Part shown: one piece after another, positions 1 through 64,000 of the stretch
Position numbering within the stretch: position 1 is the first letter of the stretch
Layout of the letters: the number at the start of each line of letters is the position of its first letter
Origin: an uncultured delta proteobacterium
GTDB taxonomy: Bacteria > Desulfobacterota > Desulfobacteria > Desulfobacterales > Desulfosalsimonadaceae
Length of the DNA stretch: 64,000 nucleotides
Direction: 5' to 3'
Assembly (NCBI GenBank): GCA_963826785.1
Contig: CAWGYD010000003.1
Location: forward strand, 320,001-384,000
Position numbers and translations under genes: made by a program
Notes under the pieces: model-generated
The model's input: the letters and a program-made list of their open reading frames with translations, nothing else
Database searches by the model: none
What the model was told of the DNA's origin: nothing

Positions 1-129
1 GAGAACGAATCCCGATTGGGAGGATTTGTATCCCGCAATCATTTAGATGGATTCCGGCTAAAAGACTGCCGGAATGACATAAAGGATGATTACGGGGGGG
101 ATACTATGCGTTAAGTTAGCGCTTATGCC
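1..129 (+). mobile_element. Right arm of TIR element (copy A, truncated by window edge) carrying the 3' end of a GIY-YIG nuclease gene
   Basis: 48-129 is near-identical to the right arm of 6999-7248; ends TTAAGTTAGCGCTTATGCC followed by CCTTGAGG of a REP half. Confidence 0.8.
2..46 (+). CDS. C-terminal fragment of a small GIY-YIG nuclease family protein (partial)
   Basis: Frame 2 reads RTNPDWEDLYPAII*, resembling the NPxWxDLY C-terminus of small stand-alone GIY-YIG proteins; only 14 residues visible. Confidence 0.65.
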   Translation, partial: RTNPDWEDLYPAII

Positions 130-390
130 CCTTGAGGGGGGTCAGGGGGGTGTTCGCCCCCGGCCATTTCCAACCCGTCGGAACAATTTATTCCAAAACA
201 GAAAAGCCCATCGGCTTTTTTAACAGTGTCCATCCACGAATGAGATAATTTGTTCAAGTTCAAGGAAGGCGAAAATTTTAACCGCAGGAATACTCAAGGT
301 ATTTTGAGGATTAAAATTTGAGCCTGACGCAGAAATTGGGCAAATTAGCCATTTGTGGATGGACACTAACCAAGATGAAAGGAGAACGAC

Positions 391-900
391 ATGAGCAAGA
401 TCGCAGCCCTGGTAACCCACTATTTTGAAGATGTGGAATATACACAGCCCGCAAAGGCATTTACGGATGCGGGGCATGAAATCGTCAACGTGGGACTTAC
501 CGCCGGAGAGACGGTGGAGGGGAAAAAGGAGCACACCCCGGTCAAAATCGACAAGGCGGTTTCCGACGTGACCGCCTCCGATTTCGACGCGCTGTTCATT
601 CCCGGCGGCTTTTCCCCGGACCAGTTGCGGGCCCATGACGCACCGGTCAATTTCGTTTCGGCCTTCATGGATACCGGCAAGCCGGTGTTTGCCATCTGTC
701 ACGGCCCCCAGCTCCTGATTACGGCCAACAAGCTCAAGGGCCGCACCGCCACCGGATACAAGTCCATCGCCCAGGACATCAAGAATGCCGGGGCCAATTT
801 CAAGGACCAGGAAGTGGTCATCGACGATAAGCTGGTGACCAGCCGCAACCCCAATGACATTCCGGCGTTTATCAAGCAATCCTTGAACATGCTCTCCTGA
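391..900 (+). CDS. pfpI: PfpI/DJ-1 family (type 1 glutamine amidotransferase-like) protein
   Basis: FEDVE, FIPGG and AICHGP nucleophile motifs; RBS AGGAG upstream. Confidence 0.9.
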   Translation: MSKIAALVTHYFEDVEYTQPAKAFTDAGHEIVNVGLTAGETVEGKKEHTPVKIDKAVSDVTASDFDALFIPGGFSPDQLRAHDAPVNFVSAFMDTGKPVFAICHGPQLLITANKLKGRTATGYKSIAQDIKNAGANFKDQEVVIDDKLVTSRNPNDIPAFIKQSLNMLS

Positions 901-903
901 TCC

Positions 904-3553
904 ATGGGGATAGCCGAATACCGAAAGAAACGGGATTTTGAAAAAACCCCGGAACCCGAAGGAGAGATCCGTCCCCCGGGTTCCGGGCGGCTCTATGTGA
1001 TCCAGAAGCATGCCGCCACCCGCCTGCATTACGACCTGCGCCTGGAGCTCAACGGATATCTCAAAAGCTGGGCGGTTCCCAGGGGGCCCAGCTTCGACAC
1101 CCGGGAAAAGCGGCTGGCCGTCCACGTGGAGGACCATCCCGTGGCCTACGGCACCTTCGAAGGGATCATCCCCAGGGGCGAATACGGCGGCGGCACCGTG
1201 ATGCTCTGGGACCGGGGAGAATGGGAGCCCCAGCATGATGCCGAAAAGGACTATGAAAAGGGCCATCTCAAGTTCATCCTGTATGGGGAAAAGCTCAAGG
1301 GCCGCTGGGCGCTCATCCGGATGGGGGGCAGCGGCAACGAAGAGGGGAAAAACTGGCTGCTGATCAAGGAAAAGGATGAATTTGCCGCCGCCGGAAATGA
1401 CGGCGGTCTTTCTCCGGCAGAAGACGACCGAAGCGTGCTGACGGACCGTTCCATGGAGGAAATCCGGAAAGCCGGGGATGCGGTGTGGCAAAACGGAGCG
1501 GTCACGGCCGCCCCCGATGCGCAGGAAGCCAAAACCCCGTCCGAAAATCAGCCCCGCGCCTCCGGAATTGAACCGGACATCGATCCGGGCGGCCTCGCCC
1601 ATGCCGAAAAGTCCGATATGCCCACCGATCTTCGCCCCCAGCTGGCGACCCTGGTGGACCGGGTGCCGGAAGGGGGCCAGTGGGTGCACGAAATCAAGTA
1701 CGACGGCTACCGCCTCCTGGCATACAAGGACGGCGATGCCATACGGCTGCGCACCCGCCGGGGAAATGACTGGACCGACCGGTTTGCCAAGATCGCCGCC
1801 GATCTGGCGTCATTTCCCGCCGGCTCCGCCATTTTAGACGGCGAAGCCGTGGTCCAGCGGCCCGACGGCACCACCGATTTCCAGGCCCTGCAGAACCTGC
1901 TCCAGGGCATCGAATCGGGCCGGCTGATCTACTATCTCTTCGATATTCTCTACTGCGACGGATACGATCTCACCGCCGCCCCCCTTATCGCGCGCAAGAA
2001 CCTGCTGGCCCACCTGTCGGGAAAAGTCGACCCGCAAAAATCCTGCCTGCGCTACAGCGATCATGCCCGGGGGCAGGGCCAGTCCATCTATCGGCATGCC
2101 TGCGCCCTGGCCCTGGAAGGGATCATCTCCAAGCACGAAAACAGCACGTATCAGCAGAAACGCGTCCGCAGCTGGCTCAAGGTAAAATGCCAGCACCGGC
2201 AGGAGTTCGTCATCGGCGGGTACACCGATCCTTCCGGGTCCCGCACCGGGTTCGGGGCGCTTTTGCTGGGATACTATGATGAGGCCGACCGGCTGCGGTT
2301 CTGCGGCAAGGTGGGCACCGGGTTCAACGAACGGCAGCTTGACCGGCTCAAAACGGAAATGGAGCGCTATGACGGCGCCGGCGCCGCCCTTTGCGAACCC
2401 GCCGGCCGGCCGGGAGGCCAAAGGCGTGCACTGGGTGCAACCGGAACTGGTGGCCGAAATCGAATTTGCGGAATGGACCCGGGAGGATATTCTGCGGGCA
2501 CCGTCTTTCAAGGGGCTGAGGGAAGACAAATCCGCCCGGGAGGTCCGCCGGGAGACCGGGCTGGTAAAAGACGCGCCGGAAAAACAACCGGATTTAGATA
2601 AATCCCCAAAGGAGACCGTCATGGAAAGCAGCCCAGGACAGGCCGGCGGCGACCGGGTTTCCGGCGTGCGCCTGACCCATCCGGACCGGGTGCTCTACCC
2701 CGAGCAGGGGGTGACCAAGCTGGCCCTGGCCCGATATTACGAAAAAATAGCCGCATACATGATCCCGCACATCAAGGGCCGCCCCCTGACCCTGGTCCGC
2801 TGCCCCCGGGGAAGGGAAAAAGAATGCTTCTACCAGAAGCATTTCACCGAGGCCATGCCCGAACACCTCCGGGGAGTGGAAATCGCGGAAAAAAAAGGGG
2901 TCGACACCTATGTGGTGGCAGACGACGTCCGGGGGCTGATCAGCCTGGTCCAGATGGGGGTGCTGGAAATCCACCTGTGGAACTGCCGGGAAGACAAGAT
3001 CGAACGGCCGGATCTGATGATCATGGACCTGGACCCGGGACCGGATGTGACAATGGAGGCCGTCATCGAAGCCACCCTGATGATGCACGACCTGCTCGGT
3101 GAGATCGGGCTTCAAAGCTTTGTCAAGACCTCCGGCGGCAAGGGGTTTCACGTGGTGGTCCCCCTGGTGCGCCGGACCGGCTGGGATGAGCTCAAAGCAT
3201 TTTCCCGGGCCGTGGCCGAAACTCAGGTGAAGCGCCACCCGGACAAATTTGTGGCCACCATGACCAAAAGCCGGCGCCACGGCAAAATCTTCATCGATTT
3301 CTTCCGAAACGGCCGGGGGGCCACCAGCGTGGCCCCCTATTCCACCCGGGCCCGGCCCGGCGCGCCGGTGTCGGCCCCTTTGCGCTGGGATGAACTGACC
3401 GCAGACCTCAAACCCGATGCCTACCGGACCGACAACCTGATCCACCGGATGGCGGCCCTGACGGAAGACCCCTGGAACGATTTTTTTGCCCCCTCCCAGT
3501 CGATCACCCGGAAAATGAAGCAGGCGGTGGGGATGAAAGATGTCCGGAGCTGA
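904..3553 (+). CDS. ligD: DNA ligase D (phosphoesterase-ligase-polymerase), +1 frameshift near 2368
   Basis: QKHAATRLHYDLRLE (PE), EIKYDGYR and EGIISK (ligase), DLDPG and KTSGGKGFH (polymerase); split across ORFs 904..2601 and 2276..3553. Confidence 0.92.
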
Positions 3554-3606
3554 AGGGGACAGGTTATCGTGCACGTGTATGTTTACGTACGGCCATCGCC
3601 GGTACG

Positions 3607-3937
3607 ACACCCCCCTGGCCCCCCTCGAGGGGGGAATCTTTTTATTTAAGGGAGGACCCTGTTGGCTCCGGGGGAGCCCGCTTTACTTCCAGGGAACTTA
3701 ACTCGGTAAAGCGTTTTTCACCCGTTTAGCTTTTGATTTCACACCGGTCCGACACCCCCCTGCCCCCCTCGAGGGGGGAATCTTATTTGACCGTTACTCC
3801 AAGGGCCCCTTTACTCCCCCTTGAGGGAGGTATCACTCTTTACTTCCCCCCTTGAGGGGGGAATTTGACCAAGGCCTAATCCCCCCTTGAGGGGGTCTCC
3901 TCTTTCTTCCCCCCTTGAGGGGGGCCAGGGGGGTGTC
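3607..3937. repeat. REP-like hairpin cluster (inverted doublet with internal degenerate copies)
   Basis: Forward copies at 3607 and 3752, reverse copy at 3908-3937. Confidence 0.85.
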
Positions 3938-4057
3938 CCGACGGAGGCCTTACGATTCAAAAGCTCCTTGCTGCAAAAACACCGCGCAGCGGGGTGCGAC
4001 GCCTTTTACAAATCCATCAGGACTTACCGGCCGACAATCTGGCAGGAGAATTGAACC

Positions 4058-5107
4058 ATGCCCGACACATCGGAAAATTACATGGATTTTGCCCGCAAAG
4101 TGCTGATCGCCGCAGGCATCCTGGTGCTGGTGGGGTTTGCGGTCATTTTTTTCTGGTTTACCATCCAGATCATTCTTCTGCTGTTCGGCGGCATTCTTCT
4201 GGCCATCTTCATCCGGGGGATCAGCAACTGGATCACCCGCAAGACCTCCCTTCCCGTCAAAGCGTCCGTCAGCCTGGTGCTGATCGTGATCACGCTGATG
4301 ATGCTCATTTTCACCACCCTTTTCGGCATGCGCATCTACAACGAAGGGCTTCGGCTGGTCCACCAGGTGCCCGGCTCCATGGACCGGCTGGAAAGCATGC
4401 TCCGGGAAAACCAGGCCGGCCGGATCATCCTGGATGAAATCCCCGATTACCGCAATTTTCTCCGCCCCGTGTGGAACAAGGTTTCCAATTTCTTTTTCAC
4501 CATGAGCGGGTTTCTGTTCAGCATGGTCTTCATCGCGTTTCTGGGGATATATTTGGCCTTTGATCCGGGCCTGTACGTGGAAGGGGCGCTCCGGCTGATT
4601 CCGGCGCGCCGGCGGGACCACATCCGCGAGGTGCTGCAGACCGTCGGCTACATTCTCCACTGGTGGCTGGTGGGGCGCCTCTTCACCATGGCGGTGGTCG
4701 GCGGGCTGACCATCATCGGCCTGTTCATCATCGGCATTCCCCTTGCCCTCACCCTGGGGGTGTTCGCCGGGATCATCTCCTTTGTCCCCTACATCGGACC
4801 GCTGGTTTCATTTGTCCCGCCGGCCCTGCTGGCGCTGTCCATGGGATGGAACCAGGTCCTCTATGTGCTCATCGTCTACACGGTGATTCAGACCCTTGAA
4901 AGCTACATCCTCACCCCCCTGATCATCCAGCGCACCGTCCTGGTCCCGCCCCTGATCACGCTCACCGCCCAGGTGGTATTCGGCATGGCCGCCGGCATCG
5001 TGGGCATCGTGTTTGCCCTGCCGGTCATGGCCGCGCTCATCGTAATGGTCAAATACTTCTACATCCAGGATTTTCTGGGAGAAGAAATCGACGCGGAGGG
5101 GACGTAG
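4058..5107 (+). CDS. AI-2E family transporter
   Basis: Multi-TM protein with SFVPYIGP and QTLESYILTP family motifs. Confidence 0.88.
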   Translation: MPDTSENYMDFARKVLIAAGILVLVGFAVIFFWFTIQIILLLFGGILLAIFIRGISNWITRKTSLPVKASVSLVLIVITLMMLIFTTLFGMRIYNEGLRLVHQVPGSMDRLESMLRENQAGRIILDEIPDYRNFLRPVWNKVSNFFFTMSGFLFSMVFIAFLGIYLAFDPGLYVEGALRLIPARRRDHIREVLQTVGYILHWWLVGRLFTMAVVGGLTIIGLFIIGIPLALTLGVFAGIISFVPYIGPLVSFVPPALLALSMGWNQVLYVLIVYTVIQTLESYILTPLIIQRTVLVPPLITLTAQVVFGMAAGIVGIVFALPVMAALIVMVKYFYIQDFLGEEIDAEGT

Positions 5108-5123
5108 GCGGGGAGGACGCCCG

Positions 5124-5274
5124 ACACCCCCCTTCGCCCCCCTCAAGGGGGGATTTGGTTAAGGTAAAGGCCCCCTTTTTGTTCAATTCCCCCTTGAGGC
5201 CCCCTTTTTTTCAATTCCCCCTTGAGGCCCCCTTTTTTTCAATTCCCCCCTTGAGGGGGGCGAAGGGGGGTGTC
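5124..5274. repeat. REP-like inverted doublet with three ~28-bp tandem units
   Basis: Forward copy at 5124, reverse at 5242-5274; GCCCCCTTTTTnTTCAATTCCCCCTTGAG repeated. Confidence 0.85.
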
Positions 5275-5433
5275 CCCCCATCCGGTATTCGATCCCCCCC
5301 GAAATACAGCTTGGATATCCGCCAAATAAACGATTCATCCCATTTCCGCACACCCGGCCCCGGGTTAAGCTTTTTTAAATTTCCGATACTTAAAATAAAA
5401 CTGAATTTTTTGCATATACAGGAGGATATTCAT

Positions 5434-6648
5434 ATGAAAGCGGTCGTATTCCGAGGGATCGGTGACATCCGGCTGGAAGATGTGGAAGAACCCCAGATCA
5501 AGGAACCCACGGATGCCGTGGTGCGGCTTACCGCCAGCGCCATCTGCGGAACGGACCTGCACATGGTGCGGGGCACCATGACCGGGATGGTGCCGGGCAC
5601 CATTTTAGGCCATGAAGGCGTGGGCATCGTGGAAAAAGTGGGATCCCAGGTGCGCAACATCAGGGAGGGCGACCGGGTGGTGATTCCCTCCACCATCGCC
5701 TGCGGATACTGCTCCTATTGCCGCTCCGGCTATTACGCCCAGTGCGACAACGCCAATCCAAACGGCAAGCGGGCCGGCACCGCCTTTTTCGGCGGCCCCA
5801 AGTCCACAGGCCCTTTTCACGGCCTCCAGGCGGAAAAGGCGCGCATCCCCTTTGCCAACGTGGGGCTGGTGAAGCTTCCCGACGAAGTCACCGATGATCA
5901 GGCGATTTTGATTTCCGATATTTTCCCCACCGGCTATTTCGGCGCGGACATCGCGGACATCTCGTCGGGCGACACCGTGGCCGTGTTCGGGTGCGGCCCC
6001 GTGGGGCTGTTTGCCATCGCCAGCGCCAGGATGTTCGACCCGGGGCGCATCCTGGCGGTGGACCGGCACCCCACCCGACTGGAGGCAGCGCAGAGGCTGG
6101 GGGCGGAAATCATCAATTTCAATGAAGAAGACCCCGTCCAGACCATCCTTGAACTCACCGGCGGCATCGGCGTGGACCGGGTCATCGATGCGGTGGGCAT
6201 CGAGGCGGAAAGCCCCGAAAGCGGCCCGGCGGCCGAAAAAGCCCGGCAGAAGCAGGAGGCATACCGCCAGGAAATGAAAGAAGTGGCGCCGGAAACCCAT
6301 CCGGAAGGGGGTGCCTGGAAACCGGGAGGCGCGCCCACCCAGGCCCTTTCCTGGGAGATCGAGAGCGTGGCCAAGGCCGGGACCGTCTCGGTGATCGGGG
6401 TCTACCCGCCCACCCTGAAGCATTTCCCCTTCGGCCAGGCCATGATGAAGAACCTGACCTTCAACATGGGCAACTGCAACCATCGCAGATACATCCCCCA
6501 GCTGGTGGAGCTCACCGCCGGCGGCGCCGTCGACCCGGCAGGGATCCTCACCCAGGTGGAACCCATGTCATCGATCATCGAGGCCTACATGACGTTTGAC
6601 AAGCGCGAACCCAACTGGATCAAGGTGGAAATCGTACCCGGAATGTAA
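5434..6648 (+). CDS. Zinc-dependent alcohol dehydrogenase (glutathione-independent formaldehyde dehydrogenase-like)
   Basis: ICGTDLH, GHEGVG, CGYCSYC...C, GCGPVG; RBS GGAGG before ATG 5434. Confidence 0.9.
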   Translation: MKAVVFRGIGDIRLEDVEEPQIKEPTDAVVRLTASAICGTDLHMVRGTMTGMVPGTILGHEGVGIVEKVGSQVRNIREGDRVVIPSTIACGYCSYCRSGYYAQCDNANPNGKRAGTAFFGGPKSTGPFHGLQAEKARIPFANVGLVKLPDEVTDDQAILISDIFPTGYFGADIADISSGDTVAVFGCGPVGLFAIASARMFDPGRILAVDRHPTRLEAAQRLGAEIINFNEEDPVQTILELTGGIGVDRVIDAVGIEAESPESGPAAEKARQKQEAYRQEMKEVAPETHPEGGAWKPGGAPTQALSWEIESVAKAGTVSVIGVYPPTLKHFPFGQAMMKNLTFNMGNCNHRRYIPQLVELTAGGAVDPAGILTQVEPMSSIIEAYMTFDKREPNWIKVEIVPGM

Positions 6649-6692
6649 TCTCCCGTCGGCCCGCGAAGGGGGGAACCGAACGCCCAAGGGGA

Positions 6693-6746
6693 TATTGGAA
6701 TGATGGAATGATGGGATGATGGGATGATGGGATGGGGGGATGGGGG
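6693..6746. repeat. Short tandem repeat (TGATGGRA)n
   Basis: TGGAATGATGGAATGATGGGATGATGGGATGATGGGATG; same unit as 28826-28980. Confidence 0.75.
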
Positions 6747-6998
6747 CCGGTTCCGGGAGGAATTCAACCGCCTGTGCGGGCAGCTGGGGGTATGAGAACC
6801 GTCGTGAATAACACCCCGAAGAACACCCCCCCTGCCCCCCCTCAAGGGGGGAATTTGGGAGGGGGTCCTCGGGGGGGGGATTTGGTATGGTTAAGGCCCC
6901 CTGTGTTCGGCTTGCACAAGGGGACCCTCCCTCAGACGGTGAATGAAAGGGCCGGCCCCCGATATTCATCCCCCCCCAACACTAATCCCCCCTTGAGG

Positions 6999-7248
6999 GG
7001 CATAGGCGCTAACTTAATGACCGATGCAATATCTTCTAATTTGTCGTTCCTCTTAAGAGCGTCATTCCGGCAGTCTTTAAGCCGGAATCCAGGAAGACGA
7101 AATGAACAGGCAACCAGCGGTATACATTCTTGCAAATAAAAGAAACGGCCCCCTTTGCTATTCATTGGATTCCGGCTAAAAGACTGCCGGAATGACATAA
7201 AGGATGATTACGAGGGGGATACTATGCGTTAAGTTCAGCGCTTATGCC
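6999..7248 (+). mobile_element. ~250-bp MITE (copy B) with GIY-YIG 5' remnant, inserted in REP hairpin centre
   Basis: TIRs GGCATAGGCGCTAACTTAA / TTAAGTTCAGCGCTTATGCC; flanked by (C)CTTGAGG on both sides; internal inverted GTCATTCCGG palindromes; mini-ORF 7102-7179 MNRQPAVYILANKRNGPL... Confidence 0.85.
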
Positions 7249-7361
7249 CTTGAGGGGGGCCAGGGGGGTGTTCCCCTCGAGGGAGGCCAGAGGACTGTTC
7301 CCCTCGATGGGCCAGGGGGGATGTCAAAAATCAACTCCAAACGCAAACGGGGAGAACAAAC

Positions 7362-8900
7362 ATGGAAACGCCATACAGATTCGACCGCTCGGTGCTGCCG
7401 GGCAAGCCAGAAGCCCTGTGGATCGGCACTACTCCGCGATCCGGGTATCCGCCCCAGCCTGCCGGGGAAACCGTCGTGGACGTGGCCGTGGTGGGCGGCG
7501 GCATCGTGGGGCTGACCGCGGCCTTTTTGCTGAAGCAGTCCGGCGCCACCGTGGCCCTGATCGAAGCCAACCGGATCGGAGAAGGGGTCAGCGGCCATAC
7601 CACCGCCAAGGTGACGTCGGCCCACGGCCTGATCTACAAGCACCTCATGGACTATTTCAACGCGGAAAAGGCGCGCCAGTACGCGGACGCCAACCAGGCC
7701 GCCATCGAATTCATCTCCGAATTCATCTCCGAAAACCAGCTGTCCTGCGATTTCAACCGCACCTTTGCCTGCACCTATGCGGTGGACGATGCGGACGTAA
7801 AGCACATCGAGGCGGAGGTTTCCGCGGCCGGTGAACTGGGCCTGCCGGTGTTCTACTCGGATGACCTGCCGCTCCCGTTTCCGGTCAAGGGCGCCATCTG
7901 CTACGAGAACCAGGCCTGTTTTCATCCCCGCAAATACCTGCTGGCCATGACCGAGCAGATCGCAGGAGAAAAAAGCTTCCTTTTTGAAAAGACCCGGGTG
8001 ATCGACATCGAGGAGGGCAGTCCCTGCAGGGTGACCACCGATATGGGGACGGTGCTGGCCGACCGGGTGATCTGCGCCACCAACTTTCCCATCCTCAACC
8101 GGGGCCTGTTTTTCGCCAAGATGGTGCCCCGGCGCTCCTATCTGATGGCGGTCAAAGCCGTGGGGGAGCTGCCCGAGGGCATGTACTACAGCACGGAAAC
8201 GCCGTTTCACACGTTTCGGCGCCACACCAGTGACGACGGTGAAACCGTGCTCATCGTGGGGGGCGAACACCACGAAACCGGCCATGAAAGCAACACCATC
8301 GAGCGGTACCGGCAGGTGGAGGCCTTTGCCCGCAGGCACTTCAACATCGCATCGGTCCTGTACCGGTGGTCGGCCCAGGACAACCGGCCCGTGGACCGGG
8401 TCCCCTTCATCGGCCGGCATTCCCTTCGGTCCCACCGGCTCTTCGTGGCCACGGGGCTCCAGGGATGGGGGATGACCAACGGCACGGCCGCGGCCATGAT
8501 CCTGTCCGACATGCTGGCGGGGCGGGCCAATCCCTGGAGCGCGGTATACGACCCCAACCGCATCGCCTCCTTCGTCTCCCGCAAATTCATCTCCAGAAAC
8601 ATCCATGTGGCCAAGATGTTCATGCAGGATTACGTGCTGGGCGACAAGGGCAAGACCCTGTCCGACATCGCCCGGGGCGAGGGGGGGATCATCGACCACG
8701 AGGGAAAGGAAGTGGCCGCCTACAAGGACGGGGACGGAAAGATGCACATGCTCTCCCCGGTCTGCACCCACATGATGTGCAAGGTCAAGTTCAACAACGC
8801 CGAGCTGAGCTGGGACTGCCCCTGCCACGGCTCCCGGTTCGACGTGAATGGAAAGGTCATCCACGCCCCGGCGGTAAAAGACCTGGACCGGGAGATATGA
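7362..8900 (+). CDS. FAD-dependent oxidoreductase with C-terminal Rieske 2Fe-2S domain (YhfW-like)
   Basis: VVGGGIVG FAD motif, GHTTAK, Rieske motifs CTHMMC and WDCPCHGS. Confidence 0.9.
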   Translation: METPYRFDRSVLPGKPEALWIGTTPRSGYPPQPAGETVVDVAVVGGGIVGLTAAFLLKQSGATVALIEANRIGEGVSGHTTAKVTSAHGLIYKHLMDYFNAEKARQYADANQAAIEFISEFISENQLSCDFNRTFACTYAVDDADVKHIEAEVSAAGELGLPVFYSDDLPLPFPVKGAICYENQACFHPRKYLLAMTEQIAGEKSFLFEKTRVIDIEEGSPCRVTTDMGTVLADRVICATNFPILNRGLFFAKMVPRRSYLMAVKAVGELPEGMYYSTETPFHTFRRHTSDDGETVLIVGGEHHETGHESNTIERYRQVEAFARRHFNIASVLYRWSAQDNRPVDRVPFIGRHSLRSHRLFVATGLQGWGMTNGTAAAMILSDMLAGRANPWSAVYDPNRIASFVSRKFISRNIHVAKMFMQDYVLGDKGKTLSDIARGEGGIIDHEGKEVAAYKDGDGKMHMLSPVCTHMMCKVKFNNAELSWDCPCHGSRFDVNGKVIHAPAVKDLDREI

Positions 8901-8923
8901 ATTGGAGCGGAGGTGGAGAAATC

Positions 8924-10087
8924 ATGAAAAAAACAGATTGGATGTATTACCTGCTGCTGATGATCTCGGCTGCGATTCTCTTCGGGCACGGCGTGGCCGC
9001 AGGGGCCGACGGGAACAACGGGTGCACGGCCGTGGACAATACCCCCGGGCATACGGGTCTTCAGACCGTGGCCCGGTTCGACGACCGGCTGGTGACCGGG
9101 GTGACCGTTTCCGAGGCCGGCCGGATATTCGTCAACTTCCCCTACTGGTATCCGGAGTGGTACCAGGGGGCCGTGGCCGAGGTGAATCCGGACGGCTCCG
9201 TGACCGCCTATCCCGACGACCAGTGGAATGCCTGGCGCCTGGAAAACCGGCTGGATCCGGTCAACCATTTCGTGTGCGTCCAGTCGGTGGTGGCCGATAA
9301 ACGCGGAAGCCTGTGGGTGCTCGATCCCGGGGCGCCCTGGCCTTCCGGGCACATCGAAGACGCCCCCAAACTGGTCAGGATCGATCTTGAAACCAACCAG
9401 GTGGCCAAAATCTTCAAGTTTCCTTCCGAGATCACCCCCGAAGGCTCCTATTTAAACGACGTCCGCATCGATCTGGATCATGGATATGCCTACATGACCG
9501 ACTCGGGAAAAGGGGCGCTGGTGGTGCTCGATCTGAAAACCGCACAGGCCCGCCGGGTGCTCGAAGGCCACCCGTCCACCACGGCCCAGCCCGTCACCCT
9601 GCTGATCGGGGGCCGGCCGCTGGCCGGCGGAAACGGAAAGACCCCGAAGATCAACAGCGACGGCATCGCCTATGATCCCGGGGCCGACATGCTCTATTAC
9701 CACTGCCTGACCGGATACCACACCTGGCGCGTCCCCGCAGACGTCCTCCGGACGGGCACCCCCGAACAGGTTGCATCGGCGGTCAAAGACCTGGGGTCGG
9801 ATGTGGTCACCGACGGCATGCACCTGGATGCCGAAGGCAGGCTCTACTACACCGCCCTGGAGTATGACGGCATTCTCCGGCGGGACACGGAAGGAAACAT
9901 CGCGCCGCTGATCATCGACTCCCGCCTGAAATGGCCCGACACCCTGGCCATCGGGCCGGACGGGGACCTCTATGTGACCATCTCCCAGATCCACAATACC
10001 CCGCGGTTTAGTGATCAGCCGGGCGTTCCCGGCCCCTGGGCACTCTACCGCATCAAGGCCGGCATCGGCTGGCCGGGGAAGGAGTAA
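8924..10087 (+). CDS. Secreted major royal jelly protein / Yellow family beta-propeller protein
   Basis: Signal peptide; RIFVNFP, LWVLDPG, YLNDVRID, AYMTDSG, LKWPD motifs; RBS GGAG. Confidence 0.85.
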   Translation: MKKTDWMYYLLLMISAAILFGHGVAAGADGNNGCTAVDNTPGHTGLQTVARFDDRLVTGVTVSEAGRIFVNFPYWYPEWYQGAVAEVNPDGSVTAYPDDQWNAWRLENRLDPVNHFVCVQSVVADKRGSLWVLDPGAPWPSGHIEDAPKLVRIDLETNQVAKIFKFPSEITPEGSYLNDVRIDLDHGYAYMTDSGKGALVVLDLKTAQARRVLEGHPSTTAQPVTLLIGGRPLAGGNGKTPKINSDGIAYDPGADMLYYHCLTGYHTWRVPADVLRTGTPEQVASAVKDLGSDVVTDGMHLDAEGRLYYTALEYDGILRRDTEGNIAPLIIDSRLKWPDTLAIGPDGDLYVTISQIHNTPRFSDQPGVPGPWALYRIKAGIGWPGKE

Positions 10088-10169
10088 AGTCCTAATTATT
10101 GATGAATTCTAAAAAGGCAGAGTCAAAAACTTAAATTATTGATTATAATTGATCATAGGGAATAGGCGC

Positions 10170-10590
10170 TACACCCCCCCTGCCCCCCCTCAAGGGGGGA
10201 ATTTAAAGGATGTCGCCCCTCGGGGGGGGGAATTAAAGGGATGTGTTCCCTCGAGGGGGGGAATACGTAACACATGGCATCAGGAAACGGCAAAGTACAT
10301 GAGGGGATCGATAAATTAGAAGATATCGTCCCGGCCATCAGGTCTATCAGAATGGCTGACTCCCCCCGTTAAAGCACCCCACCCAATTCCCCCCCTTTAA
10401 AACACCCACCCAATTCCCCCCTTTAATATACCCCACTAATTCCCCCCTTGAGGGGGGCGAAGGGGGGTGTTCCGCTTGAGAAGGGCGAAGGGGGGTGTTC
10501 CTCCTGAGCGGAGCCAGAAGGGTGTTCCCCTCGGAAGCCGGGGGGGTGTTCCTCCTGAGCGGGGCCAGAGGGGTGTCCCCCTCGAGGAGG
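10170..10590. repeat. REP-like doublet with tandem degenerate hairpins
   Basis: Forward copy at 10170, reverse at 10439-10471; ~27-bp units 10371-10450 and GGGGTGTTCC units to 10590. Confidence 0.8.
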
Positions 10591-10613
10591 CCTACAGGTA
10601 TTCCAGGGAGATG

Positions 10614-12360
10614 TCACCCCGAAACGACGCTGCGGATGGTTTGCAGCAGTTCGTTGCGGTTGCCGCTTTTCTTCAGATAGGCGGCGGCACCCACCTGCCG
10701 GATGGCCTCGGCCTGGTCGGCGGCATCGAACATGGACAGGCCGATGATCTTGATATCGGGGTTTTCGGCATGGATGATCCGGGTCGCCTCGATTCCATTC
10801 ATCTTGGGCATGCTGATGTCCATCAGGATCAGGTCCGGGCATAGTTCCCGGGCCATTATAATCGCATCTTCGCCGTCCGATGCTTCTCCCACCACGTCGA
10901 TGTCGGGGTAATCGGAAAGGAGCAGAGAAAGGCCCTGGCGCATGACGGAATGATCATCGACCAGCATGACCCGGATGCCGGCGCCGGATTTCTCCCGATC
11001 CGCGCCGGCACTTGATGGCCGTGTTTCCGTGTCGGCGGGCATCTTCTTCTTTGGATGTGCTTTAACGGATTCCTCGTGGATGGGGGCGAGGAGGCAAACG
11101 GTGGTCCCACGGCCCGGTGAACTGTCAATCCGGCATTTTCCGCCCATGAACTGCAGCCGCTCCCGGATGCTGAACAGTCCGAATCCCGAGGCCATTTCAT
11201 CGGGTTCATCGGCGCACCGGTCCGGATCGAATCCGGCGCCGTGATCCACCACCGTGATCCGGATATGGGCGTGGTCCGGGCAGGCCAATTCAATTTCCGC
11301 CGATAAAACGTCTGCATGTTTGACCACGTTTAGCAGCAGTTCGCGAACCGAACTGAACAACAATGTTTTGATATCCTGGCGCATGGAATCGCCGCAGCCA
11401 TCTTTATCAATGAGGTTGACCGTCAACCCGTGCTTTTCGTTCATCCAGCGGACCAGCCATTGCAGCGCCCGGAGCAGGCCGCCCTCGTAAAGAACCGGCG
11501 GCGACAGTTCAACCGTCAGGGTTCGGGAGACATCCAGCGATTCCTGCATCAGGTTTGCGGCATTTTCGATGATCCGCCAGTATTCGCCTGGGACGCGCCC
11601 TTCAAGCGTTTCCAGGCTGAACCGGGCGCCGACCAGGAGCTGCTGCAGGTGGTCGTGCAGAATCTTGGCCAGACGCCGACGCTCCCGGTGTTCGGCCATG
11701 GTCAGCTCCGAAGACAGGCGGCTCAGCTGCGCTGCCCTCAACCGGAGTTCGGAATTCTTGCCCGTGAGTTCTTCGGCATAATCTTTGAGCCGGGTTTCCG
11801 TTTTTTTCAGCTCCGTCAGATCCGTCACCACCATGCAGACGGCATCGAGTTTTTCCTCGGAGCTGAAATGACGCAGGGAGACCAGGACGGGGATCAGATC
11901 CCCTCTGCCGGTCGAAAGCCGCATTTCGGCCTTGATCCCCTCTTCCCGGAACGCCCGCCGCATGAGGTCCTCCAGCGCCTTTTCGTCCTCGGGAACCGCC
12001 AGATCCGCAAGTGATCCCCCGATGACATTCTCGATGGGCATCCGGAGCATGTCTGCAAGCCGGCGATTGCAATACAGGATGATGCCGTCTTCGGACAGAA
12101 CGATGGCCCCCTCGTTCATGGTTTCGATCATGATGCGGTAGCTCTGATCCGCCCCTGCCAGCGTATAGATCTGCTCCCCTTCCGGTCCGGGGACCACCAG
12201 GGCATCCACCCGGCCGCTGCGGATGGCATCGAGCACTTCCTCGGTCTCTTCGAGGCGCTCGCGTAGCTAGTTTTACTTCCTGAATCAGATCTTCTTTTGT
12301 TTTCTCTGAATCGGTCACGTCACTTCTCATACTATCGTAAGGGGGCTTCATATGGGTCAT
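10614..12360 (-). CDS. PAS / HisKA_3 / HATPase / receiver hybrid sensor kinase, +1 frameshift near 12269
   Basis: LHDHLQQ H-box, [17 protein letters not shown], receiver LVDDH...LMDISMP; ATGA overlap with kaiB stop at 12357-12360; removing one base restores [21 protein letters not shown]. Confidence 0.88.
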
Positions 12361-12722
12361 GGCGCCTCTTTTGAATCCGGATGCCGGGGTCTTAAATCGA
12401 GTCCCACCAGGATCTTTTCCGTATCCGACAGGTCGCCGATAAATTTGCGCAAGGGAGACGGAAGTTTTTTGATCAGGGTGGGGGCGGCGATAATCTGCGC
12501 TTCCTTTCCCAGTTCCGGCTGCTGATAGATGTCGATCACTTCCAGGTCATAACGGCCCTTTAAATGGGTTTTGCAGATCTCCTTGATCTTCTGGATGGCC
12601 CGGAGGGATTTGGGGGTCATGCCGCTGACGTAAAGCCTGAGGACATAGGATTCCTGATCGTCTGGATGGCGCAGCAGCTCTTCGAATTTTTCGGTGGTGC
12701 TTTTCTCCGGCTGGTCGTTCAT
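12357..12722 (-). CDS. kaiB: Circadian clock KaiB family protein (second copy, N-terminal extension)
   Basis: YVLRLYVSG...[23 protein letters not shown]. Confidence 0.92.
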
Positions 12723-13021
12723 GTCGATCTTCCATTGTTTTCCCGAAGATCCAACCCTACCAGCACGCGCTCGGTGTTGGAAAGATCCCCGATAATCTTG
12801 CGGATGGGTTCGGGCAGCTTGCGCACCAGCGTGGGGATGGCCAGGATCTGGTCCCCCTTGGCCAGCTGCGGATTTTCCAGCAGGTCGATGACCTCGATGT
12901 GGTAGCGCCCTTCCAGGTGCTCTTCGCAGATGTTCTTCAGATTGGCAAAGGCCGTAAGCGACTTGGACGTCTGCCCGGCCACATAGAGTCGAAGATTGTA
13001 GTATTCTTTCCCGTTGTCCAC
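12719..13021 (-). CDS. kaiB: Circadian clock KaiB family protein
   Basis: LRLYVAGQT...[26 protein letters not shown] start with GGAGG RBS. Confidence 0.93.
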
Positions 13022-13050
13022 GGCCTCCCCCTTTTTTCCGATTCAAGAAT

Positions 13051-13182
13051 GATGAATCTGTAAAAAGTCCAAAGTTCGTCACTCCGGTGAAAACCGGAGT
13101 CTATAACCAACTTAGTTTGTAGTAGATTCCGGCCTCCGCCGGAATGACAAAAGCGTAAAATCCCACTTTTTACGGATTCATC
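13051..13182. mobile_element. 132-bp MITE with 18-bp TIRs and 6-bp target duplication
   Basis: GATGAATCTGTAAAAAGT / ACTTTTTACGGATTCATC; AAGAAT at 13045-13050 and 13183-13188. Confidence 0.8.
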
Positions 13183-13295
13183 AAGAATGATGAAGCCTTA
13201 AAATGCATTGTACCCCGATGCACGGAGTTTTTTCAGAAAGGAACTTTTGATCTTTTGATTGCATGAAGCCTAACACCCCCCCGGCCCCCCTCAAG

Positions 13296-13545
13296 GGCAT
13301 TACGTCTAACTTAACGCATAGTATCCCCCCCGTAATCATCCTTTATGTCATTCCGGCAGTCTTTTAGCCGGAATCCAATGAATAGCAAAGGGTGCCGTTT
13401 CTTTTATTTGCAAGAATGTATACCGCTGGTTGCCTGTTCATTTCGTCTTCCTGGATTCCGGCTTAAAGACTGCCGGAATGACGCTCTTAAGAGGAACGAC
13501 AAATTAGAAGATATTGCATCGGTCATTAAGTTAGCGCCTATGTCC
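13296..13545 (-). mobile_element. ~250-bp MITE (copy C) with GIY-YIG 5' remnant, inserted in REP hairpin centre
   Basis: Near-exact reverse complement of 6999-7248; CCTCAAG(G) on both flanks; mini-ORF 13441-13364 MNRQPAVYILANKRNGTL... Confidence 0.85.
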
Positions 13546-13572
13546 CCTCAAGGGGGGATTTGGTGTACTATT

Positions 13573-15267
13573 TCACTCCGTATCCGCCATCCTGCGATCC
13601 GCCATCTCCAGGCGGTTTTTGGAAAGGGTGTCCAGCTTTGTCGCATGATCCGACACGGTCCTTTCGATTTCTTCCTTATCGGCTTCCATCTGGAAACGCA
13701 GCGCCTCGATCCGGGATTCGATGACGCGATGCTTGCGCTCAAGCTCCCGCTTTTTGAACTCGATCTCCTTTTCCATGCGCATCACTTCCGCCTTTTCCCG
13801 GGCTTCCTGGGCGGTGCGGGCCGACCCGGTCAGCACACCGGCCGGACCGGTGTAGACATCGATCAGGTCCACGCCGCTGCCGGTGAGCAAAAATTCCCGG
13901 ACCTGGTTGGAGTGCGCCATTCCCCTGGATTTGATGATGTTGAGCACCCGGTTGCGCTCCCCCGAAGACTCGATTTCCTTCAGTATCAGCCAGGTGTCCA
14001 TCAGGGAGGAAACCCCGATATCCGTGCTTTCAAACGCCTCCCCCTGGAGGAGATGGGTGAACATGGAGGTGATCATTTTCGATTTCATCAGGTCCACCAG
14101 GCGCATGAGCGCGATTTTGACCTCTTGCGCATTCCCCACGGAGATCAGGTTGGAAATGGGGTCGAGCACCACCACCGCCGGAGAAAATTCCGTAATCGTT
14201 TTATACATCTCCGCCAGGTGCGTTTCCAGCCCGTAGAAAGTGGGGCGGATCGCCCTGAAACGCAAAAGGCCCTTTTCCTGGCATTTTTCCAGGTCGAGTC
14301 CGATGGAGTGCATGTTTCGGATAATCTGGCTGCTCGACTCCTCGAAGGCGTAATACAGGCACCGTTCATTGTTGCGGCAGGCCTCCTCTACGAAATGGCC
14401 GCAGAAACTGGTCTTTCCCGTGCCGGCCGTTCCGGAAATCAAAATACTGCTTCCCCGGAAAAACCCCTTGCCGCTGAGCATCGCATCGAGCCGGGAAATT
14501 CCCGTCGATATCCGATCCGATGAGACATCGTAGTTAAGCCCCACCGAGGTGATGGGCAAAACGGAAATCCCCCCCTCGTCGATCAGAAAGGGGTATTCAT
14601 TGGTGCCGTGGACCGTTCCGCGGTATTTCACCACCCGGAGGCGCCGGGTGGAGAGCTGATCCTTCACCCGGTGGTCGAGGACGATCACGCAGTCGGACAC
14701 GTATTCCTCCAGCCCCTGGCGGGTGAGCCCGCTTTCGGAATTCCCCCTTTCGGCGGTGATCACCGCCGTGATCCCCCGGTCCTTGAGCCATCGAAACAGC
14801 CGCCGGATCTCGGCGCGGAGGATGAATTGATTGGTAAATCCGGAAAACAGCGCCTCCAGCGTATCTAAAACCACCCGCTTGGCCCCGATGGCATCGATGG
14901 CAAATCCCATCCGGACAAAGAGCCCTTCCAGGTTGTATTCCCCCGTCTCTTCGATTTCGGAGCGTTCAACCCGGACACAGTCCAGGCTGATCTTTTTTGC
15001 CGCTTCCAGCGCTTTGAGGTCAAAACCCAGGGAGGCAAAATTGGCGGCAAGGTCGTCCTCGGATTCCTCGAAGCTCATGAACATGCCGGGCTCCCCGAAT
15101 TCCGTTGCCCCCCGGACCAGAAATTCCATTCCGAAAAGGGTCTTGCCGCTGCCCGCCCCGCCGCAGACCAGCGCCGGCCGCCCCCGGGGAAGCCCGCCAT
15201 GCGTAATTTCATCAAAACCCTTGATGCCGGAGGGCGATTTGGGAAGCATTGCGATGGGGTGATTCAT
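13573..15267 (-). CDS. kaiC: Circadian clock protein KaiC (double RecA-like domain, C-terminal coiled coil)
   Basis: Two Walker A motifs (GGAGSGKT, GTAGTGKT), FEE catalytic pairs, VSSLMDTW phosphosite region. Confidence 0.95.
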   Translation of the reverse strand: MNHPIAMLPKSPSGIKGFDEITHGGLPRGRPALVCGGAGSGKTLFGMEFLVRGATEFGEPGMFMSFEESEDDLAANFASLGFDLKALEAAKKISLDCVRVERSEIEETGEYNLEGLFVRMGFAIDAIGAKRVVLDTLEALFSGFTNQFILRAEIRRLFRWLKDRGITAVITAERGNSESGLTRQGLEEYVSDCVIVLDHRVKDQLSTRRLRVVKYRGTVHGTNEYPFLIDEGGISVLPITSVGLNYDVSSDRISTGISRLDAMLSGKGFFRGSSILISGTAGTGKTSFCGHFVEEACRNNERCLYYAFEESSSQIIRNMHSIGLDLEKCQEKGLLRFRAIRPTFYGLETHLAEMYKTITEFSPAVVVLDPISNLISVGNAQEVKIALMRLVDLMKSKMITSMFTHLLQGEAFESTDIGVSSLMDTWLILKEIESSGERNRVLNIIKSRGMAHSNQVREFLLTGSGVDLIDVYTGPAGVLTGSARTAQEAREKAEVMRMEKEIEFKKRELERKHRVIESRIEALRFQMEADKEEIERTVSDHATKLDTLSKNRLEMADRRMADTE

Positions 15268-15380
15268 AGAGCCACACCTTTCTTGTCATTGATTCCAGAT
15301 TCAAAGAACGAAAAAATAGCACCCAATTGACTGAAAGTAAAGTATATGATTGAAAAAATGCGCTGATCCGTCACCCCGTT

Positions 15381-16091
15381 TCATGCGAACAAAACAGCGA
15401 ACAAATCGGATACGGCGCCGCCCGCATCCGCAAAAAGCGATCCGGCCATTGCGATCATGATCATCCCGGAGACCAGGTCCGAATAGTGCCGGTACTTGAT
15501 GCCGATGCGGGAAAAGCCGGTGCCGAAGATCATCAGGGCCGGCAGGGTGCCCGCGCCGAAGGCCGCCGCCAGCATCCCCCCCCGGATCGTCCCGCCGGCG
15601 GCCAGGGCCCGGGAAAAGGCGGCATAGGACAGCCCGCAGGGCAGAAACCCCATCATCAGGCCCAGCAGCCCCATGCTTGCATTGCTCTTCGTTTTAAGGA
15701 CGGAGCCGATCACGCCGCGCAATCCCGGTATTTTCGACGGCTTCGCCGTGCCCATCCAGGCGGGCTCGGCGAAAAACCCCAGGCGGGACAGACCGAAAAT
15801 CAGCAGAAAGACGGCCGCTGCAATGGAAAATCCCACCTGTATCCGGGCGATCCAGGCCAGCGGCGCCACCCCGCTGTTCCGGGCCAGCCTCGAAATCCCC
15901 GCGCCGATGCCCCCCATGACCATGCCGGCAGCCGCATAGGTGGCCAGGCGGCCGGAATGGTAGAACAGGTGGGCGGAAAACCGGCCGGCCCCCGCCGGAA
16001 AGACCAGCACCAGCGGCCCGCACATCCCCACGCAGTGCCCGGCCCCAAACAGCCCCAGCAAAAACATCGAGGTGATATCCAGATGACTCAT
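15381..16091 (-). CDS. Sulfite exporter TauE/SafE-like (DsbD_2) membrane protein
   Basis: HCVGMCGPL and GFLPCGLSY motifs, multi-TM. Confidence 0.85.
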   Translation of the reverse strand: MSHLDITSMFLLGLFGAGHCVGMCGPLVLVFPAGAGRFSAHLFYHSGRLATYAAAGMVMGGIGAGISRLARNSGVAPLAWIARIQVGFSIAAAVFLLIFGLSRLGFFAEPAWMGTAKPSKIPGLRGVIGSVLKTKSNASMGLLGLMMGFLPCGLSYAAFSRALAAGGTIRGGMLAAAFGAGTLPALMIFGTGFSRIGIKYRHYSDLVSGMIMIAMAGSLFADAGGAVSDLFAVLFA

Positions 16092-16121
16092 GATGGATCG
16101 CCTTTGATCCCTATTTTAATA

Positions 16122-16197
16122 TTCGATGTTCGATGTTCGATGTTGAACGTTGAACTTCGAACGTCGAACGCTGAACGCTGAACGCTGAACATCGAAT
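16122..16197. repeat. Heptamer tandem repeats in opposing orientation
   Basis: (TTCGATG)x3 then (TGAACGC)-type units ending AACATCGAAT. Confidence 0.75.
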
Positions 16198-16251
16198 GTT
16201 AACGATGATTAGTTGACATTAATTATTGTTAAAGTCGCGTATTTCCGGGAG

Positions 16252-16415
16252 AACACCCCCCGGCCCCCCTCAAGGGGGGAATTTTCACTTATGACACTGA
16301 CGGGGAGTTTGAGCCGATCCCACTGCGCGGCCCTTTCCGTCATTTCCGGTCGGAGAAGGAACCCGGTGAATCCCGCAATCCAAATCCCCCCTGGAGGGGG
16401 GCGAAGGGGGGTGTC
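16252..16415. repeat. REP-like inverted doublet
   Basis: Forward copy at 16252, reverse at 16383-16415. Confidence 0.8.
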
Positions 16416-16546
16416 CGGCCCATTTGACAACCCCGGCCCAGCGGACTACTTATTTTACGTCCGTTGCCGATATTTTTCAAAAATTCCGGGGTGCGGGACG
16501 GATTTCAAAATTTCGTCTTCGCACCCCGCAGCCAAGGAGATTTTCC

Positions 16547-17350
16547 ATGAAGAAAATATACGTCATCTTATTCTGCCTGACAATTTTACTGGCCCCCGTG
16601 TTCCTTTGCGCGTGCGGCGAGGACGGGACCGAGTCGGCCACCCCGGAAGAGCAACCCGGGCGGGTGGTGAAACCCGACAGCGGCGCCGCAAAAGAGCAAA
16701 GGCGGATGCCGGAATCGGATATGACCATGCCGCAGAACACCGGGATACCCGGTCACGAGCGCCCTGAAACCGCCGTGCCCCAGCCCCCGGAAATCGAGGG
16801 CCAGAACCCCCAGGATCAACCGCCGGCGACCCGGGAAGAAAATTCCGAGAACGACCAGGTGACCCCCCAGCTGTTCGATGACCGGCCGGTGCCCGGGGTG
16901 TTGCCGTTAGATGAGAACGACATCCTGCAGGTCAGCGACACCGACCGCTGCCCGGTCTGCGCCATGCAGGTGGCCAAACACCCGAAATCCGCCGCCGCCA
17001 TCGTGCTTGCGGACGGCACCACCTGGTATTTCTGCGGCACCGGGTGCATGCTCAAGTCCTGGATGCACCCGGAGATCTATCTGGGCGTTCAATCGGGCGA
17101 TCTTGAAAAACCGGTGGTGCAGGAATATTTCACCGGCGCCCCGGTGGATGCCCGGGAGGTGAAATGGGTGGCCGGGTCCGATGTCATCGGGCCCATGGGC
17201 CCCTCCCTGGTGCCGGTCGACATGGCGCAGCTGGCGGCATTTCAGGCGCGCCACGGGGGGGCCACGGTATTTTCCCTGGCGGACCTGGATGATGCCAGGT
17301 GGAAACAAATCACCGGCAAAGACATCGTCTCCGCCAAAATGTCCGAGTAA
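16547..17350 (+). CDS. nosL: NosL family lipoprotein with long low-complexity linker
   Basis: Lipobox-like LCAC; RCPVCAM, YFCGTGCM and GPMG motifs; RBS AAGGAG. Confidence 0.82.
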   Translation: MKKIYVILFCLTILLAPVFLCACGEDGTESATPEEQPGRVVKPDSGAAKEQRRMPESDMTMPQNTGIPGHERPETAVPQPPEIEGQNPQDQPPATREENSENDQVTPQLFDDRPVPGVLPLDENDILQVSDTDRCPVCAMQVAKHPKSAAAIVLADGTTWYFCGTGCMLKSWMHPEIYLGVQSGDLEKPVVQEYFTGAPVDAREVKWVAGSDVIGPMGPSLVPVDMAQLAAFQARHGGATVFSLADLDDARWKQITGKDIVSAKMSE

Positions 17351-17365
17351 GCCGCCTTTTTCCTC

Positions 17366-17677
17366 ATGGATTGCGATCCCGCCCATACCGACCGGTTCGA
17401 TGCGGCCGTGCTGCTGATCAAGGCCGTTCTCATCATCTTCGTATTTGCCGCTGTTCTGATCCTGCTTTCCGCCCGTTTCCAGCACGCCTTGAATGACGGC
17501 CGGGCAGAAGCCCTGGTTTCCCTGCTCAACCTGTCCGCCCCCGCGCTGGTGCCCTCCGGCCGGGCCGCCAGGCATCCGGAAATCCCGGATGCAGGTGCGA
17601 GCGCTCGATTTTCACCCGAAATTTTTATCCCCGACCCGGACCCCATGCGCATGGTCTTCCGGGGGACGTCCCCATGA
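17366..17677 (+). CDS. Small hypothetical membrane protein
   Basis: One TM helix; ATGA overlap with the next gene. Confidence 0.6.
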   Translation: MDCDPAHTDRFDAAVLLIKAVLIIFVFAAVLILLSARFQHALNDGRAEALVSLLNLSAPALVPSGRAARHPEIPDAGASARFSPEIFIPDPDPMRMVFRGTSP

Positions 17678-18810
17678 ATTTTCATTTCCGCCCCCTTTAT
17701 GTGTGGGCGGCCCGTGACCTGCTGCGCCGTCCTGGTGAGGCCCTCCTGCTCACAGGGGTGCTCGCCCTGGTCATCATGGTCGCCGCAGCCGCCCTGCTGC
17801 TGACCCGCGCCCTGTCCGACACTGCCCTGAAAATCATCGATGCGGGGCCGTCTTTGGTCATCCGCAGGACCGGGCCCGGCGGGTGGCAGCCCATGGAGGC
17901 CCAAACCGCGGTGGCGGCGGCTGCCGTCGTTGCCGGGGTGATCCATCCCCGGCCCCGGGTGTGGGGATTGGTGCGTGCGGGCGATACGCAACTCACCCTG
18001 GTGGGGATGGAAAAGCCGGCGGGGGCACTGGCCAATGCCGGCGCGCCCGGCCGGGGCCAGGCCATTGCCGGACCGGCTGCCGGGTGCGCGCCGGGAGACA
18101 CGCTGATTCTGACCGGGCAGCACACGCAATCGTTTACCGTGATCGCCACCTTTGAGCGCTTTGTTGCCGCAGCGGTCCAGGACGTGGTGCTGGTCGGGGC
18201 CGATGACGCCCGAAAGGTGCTGGGCCTGCCCCCGGGATATGCCACCGATCTGGCTGTTGACGTTTTTCATGACGGGGAGCAGGACGCCATCCTTCCCGAT
18301 CTTCTAAACGCCTTCGAATTTCCGGTGCGCATCGCCACCCGGCAGAGCACTGCGGGCTGGTATGCGGCATCCTATGCCATGCGCGGCGGCCTCTTCATGA
18401 CGGCGCTGATCCCTTCGGTGCTGGCCCTGGTGCTGATCATGATCTATTCCGGCCGGGAAGGCGCCGGACGGAAGCAGGAGATCGGACTCTTAAAATCCAT
18501 GGGATGGACCACCAAAGACATCGCCGCCCTCCAAATGACCCGTGCGGCCATCATCGGTCTTGCGGCTTCGGCCATCGGCATGGCCGCGGCATACGCCCTG
18601 GTCTTTTTTCCCGGCGCTACCTGGCCGGCGGCCTTCTTCTTCGGCTGGCAGCAGCATCCCCCCGCCTTGTTTCCCGATCCTGCCGGGGCGTTGGCGGTGC
18701 TGGTCCAGGTTTGCGCCCTCGTGGTCGCCCCCTTTGCCGCAGCCGGCCTGCTGTCCGCCCTGAGATATGCATCCGCCGCGCCCATGGATATGATCGACGG
18801 GGAAGCCTGA
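17674..18810 (+). CDS. ABC transporter permease, FtsX/LolE-like
   Basis: RKQEIGLLKSMGW motif; 1+3 TM topology. Confidence 0.85.
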   Translation: MNFHFRPLYVWAARDLLRRPGEALLLTGVLALVIMVAAAALLLTRALSDTALKIIDAGPSLVIRRTGPGGWQPMEAQTAVAAAAVVAGVIHPRPRVWGLVRAGDTQLTLVGMEKPAGALANAGAPGRGQAIAGPAAGCAPGDTLILTGQHTQSFTVIATFERFVAAAVQDVVLVGADDARKVLGLPPGYATDLAVDVFHDGEQDAILPDLLNAFEFPVRIATRQSTAGWYAASYAMRGGLFMTALIPSVLALVLIMIYSGREGAGRKQEIGLLKSMGWTTKDIAALQMTRAAIIGLAASAIGMAAAYALVFFPGATWPAAFFFGWQQHPPALFPDPAGALAVLVQVCALVVAPFAAAGLLSALRYASAAPMDMIDGEA

Positions 18811-18961
18811 AGGGAAAATTGACGGGAAATCGTGAAGTGAGAGGAAGTGAGAGCGTGAAGTGAGAGCGTGACGGGGTCTGCGTTCTCCCCCCTTTCGCAA
18901 AGGGGGGCGGGGGGGATTTTGGACACCCCGATTAACAATAAGGGCCTATCAGACCCTGAAC

Positions 18962-19702
18962 ATGGAAAAGGTGATCATGCGGGAACTGTCCTGCCGGCAC
19001 ATCTCTTTTTCCCGGCCCGGTCCCGGGGGAAAAGAGAGGTGCGTCATAGACGATATCAGCACCGCGTTTTGCGCCGGGCAGGTGCATCTCATCGGCGGGG
19101 ACACCGGGGCGGGCAAGAGCACCCTGGTTCACCTGCTGGCCGGGCTGATCCGGCCGGGAAAAGGCGAGATCGCCGCCGACGGCGAAGCCGTGTCCCGGTG
19201 GGTTTCGGCCCACAAGGACCTGTGGCGAAGGCGGGTGGGCATCATCTTCCAACATGCCCGTCTGCTGCCGGGATTGTCGGCAGTTGAAAATGTGATGGCG
19301 CCGCTGATTCCCCGGGCCATGAAAATATCAGACATCCGCCTTTCTGCGCGCGCGGCCCTTGAATCCATCGGCGCGGGGCACCTGGCGGGAAAAGGCGTGC
19401 ATGAACTTTCCGGCGGTGAGCGCCAGAAGGTGGCCATCGCCCGGGCGCTGTGCCCGCAGCCGGAGCTGATCCTGGCCGACGAACCCACGGCCCACCAGGA
19501 CGATGCCGCCACCGCATGCATCCTGGAGCGCCTCAGGGCCCATGCCGATGCCGGCCGCATCGTGGTCGTCACCGCCCACGACCACCGGGTGATGCGTTCG
19601 CGATTTGCGGACCGGCGGTTTAAGCTGATACAGGGGAAGTTGGGCGGGGAGTTGTCCCCTTTTGGCGGTGATGGCGCAGATGGCGCAAATGGGGCAAATT
19701 GA
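18962..19702 (+). CDS. ABC transporter ATP-binding protein (LolD-like)
   Basis: GDTGAGKS, LSGGERQ, ILADEPT. Confidence 0.9.
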   Translation: MEKVIMRELSCRHISFSRPGPGGKERCVIDDISTAFCAGQVHLIGGDTGAGKSTLVHLLAGLIRPGKGEIAADGEAVSRWVSAHKDLWRRRVGIIFQHARLLPGLSAVENVMAPLIPRAMKISDIRLSARAALESIGAGHLAGKGVHELSGGERQKVAIARALCPQPELILADEPTAHQDDAATACILERLRAHADAGRIVVVTAHDHRVMRSRFADRRFKLIQGKLGGELSPFGGDGADGANGAN

Positions 19703-19728
19703 GCAAATGGCGCAAATGGCGCAAATGG
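19670..19728. repeat. Nonamer tandem repeat (ATGGCGCAA)n overlapping the ATPase 3' end
   Basis: About six degenerate units read directly. Confidence 0.7.
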
Positions 19729-19742
19729 TCGATTCCGTGAAG

Positions 19743-20275
19743 AACACCCCCCTGCGCCCCCCTCAAGGGGGGAATTTAGAAAGGGCGGCCCCTCAAGCGG
19801 GGAATAATGCGAAGGGGGTTCGATTCTGTGGAGAACACCCCCCTGCGCCCCCCTCAAGGGGGGAATTTAGGAGGGGCGGCCCTTCTCGAGGGGGGAATAG
19901 ACAGGCAAAATTCGCAAATCCCCGCCCGGGGGAGGAGAAATCTCCGGTTTTAAATCCAGGAGGGGCCAAATATTCAAATTCCCCCCTTGAGGGGGGCGAA
20001 GGGGGGTGTCGCAAAGGAGGTTCCCGGGTGGGTGTCGCCGACGAGAAATCCCCAGGTTTTAATCCAGGAGGGACCAAATATTCCAATTCCCCCCTTGAGG
20101 GGGGCGAAGGGGGGTGTCGCACAAGGAGGTGTTGCCCGGGTGGGTGTCGCCCGGGGGGTGAGAAATCTCCGGTTTTAAATCCAGGAGGGGCCAAATATTC
20201 CAATTCCCCCCTTGAGGGGGGCGAAGGGGGGTGTCGCACAAGGAGGTATTGCCCAGGGAGGTGTCGCCCGGGGGG
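19743..20275. repeat. REP cluster with three 108-117-bp tandem units
   Basis: GAGAAATC...AATCCAGGAGG...REP units start at 19935, 20043 and 20160. Confidence 0.88.
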
Positions 20276-20284
20276 AGCCCCCCT

Positions 20285-21334
20285 ATGATCTGGCACCCCC
20301 TTTCGCTGACCGTCCTCTCTTTCGACCTGCTGGCCCTGGTGTTTCTGTCCCGGGCGGCAATCGTTTCCGCGCGGGTGCTGGTCTTCTGGGACCCGGCATC
20401 TGCTGAAAATGAACAGCTGCGCCTGGAAAGTGCGGCCGAAACCGCGGCGCTTTCGGGCCGGGCCGCCTTCGTCCTGGCCCTGTTTGCGGCCGCCGCCCTG
20501 GTCATGGCCGTCACCAACGGGTTTCCGGCGCTGGTTCCCGGCGCCATGTGCGGCACCGGGGTGCTCCAGGCCGCCGCCGGGCGTGGGGGAAAAGCCTTTT
20601 TTTTCACCCTGTGCGCCCTGGCATCCCTGTATGCCTGGCGCGTACTGGAGCGGATCAATCACGGCCGGCCCGATTTCCCCCTGGTCAAACCCGCCTCCCG
20701 GATGCTGCTTTTCTGCCTGCCCCTGCTGGTGCTGGCATCGTTTGCCGCATTTGACTTTCTTTCGCACGTAAACACCCATTCGCCCGTGGACTGCTGCAGC
20801 GCGGTGTACGATCAGGTTGCTTCGGTTGCCTCCGGGGGCGCTGCCGTGCGCGCCGGCGGCAGCCAAGTCATCGGCGATGCCGGCCTGGTGCGGCTTTTTT
20901 TCCTGCTGACGTTTTTTATGGCGGCCGCCGGCGGGCACGGTTTTTTCACCCGGGCCGATCCCGGCGGAAGTGCCGCGGCCGCGGCTGTTCTTTGTATATT
21001 GTGGGCGCCTGTGGCGGCCCTGGCCCTGGTCCGGGTCTTTTCCGCCTATATCTATGAAGTCCTGCACCACCACTGCCCCTGGTGTCTGTTTCTCCCGGAG
21101 CACCGCTTTGCCGGGTTTCTGCTGTTCGGCCTGTTGGGCATGGCCGCAGTCCAGGGCCCCCTGGCCCTGATGATCCACCGGGTATGCGCCCGCCGCCCCG
21201 ATCTCCTGCCCGAGAAAACCCGCCGCACCCGCCGCGCCCTTGCCGTCATGGCGGCCTGCGCCCTCCTGTTCGCCGCTTTTGCCGTCTACCCCGCCCTGTC
21301 CTGGCGGATGCGCTTCGGGGTGTGGATGGGATAG
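20285..21334 (+). CDS. Hypothetical polytopic membrane protein with Cys motifs
   Basis: Multi-TM; VPGAMCGTG, DCCS, HHHCPWCLF. Confidence 0.75.
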   Translation: MIWHPLSLTVLSFDLLALVFLSRAAIVSARVLVFWDPASAENEQLRLESAAETAALSGRAAFVLALFAAAALVMAVTNGFPALVPGAMCGTGVLQAAAGRGGKAFFFTLCALASLYAWRVLERINHGRPDFPLVKPASRMLLFCLPLLVLASFAAFDFLSHVNTHSPVDCCSAVYDQVASVASGGAAVRAGGSQVIGDAGLVRLFFLLTFFMAAAGGHGFFTRADPGGSAAAAAVLCILWAPVAALALVRVFSAYIYEVLHHHCPWCLFLPEHRFAGFLLFGLLGMAAVQGPLALMIHRVCARRPDLLPEKTRRTRRALAVMAACALLFAAFAVYPALSWRMRFGVWMG

Positions 21335-21427
21335 ATCCGGTGTGCCCGGATTTGCATTCAACCGGTGCGGAGCGTAAGGTTTTTCGAGGTGGGCGGGTTT
21401 TGGGGGAGCAGAGGGGTTCTTCGGGGG

Positions 21428-21746
21428 AACACCCCCCCTGCCCCCCCTCAAGGGGGGAATTGCACAGTTAGGGGCTCCCTCCAAGGTGGACAAATAACGT
21501 CTGTGGTGGATAAAGAACGTCTATGGTGGATTTATATTTATCGGGATTCACAACGATTTCCACCATCACAATTCCCCCCTTGAGGGGGGCGAAGGGGGGA
21601 ATTGCACAGTTAGGGGTCCCCTCCAAGGTAGGCAAATAACGTCTGTGGGGGATAAAGGAACGTCTATGCAGGATTCACATTTATCGGGATTCATAACGAT
21701 TTCCACCATCACAATTCCCCCCTTGAGGGGGGCGAAGGGGGGTGTC
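21428..21746. repeat. REP doublet with ~141-bp tandem duplication
   Basis: AATTGCACAGTTAGGGG...REP occurs at ~21458 and ~21600. Confidence 0.88.
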
Positions 21747-21817
21747 GCACCTGGCAAAAAACACATGGCAATCAATAAATGAAACACATGGCAGTCGATA
21801 ATAATGGATTCGGAATC

Positions 21818-22697
21818 ATGAAAAAAAATCACCCGGCAGTCCTGCTGGCCGTCCTGCTCCTGGTCCTGGCCCTTTCCGTACCCGGCGACGCCCGGGAAGA
21901 CCGGCGGATCATGGTGCTTAATCTGGCCGGGCAGGAAGATGTGCCGCCGGGAAAACCCTTTCTGGCCTATGCCGAAACGCGGGGATGGACAAGCCCCCTG
22001 GGCGACCCGGTCTACTTCTTTATCAGGGATGGAAAACTGCACCTGGTGAGCCGGCCCGGGCCGGTGTACAACAGCCGATACTGGCTGGCCATTTTCAACC
22101 GGGACAAGTTGAAGGACCGGATCGAAAACAAGGTGCTGATGCGCATCACCCCTGCAACATTTCGCATCGACCCGCAAACCTATCCCCTCCTCGGATTTGC
22201 CATGACCCCCGAAAAGCTCCCTTCACCGGCGGCGGACCTGCGGGATTCGGGCAAAAACGACGCCGCCTTTTACCTCATCGTGGCTTTCGATACCCGGCGG
22301 CACGATTTCATGGGCTACGAAATGCCCGAGTCCATCGCCTATGTCTGGGCCAACCGGCGCTGGGAAAAACCCGTGGCCGTTGACCCGGATTATGATGCGT
22401 TCATGCGCTACATCGCCATCGGATGGGGAAGCGGGCAGCTGGGGAAAACAGCAGGGTGTGCTTCGCGACGTCGGCAAGGATTTTCTGAAGGCCTACCCGG
22501 AGCACCAAAGCGTCCCGGATATCATCGGCATCAGCCTCATGATCGACAGCAACACCCTGGGCGGGACCGCCGAGTCCACGCTGTCGCGCGTCTGGTTTGA
22601 AAGGAGGGGGGGCCTCGGGGCGGCCGCAGGCCGCAACACCCCCCTTCGCCCCCCTCAAGGGAACACCCCCCCAACCCCCCCTCAAGGGGGGGAATAA
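21818..22697 (+). CDS. DUF3047-like exported protein, +1 frameshift near 22448; stop lies inside a REP
   Basis: Signal peptide; SIAYVWAN, RDVGKDF..AY, IGISLMIDSNT resemble DUF3047. Confidence 0.65.
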
Positions 22698-23326
22698 ATA
22701 GGGGGGATGCCCGGGTGAGAGCGGGATTCATCATTTGATTGCTTGACTGGATTCCGGCTAACAGATTGGCGGCGGCAGGCCGCGACACCCCCCCTAACCC
22801 CCCTCAAGGGGGGAATAAATAGGGGGTCGCCCGGGCGAGAGCGGGATTCATCATTTGATTGCTTGACTGGATTCCGGCTAACAGATTGCCGGAATGACGG
22901 AGGTTTGCAGGGGGGATGCCATACGTTTGCATTCCCCTCTCGAGAGGAGATATTCGTATTTCCCCCCTCGAGAGAAGATGTCAGCATTCCCCTCTTGAGA
23001 GGAGATTCCTTGCTTTCGTATTCCCCCCTAAGGGAAGATGCCGTGCGTTCGTATCCCCTCTTGAAGGAGATGCCCTTGCATTCGTATTCCCCCCTTGCAG
23101 GGGAGATGCCACCTGTCGTATTCCCCCCTTGCAGGGGAGATGCCACCTGTCGTATTCCCCCCTTGAGGGGGGTCAGGGGGGTGTAGCGCTTGAGGGTATA
23201 GTGAATATGCCCCTTCGAGGAGGGTCAGAAGGATGTTATACATAGCGGAAATTCCCCCCTTGTGGGGATCCAAGGGGGTGTTCCGTATTTCTAAATTCCC
23301 CCCTTGAGGGGGGTCAGGGGGGTGTC
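22636..23326. repeat. REP cluster: 120-bp duplication plus array of eight degenerate hairpins
   Basis: 22696-22780 repeats at 22816-22898; hairpin units at 22929-23184. Confidence 0.85.
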
Positions 23327-23507
23327 GTGCCTGTACCCCTTCTGCGGGCCGGGTAGCTGTTTCCGGCCAAGGCCACTTAACCCCGGAGCCAAAGGGTTGC
23401 CGCTGCCCGAATTCTGATCAATTCTGACAGAATTGAATTGATAATAATTTGAAATTGTCTATAATGTTGATCTTTATGCATCAAATACGCCCCAAGGGAG
23501 GGGAACC

Positions 23508-26500
23508 ATGGCCGAAAGGAAAAAAGCGCCGCAGAAGTCCAGAAAAAGGACCGCGCCCGAACACGAGCCCGAACTCGATGGAGAGTTGAAAAAACCCGAA
23601 AACCGCGACGATCGAGCCGCACCGCCGGCCAAAGACCCAAAGAGTCGTTCCGGTGATCCGGAATATCTGCCGCCGGCCGTCAAAACCCCCATCGTGGCCA
23701 TCGGGGCTTCGGCCGGGGGACTCGAAGCCCTGCAGTTATTTTTTTCCAATATGCCGGTGGATTCGGGCATCGGGTTTGTGGTGATCACGCATATCAAACC
23801 CCATCGGGAGAGCCTGCTCCCCGAACTGATCGCCAACGTCACCGACATTTCCGTTACATCCGGCGAGGAATCCACGCGCATCGAGGCCAACCGGATCGTG
23901 GTGGCCAAGGACTCCCTGCTCACCATCTCAAACGGCGTGCTTCACCACGTAAAGCAGGATGACATGCCGGAAGTCTCCTATCATCCCATCGATTATTTTT
24001 TCCGCGCCCTGGCCGATGATCAAAAGGAGTACGCCATCGGCGTAATCCTCTCCGGATCGGGAAACGACGGCACCCTGGGCATAAAAGCCATCAAGGCCGC
24101 CGGCGGCATGGCCATGGTCCAGGACCCGGATACGGCCAAGTACGCCGGCATGCCGGACAGCGCCATCACTACGGGCCTGGTCGATTTTGTTCTCTCGCCC
24201 GAATCGCTTCCCGAAGCCCTGGTGCAATACTGCCGGGGTCCCTTTCTCAAGCTTTCGCACCGGAAAGAAAACCTGCTGCTGCCGGATGAGGCCATCCACG
24301 GCATCCTGGTCCGCCTGCGGAGCCATACGGGGCAGGATTTCACCAGCTATAAAAAAAGTACCATGTCCCGGCGCATCGAGCGGCGGATGAACGTTCACCG
24401 GATCGAAGGGCCCCGGGACTACCTGCGCTTTCTACGGGAAAACCCCCGGGAACTCGATATCCTGCTCCAGGAGCTGCTCATCAGCGTCACCAGTTTTTTC
24501 AGGGACCCGGAGGCGTTTGAGGCCCTGGCGCAAAAAGCCATCCCCAAGCTCCTGGAATCCCGCGAGGACGGCCGGAACCTGCGCGTGTGGATCCCCGGCT
24601 GCGCCTCGGGGGAAGAGACCTATTCCATCGCCATCCTGCTCGACGAACAGATCCGCAGGGCCGAGAAGATCATGCAGGTCCAGATATTTGCCACCGACCT
24701 GGACGAACACGCCATCGAGACGGCCCGCAGCGGGCTGTATCCCGAAGGGATCGCCGCCGACGTCTCCCCCGAGCGCCTGATCCGGTATTTCTCCAAAGAA
24801 GACGGATACTACCGCATTCACAAAAGCATTCGGGACATGGTGGTTTTCGCCATTCAGAACGTCATCTCCGATCCGCCCTTCACCCGGATGGATCTCATCG
24901 TCTGCCGCAATCTGCTCATTTACCTGGACGCCAGCGCCCAGCAGCGGCTCTTCCCCCTTTTCCATTACGCCCTGAAACCCGGCGGGATGCTCTTTCTGGG
25001 TTCATCGGAGACCCCGGGGGAATCGAGCCGCCTGTTTCAGATGATCGACAGCCGGCACAAGATCCTGCGGCGACTGGAAACATCACATTATGTGTATCCG
25101 CAGCTGCCCCCGGTGCACCGGCACGACCGGGATGAACCGCCCGATGCGCCCGAAGCGCGCACCGGCCGCGGGGGGGGCATGCTGCCCCGGAGCATCGAGC
25201 GCCTGCTGCTGGAATGGTTCGTGCCCTGCAGCATCGTGGTGGACGAACACGACACGGTGCTCTATGTCCACGGCCGCTCCGGCCTGTACCTGGAGCCGGA
25301 GCAGGGGCAGCCGAAAAACAGCCTCCCCGGCATGGCCCGGGAAGGACTCAAGACGGCCCTTACCGCCGCGCTGCGCCAGATCCGGCAAAAAAAGAAGGCG
25401 GAAGTGGTGCAGCGCGGCATCCAGGTAAAGACCAACGGAAGCACGACCTCAACGGACATGACCGTCCGGGCCCTCAATGCCCCGGAAAATCTTCGCGGAT
25501 TGCTGCTGGTGACCCTGCAATCGTCCCCTCTTGCCGAAAAGAAGAAGCCGGGAAAGGGTGCGGCACCGGAAAAAGCGACCGAGGAGCCCGGACTCCGGGA
25601 GCAGCTGGAGATGGAACTCCAGTATACCCGGGAAAGCCTCCAGTCCACCATCGAGGAGCTGCAGACCACCAATGAGGAACTCAAGAGCTCCAATGAAGAG
25701 CTTCAGTCCACCAACGAGGAGCTCAACAGCTCAAATGAAGAGCTGGAGACCTCCCGGGAAGAGATGCAATCCCTGAATGAAGAATTAAACACCGTCAATG
25801 CCGAGCTTACTGCCAAGGTGGAAGCCCTGGCCCGCTCCAATGACGACATGAACAACCTGCTCAACTCCATGCAGGTGGCGATCATATTTCTGGACAACCA
25901 GCTGCGGGTCAAGCGCTACACCCAGAAAGCCCGGGACCTGGTCAAGTTCATCGACACGGATATCGGCCGGCCGCTGTCCGATCTGACCTTCAGCATGGAT
26001 TACCCCGACCTGATGAAAGACTGCCGCCGGGTGCTCGATTCGCTCATCCCCGCCGAAAAGGAGGTGCAGGACCAGGACGGCCGGTGGCACCTGGTGCGCA
26101 TGCTCCCCTACCGCACCACCGAAAACGTCATCGACGGCCTGGTGATGACCATCGTGGACATCAACAATATCAAAACCGCCAAGGCCTCCCGCGACTTTTT
26201 CGAAAGCATCGTGGATACGGTGCGCGAACCGCTGCTGGTGCTCGATGGCCAACTGCGGGTGGTAAAAGCCAATGAAGCGTTTTACCACCAGTTTGCCGCC
26301 CACCCGAGACAGACGGAAGGCCTGCCCGTTTATGAACTGGGCAGCGGCCAGTGGAAAATCCCCGAACTGCGGCGGCTTTTGGAAGAGATTATGCCCCGGG
26401 ACAGCGTCATTTCGGATTATGCGGTGGCGCACGATTTTCCAGTCATCGGCCGCCGGACGTTTTTGCTCAACGCCCGCCGGCTCAAACAGCTCGGACAGGA

Positions 26501-26552
26501 ATCCGACCTCATCCTGCTGGGTTTTGAAGACGCAACGGAGAAAAACGCATGA
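23508..26552 (+). CDS. CheB methylesterase-CheR methyltransferase fusion with coiled coil and PAS domains
   Basis: GASAGG, VITH, GNDG; ISVTSFFRD, GCASGEE, CRNLLIY; EELQSTNEEL repeats. Confidence 0.93.
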   Translation: MAERKKAPQKSRKRTAPEHEPELDGELKKPENRDDRAAPPAKDPKSRSGDPEYLPPAVKTPIVAIGASAGGLEALQLFFSNMPVDSGIGFVVITHIKPHRESLLPELIANVTDISVTSGEESTRIEANRIVVAKDSLLTISNGVLHHVKQDDMPEVSYHPIDYFFRALADDQKEYAIGVILSGSGNDGTLGIKAIKAAGGMAMVQDPDTAKYAGMPDSAITTGLVDFVLSPESLPEALVQYCRGPFLKLSHRKENLLLPDEAIHGILVRLRSHTGQDFTSYKKSTMSRRIERRMNVHRIEGPRDYLRFLRENPRELDILLQELLISVTSFFRDPEAFEALAQKAIPKLLESREDGRNLRVWIPGCASGEETYSIAILLDEQIRRAEKIMQVQIFATDLDEHAIETARSGLYPEGIAADVSPERLIRYFSKEDGYYRIHKSIRDMVVFAIQNVISDPPFTRMDLIVCRNLLIYLDASAQQRLFPLFHYALKPGGMLFLGSSETPGESSRLFQMIDSRHKILRRLETSHYVYPQLPPVHRHDRDEPPDAPEARTGRGGGMLPRSIERLLLEWFVPCSIVVDEHDTVLYVHGRSGLYLEPEQGQPKNSLPGMAREGLKTALTAALRQIRQKKKAEVVQRGIQVKTNGSTTSTDMTVRALNAPENLRGLLLVTLQSSPLAEKKKPGKGAAPEKATEEPGLREQLEMELQYTRESLQSTIEELQTTNEELKSSNEELQSTNEELNSSNEELETSREEMQSLNEELNTVNAELTAKVEALARSNDDMNNLLNSMQVAIIFLDNQLRVKRYTQKARDLVKFIDTDIGRPLSDLTFSMDYPDLMKDCRRVLDSLIPAEKEVQDQDGRWHLVRMLPYRTTENVIDGLVMTIVDINNIKTAKASRDFFESIVDTVREPLLVLDGQLRVVKANEAFYHQFAAHPRQTEGLPVYELGSGQWKIPELRRLLEEIMPRDSVISDYAVAHDFPVIGRRTFLLNARRLKQLGQESDLILLGFEDATEKNA

Positions 26553-28729
26553 TCGGCGATCAACACGGCCATTGGGAAGACAATTTCAAGGACCTGCGCA
26601 AAAAAGCCCTGACCCGGCTTCAACGCCGGCGGCCGGACCTGTCCGGCCTGGACACCGGGGACATGAAAGTCCTGGTGCACGAACTGGAAGTGCACCAGGT
26701 GGAACTCGAGGTGCAGAATGAGGAGCTTCGCCGGACCCAGTCCGAACTGATCGACGCCCGGGACGCCTACCTCGACCTCTACGAATTTGCGCCGGCGGGA
26801 TATCTTTCCGTAAACGACGATGGGACCATCCGGCGGCTCAATCTCACCGCGGCCACCCTGATGGGCGAGGAACGCGCGAAGTTGATGGGCCGGCGTGTGG
26901 AAACCCTCATCATCCCCGAGGACCGGGACGCCTGCTATCGCCTTTTGCGGGAAAGTGCCGCCGAAAATGCATCCCGGACAAAAGACCTGCGCCGGGTCTG
27001 CCCGGATGGCCGGGTGATCTGGCTCAATGCAACCGCGGTTCCCGTGCGGGATGTGACCGACGCAAGGGAAGGCTTCCGGGTGACCCTGTTCGACGTCACG
27101 GCCCGCAGGGAAGCCGAGGCGGCCCTGCAGCAGAGCGAGGCCACGTTCCGCAGCCTGATTGCCGAATCCTTCGACGGCATCATCATCATCGACCATGAGG
27201 GCAAGATTGTCGAGTGGAACAAGGGAGAGGTCCAGATCACCGGCATTTCACGGGAGCAGGCCATGGGCGCCTACCTGTGGGATGTCCAGTACCGGCTGGC
27301 CCCCCGCGAAATCCGGACACCCGCTTTCCTGGAAACCGCCCGGAAAAAACTGCTGGCGGCCCTGGAAGAAGGGGCCTACCTGAAGCGGACCATCGAGGAT
27401 GAAATCGAGCGGGAAGACGGCGCCCGGCGCATCGTGCAGTCCAACATTTTCGCCGTGCGCATCGGGGGAAAGCTTCTGGCCTGCGGCATCTGCCGGGATG
27501 TCACCCGGCGCCGGCAGGAGGAAAAAGCGCTGGCGCGCTACCGCGATGAACTGGAAGTCCGGGTGGCCGAACGCACCGCCGAAGCCGAAGCCCGGGCCGA
27601 GGCCATGGGCCGGCTGGCCCTGGAACTGTCCCGGGCCGAAGATGCCGAGCGGCGGCACATCGCCGCCATCCTGCATGACGACCTGCAGCAGTACCTGGCC
27701 TCCATGCGGTTTCGCCTGGGCAGCCTGGTTCCGGAAGACCAGATGAACGAAAAACTCGCGGGGCGGCTTTCTTCATTCGAGCAGATCATCGATGAGGCCA
27801 TCGGCAAATGCCGGACCCTTTCCCATGAACTCAGCCCCCCCGTTCTGGCCCAGAACGGTCTGCTGGCCGCGCTGAACTGGCTGGCGAGAGACATGAAGGA
27901 AAACCACGGAATCGACGTTTCCCTTCACACCGCCCCGGAAGCGGAACCCGAATCTCCCGCGCTGGCCTCCGCCCTGTACCGCTCGGTGCGGGAACTGCTC
28001 TTTAACATCGTCAAACATGCCGGAATACATGAGGCGAAACTCGACATCGAAGAAACCGGCGGACAGATCCGCATCCGCATCCACGATTCCGGCCGGGGAT
28101 TCGATCTGCCCGAACTCCGGAACCGGCAGGCAAATGACGACGGGTTCGGCCTGTTTGCCGTGGAGGAGCGGATCGGGTTTCTGGGGGGAACATTTGAGAT
28201 CACCACCGCCCCGGGGCAGGGCTGCCGCATCGAACTGAGCGTCCCCAGGGAGATCCGGCCGCATCCCGATGATGGGGAAGAACCGCTGAGCGCCGATTTT
28301 CCGGAGGCGCGCGTCGAAAAGCCGTCCGCCGGCCCGGAAATTACGGCAAAGCCGGACAAAATCCGCATCCTGCTGGCAGACGACCATGCCGTGATGCGCC
28401 AGGGCCTGGCCGGAATCCTGGAAAACCAGGCGGATTTCGAGGTGGTGGCCCAGGCCGAAAACGGCCGGCAGGCGGTGCACCTGGCCGAACAGACGTCCCC
28501 CGACGTCATCCTGATGGACATCTCCATGCCCGGTATGGACGGCATCGAGGCCACCGCCGAAATCATCAAAACCCATCCGGAAACCCGGATTATCGGCTTG
28601 AGCATGCATGATGACGATTCCACCAAAGAAAGAATGCGCCAAGCCGGCGCCGCCGCCTTCATCTACAAAGCCGAATCCACCGAAAAACTCGCCCAGGCCG
28701 TCCGCTCCGTCGTTGACGGCGGAAAATAG
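26549..28729 (+). CDS. PAS-PAS / HisKA_3 / HATPase / receiver hybrid sensor kinase
   Basis: ELEVHQVELEVQNEEL, LHDDLQQ, RELLFNIVKHA, LADDH...LMDISMP. Confidence 0.92.
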   Translation: MIGDQHGHWEDNFKDLRKKALTRLQRRRPDLSGLDTGDMKVLVHELEVHQVELEVQNEELRRTQSELIDARDAYLDLYEFAPAGYLSVNDDGTIRRLNLTAATLMGEERAKLMGRRVETLIIPEDRDACYRLLRESAAENASRTKDLRRVCPDGRVIWLNATAVPVRDVTDAREGFRVTLFDVTARREAEAALQQSEATFRSLIAESFDGIIIIDHEGKIVEWNKGEVQITGISREQAMGAYLWDVQYRLAPREIRTPAFLETARKKLLAALEEGAYLKRTIEDEIEREDGARRIVQSNIFAVRIGGKLLACGICRDVTRRRQEEKALARYRDELEVRVAERTAEAEARAEAMGRLALELSRAEDAERRHIAAILHDDLQQYLASMRFRLGSLVPEDQMNEKLAGRLSSFEQIIDEAIGKCRTLSHELSPPVLAQNGLLAALNWLARDMKENHGIDVSLHTAPEAEPESPALASALYRSVRELLFNIVKHAGIHEAKLDIEETGGQIRIRIHDSGRGFDLPELRNRQANDDGFGLFAVEERIGFLGGTFEITTAPGQGCRIELSVPREIRPHPDDGEEPLSADFPEARVEKPSAGPEITAKPDKIRILLADDHAVMRQGLAGILENQADFEVVAQAENGRQAVHLAEQTSPDVILMDISMPGMDGIEATAEIIKTHPETRIIGLSMHDDDSTKERMRQAGAAAFIYKAESTEKLAQAVRSVVDGGK

Positions 28730-28741
28730 GTTGGAAAATAA

Positions 28742-28980
28742 GGGGGTTAGGGGTTAGGGGTTAGGGTAGGGTTAGGGGTTGAGGGTTGAGGGTTAGGGTT
28801 AGGGTTAAGGGTTAGGGGTTAGGGATTGATGGGATTGAGGGAGTGATGGGAATGATGGGATGAGGGTGAGGGATGATGGGGTGAGGGATTGATGGGATGA
28901 GGGAATGATGGGATTGATGGGAATGATGGAATGATGGAATGATGGAATGATGGAATGATGGAATGATGGAATGATGGGAA
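28742..28980. repeat. G-rich tandem tract: TTAGGG(G) units grading into TGATGGGA then TGATGGAA
   Basis: Read directly; no C on the + strand over ~240 bp. Confidence 0.9.
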
Positions 28981-29004
28981 ATCTTGTTTCTCCCCGGCCC
29001 CCCG

Positions 29005-29380
29005 ACACCCCCCTTCGCCCCCCTCAAGGGGGGAATTTTAAGAAGGGGCCGCCCCCCTGATCTTACCAATTCCCCCCTTGAGGGGGGTGGGGGTTTCCGC
29101 TTGAGGGGGGGTGTTCCGCTTGAGGGGGAAGGGCAAAGGGGGGCAGTCCCCCCAAGGGATGGATTAAGGAGGGGGCAGTCCCCCTGAGAGTGGATTAAGG
29201 AAGGGCCGTCCCCCTGATATCCTATTCCCCCCTTTGAGTTTTCACTTTTTTTATTCCCCCCTTGAGGGGGGGCAGGGGGGGTGTTCCCCCTCGAGGCTTC
29301 ACTTTCTTCATTCCCCCCTCGAGAGTTCCCCATTTCTCAATTCCCCCCTTGAGGGGGGCGAAGGGGGGTGTTCCGCTTGA
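29005..29380. repeat. REP-like hairpin cluster
   Basis: Forward copy at 29005; reverse copies at ~29069, 29253, 29340. Confidence 0.85.
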
Positions 29381-29404
29381 GGAAATAAATCCCCCGTTAA
29401 TCCA

Positions 29405-30001
29405 TCAAAACAGCGCAAATACCGACAGGGTCAGCGCGCCCGGGCGGATGGTCCGGGCATCTTCGGGATAGGGCCGCTCGATGTCGACCCGGGCGCCGTC
29501 GTATGCGGCTTCCAGTCCCAGGCGCAGGCGTTTTTTTCGCAGCAGCTCCATCCCCGCACCCGCCAGCACCCCCGGGCGGGATTTCGACACGTAATCCCCC
29601 GAAGCGTAGTGCCAGGACAGCCCGGCGCGCACATAGGGAGAATATGCCGCATCGGGGAAAAAGAGGAATTTTGCGCTCAGACTGGCCGGAATCTGGACAT
29701 GATTCGCATCATCGATGAGGAGCATGAAAGGCCCCGCGCCGGCCCCCGCCCGGAGCCGGTCCGTGATCCTGCGGTGGGCCTGGAAAAACACGCCGATGGA
29801 CAGGGGATAGATGTCATCGCCCCGGCCGGCATCCCGGGCGTTTTGCCGATAGGCCGACCGGATCTCGTAAAAACCGCTCAACCAGGAATACCCCGCCGAA
29901 AACAGCCAGTCGTCCGCGTGGGCCTGCACCGGCAGGGGCAGAAGCAGCAGCATGGTCAGTACCAGGGAAGAGACAAGTGACTTTAAGGCATCCATCGGCA
30001 A
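29405..30001 (-). CDS. Putative outer-membrane beta-barrel protein
   Basis: Signal peptide, amphipathic strands, SPYVRAG, terminal Phe. Confidence 0.65.
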   Translation of the reverse strand: MPMDALKSLVSSLVLTMLLLLPLPVQAHADDWLFSAGYSWLSGFYEIRSAYRQNARDAGRGDDIYPLSIGVFFQAHRRITDRLRAGAGAGPFMLLIDDANHVQIPASLSAKFLFFPDAAYSPYVRAGLSWHYASGDYVSKSRPGVLAGAGMELLRKKRLRLGLEAAYDGARVDIERPYPEDARTIRPGALTLSVFALF

Positions 30002-30032
30002 ATCATCTCAGGAATGCCGGCCCGCATGCAAG

Positions 30033-30974
30033 TTAAAAAGCAGCCTTCCCGTCCTGTCTTCGCCAGTTTTCAAACTGGCTGCAGGAGCGGACGCAGCCGA
30101 GGGTGCAGCGGTCCTGGCACGGTTTGGACGCGTAAAACCGCTCCTTCAAGTGACGCATGGAGAGCCTTTCAAGCGGCATGGACCAGTGCTGGCGGGTCTG
30201 GGAGCACATGGAGACCCGGCCCGTTTCATCCACGTAGATGAAACGGCTTCCGGCCCGGCATTTAAAGGGCGCGGCCCCGTTTCGGGCCAGCCGGCCCCGG
30301 TACCCGGAAAAATCCCGGAAGGTGCGGGGAAGCAAAGAGAGGATATCCGCATGGCGAAAAAGCGCCTCCGGGGAAAGGCTCAGCTGACCCAGGGCCTCGT
30401 GCATCAATCCCACCCGGGCGGCAAACCCCATCTGCTTTGACCAGCACAGGATGGTTTTGAGCTCATGGGGCGGGCATGCACCGGCCACCGCGTTTACGGT
30501 GACGTTGAACCGGCTGTTCGCCCGCAGGATTTCCATGGGTTTTTGCAGGTGATCCAGGACCTTTCGGGTGATTTGATTCCGGCTGACCCCGTCGATGGAG
30601 ACCTGCAATTCCTGGAGTCCGGCGGCATCGAGTTCCCGGACCAGGGAGGGGGTGAAATTGAGGGCGTTTGAAATCATGGACACCCGGAAGAAACCCAGCC
30701 TGCGGCCATATCGAATCAGTTCGCAGAGGTCCGGGTGCAGGGTCGGCTCACCGCCGGTGAGGGTGATGATCCGGGTCCCGAGTGCTTTGAGCCGCTCCAT
30801 CCGCTTTTCGAGAACCCGCGCCGAAACCGGTTCCCCTAAAGGTTCATGCTCGCTGCAGTAGGCGCAGGCCAGATTGCACCGGCGGGTGACCACCAGTTGG
30901 GCCACAAAGGGGGAAAAGCGCAGTTTTTGAATCAAAGACGGCATGTTGAAAAACAGATCTCTCGCCGAAGGCAT
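30033..30974 (-). CDS. Radical SAM protein with Cys-rich C-terminal extension
   Basis: CNLACAYC, TGGEPTL, FKCRAG and CQDRCTLGC. Confidence 0.9.
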   Translation of the reverse strand: MPSARDLFFNMPSLIQKLRFSPFVAQLVVTRRCNLACAYCSEHEPLGEPVSARVLEKRMERLKALGTRIITLTGGEPTLHPDLCELIRYGRRLGFFRVSMISNALNFTPSLVRELDAAGLQELQVSIDGVSRNQITRKVLDHLQKPMEILRANSRFNVTVNAVAGACPPHELKTILCWSKQMGFAARVGLMHEALGQLSLSPEALFRHADILSLLPRTFRDFSGYRGRLARNGAAPFKCRAGSRFIYVDETGRVSMCSQTRQHWSMPLERLSMRHLKERFYASKPCQDRCTLGCVRSCSQFENWRRQDGKAAF

Positions 30975-31061
30975 GAGGCGATTTGGATGTTTTTAAGGGC
31001 TTTGAATTGGCAAACAGATTAAATTAAGTGACTTCATTTTTTTTTGGTATCCGCAGGTCCG

Positions 31062-31572
31062 ACACCCCCCTGACCCCCCTCGAGGGGGGAATAAAAAAAG
31101 GAGTCCTTCCTGGAGACGGGCGGTCGGACACCCCCCTTCGCCCCCCTCAAGGGGGGAATTAATGAAGGGATGCCCCCTCGATCGCTTCTCTATCCCCCCT
31201 CGAGAATACGCTTGTGCGCCCCCATCAAGGGAACACCCCCCCTCACCCCCCTCAAGGGGGGAATAAAAGAGGTCCCCTCTGGAGACGGGCGGTCGGACAC
31301 CCCCCTTCGCCCCCCTCAAGGGGGGAATTATGAAGGGATGCCCCACGATCGCTTCTCTATCCCCCTCGAGAATACGCTTTGCGCCCCCATCAAGGGAACA
31401 CCCCCCTCACCCCTCAAGGGGATAAAGAGGTCCCCTCTGGGACGGGCGGGGACACCCCCTGCCCCCCTCAAGGGAACACCCCCCCTCACCCCCCTCGAGG
31501 GGGGAATAAATGAAGGGAGAGGCGAGAATCCTTTTTTCAATTCCCCCCTTGAGGGGGGCGAAGGGGGGTGTC
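31062..31572. repeat. REP cluster with ~169-bp tandem units
   Basis: GGAGACGGGCGGTCGGACACCCCCC at 31112 and 31281, degenerate third at ~31439. Confidence 0.88.
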
Positions 31573-31637
31573 CCCGCGCCGGTGCCGACAACGGGCAGAA
31601 AGACACCCGCTGTTTCAATCCATACGCAAGAAAAGCT

Positions 31638-32990
31638 TTACTGTGCGTTGAACATGCGCGCCAGGGACGGCAGGTTTTCGCCGTAGGTGGGGTGGATGTG
31701 AACCGCACGCTCCAGCAGCTTCCAGTCGGCATCGGCCTCTATGAGATCGACGAACACGTGCACCAGTTCCCCGGCCTCGTACCCCACCAGGGTCGCCCCC
31801 AGGATCCGGCCGGTGTCCTGGTCGATGACCATCTCGTAGAATCCGAGTTCATCTCCCCACTCGATGGCCCGGGCCATGTCCTTGACCGCCATGGTCGCGG
31901 TTTGAATCCGGAAGCCTTCCTCCACCGCCTGCTCGGCGCTCAGGCCCGCCCGGCCCACCTGGGGTTCGGTAAATACGGCATAGGCGAGCACCCGGTCGTC
32001 CCTGGTGCGCTTCTTTCCGGATATGACGTCCCGCACCCGGCGGTAATCCTCCCAGGCCACGTGGGTGAACGCGGGCTGCCCCGCGGCCTCGCCCATGGCA
32101 TATACCCCGGGGCGGGTGGATTCGAGCTGTGCATCCACCTTGATAAAGCCTTTATCCGTCAACTCGATGCCGGCCCCTTCGGCATTGAGCGCCCCGGTGT
32201 CCGGCCGGCGGCCGGCGGCCACCAGCAGGGCGTCGCCTTCCAGGATTTCGCCATTCTTCAAGTACAGGCGCACGCGCTGTTTTTCCTGTTCGGCCCGGTT
32301 GACGGACTGGTCCAGGTGAAAAATCACCCCGTCCTGTTTGAGGGACTGGTGCAGCACCTCGCTCACCGCCGGGCTTTCGCTTTTTAGAATGCGGTCATTG
32401 ACATCGATGATATGGACTTCGCTTCCCAGCCGCGCCAGTCCCTGCCCCAGCTCGAGGCCGATGTAGCCGCCCCCCAGAACCAGGGTCTTTTCGGGAAGAC
32501 GGGTCAGGCTCCAGAAATTGCGGTCGGTGAGAATATCGACCCCGTCCATGCCCTCTATGGGCGGGACCATGGGAAGACTTCCGGTATCAATCACCGCCAG
32601 CGGCGCTGAAAACGTGCGCCCGCCGCCCTGCACATACCCTTCACCGGTAAAGGCGGCTTCCGCGTCAATGATTTCCATGCCGCTCTTGCGCGCCCGCTTT
32701 TCGGCGGACCGGGAAAAGTCATCCCGGATGCGCCTTGCCCGGTGCATCACCGCCGCAAAGTCGACTTCCACCCGGATAAAAAGCCCCAGCCGGGTGGCTT
32801 TTCGCCCACGGCCCGCCATATGCGCGCTGGCCAGAAAGGCCTTGGACGGGGTGCAGCCCCAATTGGTGCAGCTGCCGCCGAACCGGCTTTTCTCAAACAA
32901 CACCACCTTTTTGCCGCTGCGGGCCAGTTCCGCCCCCAGCGGCACGCCCCCCTGCCCGCTCCCGATGATGACGGCATCGACTTTTTCCAT
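31638..32990 (-). CDS. Pyridine nucleotide-disulfide oxidoreductase (dihydrolipoamide dehydrogenase/MerA-like class I)
   Basis: GSGQGG, GGSCTNWGCTPSK redox disulfide, GGGYIGLE, HIHPT. Confidence 0.9.
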   Translation of the reverse strand: MEKVDAVIIGSGQGGVPLGAELARSGKKVVLFEKSRFGGSCTNWGCTPSKAFLASAHMAGRGRKATRLGLFIRVEVDFAAVMHRARRIRDDFSRSAEKRARKSGMEIIDAEAAFTGEGYVQGGGRTFSAPLAVIDTGSLPMVPPIEGMDGVDILTDRNFWSLTRLPEKTLVLGGGYIGLELGQGLARLGSEVHIIDVNDRILKSESPAVSEVLHQSLKQDGVIFHLDQSVNRAEQEKQRVRLYLKNGEILEGDALLVAAGRRPDTGALNAEGAGIELTDKGFIKVDAQLESTRPGVYAMGEAAGQPAFTHVAWEDYRRVRDVISGKKRTRDDRVLAYAVFTEPQVGRAGLSAEQAVEEGFRIQTATMAVKDMARAIEWGDELGFYEMVIDQDTGRILGATLVGYEAGELVHVFVDLIEADADWKLLERAVHIHPTYGENLPSLARMFNAQ

Positions 32991-33159
32991 GACGGCCCCT
33001 TTTTTTTGACCGGATTTTTGACGTTTTTGATAGCGATGCTTTATTCTTAATAAAATTCAGAAACTTCGAAAATACCGTCTTGACTGCAAAATGGGCGCCC
33101 ATGAACCGTACATTGCGGGGTCGAGTGAATTGACAACCTGTTTACGCTGCGGAGGAACG

Positions 33160-33969
33160 ATGGAAACCGGCGAGCGATTGAGACACCAGGTGGCCCTGAT
33201 TACGGGAGCGGCAAGCGGAATCGGCAAAGGGGTGGCCCTGGCGATGGCCGATGCGGGCGCGGACGTGGTGGTGAATTACATCGGTGATGCCGGACCGGCT
33301 CAAACACTGGTTTCGGAAATCAGGCGCAAGGACCGGCGGGCCATGGCCGTGGAAGCCGATGTCAGCAGCGAGGATCAGGTCCGGAATATGTTTGAAACAG
33401 CCATTGCCGAATTGGGCACCATCGACATCCTGGTGAGCAATGCCGGCATCCAGAAGGATTCGCCCTTTCACGAGATGACGCTCGCCCAGTGGCAGAAGGT
33501 GATCGATGTGAACCTGACCGGCGGCTTCTTGTGCGCGCGGGAAGCGGTGCGGGAATTTCTGCGCCGGGGCGTGGTGCCGGAAAAATCGTCTGCTGCGGGC
33601 AAGATCATCTTCATCAGTTCGGTCCACGAAGTGATCCCCTGGGCCCGCCACGCCAACTATGCCGCTTCCAAGGGCGGCATCGAGCTGCTCATGAAATCTT
33701 TGGCCCAGGAGGCGGCCGAGCACAAGATCCGGGTCAACAGCATCGGCCCCGGGGCCATCCGGACCCCCATCAACCGGTCCGCCTGGGAAACCCCGGAGGC
33801 GATGAAAAAGCTGCTGACGCTCATCCCCTGGGGCCGCATCGGTGAGCCCCCGGACATCGGGGCGGCCGCCGTGTGGCTGGCCTCGGATGAATCGGAATAT
33901 GTCCACGGCACCACCCTGTTTGTCGATGGCGGCATGACGCTCTATCCGGGGTTTGCCACCGGGGGTTGA
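33160..33969 (+). CDS. Glucose 1-dehydrogenase-like SDR
   Basis: TGAASGIG, SSVHEVIPW, YAASK, GAIRTPIN, DGGMTLYP; RBS GGAGG. Confidence 0.9.
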   Translation: METGERLRHQVALITGAASGIGKGVALAMADAGADVVVNYIGDAGPAQTLVSEIRRKDRRAMAVEADVSSEDQVRNMFETAIAELGTIDILVSNAGIQKDSPFHEMTLAQWQKVIDVNLTGGFLCAREAVREFLRRGVVPEKSSAAGKIIFISSVHEVIPWARHANYAASKGGIELLMKSLAQEAAEHKIRVNSIGPGAIRTPINRSAWETPEAMKKLLTLIPWGRIGEPPDIGAAAVWLASDESEYVHGTTLFVDGGMTLYPGFATGG

Positions 33970-34020
33970 CATGTGAGCCGGTCCGCGACACCCCCCGCCC
34001 CCGACGAGGCGGTGCTTAAT

Positions 34021-34432
34021 TATTCGGTGGTTTTTACAGAAAGGGACTTCTGAATTTGCCCGGCCCCGACACCCCCCTTCGCCCCCCTCAAGGAACACCC
34101 CCCTCACCCCCCTCAAGGGGGGATTTTAAGGAAGGGGCCGTCCCCTACTCACTTTTTTCATTCCCCCCTTGAGGGGGGCGAGGGGGGTGTTCCGCTCGAG
34201 GGGGGCCAGGGGGGTGTTCCGCTTGAGGGGGGCCAGGGGTGCACACACACGTGACACGAGGGGCGCTTGATAAACAAAAGTTGCTGATATTTTTTTGCTG
34301 CGCGGTGTTTTTACAGAAAGGGACTTCTGAATTTGCCCGGCCCCCAACACCCCCCTTCGCCCCCCTCAAGGGGGGAATTTAAAGAAGGGGCCGTCCCCGT
34401 TTATTCCCCCCTCCAGGGGGAGCGAAGGGGGA
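34021..34432. repeat. REP cluster with duplicated flanking motif
   Basis: TTTTTACAGAAAGGGACTTCTGAATTTGCCCGGCCCC at ~34031 and ~34308, each followed by a REP. Confidence 0.85.
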
Positions 34433-34563
34433 CTTAAAATCACAATCATTTCAAACTCGCCCCTTTCGAAGCGAACTGGCGTTTTCCGGATAACCATTGA
34501 AATGAGATTCAAGCCCTTTTATTCAAACCATGAGCCAGGTGAAGTTCCATCCAAGCCGCCCCT

Positions 34564-35520
34564 TCAATGGGCCAGCGCACCTCCGCAGGAGGATCCGGCG
34601 CCGGCGGTGCAGCCGAAGCAGTGGTTGCCCACGACCACGTGGCGGCCTTCCAGCTTCCTGCGGTCAAATTCCCGGATGTGATCGGGGGCCCCGTGGTTGA
34701 CGGGCAGGTGCAGGGCGATGTTGAAATCGCAGTCGTAGATGCGGCCGTCATAATCGATGCCGATCTGGTGGCGGCACATCAGCCCTTCCAGGGTGTCGGG
34801 ATTAAAAGACCGGGCCAGTTCCGCCATGTACCGGTCCATGGCACCCTCGGCCGCCAGCAGCCGCCCGAACCGCCCGATGGGCATGTTGGTGATCACCAGC
34901 AGCCGGGTAAACCGGATGCCGAACTGATCTTTCAGCTTCTGCTTGTAATCCTTTTCCAGTGCGGCCTGGCCTGCCGGAAGAAAGGCCCCGCCCGGATTGT
35001 AGACCAGGTTGAGCTGCAGGCCGTTTTCACCGCCGTATCCCAGGGCGTTTAGATGCGTCAGCGCCCGGATGCTTTTTTCATATACCCCCGGCCCCCGCTG
35101 GGCCCGGACATTTTCCTCCTGGTAGCAGGGCATGGACCCGACCAGCCGGACATCATGTTTCCTTAAAAATTCCATGGTCCCTTCCAGGCCGGGCTCCAGG
35201 AGGGCGGCAAGATTGGTGCGCACCTGAACGGGGATGCCGGTTGAACGAAGGGCGCCGACAAAGTACCTGAAATCAGGATGGAGCTCCGGAGACCCGCCGG
35301 TAATATCCACCAGTTCCGCTGTGCTGCCGGAGACGATATTGACCACCGCATCCATAACCGCCGCATCCATTTGCTCGCCCCGCTCCGGGGCACATTCCAG
35401 GTGGCAGTGCCGGCAGGCGAGGTTGCATCGACGGCCGATATTCACCTGAATGTGCCGGATCCGGCCGCAGGTGAGCCCGTCCGGTATATGACATCCGATG
35501 GCTTCCGAAAAATCTGGCAT
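34564..35520 (-). CDS. arsS: Arsenosugar-biosynthesis-type radical SAM protein (ArsS / DUF3641)
   Basis: CNLACRHC, DITGGSPE, LNLVYNP, ITNMPIGRF, YDCDFN, HCFGCTAGAGSSCGG. Confidence 0.88.
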   Translation of the reverse strand: MPDFSEAIGCHIPDGLTCGRIRHIQVNIGRRCNLACRHCHLECAPERGEQMDAAVMDAVVNIVSGSTAELVDITGGSPELHPDFRYFVGALRSTGIPVQVRTNLAALLEPGLEGTMEFLRKHDVRLVGSMPCYQEENVRAQRGPGVYEKSIRALTHLNALGYGGENGLQLNLVYNPGGAFLPAGQAALEKDYKQKLKDQFGIRFTRLLVITNMPIGRFGRLLAAEGAMDRYMAELARSFNPDTLEGLMCRHQIGIDYDGRIYDCDFNIALHLPVNHGAPDHIREFDRRKLEGRHVVVGNHCFGCTAGAGSSCGGALAH

Positions 35521-35827
35521 GATGTTCCTTTCACTGGGTCCTTGAAAAAAATAGATCACTGCGGCAAATCGGCGCCACCGCGTGACAATCTCCTGAAACC
35601 AAAAGGAAAGAATATATCAGTAAATTCTCGCCGCGCCAACCCTAATATCATCGGCGGACCTTTGCCGGGGCGGCGGGTATCGGAAATGATCAGGGCCATA
35701 GAGAAGATTTGTGGATCTCCTTTATGGCCCTGGTTTTTGGAGTATGAAAAGTGAAACGAAATTAACGGCGTCATATGCAGACGCCCCTGTTTTCCAGTCC
35801 ATTACCCCGGGACTGGACTGTCGTTTC

Positions 35828-36160
35828 CTATTGCTGCTGCTGATCGGTGGTGCCGGTCTGATCACTCGGGCTCTGCTGGGTGTCTCCCTGCTGGGTCTGA
35901 TGATCAGCGGCGCCGCCCTCCTTCTGATTTTCACCGCCATAATATCCGCGGGTTCCCTCCTCACCGGGGGTGGTGCCCTGGGTGGACTGGTCCGGCGTGA
36001 CCCCTTCGGTGGACTGGTCCGGGGTAGCGCCCTGCTGGGTTTCAACCCCCTGCTGGTTGTTTTCGCCCCGGTCCGAACACCCCGCAAACGAAATCGCAAA
36101 GACCAGTGTACAGATGGCGATCAGGATGATCCACATATGTTTGAATCTGATTTTTTTCAT
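35828..36160 (-). CDS. Small disordered Gln/Thr-rich lipoprotein
   Basis: Lipobox FAGC; TPDQST repeated; RBS GAGGAGG. Confidence 0.7.
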   Translation of the reverse strand: MKKIRFKHMWIILIAICTLVFAISFAGCSDRGENNQQGVETQQGATPDQSTEGVTPDQSTQGTTPGEEGTRGYYGGENQKEGGAADHQTQQGDTQQSPSDQTGTTDQQQQ

Positions 36161-36692
36161 TTGAATACCGTCCTCCTCTTCTAAAATGGTTGATAAACTG
36201 GGTTCATGCATTTGCCCTGATGGCGGAAAAGATTATGATCCGCTTACCGTAAGAAAAACATTACGGAATCCGGACAAAATAAAAATGGGGGATAGGATTG
36301 ATTTTCACCTGGGAAGAAAGGAATAGGGAGGTGCCGAATCATTAACCCGCCCGGGGAGGATAATCCGGGTTTAGGGGATTTCCCCCATATCCCTGCCGCC
36401 CGACCGGCACTATATCTAATCAACCGGTGTAAAGCAGCTGAATATGAATCATTGAAACGCCCTTCAGGCCGGTTTCCTGGAGGGCGTCTTGCATTCCGGT
36501 ACGGCCCGGTTCCCGACGACACCGGTCTGGCGGTTTACACATTATCCGTATCCGAAATACATCCTTCACCCTATTTTCCTCCTGATAAGTCTCAATTAGA
36601 GTATTTAAGCAAAGCATTTGAAAATCCAGCAAAATGAAGAAGTAATGTTTTTGTCGGCACTTCATCCAGAAATTACGTCTTAAGGCCGTATC

Positions 36693-39663
36693 ATGCCCGA
36701 ACCGAACGTGAGCCGGAGGGACTTTCTCAAAATCATGGGACTGGCCGGGACCCTGACCGCAGCCGGGTGCCAGGACCGGATGAACCATCTCATCCCCTAC
36801 ATCAATCCCTTTGCCGATATTCCCCCGGGCGAAAACACCTGGTTTGCCACCACCTGCAGACAGTGCCCGGCCGGATGCGGCATGCTGGCCAAGAATCTCG
36901 ACGGCAGGGTGATCAAGCTGGAAGGAAATCCGCTCCACCCCGTCAACTCCGGCAGGCTCTGCCCCCGGGGCCAGGCCGCCCTGCACAAGCTCTACAACCC
37001 GGACCGGCATCCGGGGCCGCTGGTCAAAAGCGGGGCCAGATACAAACCGATCTCCTGGCCAAAAGCGGAACAGATGCTGGCCCGGCGCATCAAGGAACTT
37101 TCGGACAGGGGGGAAGGCCACCGGATCGTCATCCTCACGGACCTGGTGAACGGGACCCTGGCCGAGTTCATCGGCTACTTTTTAGACCAGACCGGCGGCG
37201 GGACGCATATCGCCTATGATCCCTATGCCTACGAGGCGCTTCGGACCGCCAATCAGATGGTCTACGGATACGGCCACATCCCCGCATACAACATCGCCGA
37301 GGCCGATTTTCTGATCTCCTTCGGGGCCGGGTTTTTAGAGACCTGGATCTCCAACGTGGAATACGCCCATGCCTTTTCCCGGTTCCACGAACCGGTCGGC
37401 GAAAACAAGAATCTGTTCGTGTGGGTGGGGCCGCGCCATTCGCTGACCGGTGCCAATGCCGACCACCAGGTGGTGGTTCCCCCGGGAAGAGAATACGCGG
37501 TTGCCGCCGGACTGCTCAATTACCTGGCCGAGGCGGATAAACTGCCGGGCGCAAGCCAAAGCGACCGGGACCGGATCAAAACACTGACCGCAGATTTTTC
37601 ACTGGAGGCGGTGGAAAAACACACCGGCGCAGACAAAGCCGGACTGCGGCAAATCGCCGAGGCATTTTCCCGGGCCAAGAAGCCGCTGGTCCTTGCCGGC
37701 GGCCTGCCCGTATCGGACCCCAATGCCCTGGAAACGGCCGTGGCGGCAAATCTTCTGTGCCGGTCCCATTCCGGGACCGAAGGTCTGATCGACTTTTCCC
37801 GGGTGCACGCCGTAAGCCATGCGGCCACAGCCGAGAAGATGAAGGACCTTGCGGAGCGCATGCAGGGCGGCGAGGTGGCACTGCTGATGGTGCATGACGC
37901 CAACCCGGTCTTCACCCTGCCCCAGGCATTTGATTTCGAGGCGGCCCTGGCGAAGGTCCCCATGGTGGTCAGCTTTTCCAGCTGCGCCGACGAGACCACC
38001 CGCCGGGCGAACCTGGTCCTGCCGGCCAGCACCCCTCTTGAAACCTGGATGGATTATGCCCCAAAAACCGGGGTGGTGGGACTGATCCAGCCCACCATGG
38101 GAGCCCTTCATGACACCAAAGACCTGGGCGACATTCTCCTTGCCGCCGGCCGCCGGTGCCGGGGGAAAGACGCTTTTGCCGCCACATCCTTTCTCCAGGT
38201 GATGGAAGCCTCCTGGCGGCAGCTTCACCAGAATGAGGACTCCGATCTTGATTTTGAACGCTTCTGGCTGAGGGTGCGGCAGCAGGGGGGGATCTGGGGG
38301 CCGGCGGAGCAGAATTTTCGCCAAATGGAATCGGCCGGTCTGGGCGATTTTGCGTTTCCGCCCGTGCCCTCCGGTGAACCGGAAGCGCGCGGCCCGTTTT
38401 CGCTTGCGGTCTATCCCACCATCCAGTTCTATGACGGGAGGATGGCCAACCACTCTGTGGATCCAGGAATTTCCGGACCCCCTCACCCAGACCACCTGGG
38501 GGGGATGGGTGGAAATCAGCATAGAGGACGCAAAGGCCTTAAACGCGGTAACCGGCGACATCATCGAAATCCGGTCCCTTAACGGCACCATCACGGCGCC
38601 GGCCATTCCCATCTACACGGTGCCGCCGGGAACCGTGGCCATCCCCATCGGGCAGGGGCACACCCATTACGGCCGATACGCCACGGGCCTTCCCGCCAAT
38701 CCCCTGGCCCTGTATCCGGCTGATATCGATGCCCGGACCGGGGGGTTGAAGGTCGCCGATCTGTACGTAAACCTCCGGAAGCGGGAAGAGACCTTTGAAG
38801 TCGCCCATACCGACGGGCTCTATTTCGACCTGGACCGCATGATCGTCGAGGAAGTCGATTTTAAAACCTATCTGCGGGAAAAGGCCGCCGGGAAAAAACC
38901 GGATGTCGATGCGCCCATGCCTTCTGGCTATCACCGCCATAAGGATATTTATCTGCCCCATACCCACGTGACCTACCGCTGGTGCATGGTGGTGGACCTG
39001 GACCGGTGCATCGGCTGCGGCGCGTGCGTGGTGGCCTGCTATGCGGAGAACAACCTGGCCGTGGTGGGCCGAAAGCAGGTGCTCAAAGGGCGCGAGATGT
39101 CCTGGCTGAGGGTCCAGCGATACTTCAAGGAGGACCAACCCCACAAGGCGCGCTTTCTTCCCATGCTCTGCCAGCACTGCGACAACGCCCCCTGCGAGGC
39201 GGTCTGCCCGGTGTTCGCCCCCCACCACGGCATCGAGGGCTTGAACCTGCAGGTGTACAACCGCTGCATCGGCACCCGGGACTGCTCCCAGAACGATCCC
39301 TACAAGGTCCGGCGGTTCAACTGGCTCTTTTACAAGCTCCCCAAACCCATGGACATGCAGTTAAACCCCCACGTCACCGTCCGGCAGCTGGGGGTGATGG
39401 AAAAATGCTCTTTTTGCGTCCAGCGGATCATCGAAGCCAAGGTCAACGCCCGCAATGAGGGCCGCCTGGTCAGAGACGGTGATTTCACCACCGCCTGCGC
39501 CCAGACCTGCCCCACCGGCGCGTTGATCTTCGGCAGCCTCATGAACCCGGACAGCCGGGTCACCAAACTGATCACGGACGCCCGGGCCTACCAGGTGCTC
39601 AAACACTTAAACACCAAGCCGGCCGTGATCTATCTCAAAAAACTCACCCGGGAGCTGGCCTGA
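36693..39663 (+). CDS. actB: Alternative complex III subunit B (molybdopterin-oxidoreductase fold + four-cluster Fe-S domain), +1 frameshift near 38454
   Basis: Tat motif SRRDFLK; CRQCPAGC; CIGCGAC, CQHCDNAPC, YNRCIGTR, EKCSFC, ACAQTCP. Confidence 0.85.
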
Positions 39664-39665
39664 TC

Positions 39666-41061
39666 ATGATGGATGAACGCCTGACATACGACGACATCAA
39701 CGACAAGGTCATGAACAGCCTGTGGGGGCCCGGCCGCACCTACTACCTGCTGCTGGCCTTCTGCTTCATGGGGACCCTGGTCGGGGCGGGCTGCTGGGCC
39801 TTCCAGCTGCTCATCGGGGTGGGGGCCGCCGGCATGAACCACCCGGTCATGTGGGGGACGTACCTGATCAATTTCGTCTTCTGGATCGAGATCGGCCATG
39901 CCGGTTCATTGATGAGCGCCCTGCTCTACCTGACCCGGGCCACCTGGCGCAGCCCCATCGCCAGAAGCGCCGAGGCCATGACCATCTTCGCGGTGGCCAT
40001 CGCGGGACTGTTTCCCTTCATCCACCTGGGCCGCTCCTGGCTGTTTTACTGGCTGGTCCCCTACCAGAACCGGATGGACATGTGGCCCAATTTCCAGTCG
40101 CCCCTGATCTTCGATTTCTGGGCCGCCGGCGGGTACCTCATCATCAGCGTCCTGTTCTGGTTCACCGGGCTGCTCCCGGACCTGGCCATCGTCCGGGACC
40201 ATGCGCCGGGGCTGCGGAAAAAATTCTACCGCGTTCTTTTCCCTGGGGTGGTCCCACCAGGGGCGCAACTGGCGGCCCTACAAGTCGGCCTACCTGTATC
40301 TCGCGGCCCTGACCACGGCCTTTGTCCCCTGCGTGGCCAGCATCGTGTCCTGGGATTATGCATTGACCATCGTCCCGGGCTACCACAGCACCATCTACGG
40401 CCCCTACTTCCTGGTGGGGGCGGTCCATTCGGGGCTGGCCATGCTCCTGACCCTGCTCATCCCCCTGCGGTCCATCTATGCGTTCCAGGAGATCATCACC
40501 ATCGAGGTCCTGGAAAAAATCGCCCTGGTCCTGGTGTTTACCGCTTTGATGATGGGGTACGACTATATCGTGGAATACTTCATGGCCTGGTATTCGGGCA
40601 ACAATACCGAGTGGATGACCTTTGTGCTGCGTGCCTGGGGAAAGGGCGCCCCCATGTTCTGGTTCGTGGTGATCACCACCATCGTCTGGCCGCTGCTCTT
40701 CATGGTCAAAAAAATCCGGACCAGCACCGTGTGGCTGTTTGTCACCGCCATCGTCATGAACATCGGCATGTGGCTGGAGCGGTTCGTCATCATCATCGGA
40801 CCGCCCTCCCACGGGTACGACCCCTACTCGTGGGGCTCCTTCTGGCCCTCCTGGGTGGAATGGGGGATTCTGTTCGGCTCGTTCAGCTTCTTCTTCCTGC
40901 TGTTTCTCCTCTACAGCAAGCTGATCCCCACCATTTCCATGGCCGAGATCAAGGAGGATCTGAAAGCCCCGGTGCGGGGAGACAGCCGCCGGAATCAGGG
41001 GGGAGACGGACCGCCGGAATCGGGGGGAGACACCCCCCTGCCCCCCTCAAGGGGGGAATGA
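39666..41061 (+). CDS. actC: Alternative complex III subunit C (NrfD/PsrC family), +1 frameshift near 40238
   Basis: WGTYLINFVFWIEIGHAG, RSAEAMT, HLGRSW, PNFQSPL, MWLERFVII. Confidence 0.88.
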
Positions 41062-41135
41062 ATATTTTTTTCTTGACCAATTCCCCCCTTGAGGCCTCTC
41101 ACCAATTCCCCCCTTGAGGGGGGCCAGGGGGGTGT
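41030..41135. repeat. REP-like inverted doublet overlapping the actC 3' end
   Basis: Forward copy 41030-41059, reverse 41105-41135. Confidence 0.82.
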
Positions 41136-41223
41136 GCCGCCGCGGCGAAAATACGCGGCGCCAAGGCAGATGCACGGGCAGGAGATAAACGAAAAACCTG
41201 AACCACGATGAGCGGAATAGACC

Positions 41224-41739
41224 ATGGCTTACGCAAAAATGACATACACGGGTATATTTGCCTACGCAGATGATTTCAAAAAGGCGGTGTCCGGTCTCCT
41301 GGCGGAAAAATACCGCATCCACACCATCTATTCCCCGGTTCCGGCCGAAGAGGTCTATTCAATGCTGGAGTTGAAGCGCTCGCCCATCCGGTTTTTCACC
41401 CTGGCCGGGGCGGTGGCCGGCTTCATGTTCGCCTTCACCATCGCCATATACACGGCCATCCAGTGGGGATTCATCATCCAGGGCAAGCCGGTGATCGGCT
41501 GGGTTTCCTTTTGCCTGGTGGCCTACGAGATCACCATTCTGGCCGCAGTCATCTGTACGGTGGCCGGCGTCTTCCTGCTGGGGAGGCTCAAACCGCAGGT
41601 GGAGCCCCTCGAAGCCATTACGGCGGATATTTCCCGGAACCGCTACGGATTGACCGTGGAATGCCCCACCTATAAAAAAGATGCGGTCAGCCAGCTGCTG
41701 ATGCAAAACGGAGCCGAGCATATCTATGAGGACGCATAA
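41224..41739 (+). CDS. actD: Alternative complex III subunit D (DUF3341)
   Basis: YSPVP, QGKP, YEITIL motifs; position after actC. Confidence 0.82.
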   Translation: MAYAKMTYTGIFAYADDFKKAVSGLLAEKYRIHTIYSPVPAEEVYSMLELKRSPIRFFTLAGAVAGFMFAFTIAIYTAIQWGFIIQGKPVIGWVSFCLVAYEITILAAVICTVAGVFLLGRLKPQVEPLEAITADISRNRYGLTVECPTYKKDAVSQLLMQNGAEHIYEDA

Positions 41740-42931
41740 GCCCCCAGTTTTTCTTTGGTTGCTGTTGATCCTGATGATCGCATCGGGGGCGGGCGGATTT
41801 GCGGCCGGGATGACCGGTTGGCATGTTCAGCGCATCTGGCAGTCCTATCTGACCAATTTCGTGTTCTGGACGGGGCTGGCCTACGGGGGGGTGGCCTTCG
41901 TGGCGGTCATGAACACGGTCAACCAGCGATGGGGCCGGCCCATGAAACGTCTGGCCGAGTCCATGGGGGCCTTTCTGCCCATCTCCCTGGTCCTGTTTGT
42001 GGGAATCTGGTTCGGCCGGGAGCACATTTTCCCCTGGATCCATGAGCCCCTCCCCAAGAAGGCCGCCTGGCTGAACATCGAATTTCTGTTCGTCCGGGAG
42101 GGGGTGACCCTGCTGGTGCTGACCCTGGTGGCCCTGGTGCTTCTTTATGGTTCGATCAAAAGCGATTCCAATTACCTGGCGCGCGGCCGGAAAATCCCGG
42201 ATATCGAAGAGATGGCGCAGCAGCGTCTGTGGCGCATCCAGCAGATGGTCTCCCCGTTTTTCGCCATCCTGTACATCTTTCTGCTGACCCTGGTGGCATG
42301 GGATTTGATCATGTCCCTTTCCCCCCACTGGTACTCCACCCTGTTCGGGGCCTATTTTTTCGTGGGGTGCTTCTATTCGGCCCTGGCCGGCCTGTTTGTG
42401 CTTTCGGCCCTGGTATACCGGGGAAAGGCCCTGTCGCCGTACCTGGGGTCGGACAACTTTCACCAGCTGGGGAAATTTCAGCTCGGGTTTCTGATGGTTC
42501 TGGGAGACTTCTTCTTCTCCCAGTACCTGCTGATCTGGTACGGCAACATCCCCGAAGAGACGCGGTTTATCATCGACCGGTTCTATATTCCCCCCTGGCA
42601 CTGGGTCTCCTGGGCGGTGTTCGCCCTGATTTTCGTGATTCCCTTTTTCGTGCTGTTAAACCGGAATATCAAGATGAAGCCGATGGCCATGCTGGGACTG
42701 AGCGCAATTATCCTGATCGGGATGTGGCTGGAGCGCTTCTTGCTCATCGTCCCCTCCATCTGGGTCTCAGACACAATCCCCCTGGGGCTGCCGGAGTTTC
42801 TGATTACCGCCGGTTTTTTCGGGCTGATGGGAGTCTGCGTGCTCTTCTACCTCCGGCGCTTCCCCCTGGTGCCGGCGGGGGACCCGGTGTTTGCGCGGTT
42901 TTACATGATTCGGGAGGGGGAATCGGAATGA
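41726..42931 (+). CDS. actF: Alternative complex III subunit F
   Basis: DLIMSLSPHWYSTLFG, SQYLLIWYGNIPEE. Confidence 0.85.
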   Translation: MRTHKPPVFLWLLLILMIASGAGGFAAGMTGWHVQRIWQSYLTNFVFWTGLAYGGVAFVAVMNTVNQRWGRPMKRLAESMGAFLPISLVLFVGIWFGREHIFPWIHEPLPKKAAWLNIEFLFVREGVTLLVLTLVALVLLYGSIKSDSNYLARGRKIPDIEEMAQQRLWRIQQMVSPFFAILYIFLLTLVAWDLIMSLSPHWYSTLFGAYFFVGCFYSALAGLFVLSALVYRGKALSPYLGSDNFHQLGKFQLGFLMVLGDFFFSQYLLIWYGNIPEETRFIIDRFYIPPWHWVSWAVFALIFVIPFFVLLNRNIKMKPMAMLGLSAIILIGMWLERFLLIVPSIWVSDTIPLGLPEFLITAGFFGLMGVCVLFYLRRFPLVPAGDPVFARFYMIREGESE

Positions 42932-42959
42932 CATCTTATTGTGCTGCGGATCATTATTG

Positions 42960-43505
42960 ATGGCTGAAGACGAACAAAAAGAGAAAAAACACGGCTCGCC
43001 GGTCTGGTGGCCCGGGTGGCTTCTGGTCTCAATCCTGGTACTGAGTTCCATGATGTACGTCTACTACCGGTATCCCCACCAGAATATCGGGCCGAAACAG
43101 CCGATCCCCTTCAGCCACCGCATCCATGCCGGGGTCAAGCGGATCAATTGTCTTTTCTGTCACCCCTATGCGGAGCGGGGTCCCCGGGCCGGCATCCCGG
43201 TGATGGAGAAATGCTTTTTCTGCCACAAGTATGTCATTCCGTGGCATCCGGAGATCGAAAAAGAGCGGGCCCATTACGAAAGCGGCGATCCCGTGGCCTG
43301 GGTGCGGATTTTCTACATTCCGGACCATGTCAAGTTCCGCCACCAGCCGCATATCCGGTGGGCGGGCCTGGCGTGCACCACCTGCCACGGGCAGGTTCAG
43401 ACGGAAGACCGTCTCCAGAAAAAGTATTTCAAAATGGGGTTTTGCATCGGCTGCCACCGGAAAATGAATGCCCAACTGGACTGCTGGCTGTCGTGCCACC
43501 ATTGA
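42960..43505 (+). CDS. actA: Alternative complex III multiheme cytochrome c subunit A
   Basis: QPIPFSHRIH; CLFCH, CFFCH, CTTCH, CIGCH and terminal CWLSCH. Confidence 0.85.
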   Translation: MAEDEQKEKKHGSPVWWPGWLLVSILVLSSMMYVYYRYPHQNIGPKQPIPFSHRIHAGVKRINCLFCHPYAERGPRAGIPVMEKCFFCHKYVIPWHPEIEKERAHYESGDPVAWVRIFYIPDHVKFRHQPHIRWAGLACTTCHGQVQTEDRLQKKYFKMGFCIGCHRKMNAQLDCWLSCHH

Positions 43506-43588
43506 ACACCTTCCCCCTCAAGGGGATTGGGAGGTGGCCCTCCAAGGGAGGATTTGGACCGAGTCTATCATAGGGAGTGATTTGCAGG

Positions 43589-44944
43589 ATGCTGAAATAT
43601 CAGAGTTATGTCACGGTGAAAGCGTTTTTCTTAAGCGCCATGGCCTGGTTCGTCCTGGGGACCTCGGCCGGGTTCATCGATGCGACCCACCTGATGGCCC
43701 CGGAACTGCTGGCCAACATCCCCTGGATCTTCTTCGGCCGGATCCGGCCCATACACACCAATATCGTGATTTTCGGGTTTGCGGGGACCACGCTGCTGGG
43801 ATGCGCCTTCTACATCCTTCCCACCCTGGTGCGGGTGCCCCTCTTCAGCGAGGCCCTGGGGCTCTTTTCCGTGCTGCTGTGGAACGCCACCATCGCCTCC
43901 GGCACGGTTCTGCTGGCCTTCGGCTACAACCAGGGCCGGGAATACGCGGAATGGACCTGGGGCGTGGATATCGGGATCCTCGCCTGCCTGCTGCTCTTCT
44001 TCTTCAACCTGCTGATGACCGCGATCCAGCGCAAAGAGAAGATCCTTTATGTGTCCAACTGGTACTTTTTCGCCACCCTGGTCTTTCTATTTTTCATCTA
44101 TTTCTTCGGAAACGCGATGTGGCACCCCTCCACCGGCGCCATCACCGGCATTCCGGACGCCAACCTGGCCTGGTTTTACGGACATGGCCTGGTGGGGCTT
44201 TTTTTGACCCCCCTGGCGGTGGGGGCCGCCTATTACGTGGTTCCTCTCCTGAGCCGGTCCCCCCTGTACAGCCACACCGCCTCCCTGGTGGGGTTCTGGA
44301 CCATCCTTTTGCTCTACAACCACATCGGCACCCATCACATTCTCCAGGCGCCGGTCCCCACCTGGCTCAAGGTGGTGGCCATCACCGGCAGCATCGGCAT
44401 GATCATCCCCGTGGCCGTGGTGCTGGTAAACCTGTGGCTGACCATGCGGGGGAGACTGGCCTATCTCCATTCGGACATCGGGGGCAAGTTCGTATTCGCC
44501 GGCCTGGTCTGGTATCTGATCGTGTGCATCCAGGGGCCGCTCCAGGCCATCCCCTCGATCCAGCGGGTCACCCATTTCAACAACTGGGTAGTGGCGCATG
44601 CCCATATCGGCATCCTGGGGTTTGCAGGGTTCATCGGCATCGGGACCATGTATTTCATCCTCCCCCGGATCACCGGCAAAGCGCTCTACAACCCGCGCCT
44701 GGCCGACGTGCAGTACTGGATGGTCCTCCTGGGGATCTCCGCCTTTTTCGTGATCCTCACCCCGGCGGGGCTGCTCCAGGGAAACGCCTGGTACAACGGC
44801 GAGATGGTCTACCGGGTGCTGCCTGAAATCCACATCTACATGGTGCTTCGGGCCGCCACCGGGCTGCTGGTGGTGGCCAGCGCCTACATCGGGTTTTACC
44901 TTGTATTTATGAGCATCTTTTCATCAAAGAGGAAAACGGCATGA
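43589..44944 (+). CDS. ccoN: cbb3-type cytochrome c oxidase subunit I
   Basis: RIRPIHTN, GREYAE, WFYGH, YNHIGTHH, WVVAHAH; alternative GTG start 43577. Confidence 0.9.
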   Translation: MLKYQSYVTVKAFFLSAMAWFVLGTSAGFIDATHLMAPELLANIPWIFFGRIRPIHTNIVIFGFAGTTLLGCAFYILPTLVRVPLFSEALGLFSVLLWNATIASGTVLLAFGYNQGREYAEWTWGVDIGILACLLLFFFNLLMTAIQRKEKILYVSNWYFFATLVFLFFIYFFGNAMWHPSTGAITGIPDANLAWFYGHGLVGLFLTPLAVGAAYYVVPLLSRSPLYSHTASLVGFWTILLLYNHIGTHHILQAPVPTWLKVVAITGSIGMIIPVAVVLVNLWLTMRGRLAYLHSDIGGKFVFAGLVWYLIVCIQGPLQAIPSIQRVTHFNNWVVAHAHIGILGFAGFIGIGTMYFILPRITGKALYNPRLADVQYWMVLLGISAFFVILTPAGLLQGNAWYNGEMVYRVLPEIHIYMVLRAATGLLVVASAYIGFYLVFMSIFSSKRKTA

Positions 44945-45987
44945 GAATGACGGCGGCCCTGGTCATAGCCGGTGCGTTTATGTTGTTTTTTGCCACCTTT
45001 TTCATCGTGGCGGTGCTTCCCTGGATCACCATCCCGGAAACGCCGTCCGATATTTTCCGGCCCCGGACCGCAGCGGAGAACCAGGGGCGCGACATTTACG
45101 TGAATAACGGCTGCACCTACTGCCATTCCCAGTTCATCCGGCCCATCGACTGGGGATGGGGCGCCCAGCGGATCGCACAGGTGGGGGATTACATCGCGGA
45201 CCAGCCCCATCTGCTGGGAACCGAGCGGACCGGTCCGGACCTGTCCCAGGAAGGCGGGCAGCGGCCCGATGACTGGCACATCGCGCATTTTATCAATCCG
45301 CGGTTTGTCAGCCCGGCCTCGGTCATGCCCAACCTGCAATGGCTGGGGGATGAAAAAATCAAACTGCTCACCGCCTATGTCCAGAGCCTGGGGTTTAAAA
45401 TGGCCGACTTCCGGGTGGCCCGGCAGAATTTCTGGAAGCAAAAAGCCGTTTCGGCCTACCGGTCCGGGCCGGACCAGAACATGGAATGGATCCATTCCTG
45501 GGTCCCCAAACCCTGGCGGGAGCTGCCCAATCCCTACCCGCCCATCCCTTCGGCCATCGCCCGGGGGCACCGGATTTACCAGCAGTTCTGCATCGGATGC
45601 CACGGGTCCATCGGCGACGGCATGGGGCCGGCCGAGCCGTTTTTGAATCCGCCGCCGCTGAACTTCACCATCGTCAAGGGGCGGGGGATCAGCGGGGGGA
45701 TCATCTATTACCAGGTGATGAACGGCATCACGGGTACGGGTATGCCCTATTTCAAGGAGTTTCTGGAATCGGAAAAGATCTGGGACGTGGGGCATTACAT
45801 CTCCACTTTCTTTATCGGCCAGACTGATGCGGACGGGCCCCCCGAAGGGATCGATGCCGCCTATGAACCCCCCTATGAACCGCCGAAGCCCCCCGGCAAT
45901 AAACAGAAGCTGGGCAAAACCGCGGAACACCCGGAGTTCGGAAGCGGCGGGATGGATGAGGAGGGAAATCAGATGCTGCCGCCTTGA
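44941..45987 (+). CDS. ccoO: cbb3-type oxidase subunit II fused to a second cytochrome c domain
   Basis: GCTYCHSQFIRP, GTERTGPDL, then CIGCH. Confidence 0.88.
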   Translation: MRMTAALVIAGAFMLFFATFFIVAVLPWITIPETPSDIFRPRTAAENQGRDIYVNNGCTYCHSQFIRPIDWGWGAQRIAQVGDYIADQPHLLGTERTGPDLSQEGGQRPDDWHIAHFINPRFVSPASVMPNLQWLGDEKIKLLTAYVQSLGFKMADFRVARQNFWKQKAVSAYRSGPDQNMEWIHSWVPKPWRELPNPYPPIPSAIARGHRIYQQFCIGCHGSIGDGMGPAEPFLNPPPLNFTIVKGRGISGGIIYYQVMNGITGTGMPYFKEFLESEKIWDVGHYISTFFIGQTDADGPPEGIDAAYEPPYEPPKPPGNKQKLGKTAEHPEFGSGGMDEEGNQMLPP

Positions 45988-46070
45988 CACCCCCCTGCCC
46001 CCTCAAGGGGGGATTAAAGTAGATTGATTGCTGTCGAAATCCCCCCTTGAGGGGGGCGAAGGGGGGTGTC
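45987..46070. repeat. Minimal REP-like inverted doublet
   Basis: Forward copy at 45987, reverse at 46038-46070. Confidence 0.82.
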
Positions 46071-46110
46071 GGGTGCCGATGCCCGAATTCATTTAAAAAA
46101 GGAGCGATCC

Positions 46111-46383
46111 ATGTACCTTCCCCTGTGGGCACTGCTGGTGATCATCTCCCTGCTGGTCAGCCTGGCGGCATTTGTGTGGGGGCTCTTTGCCGGTCAGTTC
46201 CGGAACCCGGAGCGGGCGCGCTATCTTCCTTTCGGGGGCGGCGAAGCCCCGCCGGTAAAAACGCCGGGGCCCGGGCTCAAGCCCCCGCTGGAGGTCTATT
46301 ATCTGGGCGCAGTCGCCGCAGTCTCCGTGTTCATCCTGGCTGCGCCCATTTTGTTGACCCTTTACCATTCACTTTTGAGGTAA
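46111..46383 (+). CDS. ccoS: cbb3-type oxidase assembly protein CcoS-like
   Basis: AFVWGLFAGQF motif; RBS AGGAG. Confidence 0.75.
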   Translation: MYLPLWALLVIISLLVSLAAFVWGLFAGQFRNPERARYLPFGGGEAPPVKTPGPGLKPPLEVYYLGAVAAVSVFILAAPILLTLYHSLLR

Positions 46384-46387
46384 ATTC

Positions 46388-46660
46388 ATGCGCTATTTCA
46401 CCCTGCTCGATTTTCTCCACTGGGGCCTGGTCTGCTGCCTGGGGCTCATGGGGGTGATTGCGGTCTATATCGCCTGGAGCACCTATTACACCCGCCCCTT
46501 TAACGAGCTGGACGTATCCGACGCGAACAAAATGGCGGACCACCCGGGGTCGAGCCATCACCCGGTCCCCCCGTTTCTGAAATTCGTCTTTCTCGGCGTG
46601 GGCCTGTGGGCGTTTTTCTATGTCATCATTGTCGGATACTTCGGCGGACCGATCATTTAA
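46388..46660 (+). CDS. Small 2-TM protein, resembles the CcoP N-terminal anchor
   Basis: HPVPPFLKFVF...WAFFY; operon position. Confidence 0.65.
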   Translation: MRYFTLLDFLHWGLVCCLGLMGVIAVYIAWSTYYTRPFNELDVSDANKMADHPGSSHHPVPPFLKFVFLGVGLWAFFYVIIVGYFGGPII

Positions 46661-46675
46661 AAAAGGAGTGTCCCC

Positions 46676-47002
46676 ATGCAGATACCTGAAAAACTCAGGC
46701 CGAAAAAAGGAAGCCTGGTGACCATCTTCGTATTTACCTTCATGTCCGTCTCCTTTCTTGTCTACGGCGCCATCCTTTACCTGGTGGTGGGCACCCGCCC
46801 GGGTCCCACCTGGTTTTTCGGCACCATGCCGGATGTGCCCGGCCAGTCCGAATATTCCACTTCCAGCACCAAGCAGTTCTTTTTGAATGCCACCAGCCCG
46901 GAGAAAGGGGGTGTGGTGAGCCGGCAGCATGTGATGGGCGAAGAAAACGATCCGACTTTCAGGGACGAATGGAAAATAGACGAAACGAGGGATGGTCGAT
47001 GA
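46676..47002 (+). CDS. Hypothetical single-TM protein
   Basis: RBS AAGGAG; ATGA overlap with next gene. Confidence 0.65.
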   Translation: MQIPEKLRPKKGSLVTIFVFTFMSVSFLVYGAILYLVVGTRPGPTWFFGTMPDVPGQSEYSTSSTKQFFLNATSPEKGGVVSRQHVMGEENDPTFRDEWKIDETRDGR

Positions 47003-47514
47003 AACACATGGTCCTCTTCAGAATTTTTCTGCTGTCGGCTGCCATGTGGATCGTGACTATGCTTTCCGGATGCGATTACGCCAGCATGCGAAACGATGAA
47101 GCCGTCGACCTGTACCAGATTTCCATGCCCGTCATGCCGGAGGCCTCGGTTCCGATTACCGGCGGCATCAATGAACTGCGCATCGCCGATGTCTCGAAGA
47201 TGAAAAACCCGCTGCCGGAAACCCGCCCGGTGATCCGATTGGGGGAGAAGCGCTATCACACTTTTTGCGGGCAGTGCCACGGCCCGGATGCGCAGGGGTA
47301 TGGCACGGTGGGCCAGAGTTTTGCGCCCCTGCCCACCAACCTCCGGGGAAAAAAAGTACGGAATTTAAGCGACGGGCTGTTCTTCTACCGCACCGCTCTC
47401 GGATTCAAGCGCCATCCGCCGCTTTTCTACACGGTCGCCGCAGATGATATCTGGGCCATTCAGCGCTACATCCGGCAGCTGGCCCAAATTTCACCGGACG
47501 GTCCCCGCCCATGA
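46999..47514 (+). CDS. Monoheme cytochrome c lipoprotein (ActE-like)
   Basis: Lipobox LSGC; CGQCH. Confidence 0.8.
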   Translation: MKHMVLFRIFLLSAAMWIVTMLSGCDYASMRNDEAVDLYQISMPVMPEASVPITGGINELRIADVSKMKNPLPETRPVIRLGEKRYHTFCGQCHGPDAQGYGTVGQSFAPLPTNLRGKKVRNLSDGLFFYRTALGFKRHPPLFYTVAADDIWAIQRYIRQLAQISPDGPRP

Positions 47515-50044
47515 CCACTGCCGCGGCCATGCCCCTTTCCCGGGAAAGGCCCGCCTGCACGCTTTGCGGGCTGACCTGCCCGGAAATACCCGTGGAGCGC
47601 AAAATCCGGAAAGAATCGAACTGCTTCTGCTGTGCGGGATGCGCGCATGTCTATGATATCCTGATCCATCTGCCCGAAGGCCCGCCCGCCGATTTCAAGG
47701 ATACCGACATATATCGCAGCTGCCTGGCCGCCGGCCTGGTCCCCAGGGACGAAAACGATCTTGCCCCGGGCCCCGGCGCAGCTAACTTTTCAGCCGATGC
47801 GGATTTTGAAAACGTGGAGATGGCCCTGTCCGAAAAGCTCCAGGTGCGCATCGACGGGATGTGGTGCACCGCCTGTGCCTGGCTCATCGAGTCGGTGCTG
47901 AAAAAAAGCCGCGGGATCGCAGACGCCCGGGTCCATTTCCTCTCCGATACGGCCGAGATCGCCTACCTCCCCTATGAGACCGGTCCCGAAGCGGTGTTTG
48001 ACCAGATCCGTCATCTGGGGTACGGGGCCGCACCCATCTCCGATGCCGACGGGAGCGCGCGCGAATCGAAAACCATGCTGCTGCGCCTGGGGATCGGGGC
48101 CATCCTTTCTTTAAACATCATGATGATCTCCTTTGTGTTTTACTACGGGCTGCTGGACGGCCTGGAAGTGCACGCGGTGAAATACATGGCCTGGCCCCTG
48201 CTGATGCTTTCCACCCCGGTCATTTTCTACAGCGGCATGCCCATCCTGAGCCGGGCCCGGGCCGGTATGGCCCACGCTACCTTCTCCATGGATACCCTGA
48301 TCGCCATGGGGGCGCTTTCCGCCTACGGATTCAGCGTCATCAACATGACCGCAGACGATCCCCATCTCTATTTCGACACGGCATCCATGCTCATTACCCT
48401 GGTGCTGCTGGGCCGGTTTATTGAACACCATGCCCGGGAGCGGGTGACGGCGGGCATCTCCGAACTCTATCGGCTCTCCCGGCAAAAGGTGCGGCTCACG
48501 GATGAAAAGGGTGATCTGGAGCGATGGGTCGCACCGGATGCGGTTTCAGCCGAAGATTGCTTTCGGGTGCGCTGCGGCGAACAGGTGAGCGTGGACGGCA
48601 CCGTGATGTCCGGGGATGCGGTCCTGGATCTTTCGGCTATCACCGGGGAGTCGAAGCCGGCCCGGGCGGTCCGGGGGGATGCCGTGCGGGCCGGGTCACG
48701 GCTGTTGGAGGGAGACCTGACCCTCAACGCCCGGGGTCCGGGGTCGGACAGTTCACTGCAGCAGATGATCCGCATGATGCAGGCGGCCATGGTCGGCAAA
48801 AACCGGACGGAAGCGGCGGCCGACCGGATCACCCGCTTTCTGGTGCCCGCCATTGTCCTTCTGGCGGCGGGAACGGCAGCCTTTCTCAAAATACGGGGGG
48901 CATCCACGGACACGGCCCTGCTGCGGGCCATCACCGTACTGGTCATCACCTGCCCCTGCGCGCTGGGGATTGCCGTACCCCTGGCCAAGGTCGCGGCCCT
49001 GGGCACGGGCCGCCGGCTGGGCATCCTGATCCGCGATGCCCGGGTGCTGGAACGGATGAAAACAGTCGATGCCGTGGTGCTGGACAAGACCGGCACGCTG
49101 ACCCGGGGCGATTTTCGCCTGCGCCGGGCAATCCCCGGCAAATTGGAAGAACCGGCAATCCTTAAAATCCTTGCATCCCTTGAAGCCGATTCAAACCATT
49201 ATCTGGCCCGGGAGGTGATGCGCCGGGCCCAGGATTTGAAGATCGATGTGCCCCCTGCCGAAGATATTCACCGATTGGCCGGACAGGGCGTGACCGGGCG
49301 CGTGAATGGCCGGACAGCAGCCCTGGGCAACCGCCGGCTCATGGAAGCCCGGCAGATCCCGTTGACCGATTACTGGGAAAAAGCGGCGGCGGAGCATGAA
49401 AGAAACGGGGATACCGTGGTCTTCTGCGGAATCGACGGGGCGCTTGCGGGAATGCTGGTGTTCGGCGACGACATCCGAAAGGAGGCGTTTGACCTGATCC
49501 GTTGCCTTAAGCGCCGGAACATGAAAGTGGTGATGATTTCCGGGGATTCGGAGGCGACCACCGCGGCAGTGGCGGCCCGGCTGGGCATTCATGATTTCAC
49601 CGGCTCCGCCCTGCCCGAAGACAAGGTGGCCGATGATCCGGGGTCATTCAGGCTGGCGGAAAAACCGTGGTCATGGCGGGCGACGGCATCAATGACGCCG
49701 CAGCCCTGGCCGCAGCCGACGTGGGTATGGCGCTGGGCGCCGGGGAGAACCTGATGCAGGAGGTTTCCGACCTGACCCTGGTGGGCGGGGACCCGGCCGG
49801 CATCTACCGGGCCATGGATCTTTCCCTGCGCACCGGCCGGATCATCTCGCAAAACCTGTTTTTCGCCTTTGCCTACAACATGGTGGGCATTCCCGCGGCC
49901 ATGGCCGGACTGCTCCACCCCTTTGCGGCGGTGGCGGCCATGTTCGCCAGCAGCCTCACCGTGATCGGCAATACCCTGCGCATCACCCGGTTTGACAAAC
50001 AAAATATCAATCGTGATGGAGACACCGGATGCATAGACGAATGA
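47511..50044 (+). CDS. ccoI: Heavy-metal P1B-type ATPase (CcoI/FixI-like Cu ATPase), frameshift near 49632-49650
   Basis: CTLC/CCAGC, MWCTAC, TGES, CPCALG, DKTGTLT, GDGIND, YN. Confidence 0.88.
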
Positions 50045-50562
50045 CATCTGCTTTTCTGGTTTTTCTACTCTGGTCGGCCGCCGTCCTGGTCCCGGCGCTG
50101 CAAGCGGCGGATTCCAAAAATTTTAATTCCCGGGACGAGATTTTTCTCAAGGAAGCGGTCATGGAGCAGCTGTTTATCCTGAGGGCGGCCAAACTGGCCG
50201 GGATCCGGTCAGAAGATGCACCGGTTCAGGACTTTGGTAAAAAACTGGTCAAAACCGTCGGCGAATGGAACAAGCGCATCGAAACGCTGATCCGAAAAAA
50301 CCAGGTCCGCGAAAAAATGGTGGAACTCCCCGGCGACCTGGATGCGGAACACCACGACCGGATAGACAAACTCCAGAAAGCCAAGGAGAACGAGTTTAAC
50401 GCTAAATTTTTAGAATCCATGCAGGAATCCTTCCATCATCTGACAGACACCTATGAGGAAGAAGCCCGGTACGGCGGCAATGAACAGGTCCGAAAATTTG
50501 CCGAGAACACCATATCCGAAATAAGGATTTTGAAAACTCCGGTGAAAGGGTTTTCCCGGTGA
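50029..50562 (+). CDS. DUF4142-like exported protein
   Basis: Signal peptide; DEIFLKEA, VQDFGKKLV, VRKFAENT helical pattern. Confidence 0.65.
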   Translation: MHRRMTSAFLVFLLWSAAVLVPALQAADSKNFNSRDEIFLKEAVMEQLFILRAAKLAGIRSEDAPVQDFGKKLVKTVGEWNKRIETLIRKNQVREKMVELPGDLDAEHHDRIDKLQKAKENEFNAKFLESMQESFHHLTDTYEEEARYGGNEQVRKFAENTISEIRILKTPVKGFSR

Positions 50563-50586
50563 GCCCGGATCCCAAGTCCCCCTTTT

Positions 50587-50883
50587 TCAGTAATGATACC
50601 TTGCCTGCAAAAAGTCGATTCTTTCCTGCCCGATCACATAAACAATGCGATGTTCCTGGGTGATTCGACGGGACCATACACCAGGCCCTAAAAACTTAAG
50701 CGGTTCAGGCTTGCCGATGCCCTTGAAAGGATCTCTCATAATGGCCTCGACCAGTTGAAACACCCGAAGGGCTGTCTTGCGATCCGTCTCCACCCAGTAT
50801 CGCAGATCCTCCCTGAACTCCGGTTGAAACACGGATTGGCGATTTTTTATATCTCTTTCCTGCTTCGAACGCCGATTACTCAA
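50587..50883 (-). CDS. yoeB: Txe/YoeB family toxin
   Basis: PFKGIGKPEPLK, WSRRITQEHRIVY, RYHY; probable TTG start overlapping the antitoxin stop. Confidence 0.9.
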   Translation of the reverse strand: MSNRRSKQERDIKNRQSVFQPEFREDLRYWVETDRKTALRVFQLVEAIMRDPFKGIGKPEPLKFLGPGVWSRRITQEHRIVYVIGQERIDFLQARYHY

Positions 50884-51154
50884 AGCCGATCTCTTTTCGA
50901 AGATCATCGATGGTTTGAGGCGTACCTGATCCCTTCCGGGCTTTCTCCAGTGAGGCAAGGAGCCTTTCTGCATTTTTAGGGGATCGCAGCAGGTGCGCCG
51001 TCTCAAGTATACCGGACAGCTCATCGGCGGCAATCATGGCGACATCCTCACGCCCGCGCCGCTTGATGACCACCACTTCCCGCCCTTCCGTCACCTCGTT
51101 CATCAAAGCGGCCAGCTGTGACCGGGCCTGGGTATATGTCATTTGTATCGTCAT
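50876..51154 (-). CDS. yefM: Phd/YefM family antitoxin
   Basis: TYTQARSQLA, ETAHLLRSPKNAERL; RBS GGAGG. Confidence 0.9.
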   Translation of the reverse strand: MTIQMTYTQARSQLAALMNEVTEGREVVVIKRRGREDVAMIAADELSGILETAHLLRSPKNAERLLASLEKARKGSGTPQTIDDLRKEIGFE

Positions 51155-51184
51155 GTCCGCCTCCGAATTCATGCATTGTTTTTA

Positions 51185-51223
51185 TGTACAGATATACTGT
51201 ACCTATGCCGGCTGAAATGTCAA
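51185..51223 (-). promoter_or_regulatory. Putative yefM-yoeB promoter with palindromic operator
   Basis: TTGACA-16-TACAGT on the - strand; GTACAG-N5-CTGTAC at 51186-51202. Confidence 0.65.
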
Positions 51224-51294
51224 GATTGACAAAGCATTTTCTGGTTATCCCGAAAAGTAAATGGAGGGGAATGGCGCATTTGCCGGATGTTTAT

Positions 51295-51621
51295 TCATGC
51301 ACCCAGCAGCCGCCGCTGCAGCAATGACTGCATGTCCCGGCGGCCGTCGACAATCAGAAGGACATAGACGTTTTGGGCCATCATCCGGTAGATGATCCGG
51401 TACGGTTTGAAGAAGATCTCCCGGTATTCCCGGATGCCAAGCGCCAGCAGCTCTTTGGGATAAACGCCCCGCTCGGGAGATTCGGACAGGCTGGAAAATG
51501 CTTTTTCGATCTGTGTCAGCACATGATCGGCTTTGCCGGGTGCATCATGAACGGCGATGTAGTCATAAATCTCTGCAAGATCACCTGCGGCATCCTCGGT
51601 CAGCAAAACCGCAAGCGGCAT
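51295..51621 (-). CDS. RelE/ParE family toxin
   Basis: LTEDAAGDLAEIYDYI, PERG, YRIIYR, DGRRD. Confidence 0.88.
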   Translation of the reverse strand: MPLAVLLTEDAAGDLAEIYDYIAVHDAPGKADHVLTQIEKAFSSLSESPERGVYPKELLALGIREYREIFFKPYRIIYRMMAQNVYVLLIVDGRRDMQSLLQRRLLGA

Positions 51622-51896
51622 TACGGATTCTCCTGCTGCTTCCGGATGCGTTTCACCGCTTCCTCGGCAGTCAACACCCTGCCCGCTTCAACCTGGTGCA
51701 TTCCCAGCGCGAGAATCTTCAAAAGCGCCATGGTCTGCTGCGTTTTCTCCCAGCTTTCGATATCCTGTATGACCACTTTGGCTTCGCCATTCTGGGTGAT
51801 GACCAGCGGTTCCTGCTGTTCGCCCAGGTTTCTGACGATTTCGGCGGCATGCGCTTTCAGGTAGCTGATCGGTTTGATCCGGCGGGACAACTTCAT
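51621..51896 (-). CDS. Phd/YefM family antitoxin
   Basis: IKPISYLKAHAAEI, PLVITQNGEAKVV. Confidence 0.9.
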   Translation of the reverse strand: MKLSRRIKPISYLKAHAAEIVRNLGEQQEPLVITQNGEAKVVIQDIESWEKTQQTMALLKILALGMHQVEAGRVLTAEEAVKRIRKQQENP

Positions 51897-51910
51897 GAGA
51901 AAACCTCCAA

Positions 51911-51958
51911 TCTTGAAATATGACCAAATTTAGACCATAAACGGGTCATATGTCAAGA
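51911..51958 (-). promoter_or_regulatory. Putative TA promoter with 15-bp inverted-repeat operator
   Basis: TCTTGAAATATGACC / GGTCATATGTCAAGA overlapping TTGACA-18-TAAATT. Confidence 0.65.
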
Positions 51959-51999
51959 CCGGCCCTGTGCGGAAGATGCCGCCGGCGGATCTGCCCGTC

Positions 52000-52380
52000 T
52001 TATTCCCCCGCCGGGAAGGCGATGGTGCTGATCAGGGCGTTTTCCGACTGGCGGGAATCCAGGCGGGTGTGCTGGACCACGATCTCCACATCCGATTCGA
52101 TGACGCTGGCGTAATTGGTCCCTTTGGGGACCGGTTCCGGGTCGGTCAGGTTGTTGAACCGGAAATGCTGCGTCCTCCGCGGACCGACGGTCAGGTGATA
52201 GGGGCCGGCCGGCTCCCGGTCCGAAAAGTAAATATGGATTTCAATGTGGGCTTCGCTGTCGCCGGCGTTTAAGATGCAGGCGGTCTCGTGGCTGGTGAAC
52301 TCCGGCTCCGGCCCGTTGCTCCACTCGGGGATGTACCCCTCGGCAATGGCCCACCGCTTGTGTCCGATCGGCTGGTTCAT
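52000..52380 (-). CDS. Anabaena sensory rhodopsin transducer (ASRT) family protein
   Basis: IGHKRWAIAEGYIP, SHETACILN, IVVQHTRLDSRQ. Confidence 0.88.
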   Translation of the reverse strand: MNQPIGHKRWAIAEGYIPEWSNGPEPEFTSHETACILNAGDSEAHIEIHIYFSDREPAGPYHLTVGPRRTQHFRFNNLTDPEPVPKGTNYASVIESDVEIVVQHTRLDSRQSENALISTIAFPAGE

Positions 52381-52430
52381 GACTTTATCCTTTGGTGGTT
52401 TCGTGTTGTTCTTTATTTTTTTAAATCACA

Positions 52431-55364
52431 TTATCTCCGCTGATCCATGTAGCGTCTCTCCGGATACGGGTCGTCGCCCGAATCCCCCTGCAGGGCCATC
52501 AACATCACCTGGGCCAGGTGCAGGGCTTCCCGGTCGGTTAAGCCGACGATCTGCTCCCGGCAGGAAAAGCCGTTGGCGATGATCAGGGTCTTTTTGTCGG
52601 CGTTGCGGACCGCCGGCAGCAGCACCCGCTCGCCGATGGCCCGGGAGATATCGTAATTGCCTTTCCGGAACCCGAACGCCCCGGAAACACCGCAGCACCC
52701 GGAATCGAGCATCTCGATAGTCCAGGCCCAGCCGGGACAGGACCTTTTCCTCGTCATCCATTTTCATGACGGCCTTGTGGGTGCAGTGGCCGTGGACCAG
52801 GGCCTTGCGGGACAGATTGGGCAGATCAAACCGGGCTTCCTGTCCGGCCGTGAATTCGCTCAGCAGAAACGACTGCTTCGACAGCCGCTGTGCGTCCTGG
52901 TCATGGGGAAACAGGTCCACCAGTTCATCCCGGAAGGTGGAAAGGCAGGCGGGCTCCAGGCCGATGACGGGGATGCCCTCCCGGATCAGGGACCGCAGGG
53001 TGTCCACCACCCGTAAAAGCAGCCGCCGGGCCAGGGACAGCATGCCGTAATCGAACAGGGGGCGGCCGCAGCAGAGGTTTTTCGGGGGGACCAGCACCCG
53101 GTATCCGGCCGATTCCAGGACCTCGACTGCGGCCCGGCCGATTTCCGGGTAATAGTAGTTGTTGAAGGTATCCGCCCACAGGATCACCCGGGGCCCTTCT
53201 GGATGGCGCACCGCACGCTTGGCGAACCAGTCCCGGAAGGTCTGGCGGGCAAAGGGGGGAAACGACCGCTTTGTTGAAATGCCGGCCGCCTGCTTGATCC
53301 AGGTCGCCATGGGCGGGGTCTGCATGAAAAAATTGGCCAGGCGCGGCACATGGGAGGCCATGCGCGACCACCAGAAGATCAGGCCCATGGCGTAGGCGTC
53401 TCTCGGCCGCAGCCGCCGCCGGTAATAATGGTGCAGGAACTCGGCCTTGTACCGGGCGATGTCCACGTTGACCGGGCACTCCCCCTTGCAGCTCTTGCAG
53501 GACAGGCACAGGTCGAGCGCCTCCTTGACGTGCACTTCCTTCCATCCGCCGGTGAGTTCATTTCCCCGGAAGAGTTCGAAGAGCATATGCGCGCGCCCCC
53601 GGGTGGAGTGCAGTTCCTCCCGGGTGGCCATGTAGCTGGGGCACATGGTGCCCGACATCTCCCCCCGGCACTTGCCCACCCCCACGCAGCGCTGGACCGC
53701 ATAGGGAAAGCTCCCCTTGTCTTCCATGAAGTGAAACACGGTTTTCGGGCTGACCGGGCTGTAGTCGGTCCCCAGCCGCAGATTTGCGGTGATGGGGTCG
53801 GCATCGATGACCTTGCCCGGATTCATTTTCCAGTCCGGGTCCCAGATGGTCTTGAATTCGCGGAAAGCCTGCATCAAATCTTCGCCGAACATTTTGGACA
53901 GCAGTTCCCCCCGGGCCTGGCCGTCGCCGTGCTCGCCGGAAAACGACCCGCCGTATTTCATTACCAGGTCGGCCGCTTCATGGGCAAATGCATGATAGTG
54001 ATCGATTCCTTTCCGGGTGGAAAGATCGAAATTAATGCGGGTATGGACGCAGGCCTGGCCGAAATGGCCGTACAGGGCCGCATGGTAGTCGTACTTTTCA
54101 AACAGGCCCCGCAGGTCCCGCAGGTAGTCCCCCAGTTTTTCGGGCGGAACGGCCGAATCCTCCCATCCGGGCCAGGTATCGTCCGCCCCGGGCACCCGGG
54201 CGGTGGCCCCCAGGCCCGACTCCCGGATCTCCCAGACCCGCTTCTCCTGTTTGGGATTGTCATAGAGCTTCATGGAAGGGGGATTTTTCAAATTTTCCAG
54301 GGAACCCATCATCTCCCGGGCGTTCTGGTCGGCTGCTTTCCGATCTTTACCCCCGAATTCCACCAGCAGCCACCCGCCCCCTTCGGGGAGCAGGTCCAGG
54401 TCTTCCACGTGCAGCTCTTTTTTCCGGATGTCATCCACCAGCTGAGCGTCGAATCCTTCCAGGCCCACGGGCGAATATTTCAGAATGTCGGTGACATGGT
54501 CGCCGGCGGCATAGACGTCCGGGTATCCCAGGACCACGGTGACCCGGGCCGGGGGGCTGTGGATCAGGCGCACCTTTGCCGAAAGGACGGTGGCGCAGGT
54601 CCCCTCCGAACCCACCAGGGCCCGGGCCACGTGAAACCCCTTTTCCGGCAGAAGTTCATCCAGGTTGTACCCGGACACCCGGCGGGGGATGTCGGGATAG
54701 CGCTTTCGGATCTGGTCCGCATACCGGTCCCGCAGGTCTTTTAACCGGGTGTAGATCTCGGCCCGGCGGCCGCCCTCGTCGATGATCCGCGTAAATTCAC
54801 CGTCGCCGGTCGCCCCCACCCGCATGCGCAGCCCTTCATAGGTGAGAATCTCCAGGGCCTCGATGTTGTCCACGGTGCGGCCGGCCATGACCGAATGAAC
54901 CCCGCAGGAGTTGTTGCCGATCATGCCGCCTAAAGTATTGTGGGAATGGGTGGCCGGGTCCGGCCCGAAGGTGAGGTGGTGGGCTTCGGCTGCATTTCTC
55001 AGCTGGTCCAGGATGACCCCCGGCTGCACCCAGGCGTACTTTTCCCCGGGATTTAGTTCGACGATCTCCCGCAGGTACTTGGACATGTCCAGGACCACGG
55101 CCACGTTGCAGCACTGGCCGGCCAGGCTGGTGCCGCCCCCCCGGGGAAGCACCGGCGCGCCGAACCGGCGGCAGACCGCCACGCGGCTTCCACGTCCGCT
55201 TCTGTTTTCGGGATCACCACCCCGATGGGCACCTGGCGGTAATTGGAGCCGTCGGTGGCATACAGCGCCCGGCTGCCGGCATCGAACCGGACCTCCCCCT
55301 CGATGCGGGCCTTGAGTTCAGCGGCCAGGGCATCGGTTTCGCCGGGTTCTTCCCGGTCATTCAT
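52431..55364 (-). CDS. FAD-linked oxidase with Fe-S/CCG domains (YdiJ-like), frameshifts near 55184 and 52716
   Basis: LYATDGSNY, RGGGTSLAGQ, GMIGNNSCG, SGEHGDG, CVGVGKC, CLSCKSC, CCG, GFSCREQ. Confidence 0.88.
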
Positions 55365-55537
55365 CCAGTTGCGAAAGAAATCAAAAGCCACAAATTGACT
55401 CCCATATTGGATCATATTAGTTCGAACGGCCGCCCCTTTAATTCCTCTTTCGAGAGGTGCAGCGGCTTCGAGGAGGTTAACTCGGCAAATGATTTTAAAA
55501 TTTAAAATAACTGTATTCTTTTGTTTCCGCCGGGTCC

Positions 55538-55740
55538 GACACCCCCCTTCGCCCCCCTCAAGGGGGGAATTGATTGTGATTTCAAAGTCTAATTCCCCAT
55601 CAGGATGGGAATTTGAGCGTAATTTCAAGGTCTAATCCCTCTTTGAGGTGGGAATCAAAGATCCCTTCCGTTTCTCTCAAGGGGGAGGGTATTGACCATT
55701 TTTTCTTAATTCCCCCCTTGAGGGGGGCCAGGGGGGTGTC
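55538..55740. repeat. REP-like inverted doublet
   Basis: Forward copy at 55538, reverse at 55709-55740. Confidence 0.82.
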
Positions 55741-55807
55741 CCGACGGTGGCCGTTATGATTCGCAAATTCCTTCCTGCAAAAACATCGTGCGGCGGAATG
55801 AAGAGCC

Positions 55808-56872
55808 TTACATTTCTCCCAACAGCTTTTCTATGGCCGACATCACCTGATCGGTCCCTATCGCTTCGATACACCCGTCTTTTTCCTTCAGGCAGCGGCC
55901 CTGCACAATGCAGTCCGAGGGCCCGAAGGCTTCCGTCTTCCGGTATTCGCAGGTGTCTTTTCCGGCCATTGCAGCGGCTCGCGGACCCGGCGGCAGGTAC
56001 AGCGCCGGGGAAGTGGGGCCGAATACCGCGGCCACGGCAGTTCCGGCGGCAGCGGCCATGTGCATCAGGCCGGTGTCATTGCAGACGAACAGTTCCATGC
56101 GGGCAAGCAGGGCCGCCACCCGCTGCAGGTGAAGCGCCCCCACGGCGACCACCCGATCCCTGCGGCCGATGGCTTCAAGCAGCTGCCCCCCCGCATCTTC
56201 CCCGGGGCCGCAGAACACCAGGAGATGAAAATCATGATCGTTCACCAGGCGCCCGGCGATCTCGGCAAGGCGGCCCTGGGGCCACTGCTTCAAAGCCGAA
56301 GAAGCCACCGGCGAGATGGCGGCCAGGCGATGGGCGCTCAGATCATACCGGTTCAAAAACATCTGCGCAAAAATCCGGTCTTTCCTGGAGATATGCAGAG
56401 CAGGAATCCGATCGGCGGGCACATCCATGCCCCAGCCGTCCCGGATGGAGCACCGGATGGCCTCCGGCCCGTTCTGACCGGGGCGGCAGAACGGCGTGGG
56501 CGAGTCGAAGATGGTTTTCTTTGTCTTCCAGATGGCTTCACGCACGGCGATTACCGCATGGGAGGGATCGAGAATCAGGTCAAAGTCCTTTTCCGCAAGC
56601 CATTTTTGAAGTTTTTCGTCGATTTGGGGGGTGCCGCCATCCCCCCAGTGCCCCAGCCCCCAATCCTGGACCGTGAATATTGCATCCAGGCGGGGATCGT
56701 TTTCCAGCAGTTCAACGGCCGGGCCTGCGCCCAGCCCGGAAATGAAGGCATCGGGAAGGGTGCGGCGAAGGGTTTCGAGCACCGGCATTTCCATGACCAC
56801 ATCGCCGATGCCGTAGCGCAGGCACATAAGTACCCGTTTGGCGGCTGGAAGCGTCATGGCCGGAGGGCTCAT
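55808..56872 (-). CDS. Glycosyltransferase family 9 protein
   Basis: GIGDVV, KQWP, NDTGLMHMAAA, FGPT. Confidence 0.9.
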   Translation of the reverse strand: MSPPAMTLPAAKRVLMCLRYGIGDVVMEMPVLETLRRTLPDAFISGLGAGPAVELLENDPRLDAIFTVQDWGLGHWGDGGTPQIDEKLQKWLAEKDFDLILDPSHAVIAVREAIWKTKKTIFDSPTPFCRPGQNGPEAIRCSIRDGWGMDVPADRIPALHISRKDRIFAQMFLNRYDLSAHRLAAISPVASSALKQWPQGRLAEIAGRLVNDHDFHLLVFCGPGEDAGGQLLEAIGRRDRVVAVGALHLQRVAALLARMELFVCNDTGLMHMAAAAGTAVAAVFGPTSPALYLPPGPRAAAMAGKDTCEYRKTEAFGPSDCIVQGRCLKEKDGCIEAIGTDQVMSAIEKLLGEM

Positions 56873-57723
56873 GAGACCGGTTTCTGGCCGGTGGCGGCCC
56901 GGAATTCTTCGGCATTCCAGGTGGTCACGCAGGAAGGGGCTTCCGGGTCGGGCGCACACAGATAGACTTCCGTCCCCGGCCGGGATATGACCTTCATTCC
57001 GCTGGAGCGAAGCATCGCCTCCACCGCCGCATGGTTGGCCGCCCACCAGTTGGTGGGGTCGTTTGAAAACCGGTACTCGATAAACGCCATCTTGGGCCAG
57101 CCTTCCTCGAGGAAGACCTTGCGCTCGCCGATCTCGTGATCGCCGATATCCGGATACACCGCTTCTCCCGGCATGGTCAGGGTCTGGAACACCATCAGGC
57201 GCCTGACCCTGCGCGAGACGATGTCCAGCCCCAGAAGCGGGTACCGCAGGTGGTAGAACACCCCCAGAAACAGGACCAGGTCATATGTTTGGTCATGGTT
57301 TGCCAGATCATAGACCTGCATCTTCTCAAAGCGCACCCGCCCCGCAAGGCCGTATTTTTCGGCAGCCCACCGGGCCTGGGTCAGGTAATGCGCGTTGGCG
57401 TCGATGCCGGTGACGGCGGCGCCCCGGCGGGCCAGTTCAAAACTGTAGAAGCCCGCGTTGCAGCCGATATCCAGAACCGACCACCCGGTCAGATTCCGGG
57501 GCAGCGCGTCGGCGAGTTCCTGCCACTTATAAGCCGGAAAATCCCCCAGGAAATGATCCGGCGCCGTCTGTATCCCGCCGGGAAGATGCAGGTTGTGAAA
57601 CCATGGGGACAGGGATGCGATTTCATCGAGAAGATCCGGCGAACAGGCCTTGTGCGCACTGCCGCCGGAATGCGGTGCCGTCGGCGGGGTCAAATTTTCA
57701 GACATATCCCCAAAGGCAGCCAT
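56869..57723 (-). CDS. SAM-dependent methyltransferase, TIGR04290-like
   Basis: PWFHNL, VLDIGCNAGFYS, GVFYHLRYP, DPTNWW. Confidence 0.88.
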   Translation of the reverse strand: MAAFGDMSENLTPPTAPHSGGSAHKACSPDLLDEIASLSPWFHNLHLPGGIQTAPDHFLGDFPAYKWQELADALPRNLTGWSVLDIGCNAGFYSFELARRGAAVTGIDANAHYLTQARWAAEKYGLAGRVRFEKMQVYDLANHDQTYDLVLFLGVFYHLRYPLLGLDIVSRRVRRLMVFQTLTMPGEAVYPDIGDHEIGERKVFLEEGWPKMAFIEYRFSNDPTNWWAANHAAVEAMLRSSGMKVISRPGTEVYLCAPDPEAPSCVTTWNAEEFRAATGQKPVS

Positions 57724-57725
57724 CT

Positions 57726-58808
57726 TCAGTTCATCTTCCGGGCGGCGGCTTCAAACACATGGTTTTCCAACTCCCGGGCCCGATGGGTTGCCGTGTGGGC
57801 ATCCATGACCTTCTCCCGGGCCCTTTCGGCCATTTTCCGGCATTCCGACCGGGTCAGGTTCCGCAGATAGAAAAGCGTTTCCTCGGCGGATTTGCTGATC
57901 AGGATTTCCTCATCCGGGGTAAAGAAGGCATCCAGGCCCGGCCAGTGATCACTGATGATGGGGGTGCCACAGGCCGCGGCCTCGAACAGCCGCACACTGG
58001 GGGACCAGCCGCTCTCGATCATGTCTTCGCGGGTCACATTCAAGGTGAACCGCTGGGAGTTGTAGAACCCGCAGTGGTCCTTGGGGGACAGGTGATGAAT
58101 GTGCAGCGTATTTTCAGGCCATGAAATGGAATCGGGAAACTGTGATCCGGCCACGATGAATTTTCCCTCCCGCCATTGCCGGGCCGGCTCCAGCATCAGT
58201 TTCTCCAGGGGCGGCTGACGGTCCTCGCTGTATGTCCCCATGTATCCCAGGTCATAGGAGGGCAGAACATTCTGGGGATGATAATCCCGCGTGTCCGCAC
58301 AGCAGTAAAGGGCGCGGGCCGCAGGCGATCCGTAGGTCTTCTCCAGCAGGTCCAGCGTGGGGCCGCCGGTGAACGAAAAATAAAGATGAAACCGCGGAAT
58401 CAGGTCCGGCTTCAGGTATTCATGATCACCGCGCTTCAGCTTGGCCAGCGTCACCGGGGTGTCGATATCGTAAAATGCGGTGATGCCCCCGGCTTCTTCC
58501 AGCACCCATTCACACACGGCCACCCCTTCGGGAACATAGGAGCCGACGATGACCAGGTCGGCTTCCTTAACGGCGATGGCATATTTATTCTTCAGTTCGG
58601 CCAGGTCGTTGTACAATCCGATGCGCACCCAGTCCGCATAGGGCATATCCCGGGCGCCCGCATACCAGGGGACGTTTCGCTCCAGAAACAAAACGCGATG
58701 GCCCAGCGCCGCGATTTCCCGCACCAGGCCCCGATATGTGACCGCATGGCCGTTTCCCCAGGAAGAGGTAATGGATAACCCCAGTATGACGACGTTCAGG
58801 TTTGTCAT
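57726..58808 (-). CDS. CgeB-family glycosyltransferase
   Basis: SITSSWGNGHA, YDIDTP, SPSVRLFEAAACG. Confidence 0.88.
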   Translation of the reverse strand: MTNLNVVILGLSITSSWGNGHAVTYRGLVREIAALGHRVLFLERNVPWYAGARDMPYADWVRIGLYNDLAELKNKYAIAVKEADLVIVGSYVPEGVAVCEWVLEEAGGITAFYDIDTPVTLAKLKRGDHEYLKPDLIPRFHLYFSFTGGPTLDLLEKTYGSPAARALYCCADTRDYHPQNVLPSYDLGYMGTYSEDRQPPLEKLMLEPARQWREGKFIVAGSQFPDSISWPENTLHIHHLSPKDHCGFYNSQRFTLNVTREDMIESGWSPSVRLFEAAACGTPIISDHWPGLDAFFTPDEEILISKSAEETLFYLRNLTRSECRKMAERAREKVMDAHTATHRARELENHVFEAAARKMN

Positions 58809-58824
58809 TTTCAATCCTTCCCGT

Positions 58825-59913
58825 TCAAATATCCAGATCTTGAAAAATTTCCTCCAATTGCCGGCCCCGGTGGGCATAGGTGTGCTCCCCCAGCACCCGC
58901 GCCATGGCCGCGGACCCGATCTTCCGGGAGCGCTCGCGGGTGAGGTCGAAGAGAAGGTCTTTAACCTCTTCGCCGCTTTTTGCCACCAGGCATTCCTTCC
59001 CGGGCTCCAGGAACAGCTCGATCCCCTCCCAGGCATCGGTGATGATACAGGCCCCGGCCCCGGCCGCCTCAAACACCCGTGTGGGCGGCGAAAACCCGAA
59101 CCGGGCCATGCCGTCTCGGTTGATGTTCAACACCGCCATGGGGGTGCAGTTGAAGGCATTGTGATCGGCCGTGTAGACATGGCCGAGGTAATTGAGATTG
59201 GCCAGATCCGGGATGTTTCTGTCCCAGCCGCTGCCGCCCAGGATGAACCGGTGAGCGGGCATGCTTTTTGCCGGTGTGAAGAAAAAATCCCACACCCGCG
59301 CTTCCCGGTCCGGCATGCGGTTGCCCAGAAAAGCCAGGCTTCCGTCAAAGCGCACGTCCGATTCGACCCGGTAATGGGTGTCTTCATCCAGGGCATTGTA
59401 GACGGGAATGCACGCTTTTGCCGAAAATTTCATATAGGCGTTCACCACGGGATCACCGCCGCCATAGGTCAGGATGAGGTCGTATCGGGGGATGCACCGG
59501 CGAAACGGGTCATCGGGGTTTTGTGCAATCCGCTCCAGGGTCGCCGGGGCATCCACATCCCAGAACAGCACCCGGCGGCCCGGGCTCTGAAGATCGAGCA
59601 CCGCCGATTCCAGGTATTCATCAAATACCCCCACCCCGCTGGCCTTGATGATGATGTCCGCACCCTCCGCTTCTTCCAGGGCGGCGTTTACCCCCGCCTC
59701 ATCTGCGGGATAGACCACGCTCTTTGCATACGGGGGATCGTCGATGTCCCGGTGCTTCTGCCGGTCATAGGCATCCGGCTCGTAAAAGGTCACCCGGTGG
59801 CCCTGGCCGGCCAGCGCCCGGATGATTCCCCGGTAATAGGTGGCCGCACCGTTCCAGTAGGCGGACACCAGGCTCGATCCGAAAAAGGCGATATCGAAGG
59901 TACGCTTGGTCAT
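58825..59913 (-). CDS. CgeB-family glycosyltransferase
   Basis: SLVSAYWNGAATYYRG, WDVDAP, SPPTRVFEAAGAG. Confidence 0.88.
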   Translation of the reverse strand: MTKRTFDIAFFGSSLVSAYWNGAATYYRGIIRALAGQGHRVTFYEPDAYDRQKHRDIDDPPYAKSVVYPADEAGVNAALEEAEGADIIIKASGVGVFDEYLESAVLDLQSPGRRVLFWDVDAPATLERIAQNPDDPFRRCIPRYDLILTYGGGDPVVNAYMKFSAKACIPVYNALDEDTHYRVESDVRFDGSLAFLGNRMPDREARVWDFFFTPAKSMPAHRFILGGSGWDRNIPDLANLNYLGHVYTADHNAFNCTPMAVLNINRDGMARFGFSPPTRVFEAAGAGACIITDAWEGIELFLEPGKECLVAKSGEEVKDLLFDLTRERSRKIGSAAMARVLGEHTYAHRGRQLEEIFQDLDI

Positions 59914-59928
59914 TCTCAATTTTCCTTT

Positions 59929-61086
59929 TCAATCCAGCCGTGCTGAAAACACATGGCCGGAGGCCGCTTCATCGGGCACCGGGCATCCTTTCATCCCTGT
60001 TTCCGCGCAGATATTCATCAGTTCATCCACCCGATGGGCGCAGGTGTGGCGCGAAAGGATAGTCCGGCGGCCGTGCGCCGCCAGCGCGCCCGCCCGATCC
60101 GGATCGGAAAGAAGCGTTCGCATGTGCTTTTTCATTTCCCAGCCGTTTCTTGCCACCAGGTAATCGGATCCGGGCGTGAACAGGTGCTCGCTGTCCTCCC
60201 AGTTGGCGCAGATCAGGGGAATTCCGCAGGCCAGCGCCTCAAAGGGCCGGATGGTGGGGATCCCCTTGAGCATGTGGACATAAGGCTGACGGGGAATGTG
60301 CAGGGTGAACAAAAATTTCGCAAACACGGCCGGAACCTTGTGATTGGCCAGCCAGCCGCCGTATTCGATGTGGTTTTCCGCCAGCATCCGCAGCCCCTGG
60401 GGCGGATACTGGACCCCGTAGGCTTTTGCCTTAAGGCCAAGCGCATGTGCCGGTTCCAGCAGAAATTCGATGTAGGCCCCGGTCCGCTCCTCGTCCCCCC
60501 AGTTTCCGATCCAGACCAGGTCGCCTTCCGGCGGCCGCCTTTGCCGGGGAAGCGGGCGAAAAATCCGGGTGTCCGCCGCCTCGTGCCAGGTCCATGCCTG
60601 CCGGCTCCAGCCGTTTTTCTCGTATATCTCGCGGATGGCCTCTCCGTAGGCCAGCACCCCGTCATAGGCGGAAAGATCGTAGGCGCGCATGTTGCCGGGT
60701 TCACTGATCACCCGGTGGTGGGTGTCATGAAAAAAAAGCCGGTAATGGGAGTGGCGCGACCGGTGCGCGCCGATGGCCGCCACCAGTTCATGGGTGTTCC
60801 ATTCGTGCACCAGCACCAGGTCGACGTCATCAAGTTCAGACTCCAGGTCCAGGCTCTCCTGCCGGTAAAACCGGCTGATCAGCCGGGGGAAGGTCAGATG
60901 AAAATCCATGATGGGCGTCTGGCCGTGCCCGGCGGTGAGATTTTTTAAACTCCAGCCGTTTTCCGGTTCATAGATACGCACCTCATGGCCCCGGTCCTGG
61001 AGTTCGGCGGCGATCCCCCTTAAGAAATGGGCGTTTCCGTGATTCCAGTCGGATACCAGGGAATGATAGAACATCGCGATCTTCAT
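59929..61086 (-). CDS. CgeB-family glycosyltransferase
   Basis: HSLVSDWNHGNAHFLRG, HDTHHR, PTIRPFEALACG. Confidence 0.88.
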   Translation of the reverse strand: MKIAMFYHSLVSDWNHGNAHFLRGIAAELQDRGHEVRIYEPENGWSLKNLTAGHGQTPIMDFHLTFPRLISRFYRQESLDLESELDDVDLVLVHEWNTHELVAAIGAHRSRHSHYRLFFHDTHHRVISEPGNMRAYDLSAYDGVLAYGEAIREIYEKNGWSRQAWTWHEAADTRIFRPLPRQRRPPEGDLVWIGNWGDEERTGAYIEFLLEPAHALGLKAKAYGVQYPPQGLRMLAENHIEYGGWLANHKVPAVFAKFLFTLHIPRQPYVHMLKGIPTIRPFEALACGIPLICANWEDSEHLFTPGSDYLVARNGWEMKKHMRTLLSDPDRAGALAAHGRRTILSRHTCAHRVDELMNICAETGMKGCPVPDEAASGHVFSARLD

Positions 61087-62287
61087 CGATAAAGCACCCT
61101 TTCCCCCATGGCCTGCTGTCCGGCTCTGACCGGGGCCGTCTTGCGGACCGGTGCCCGGCGGCACCGGCGCATGCCGGCATAGAGCCGCAAATAGGCGTCA
61201 ACGGTCCGGCTCGGAGCGAACTGGAGGGCACGGCTGCGGGCCCGATGGGCAAAGCGTTTGAGCATCATCGGGTCGCCGATCAGCCGGTTGATCGCGGTGA
61301 TCAGCTCCTCCTCTTTTTCCGGATGGACGTAGAAGGCGGCGTCCTCCCAGACTTCCCGCAAACTGGGGATGTCGCCCAATACCAGGGCGCAGCCGGCCAG
61401 TCCGGCCTCCAGGGCCGACAGGCCGAAAGGCTCATACCGGGCCGGGAGGGCAAAAATGGATGCCCGCTTCAGGCAGTCCGCCATTTCGGTGCGATTCAAC
61501 CGCCCCAGGTGCTTGGCCTGCTGAAATGACGTGGACGAGCCATCCGGATGGCTGCACGCCCCGGCCATCTCCACCGGCCAGGAAAGCCGGTGCGCGGCCT
61601 TTTCCAGGAGTGCCGCGTTTTTGCCCTCATCCCACAGCCTTCCGGCGGTCATCACCAGGGGCGCTTTCTTCCCGGGGGGAAATTCCGACGGGGCGCGGCA
61701 GTTAAAGATGGGATGGGCGGCATTGAATTGGCCGTAATGAAACTGGAGGCTCTCCAGCATGGCGCGTGTCGGTGCGGTCACCCGGTCCGCCCCGCGCAGT
61801 CCCCGCCTCACGGCCTTGAGGTAAGTCTTCCATTTTTCCGGGGGAGCGCAGCCGTGCACCGCGGCATACCAGGAATAGACGCAGGAATGCCCGACGATGA
61901 GCACCGGCGCATGAAAGGAGAGATGGCCATGGGCGAAATGATTGAGATGGACGATGTCCGGCCGGACTTCCGATTCCAGTCCCAGCAGCCAGTACCCCGC
62001 AGCCCGTACATCCTGCCAGGGGTCCTCCATCCATTCCAGGGCGAAGGCGCTTTCATACACCTCCACCCGCGGATGGCGGCCACTTCTGCTCGCTGTTGGG
62101 TGCTCATGGGCTGTCCCAGGGTGGCGAGCACCACCTCGATGCCGCGCTCCGAAAGCCCCCGGATCAGTTCGACCGCATAGGAGAAGACGCCGCCGATGGT
62201 ATCGGAAGTCATCAGTATCCTGTGGATACCCGATTTAAAAGCCCCTGCCGGCGGCCGGGTTCGGATCATACCGGTATTTATCTTCAT
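61083..62287 (-). CDS. Glycosyltransferase family 4 protein, -1 frameshift near 62066
   Basis: ILMTSDTIGGVFSY, AGRLWDEGKN, YEPFGLSALEA. Confidence 0.85.
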
Positions 62288-62290
62288 GGG

Positions 62291-62578
62291 TCAGTGCCTG
62301 CTGACGAATTTAAAGAAACGGCTCTGCTTGCCCTCCTTCGTCTCGTCCTGATGGAGGAAGGCCACACCGGATTCATCGAATTTCTTAAAGAATTCTTCCC
62401 AGGAAATCTTCTGAAGGTCTTCATCCGTGCTGTAATCCGGGAAATGGATGCGCAGCAGGCCCGCATGCTCTCCCGACTGCTCGGTGCCCTTCACGCTGGC
62501 CGGGACGCCGTTTCGCGATTCGACCCATTTCTTGATGGTGTCATGATCGATTGTGGTATTGGATTCTGCTTCTTTCAT
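62291..62578 (-). CDS. Small acidic conserved-looking hypothetical protein
   Basis: TTIDHDTIKKW...LRIHFP...ISWEEFFKKF...SRFFKFVSR; RBS GGAG. Confidence 0.78.
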   Translation of the reverse strand: MKEAESNTTIDHDTIKKWVESRNGVPASVKGTEQSGEHAGLLRIHFPDYSTDEDLQKISWEEFFKKFDESGVAFLHQDETKEGKQSRFFKFVSRH

Positions 62579-62602
62579 GGGTTTTCTCCAGATGAGTTGA
62601 TG

Positions 62603-63586
62603 TTATCCATAGATGGCGTCTAAAGCTTGTGCCACCGGCAGGATCGATTCGATGGCGCCGCAATAGCGACTTGATTCCGACAGCTGCCGAATCCAGCAGA
62701 GGGCGGCCCGCCCGCCCCAGGCATCCGGCCCTTCATGCAGAATTTCGCTTTGGGTGCCGTCAAACCGCTCCGCCTTGAAGTCGTAGAACGAGCCGTTGAC
62801 GTTTTTAAAGGACAGCCCGCCGCCGGTGCCATAAAATACGGCGGAAATCACCGCATCCCTGCCCGCGGGGAGCCGCCAGGAGCAGGCCAGGTTCACCACC
62901 GTGCCGCAGGACAGGTCCAGGCGGGCGGCGGCATAATCCTCCACCGCGCCGGCAGAACCGTTCAAGGGGTTTCCGCCCGCATACAAACGGCTGGACACCC
63001 CGGTGATCTCAGGGCAGCCGAGCACCCACAGGGCCAGGTCCACCAGGTGAATGCCCAGATCCATCACGCACCCGCCGCCGGATTCGGACTTTTGATAATA
63101 CCAGGGCTTGTCCGGGCCGTAGGCGTTGTGAAACACCAGGTCAGCGGCATACACCTTCCCGATGTCGCCGGCCGCGATCTGCTCCCGGATGGCCTCGATG
63201 CCGGCCGTGTGCCGGTAGCAAAGATCCACTCCCAGCAGCCGGTTTGCATCCTTCGCCGTTTCCACCACCCGGCGGGTTTCATCCGCATTGCGCCCCAGGG
63301 GTTTCTGGCAGAATACGGCCTTTCCCGCTGACAGCGCCGCCATGGACTGGGGCGCATGAAGGGCGCTCGGGGTGGCAATCACGATGCCGTCGATATCCAG
63401 ACCCAGCAGGTCTTCCAGGCCTTCGGCCGAAGCCGCATGGGGGTGGACGGTCAGGGCCGCATCCAGAGCCTTTGCATCTTCATCCGCGACGGCCGAAATT
63501 TCGGCACAACCGCTTTCGGCAATGGCGGCCATGCGGTTCCTGCCGATCCAGCCCGCACCCAGAAAGCCGATTCTTGCCTTATTCAA
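62603..63586 (-). CDS. Gfo/Idh/MocA family oxidoreductase
   Basis: GAGWIG, IATPSALH, FCQKP, GGGCVMDLGIH. Confidence 0.9.
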   Translation of the reverse strand: MNKARIGFLGAGWIGRNRMAAIAESGCAEISAVADEDAKALDAALTVHPHAASAEGLEDLLGLDIDGIVIATPSALHAPQSMAALSAGKAVFCQKPLGRNADETRRVVETAKDANRLLGVDLCYRHTAGIEAIREQIAAGDIGKVYAADLVFHNAYGPDKPWYYQKSESGGGCVMDLGIHLVDLALWVLGCPEITGVSSRLYAGGNPLNGSAGAVEDYAAARLDLSCGTVVNLACSWRLPAGRDAVISAVFYGTGGGLSFKNVNGSFYDFKAERFDGTQSEILHEGPDAWGGRAALCWIRQLSESSRYCGAIESILPVAQALDAIYG

Positions 63587-63702
63587 AACGGGTTCGGCCG
63601 GACTTTCAATGATTCCATAGGGGTTATCTCTTTTCTTTCTTTTGGATCACTTCACTCGGCAAACGGTTTAAACGACCTCATTTTTTTGCTTCCGCCCGTC
63701 CG

Positions 63703-63734
63703 AACACCCCCCTGACCCCCCTCAAGGGGGGAAT
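63703..63734. repeat. REP-like hairpin
   Basis: AACACCCCCCTGACCCCCCTCAAGGGGGGAAT. Confidence 0.82.
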
Positions 63735-63806
63735 AAAAGAGGGGGGTGCCCCTCGCGGCTAAAAAGTTATTTATTGCAAAAACACCGCCCGGCGGGGGGA
63801 AGCGTT

Positions 63807-64000
63807 TTAAAAAACAATCAAAGCCTTTAAAAAACCTTCCGGCCGCTGCTGCATGGCCCGGAAGGCCTGTTCGATATTCTCGATTTCAAAGCGGTGCGTG
63901 AACAGGGGGAAGGGGTCCAATTGATTATCTGCCACTGCCGCCACTGCGGACTGCACCCCCCGGACATACATTCCGGGATCGCGTTCATGGGCGCAGACCA
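63807..64000 (-). CDS. C-terminal fragment of a zinc-binding (MDR) dehydrogenase (partial)
   Basis: Manual translation VCAHERDPGMYVRG...LFTHRFEIENIEQAF...GFLKALIVF*. Confidence 0.7.
   Translation of the reverse strand, partial: VCAHERDPGMYVRGVQSAVAAVADNQLDPFPLFTHRFEIENIEQAFRAMQQRPEGFLKALIVF

Follow-up and report, generated by a model that had tools for sequence, protein, structure and literature searches.

The window analysed here, a stretch of 64,000 nucleotides from an uncultured delta proteobacterium, carries near position 7,000 a short repeated element which raises the question of how a gene for a GIY-YIG nuclease, framed by two hairpins, came to lie between transposon ends without a transposase, and of what moves such an element. 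The answer considered highly probable is that the element is a cassette lacking a transposase, with ends of the IS421/IS186 type, which an IS421-type DDE transposase probably moves in trans into G/C-rich palindromes; its 473-bp form carries the gene of a predicted Ssn-type hairpin nuclease.

Copies, boundaries and the deleted form

Three copies of the mini-transposon (A, B and C) were found in the window, by the letters and by genome BLAST, at the places given by a first-pass annotation of this DNA. The 30-nt hairpin occurs in the window five times and the end motif three times (with at most one mismatch), while each of 100 shuffles contained neither. The annotation had described terminal inverted repeats of about 19 bp and a duplication of about 8 bp. 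The ends are real, but their sizes had to be revised: comparison of the flanks gave repeats of 17 bp (CATA..TATG), and the outer GG/CC proved to be part of a target duplication of 11 bp. This direct duplication becomes visible in the flanks once the boundaries are shifted by two bases, to CATA..TATG.

Copy B is an internally deleted MITE form of 246 bp on the forward strand (7001..7246). It is enclosed by the left copy of its 11-bp duplication, located inside a G/C palindromic repeat (6990..7000, forward strand, 0 mismatches), and the right copy (7247..7257, forward strand). The left 17-bp terminal inverted repeat (7001..7017, forward strand) is identical to the IS421 end at 16 of 17 bases, and the right one (7229..7246, reverse strand) has one extra base. 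The inverted hairpin pair, the AGGAAG motif and the 25-codon ORF all lie where they had been claimed. The left Ssn-type hairpin is CGTC-tagged (7060..7092, forward strand) and has one mismatch to the published SRM pattern; the right one is TGTC-tagged and inverted (7166..7198, reverse strand). The remnant ORF (7102..7179, forward strand) consists of the first 18 codons of ssn, one of them changed, and of junction-derived codons.

Copy C, a deleted element of 245 bp on the reverse strand (13298..13542), has the same junction as B, a remnant ORF at 13441-13364 and its target duplication at 13544-13554 and 13287-13297. Its right end shows four differences, and one extra base is present at its left junction. 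Some of the differences that damage the ends of B and C may be assembly errors. Copy A had been taken for a partial copy; it is the 3' end (last 127 bp; 1..127, forward strand) of an intact 473-bp element, which starts 345 bp upstream of the window (G000:C3:319655-320127). Within the window it comprises the last codons of the 96-aa GIY-YIG gene (1-46), the right hairpin (49-78) and the right terminal repeat (111-127), which matches the IS421 end in all 17 bases, and it is followed by the right copy of its 11-bp target duplication (128..138, forward strand, one mismatch to the left copy).

BLAST of copy B against the assembly, followed by extraction of the copies, gave 12 two-ended copies in the genome, which share the boundaries seen in the window. 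Five are intact and 473 bp long, each with the 96-aa ORF; five are 245/246 bp long; one copy of 475 bp has a frameshift, and one of 406 bp has a deletion different from that of the short form. The intact copies confirm that a non-autonomous transposon carries a palindrome-GIY-YIG-palindrome unit. An older, one-ended variant with an intact gene (93% identical) and a few relics are also present in the genome. The duplications are perfect at 11 bp in 7 of the 12 copies and off by 1-2 bases or one extra base in the other five; the best-fit length is 11 bp in nine copies and 10 or 12 bp in the other three. Leaving aside the right ends of B and C, each arm shows 0-2 differences among the canonical copies, which points to a recent amplification.

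All five short copies, B and C included, have a common junction at which 9 bp stand in place of 237 bp of the gene, and each of these copies is located at its own target site. As the junction is one and the same, a single deletion was followed by further transposition, in agreement with the earlier proposal that an internally deleted form spread afterwards. Since the 245-bp deleted form was amplified further, the nuclease gene is not needed in cis.

Ends, target sites and transposases

Both ends of the E. coli IS421 are the same as the right end of the element at 17 of 17 bases, and the one IS421 site compared has an 11-bp duplication. The IS231 subgroup of the IS4 family has been characterized by the end signature CAT-------AA--TAA and duplications of 10-12 bp (PMC2266710); the ends of the element show this signature, and the length of its duplication lies within this range. 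An exact end-motif scan of GTDB contigs gave at least 122 stretches, with 120 loci examined, and among the matches listed 42 elements have both ends. A perfect 11-bp duplication was found in 14 of these 42 relatives from other genomes with the same boundaries, and a 10-bp one in a further element (among the matches listed). At least eight of the 42 listed, 1.3-1.5 kb in length, have a transposase gene. The transposase bounded by the same terminal repeats that the first-pass annotation proposed to look for is thus present in other genomes, while none was found in the source assembly. Two of two transposases scanned from these autonomous elements pass the NCBIfam IS4 cut-off, Y-2-R-3-E-6-K is kept in all four aligned, and one of them is 31-34% identical to the IS421 transposase and retrieves E. 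coli elements annotated as IS421. Judging from its sequence, the element is a non-autonomous member of the IS231 subgroup of the IS4 family, with IS421/IS186-type ends.

The search of the source assembly (87.8% complete) by tblastn and an HMM built from eight autonomous elements yielded no IS421-type transposase; the IS4 profile NF033592 gave three weak matches in the genome, below the cut-off and not of the IS421 type. At 1e-20 the transposase profile matched 2 of 57 genomes of the same family. In one of these two genomes the transposase gene is split into two contig-end pieces, each beside a variant end. Four other genomes with ends beside ssn contained no full-length transposase match, only one short fragment and two weak matches. 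The end motif, allowing up to two mismatches, gave three single matches in 60 relatives, which is near background. Viral contigs gave 119 matches to the end motif; 102 were ends of the E. coli IS421, and none of the 119 had ssn. Y1/RAYT transposases (five matches in the genome) were set aside as movers, the ends and the duplication being of the DDE type.

The insertion context had escaped the first reading: all 12 copies lie inside a second repeat family, which is G/C-rich and palindromic. According to the empty target sites reconstructed from the flanks of the inserted copies, 11 of the 12 insertions occurred at the tip of the C6-N4-G6 palindrome of this repeat and one in its G-rich tail, with the polarity C-run..G-run at 11 sites and G-run..G-run at one. 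The target repeat has about 280-320 copies, roughly 0.3% of the genome, and is present throughout the window (e.g., at 3590-3640, 19728-20275 and 31045-31587). It may be a BoxC-like repeat (after E. coli BoxC). The only DUF559 gene of the genome is also bracketed by this repeat (G000:C5:9100-10100). Copy B has a zinc dehydrogenase gene and a FAD oxidoreductase gene as neighbours, and copy C lies between kaiC and kaiB-like genes (window 12357-15267), where a 134-bp MITE is packed in as well; neither copy interrupts a gene.

The element resembles IS421/IS186 of E. coli in the identical 17-bp end, the 11-bp duplication (IS421) and the G/C-run target flanks. Unlike them, it has no transposase, carries a nuclease cassette and has an interior which is not IS421-like. 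IS186 is described as an IS4/IS231 element with a G/C-run target, GGGG-N6/7-CCCC (PMC5009759), whereas the element targets C-run..G-run at a palindrome tip; because its target is not GGGG-N6/7-CCCC, it should be called IS186-like and not IS186. MIC231 of Bacillus cereus sensu lato, whose length ranges from about 700 bp to 3 kb, is reported to be trans-mobilised by IS231 (PMC6199540). It shares with the element two ends of the IS231 subgroup, the lack of a transposase and a passenger gene, and the 473-bp form has what defines a MIC (two IRs, no transposase, at least one passenger CDS). Unlike MIC231, the element has IS421-type ends, a length of 473 bp, a nuclease passenger with its own target hairpins and a MITE derivative. 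From the 12 distinct duplicated sites, and by analogy with IS231 acting on MIC231, we infer that the cassette was mobilised in trans.

Cargo, its relatives and rival explanations

The 96-aa protein is a single GIY-YIG domain (54 bits in Pfam against a cut-off of 22.6). The GIY-YIG identity proposed at first therefore holds for the full-length cargo but not for the 25-aa remnant peptide, which alone has no match in Pfam or NCBIfam. The best match in the plasmid collection is a 94-aa N. gonorrhoeae protein, located among NTS repeats, to which the cargo protein is 62.4% identical over 93 of its 96 aa. Ssn proteins are defined as single-domain GIY-YIG proteins of about 95 aa that share 60% identity or more with SsnA across 75% of their length (PMC11893778); the identity and length of the 96-aa protein are within these bounds as measured against the N. 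gonorrhoeae homologue and not the N. meningitidis protein. Residues Y8, Y19 and E66 of the intact copies are in register with the catalytic residues of SsnA, numbered Y6, Y17 and E64 (PMC11893778). The remnant ORFs of B and C keep only Y8, having neither the second tyrosine nor the catalytic glutamate. A PDB sequence search with the 96-aa protein gave no match, and a promoter scan found no sigma-70-like promoter in copy B.

Both hairpins flanking the gene are one mismatch away from the published SRM pattern, none being exact, and their loop is longer. In ssDNA, SsnA binds SRM-type hairpins and makes its cut a few bases to their 5' side (PMC11893778). By analogy, the 96-aa protein is predicted to cut ssDNA beside its two flanking hairpins. 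By sequence comparison, the cargo corresponds to the Ssn/SRM system described in Chenal et al. 2025 and is no unknown unit: it shares with Neisseria SsnA and NTS/SRM the single-domain GIY-YIG protein (96 aa, 62% identity) and CGTC/TGTC-tagged inverted hairpins on both sides. Unlike the Neisseria unit, it is enclosed in transposon ends with target duplications, is amplified and has a longer hairpin loop. NTS-ssnA-NTS was itself likened to an IS by Chenal et al. 2025 (PMC11893778), whose main text mentions no terminal inverted repeats, MITEs or IS1595 around ssn. The hairpins also resemble the CGTC-tagged REP families (PMC3733652) in the CGTC/TGTC tag, the 8-bp stem, the CCA tail and the head-to-head pairing; unlike the repeats as described there, they lie inside DDE-type MITEs. 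A free Ssn paralogue in the same genome (G000:C4:167150-167560) is 63% identical, has another hairpin variant and lacks terminal repeats.

A metagenome scan requiring an end next to a hairpin start found at least 122 loci. It demonstrates spread and not frequency, being enriched by design and including near-duplicates. Among the matches listed, at least 46 of the 122 loci are two-ended, at least 21 of these with a GIY-YIG ORF, and at least 36 one-ended loci have such an ORF. In the less biased GTDB scan, among the matches listed, ssn was found in 2 of 42 two-ended elements (one genome) and a DUF559-type gene in 4 of 42, two of them confirmed by Pfam; in these, IS421-type ends enclose the DUF559 genes together with G/C palindromes of their own (L035:2018-2519, L037, L063 and L068:1971-2519). 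The two-ended elements contain several palindrome types as inner stems, and the longest inner stem exceeded all five shuffles in 25 of the 34 non-autonomous ones among the matches listed. Of the best 29 ssn loci from 250 genomes of the order, one has both ends and two have one end. A free relative (L295; 79%) has the long-loop hairpin variant of the element without the ends. Another lineage (L225) possesses its own 95-bp deletion derivative. At the locus L144 the upstream hairpin contains the start of a different, CATA-type end, as though a further IS4-type element had landed there.

Several other explanations can be weighed against this material. That the copies are an assembly artefact deserves hardly any credence. 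The assembly does have indel-rich stretches, for example around the decayed-looking copy at C6:201848, but each copy has its own flanks with a matching duplication, the long form is found on a contig of a public DNA run (its inner part only, without flanks, the share of the genome in this run being small), and the design recurs in other genomes. Equally little can be said for the IS1 or IS1595 family, to which the ends had been assigned in the first-pass annotation. The duplication of IS1595 and IS1 is about 8-9 bp. The GG of the superficial GG-N10-AACTTA likeness falls in the 11-bp duplication; the ends equal those of IS421 and are shared by at least eight autonomous elements, both tested being IS4; and the genome has no match to an IS1595 or IS1 profile (PF12762 or PF03400). 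The GIY-YIG protein is very unlikely to act as transposase for the element as a whole, even if it is the only gene there and the assembly has no IS4 helper: IS4-type ends and 11-bp duplications together mark a DDE reaction, such ends also travel in the absence of ssn, accompanied by a transposase or by DUF559 cargo, and at least 26 of the 29 related ssn loci lack such ends.

The protein might instead act on its own loading, Ssn nicks outside the hairpins serving to load, swap or flip the gene between hairpin pairs of pre-existing IS4-type MITEs in a homing-like manner, with a DDE transposase moving the shell. The cut of SsnA lies a few bases from the hairpin on its 5' side, which here points outward at both flanks. 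The 5' and 3' spacers between end and hairpin form 25 clusters, with many groups unrelated to one another, and gene-less shells with a hairpin pair are common. The gene of L144 is nearly identical to that of L047 but inverted with respect to a spacer common to both, and in L221 a different ssn is reversed behind a similar spacer. In addition, ssn within the shells is under purifying selection, with dN/dS of 0.06-0.23 in three shell groups, intact ORFs only being counted. Such flips can, however, be explained by ordinary recombination between the inverted hairpins, with no need for the nuclease. The short form of the present element arose by loss, its breakpoint lying within the gene and not at the predicted cut site. 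The Ssn protein tree was built from 48 end-bound and 23 free proteins (71 distinct of 76), with broken and short ORFs left out; the best tree requires at least six label changes and its backbone is not resolved, and one clade of end-bound Ssn was not rejected (AU p=0.087), so that a single origin of the end-bound genes is still compatible with it. Loading by the nuclease is accordingly regarded as improbable. Slightly less unlikely is that the host retains the nuclease to restrict incoming ssDNA, the cassette raising the gene dose and spreading the target hairpins, which would be compatible with transposition in trans. SsnA of Neisseria lowers transformation by NTS-bearing DNA (PMC11893778), and five intact two-ended copies and one intact one-ended copy coexist in one genome. 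The purifying selection would also fit, but that estimate comes from intact ORFs; 5 of the 12 copies represent a dead form whose spread was no less successful, two more are broken, and copy B has no recognizable sigma-70-like promoter.

Trans-mobilisation by an IS421-type transposase is preferred to all of these. A free hairpin-ssn-hairpin unit would have been captured between two IS421-type ends; an IS421-type transposase would recognise the 17-bp ends and, cutting with a stagger of 11 bp, insert the cassette into the tips of palindromes. The 473-bp cassette would then have been amplified recently, one copy losing 237 bp of the gene and the resulting 245-bp form being amplified further, with the nuclease as cargo. 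The helper transposase would have been lost from the genome or be missing from the assembly. Several points speak against this explanation: the assembly lacks an IS421-type transposase, four other genomes with ends beside ssn gave no full-length match to one, the target polarity is unlike that of IS186, the hairpins are one base off the SRM pattern, and the empty sites are reconstructions from the flanks, no empty allele having been seen.

A second MITE family and the spread of SRM-like hairpins

The genome harbours a second MITE family, 134 bp long, with ends (TGATG..CATCA) unrelated to those of the first family and with an inverted SRM pair. It is represented by 42 loci, 32 of them full length, mostly with a duplication of 4-5 bp; the copy in the window (13050-13183) is 115 bp away from copy C. 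Its end motif was found in 91 of 121 genomes of the order, with up to 641 matches, and no autonomous partner was detected in 33 loci. Of the 114 SRM-like hairpins of the genome, 21 belong to the first family, 67 to the 134-bp MITE and 26 lie outside; hence 88 are located inside the two MITE families, the chance level being about 4 per Mb (one shuffle).

Both components, MIC-type cassettes and Ssn/SRM units, are known from earlier work. In the literature searched, beyond which most subscription papers lie, no report of Ssn inside IS4-type ends was found. Di Nocera et al. 2013 state that no dedicated transposase was found for the CGTC repeats they describe (PMC3733652). The present element suggests that borrowed transposon ends can serve as vehicles for the spread of hairpin repeats together with their nucleases. 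As a unit with transposition scars, it offers a concrete and assayable route of spread for CGTC/SRM hairpins, namely hitchhiking on DDE transposon ends, and it also supplies new pairs of Ssn and hairpin, the hairpin being long-looped. A more general proposal can be put forward only tentatively, its chances being somewhat below even: the IS421-type ends and the second MITE may act as a general shuttle which loads Ssn/DUF559 units, spreads into G/C palindromes and drops the gene, so that hairpin doublets stay behind. In these genomes it would be a main route for the multiplication of CGTC/SRM hairpins, long considered to lack a transposase, with Ssn nicks possibly aiding the loading or swapping of cargo.

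A group II intron-type reverse transcriptase element with a 408-aa ORF has inserted next to the hairpins in three of the 134-bp MITE copies (C5:304619-306607, C5:280851-282832 and C10:16660-18641 of G000). The window also contains intergenic arrays of an 8-bp GGAATGAT-like unit at 6672-6758 and 28840-28997.

Follow-up and report, generated by a model that had tools for sequence, protein, structure and literature searches.

Insertion sequences (IS) that break REP repeats at the palindrome axis, cassettes bounded by IS231 ends and the Ssn nuclease are already published. IS186/IS421 of Escherichia coli, a member of the IS4 family, has a 17-bp end, targets flanked by G/C runs (given as GGGG-N6/7-CCCC) and a duplication of about one helix turn (PMC5009759), and the IS231 subgroup is marked by the end signature CAT-------AA--TAA and a 10-12-bp direct repeat (PMC2266710, Table 1). 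A mobile insertion cassette (MIC) comprises two IS ends and a passenger CDS, carries no transposase and is moved in trans; the MIC231 cassettes of the Bacillus cereus group, 0.7-3 kb in size, enclose their passenger gene in IS231-type ends (PMC6199540). Among the REP-targeting IS (ISRm22 of the IS4 family, ISPsy8, ISPa11 and ISPpu9/10), a repeat is interrupted by every copy or almost every copy, in some cases at the palindrome axis, and the target site duplication (TSD) measures 6 bp for ISRm22 and 3 bp for ISPsy8 (PMC1525189). In the Ssn/SRM pair of Neisseria meningitidis (SsnA-NTS), a single-domain GIY-YIG gene lies between inverted hairpins; SsnA, whose mutated residues are Y6, Y17 and E64, cuts ssDNA just upstream of its hairpin, and the authors suggest that the module may be mobile (PMC11893778). 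Finally, the BoxC, PIT or TM_ECO triplex repeat of E. coli follows the class II order of C-run, loop, G-run, loop and G-run, and PMC4666352 reports no association of this motif with transposons or with remnants of transposases.

The element described here, found in a 64,000-nucleotide stretch of DNA (the window) and throughout its source genome (G000; 4.43 Mb, 88% complete, contigs abbreviated as C3, C5 and so on), shares features with each of these systems. It has the 17-bp end, the G/C-run target flanks and the duplication of about one helix turn of IS186/IS421, but it lacks a transposase and its targets are CCC..GGG or GGG..GGG. Like MIC231 it places IS ends around a passenger gene, from which it differs in its IS186-like ends, its occurrence outside Bacillus, its size of 473 bp and its repeat-flanked nuclease cargo. 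It breaks a repeat as the REP-targeting IS do, yet it is non-autonomous, its target is of the BoxC/triplex type and its TSD measures 11 bp. Its cargo, a 96-aa single-domain GIY-YIG gene between inverted hairpins, matches Ssn/SRM, whereas here the module lies inside transposon ends and is amplified, a vehicle of which the accessible part of PMC11893778 makes no mention. The target repeat has the class II order of BoxC; by eye, its runs are pure C6 and G6 (6 nt each) instead of the CCCTCNCCC stems of the E. coli TM_ECO consensus (CCCTCNCCC...GGGNGAGGG), and we therefore call it BoxC-like rather than BoxC.

Copies, ends and target repeat

The BoxC-like repeat is laid out as ATT-C6-loop-G6-linker-G6-TGT. 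The window contains 54 occurrences of its core, CCTTGAGG, where 2.9 would be expected, and the genome holds about 260-350 copies of the repeat, covering about 0.2% of its length; C5-N4/5-G5 hairpins number 347. The intrastrand-triplex rule for class II order, with stems of at least 6 nt and loops of 1-6 (from PMC4666352), is satisfied at 259 sites in the genome and at none in a shuffled one. Beside repeat clusters, 8-bp tandem repeats built of GGAATGAT/GGGATGAT units are found at window positions 6688-6750 and 28840-28997.

Three copies of the element lie in or reach into the window (Table 1). A sequence-only reading of this DNA had noticed that all three interrupt the repeat within its hairpin loop and point the same way, which our inspection confirmed, and the three nested tiers that it had proposed, a GIY-YIG cassette within an element with terminal inverted repeats (TIRs) within a repeat, were borne out. 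The ends (GGCAT...ATGCC) and the 7-8-bp duplication that it had given required correction. Because the target consists of runs of C and G, the element boundary is ambiguous at most copies, where 7, 9 and 11 bp all fit; the copy at C5:294105, located in the G-run/G-run part of the repeat with CCC/GGG outside CAT, fits solely CAT...ATG with an 11-bp duplication and thus fixes the boundary.

Table 1. Features of the three element copies (window coordinates unless a contig is named)
Feature	Position	Strand	Remark
Copy A, full 473-bp form (G000:C3:319655-320127), right part	1..127	+	intact 96-aa GIY-YIG gene
Copy A, one duplication copy	128-138		
Copy B, 246 bp, deletion form	7001..7246	+	one extra base in right TIR
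Copy B, 11-bp duplication	6990-7000 and 7247-7257		perfect
Copy C, 245 bp, deletion form of IS186-type cassette	13298..13542	-	
Copy C, left TIR, 17 bp	13526..13542	-	one base from IS186 end
Copy C, right TIR	13298..13314	+	4 substitutions vs other copies
First half of BoxC-like repeat broken by copy C	13273..13297	+	
Copy C, duplication copy 1	13287-13297		
Second half of repeat broken by copy C	13544..13560	+	
Copy C, duplication copy 2	13544-13554		one extra base at 13543
Copy C, SRM (Ssn-related) hairpin, downstream side of nuclease gene	13347..13376	+	motif as in PMC11893778
Copy C, SRM hairpin, upstream side of nuclease gene	13453..13482	-	
Copy C, first 18 Ssn codons	13388..13441	-	remainder deleted in 245-bp form

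The genome holds 12 two-ended copies in three size classes: six copies measure 473-475 bp, five 245-246 bp and one 333 bp. Their interiors are nearly identical while their outer flanks, loop sequences and registers differ, which marks them as independent and recent insertions; the five short copies share one common 228-bp deletion junction with differing flanks. All 12 lie within the repeat, so that neither of the two outcomes by which the sequence-only reading would have been undone, a majority of copies outside repeats or identical outer flanks, was encountered. Its placement at the exact centre holds for the 11 copies in the hairpin loop, although in two registers one base apart, and not for the one in the second loop; likewise, the fixed orientation seen in the window softens genome-wide to ten forward copies, one reversed and one ambiguous (p=0.012 for 10 vs 1, with orientations read by eye). 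The copies cluster on contigs C3, C5 and C8. Four one-ended or decayed remnants were also found, with repeat-like flanks in three and not in the one at C8:22694, and a copy at G000:C8:6139-6544 combines an internal deletion with a partly duplicated right end.

The 11-bp TSD is perfect in 7/12 copies, has one mismatch in 2/12 and fits poorly in 2/12, and that of copy C is perfect bar one extra base. Three TSD pairs differ at central TCGA/TTGA/TCAA bases, for which assembly error, deamination or recombination between copies are possible explanations. In window positions 904-3553, LigD is divided between two frames that overlap, and frameshifts seem to affect several genes upstream, a pattern suggestive of long-read assembly errors; such errors could also lie behind the single-base oddities at the element ends. 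Two DNA sequencing runs, with small shares (0.06-0.07), and no RNA run are listed for this genome.

The right end of the element has the same 17 bases as the end of IS186A of E. coli K-12, and the usual left end differs by one base. Both the IS231-subgroup end signature and its duplication range accommodate the element. Through its ends and its 11-bp duplication, the element is thus placed as a non-autonomous cassette of the IS186 type (IS4 family). RefSeq lists the enzyme of E. coli IS186A as an IS4-like IS186B-family transposase. It has two IS ends and a passenger CDS and no transposase, and, with no cognate transposase found in this genome, it fits the definition of a MIC. The 12 near-identical copies with distinct TSDs point to mobilization in trans by a cognate transposase, presumably, on the analogy of the IS4 family, a cut-and-paste DDE enzyme. 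Among the loci fetched, similarity of the element to autonomous IS did not extend past the TIR, bar one Ssn-type cassette.

The sequence-only reading had also proposed a search for empty repeats at orthologous loci. At the kaiC-kaiB locus of two relatives (G018 and G014), none was seen; kaiC and kaiB abut there, so repeat and element are both missing and the 550-bp gap that holds copy C is lineage-specific. In the window this region (12357-15267) contains kaiC and two genes with kaiB domains, after which comes a gene for a PAS/histidine kinase. The same gap hosts a second and unrelated MITE of about 135 bp (13050-13184), with TGATGAA...TTCATCA ends and an internal SRM-like pair, which recurs at about 35 loci of the genome, in AT-rich sites with short duplications.

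Cargo and relatives in other genomes

The full form encodes a 96-aa GIY-YIG protein (PF01541, E=2e-14), with at least 7780 relatives at E<=1e-20, and its gene lies between two inverted GTCATTCC...GGAATCC hairpins (SRM). The residues Y8/Y19/E66 of the predicted nuclease are spaced like Y6/Y17/E64 of SsnA, a comparison of spacing and not an alignment. A small single-domain GIY-YIG protein with Tyr, Tyr and Glu and with SRM hairpins on both sides identifies this predicted module as the published Ssn/SRM pair (Ssn, cd10448). The ssn frame is intact in five copies, and the 228-bp deletion shared by the five short copies indicates that the element can do without the gene in cis. In most cases the module occurs by itself: out of 28 ssn loci fetched from order-level relatives, two lie within 260 bases of an IS186-type end. 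Of these, the one with two ends (L294) sits in a G..C target. An Ssn-carrying cassette in another genome (G133) occupies a target of another type, and the cargo does not set the target. The source genome has a second, free-standing ssn gene (G000:C4:167247-167525), 63% identical, which lacks IS ends and is paired with another type of hairpin. Among the matches listed, MITEs with IS186-type ends also exist in empty form, at 93-124 bp, and the SRM module may have entered an empty MITE of about 110 bp or replaced a transposase gene.

Searches for a cognate transposase in the 88% complete genome gave none, either with the IS186 protein (best E 0.63) or by tblastn with 19 relatives plus an HMM. Four PF01609 matches were considered and rejected as other elements, two of which (L001 and L002) look IS1634- and IS701-like by eye. 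Elsewhere, TIR ends are present in 2/40 close-relative genomes, and a protein search placed IS186-like transposases in 6/301 order-level genomes. A scan for GGG plus the TIR, biased to G-flanks, returned at least 120 loci in many phyla, and an unbiased TIR scan of metagenomes at least 125. Among the matches listed from both scans, 60 elements are two-ended, with a TSD of 11 bp in 34, 10 bp in four, 12 bp in one and none in 21, and 12 of the 60 have autonomous size (1.32-1.48 kb). The ORFs of these autonomous-size elements are 30-38% identical to the IS186 transposase and contain the DDE and YREK motifs that the cassette lacks and its relatives with the same ends possess; both of the two such transposases scored pass the IS4 model NF033592. 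Three loci from the protein search (L282, L283 and L286) have one end in a BoxC-type repeat. At L283 the element is complete, measuring 1377 bp, and has an 11-bp TSD in the second loop of such a repeat; L284, L287 and L289 have G..C targets and diverged TIRs, and at L285 no element end was found. In a transposase tree of 20 rows (three short rows left out, target labels assigned by hand, many rows from the GGG-biased scan), target classes are clustered yet need three changes. A single clade for the C..G/G..G class was rejected, with three changes in every bootstrap tree.

Among the matches listed from the unbiased scan, 127 distinct ends had enough flank for classification, of which 67 were of the IS186-like G..C class, 37 C..G/G..G/C..C and 23 neither. 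Many G..C-class ends at loci L031-L275 sit in SRM- or RAYT-type hairpins. The 48 non-autonomous elements among the matches listed, several of them from the same genome, are mostly filled with inverted repeat pairs, and their interiors fold at z<=-3 in 35/48 cases vs 2/37 controls. Sorted by eye, the 48 listed fillings comprise 13 of SRM type, 11 of BoxC type, 16 of what we take to be RAYT type, one presumably of another repeat class, and seven left unassigned; an ssn gene is present in 2/13 of the SRM-type and a DUF559 frame in 4/11 of the BoxC-type elements, two of them confirmed by Pfam. The inverted REP-type pairs in most non-autonomous elements (L031-L275) belong to several unrelated classes.

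The sole DUF559 match of the source genome (L276, G000:C5:9468-9773) has inverted copies of the target repeat on both sides, and E. coli ycjD, also DUF559, adjoins a BoxC. These gene positions make DUF559 a candidate BoxC-associated nuclease, a pairing of which no description was found in the literature searched.

Site choice and rival explanations

Of the specific targeting that the sequence-only reading had proposed, the strong site bias stands, with reading of sequence as its more probable and reading of structure as its less probable basis. Eleven of the 12 copies occupy C..G targets and one, C5:294105, a non-palindromic G-run/G-run site; none (0/12) occupies the IS186 target GGGG-N6/7-CCCC or any of the 268 non-ORF GGG-N5-CCC sites. 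Under a crude ORF mask, the repeat contains 390/2354 CCC-N5-GGG sites overall (17%) and 296/524 outside ORFs (56%), so that 12/12 insertions in the repeat have p=0.001 under this minimal rule. With runs of four bases (CCCC-N4/5-GGGG), 296/326 non-ORF sites (91%) lie in the repeat and 12/12 is unremarkable (p=0.31), in a test that is partly circular, as the longer consensus was drawn from the repeat itself. For E. coli, location of IS186 in BoxC was ruled out at all three K-12 IS186 sites, and no report of it was found in the literature searched.

We consider it probable that the element is a non-autonomous cassette of the IS186 type, mobilized in trans by a transposase that reads long G/C runs in duplex DNA, with selection adding to the pattern. 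An IS186-like DDE transposase, supplied in trans, would bind the 17-bp ends, excise the cassette and join it to the target with an 11-bp stagger, giving rise to the 11-bp duplication. Its preferred target would be a pair of long G/C runs separated by about five bases, in most cases CCC-N5-GGG, in reverse polarity to the IS186 target, and sometimes GGG-N5-GGG. Since preferred sites outside ORFs lie almost solely inside the BoxC/triplex-type repeat, insertions would pile up in the repeat loops, and the loss of insertions within genes would strengthen this bias. The SRM-ssn-SRM module would travel as cargo, in which the 228-bp deletion probably arose once, the shortened form going on to move. Against this account stand the missing cognate transposase in G000, the five imperfect TSDs out of 12, the minimal consensus, which does not explain the bias, and the symmetric target, which does not predict a 10:1 orientation. 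That last ratio would be easier to understand if the same transposase recognized either the entire three-run repeat or a structure such as a hairpin, a cruciform or an intrastrand triplex, possibly via a protein bound to the repeat, for which DUF559 is an example. Both in this genome and in other phyla, one or the other loop of the C-run/G-run/G-run motif forms the centre of the insertions; among the matches listed, a BoxC-like tract accompanies 18/37 C..G/G..G/C..C ends vs 2/67 G..C ends (controls about 1-4%), and the TSD centre falls in a predicted hairpin loop at 24/39 foreign sites vs 221/780 shuffles (28%). A dimeric transposase reading a dyad sequence would, on the other hand, yield hairpin-like targets anyway, 15 of the same 39 listed sites lie outside a hairpin loop, the transposases of this target class do not form one clade, and for the E. 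coli motif PMC4666352 reports that no triplex was observed in vivo or in duplex DNA. We judge recognition of structure unlikely.

A loose G/C preference shaped mostly by the purging of harmful insertions, making the repeat a safe harbour by selection, draws on the location of the repeat mostly outside ORFs and on the rise of its site share once ORFs are masked; it is improbable, as the bias persists outside ORFs and the non-ORF GGG-N5-CCC sites stay unused by all 12 copies. That the Ssn nuclease itself mobilizes or targets the element is in keeping with the intact gene in five copies, the cleavage of ssDNA by SsnA upstream of its hairpin and the mobility suggested for its module (PMC11893778), but the same IS4-type ends and duplication are also found around other cargo or around no cargo, such an end is close to few of the ssn loci fetched from relatives, and the locus with two ends lies in a G..C target, so that Ssn is very unlikely to drive targeting. 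Copying of one insertion by segmental duplication or by conversion between repeats could explain the clustering of copies on three contigs, and recombination between copies could cause the three TSD pairs that differ at variable loop bases; the differing outer flanks, loops and registers and the distinct TSDs largely refute it, leaving it scarcely credible.

Beyond the probable account of a cassette moved in trans, a wider proposal, doubtful as it stands, would make IS186-type ends a general cross-phylum vehicle for repeat-nuclease modules (Ssn/SRM, DUF559/BoxC-like and RAYT-type doublets), in which some transposases target the three-run BoxC/triplex repeat at either loop, cassettes home into and spread palindromic repeats, and DUF559 acts as the BoxC-associated nuclease.

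Novelty and meaning

Each part of this picture has a published precedent, which limits its weight. The literature searched contained neither an IS186-type lineage on BoxC/triplex-type repeats with reversed target polarity nor repeat doublets as the normal filling of IS186-type MITEs. The BoxC-type target across phyla and the repeat doublets as usual cargo seem to be new. Together, the element, the autonomous transposases of its relatives and the defined targets make the choice between sequence and structure targeting directly testable, and a transposase whose insertions fall in abundant intergenic repeats could serve as a useful tool. The finding names an IS lineage that lands in BoxC/triplex-type repeats, whose origin and spread were left open in PMC4666352, and it offers a concrete route by which the modules of Ssn and of DUF559 can be amplified and transferred.
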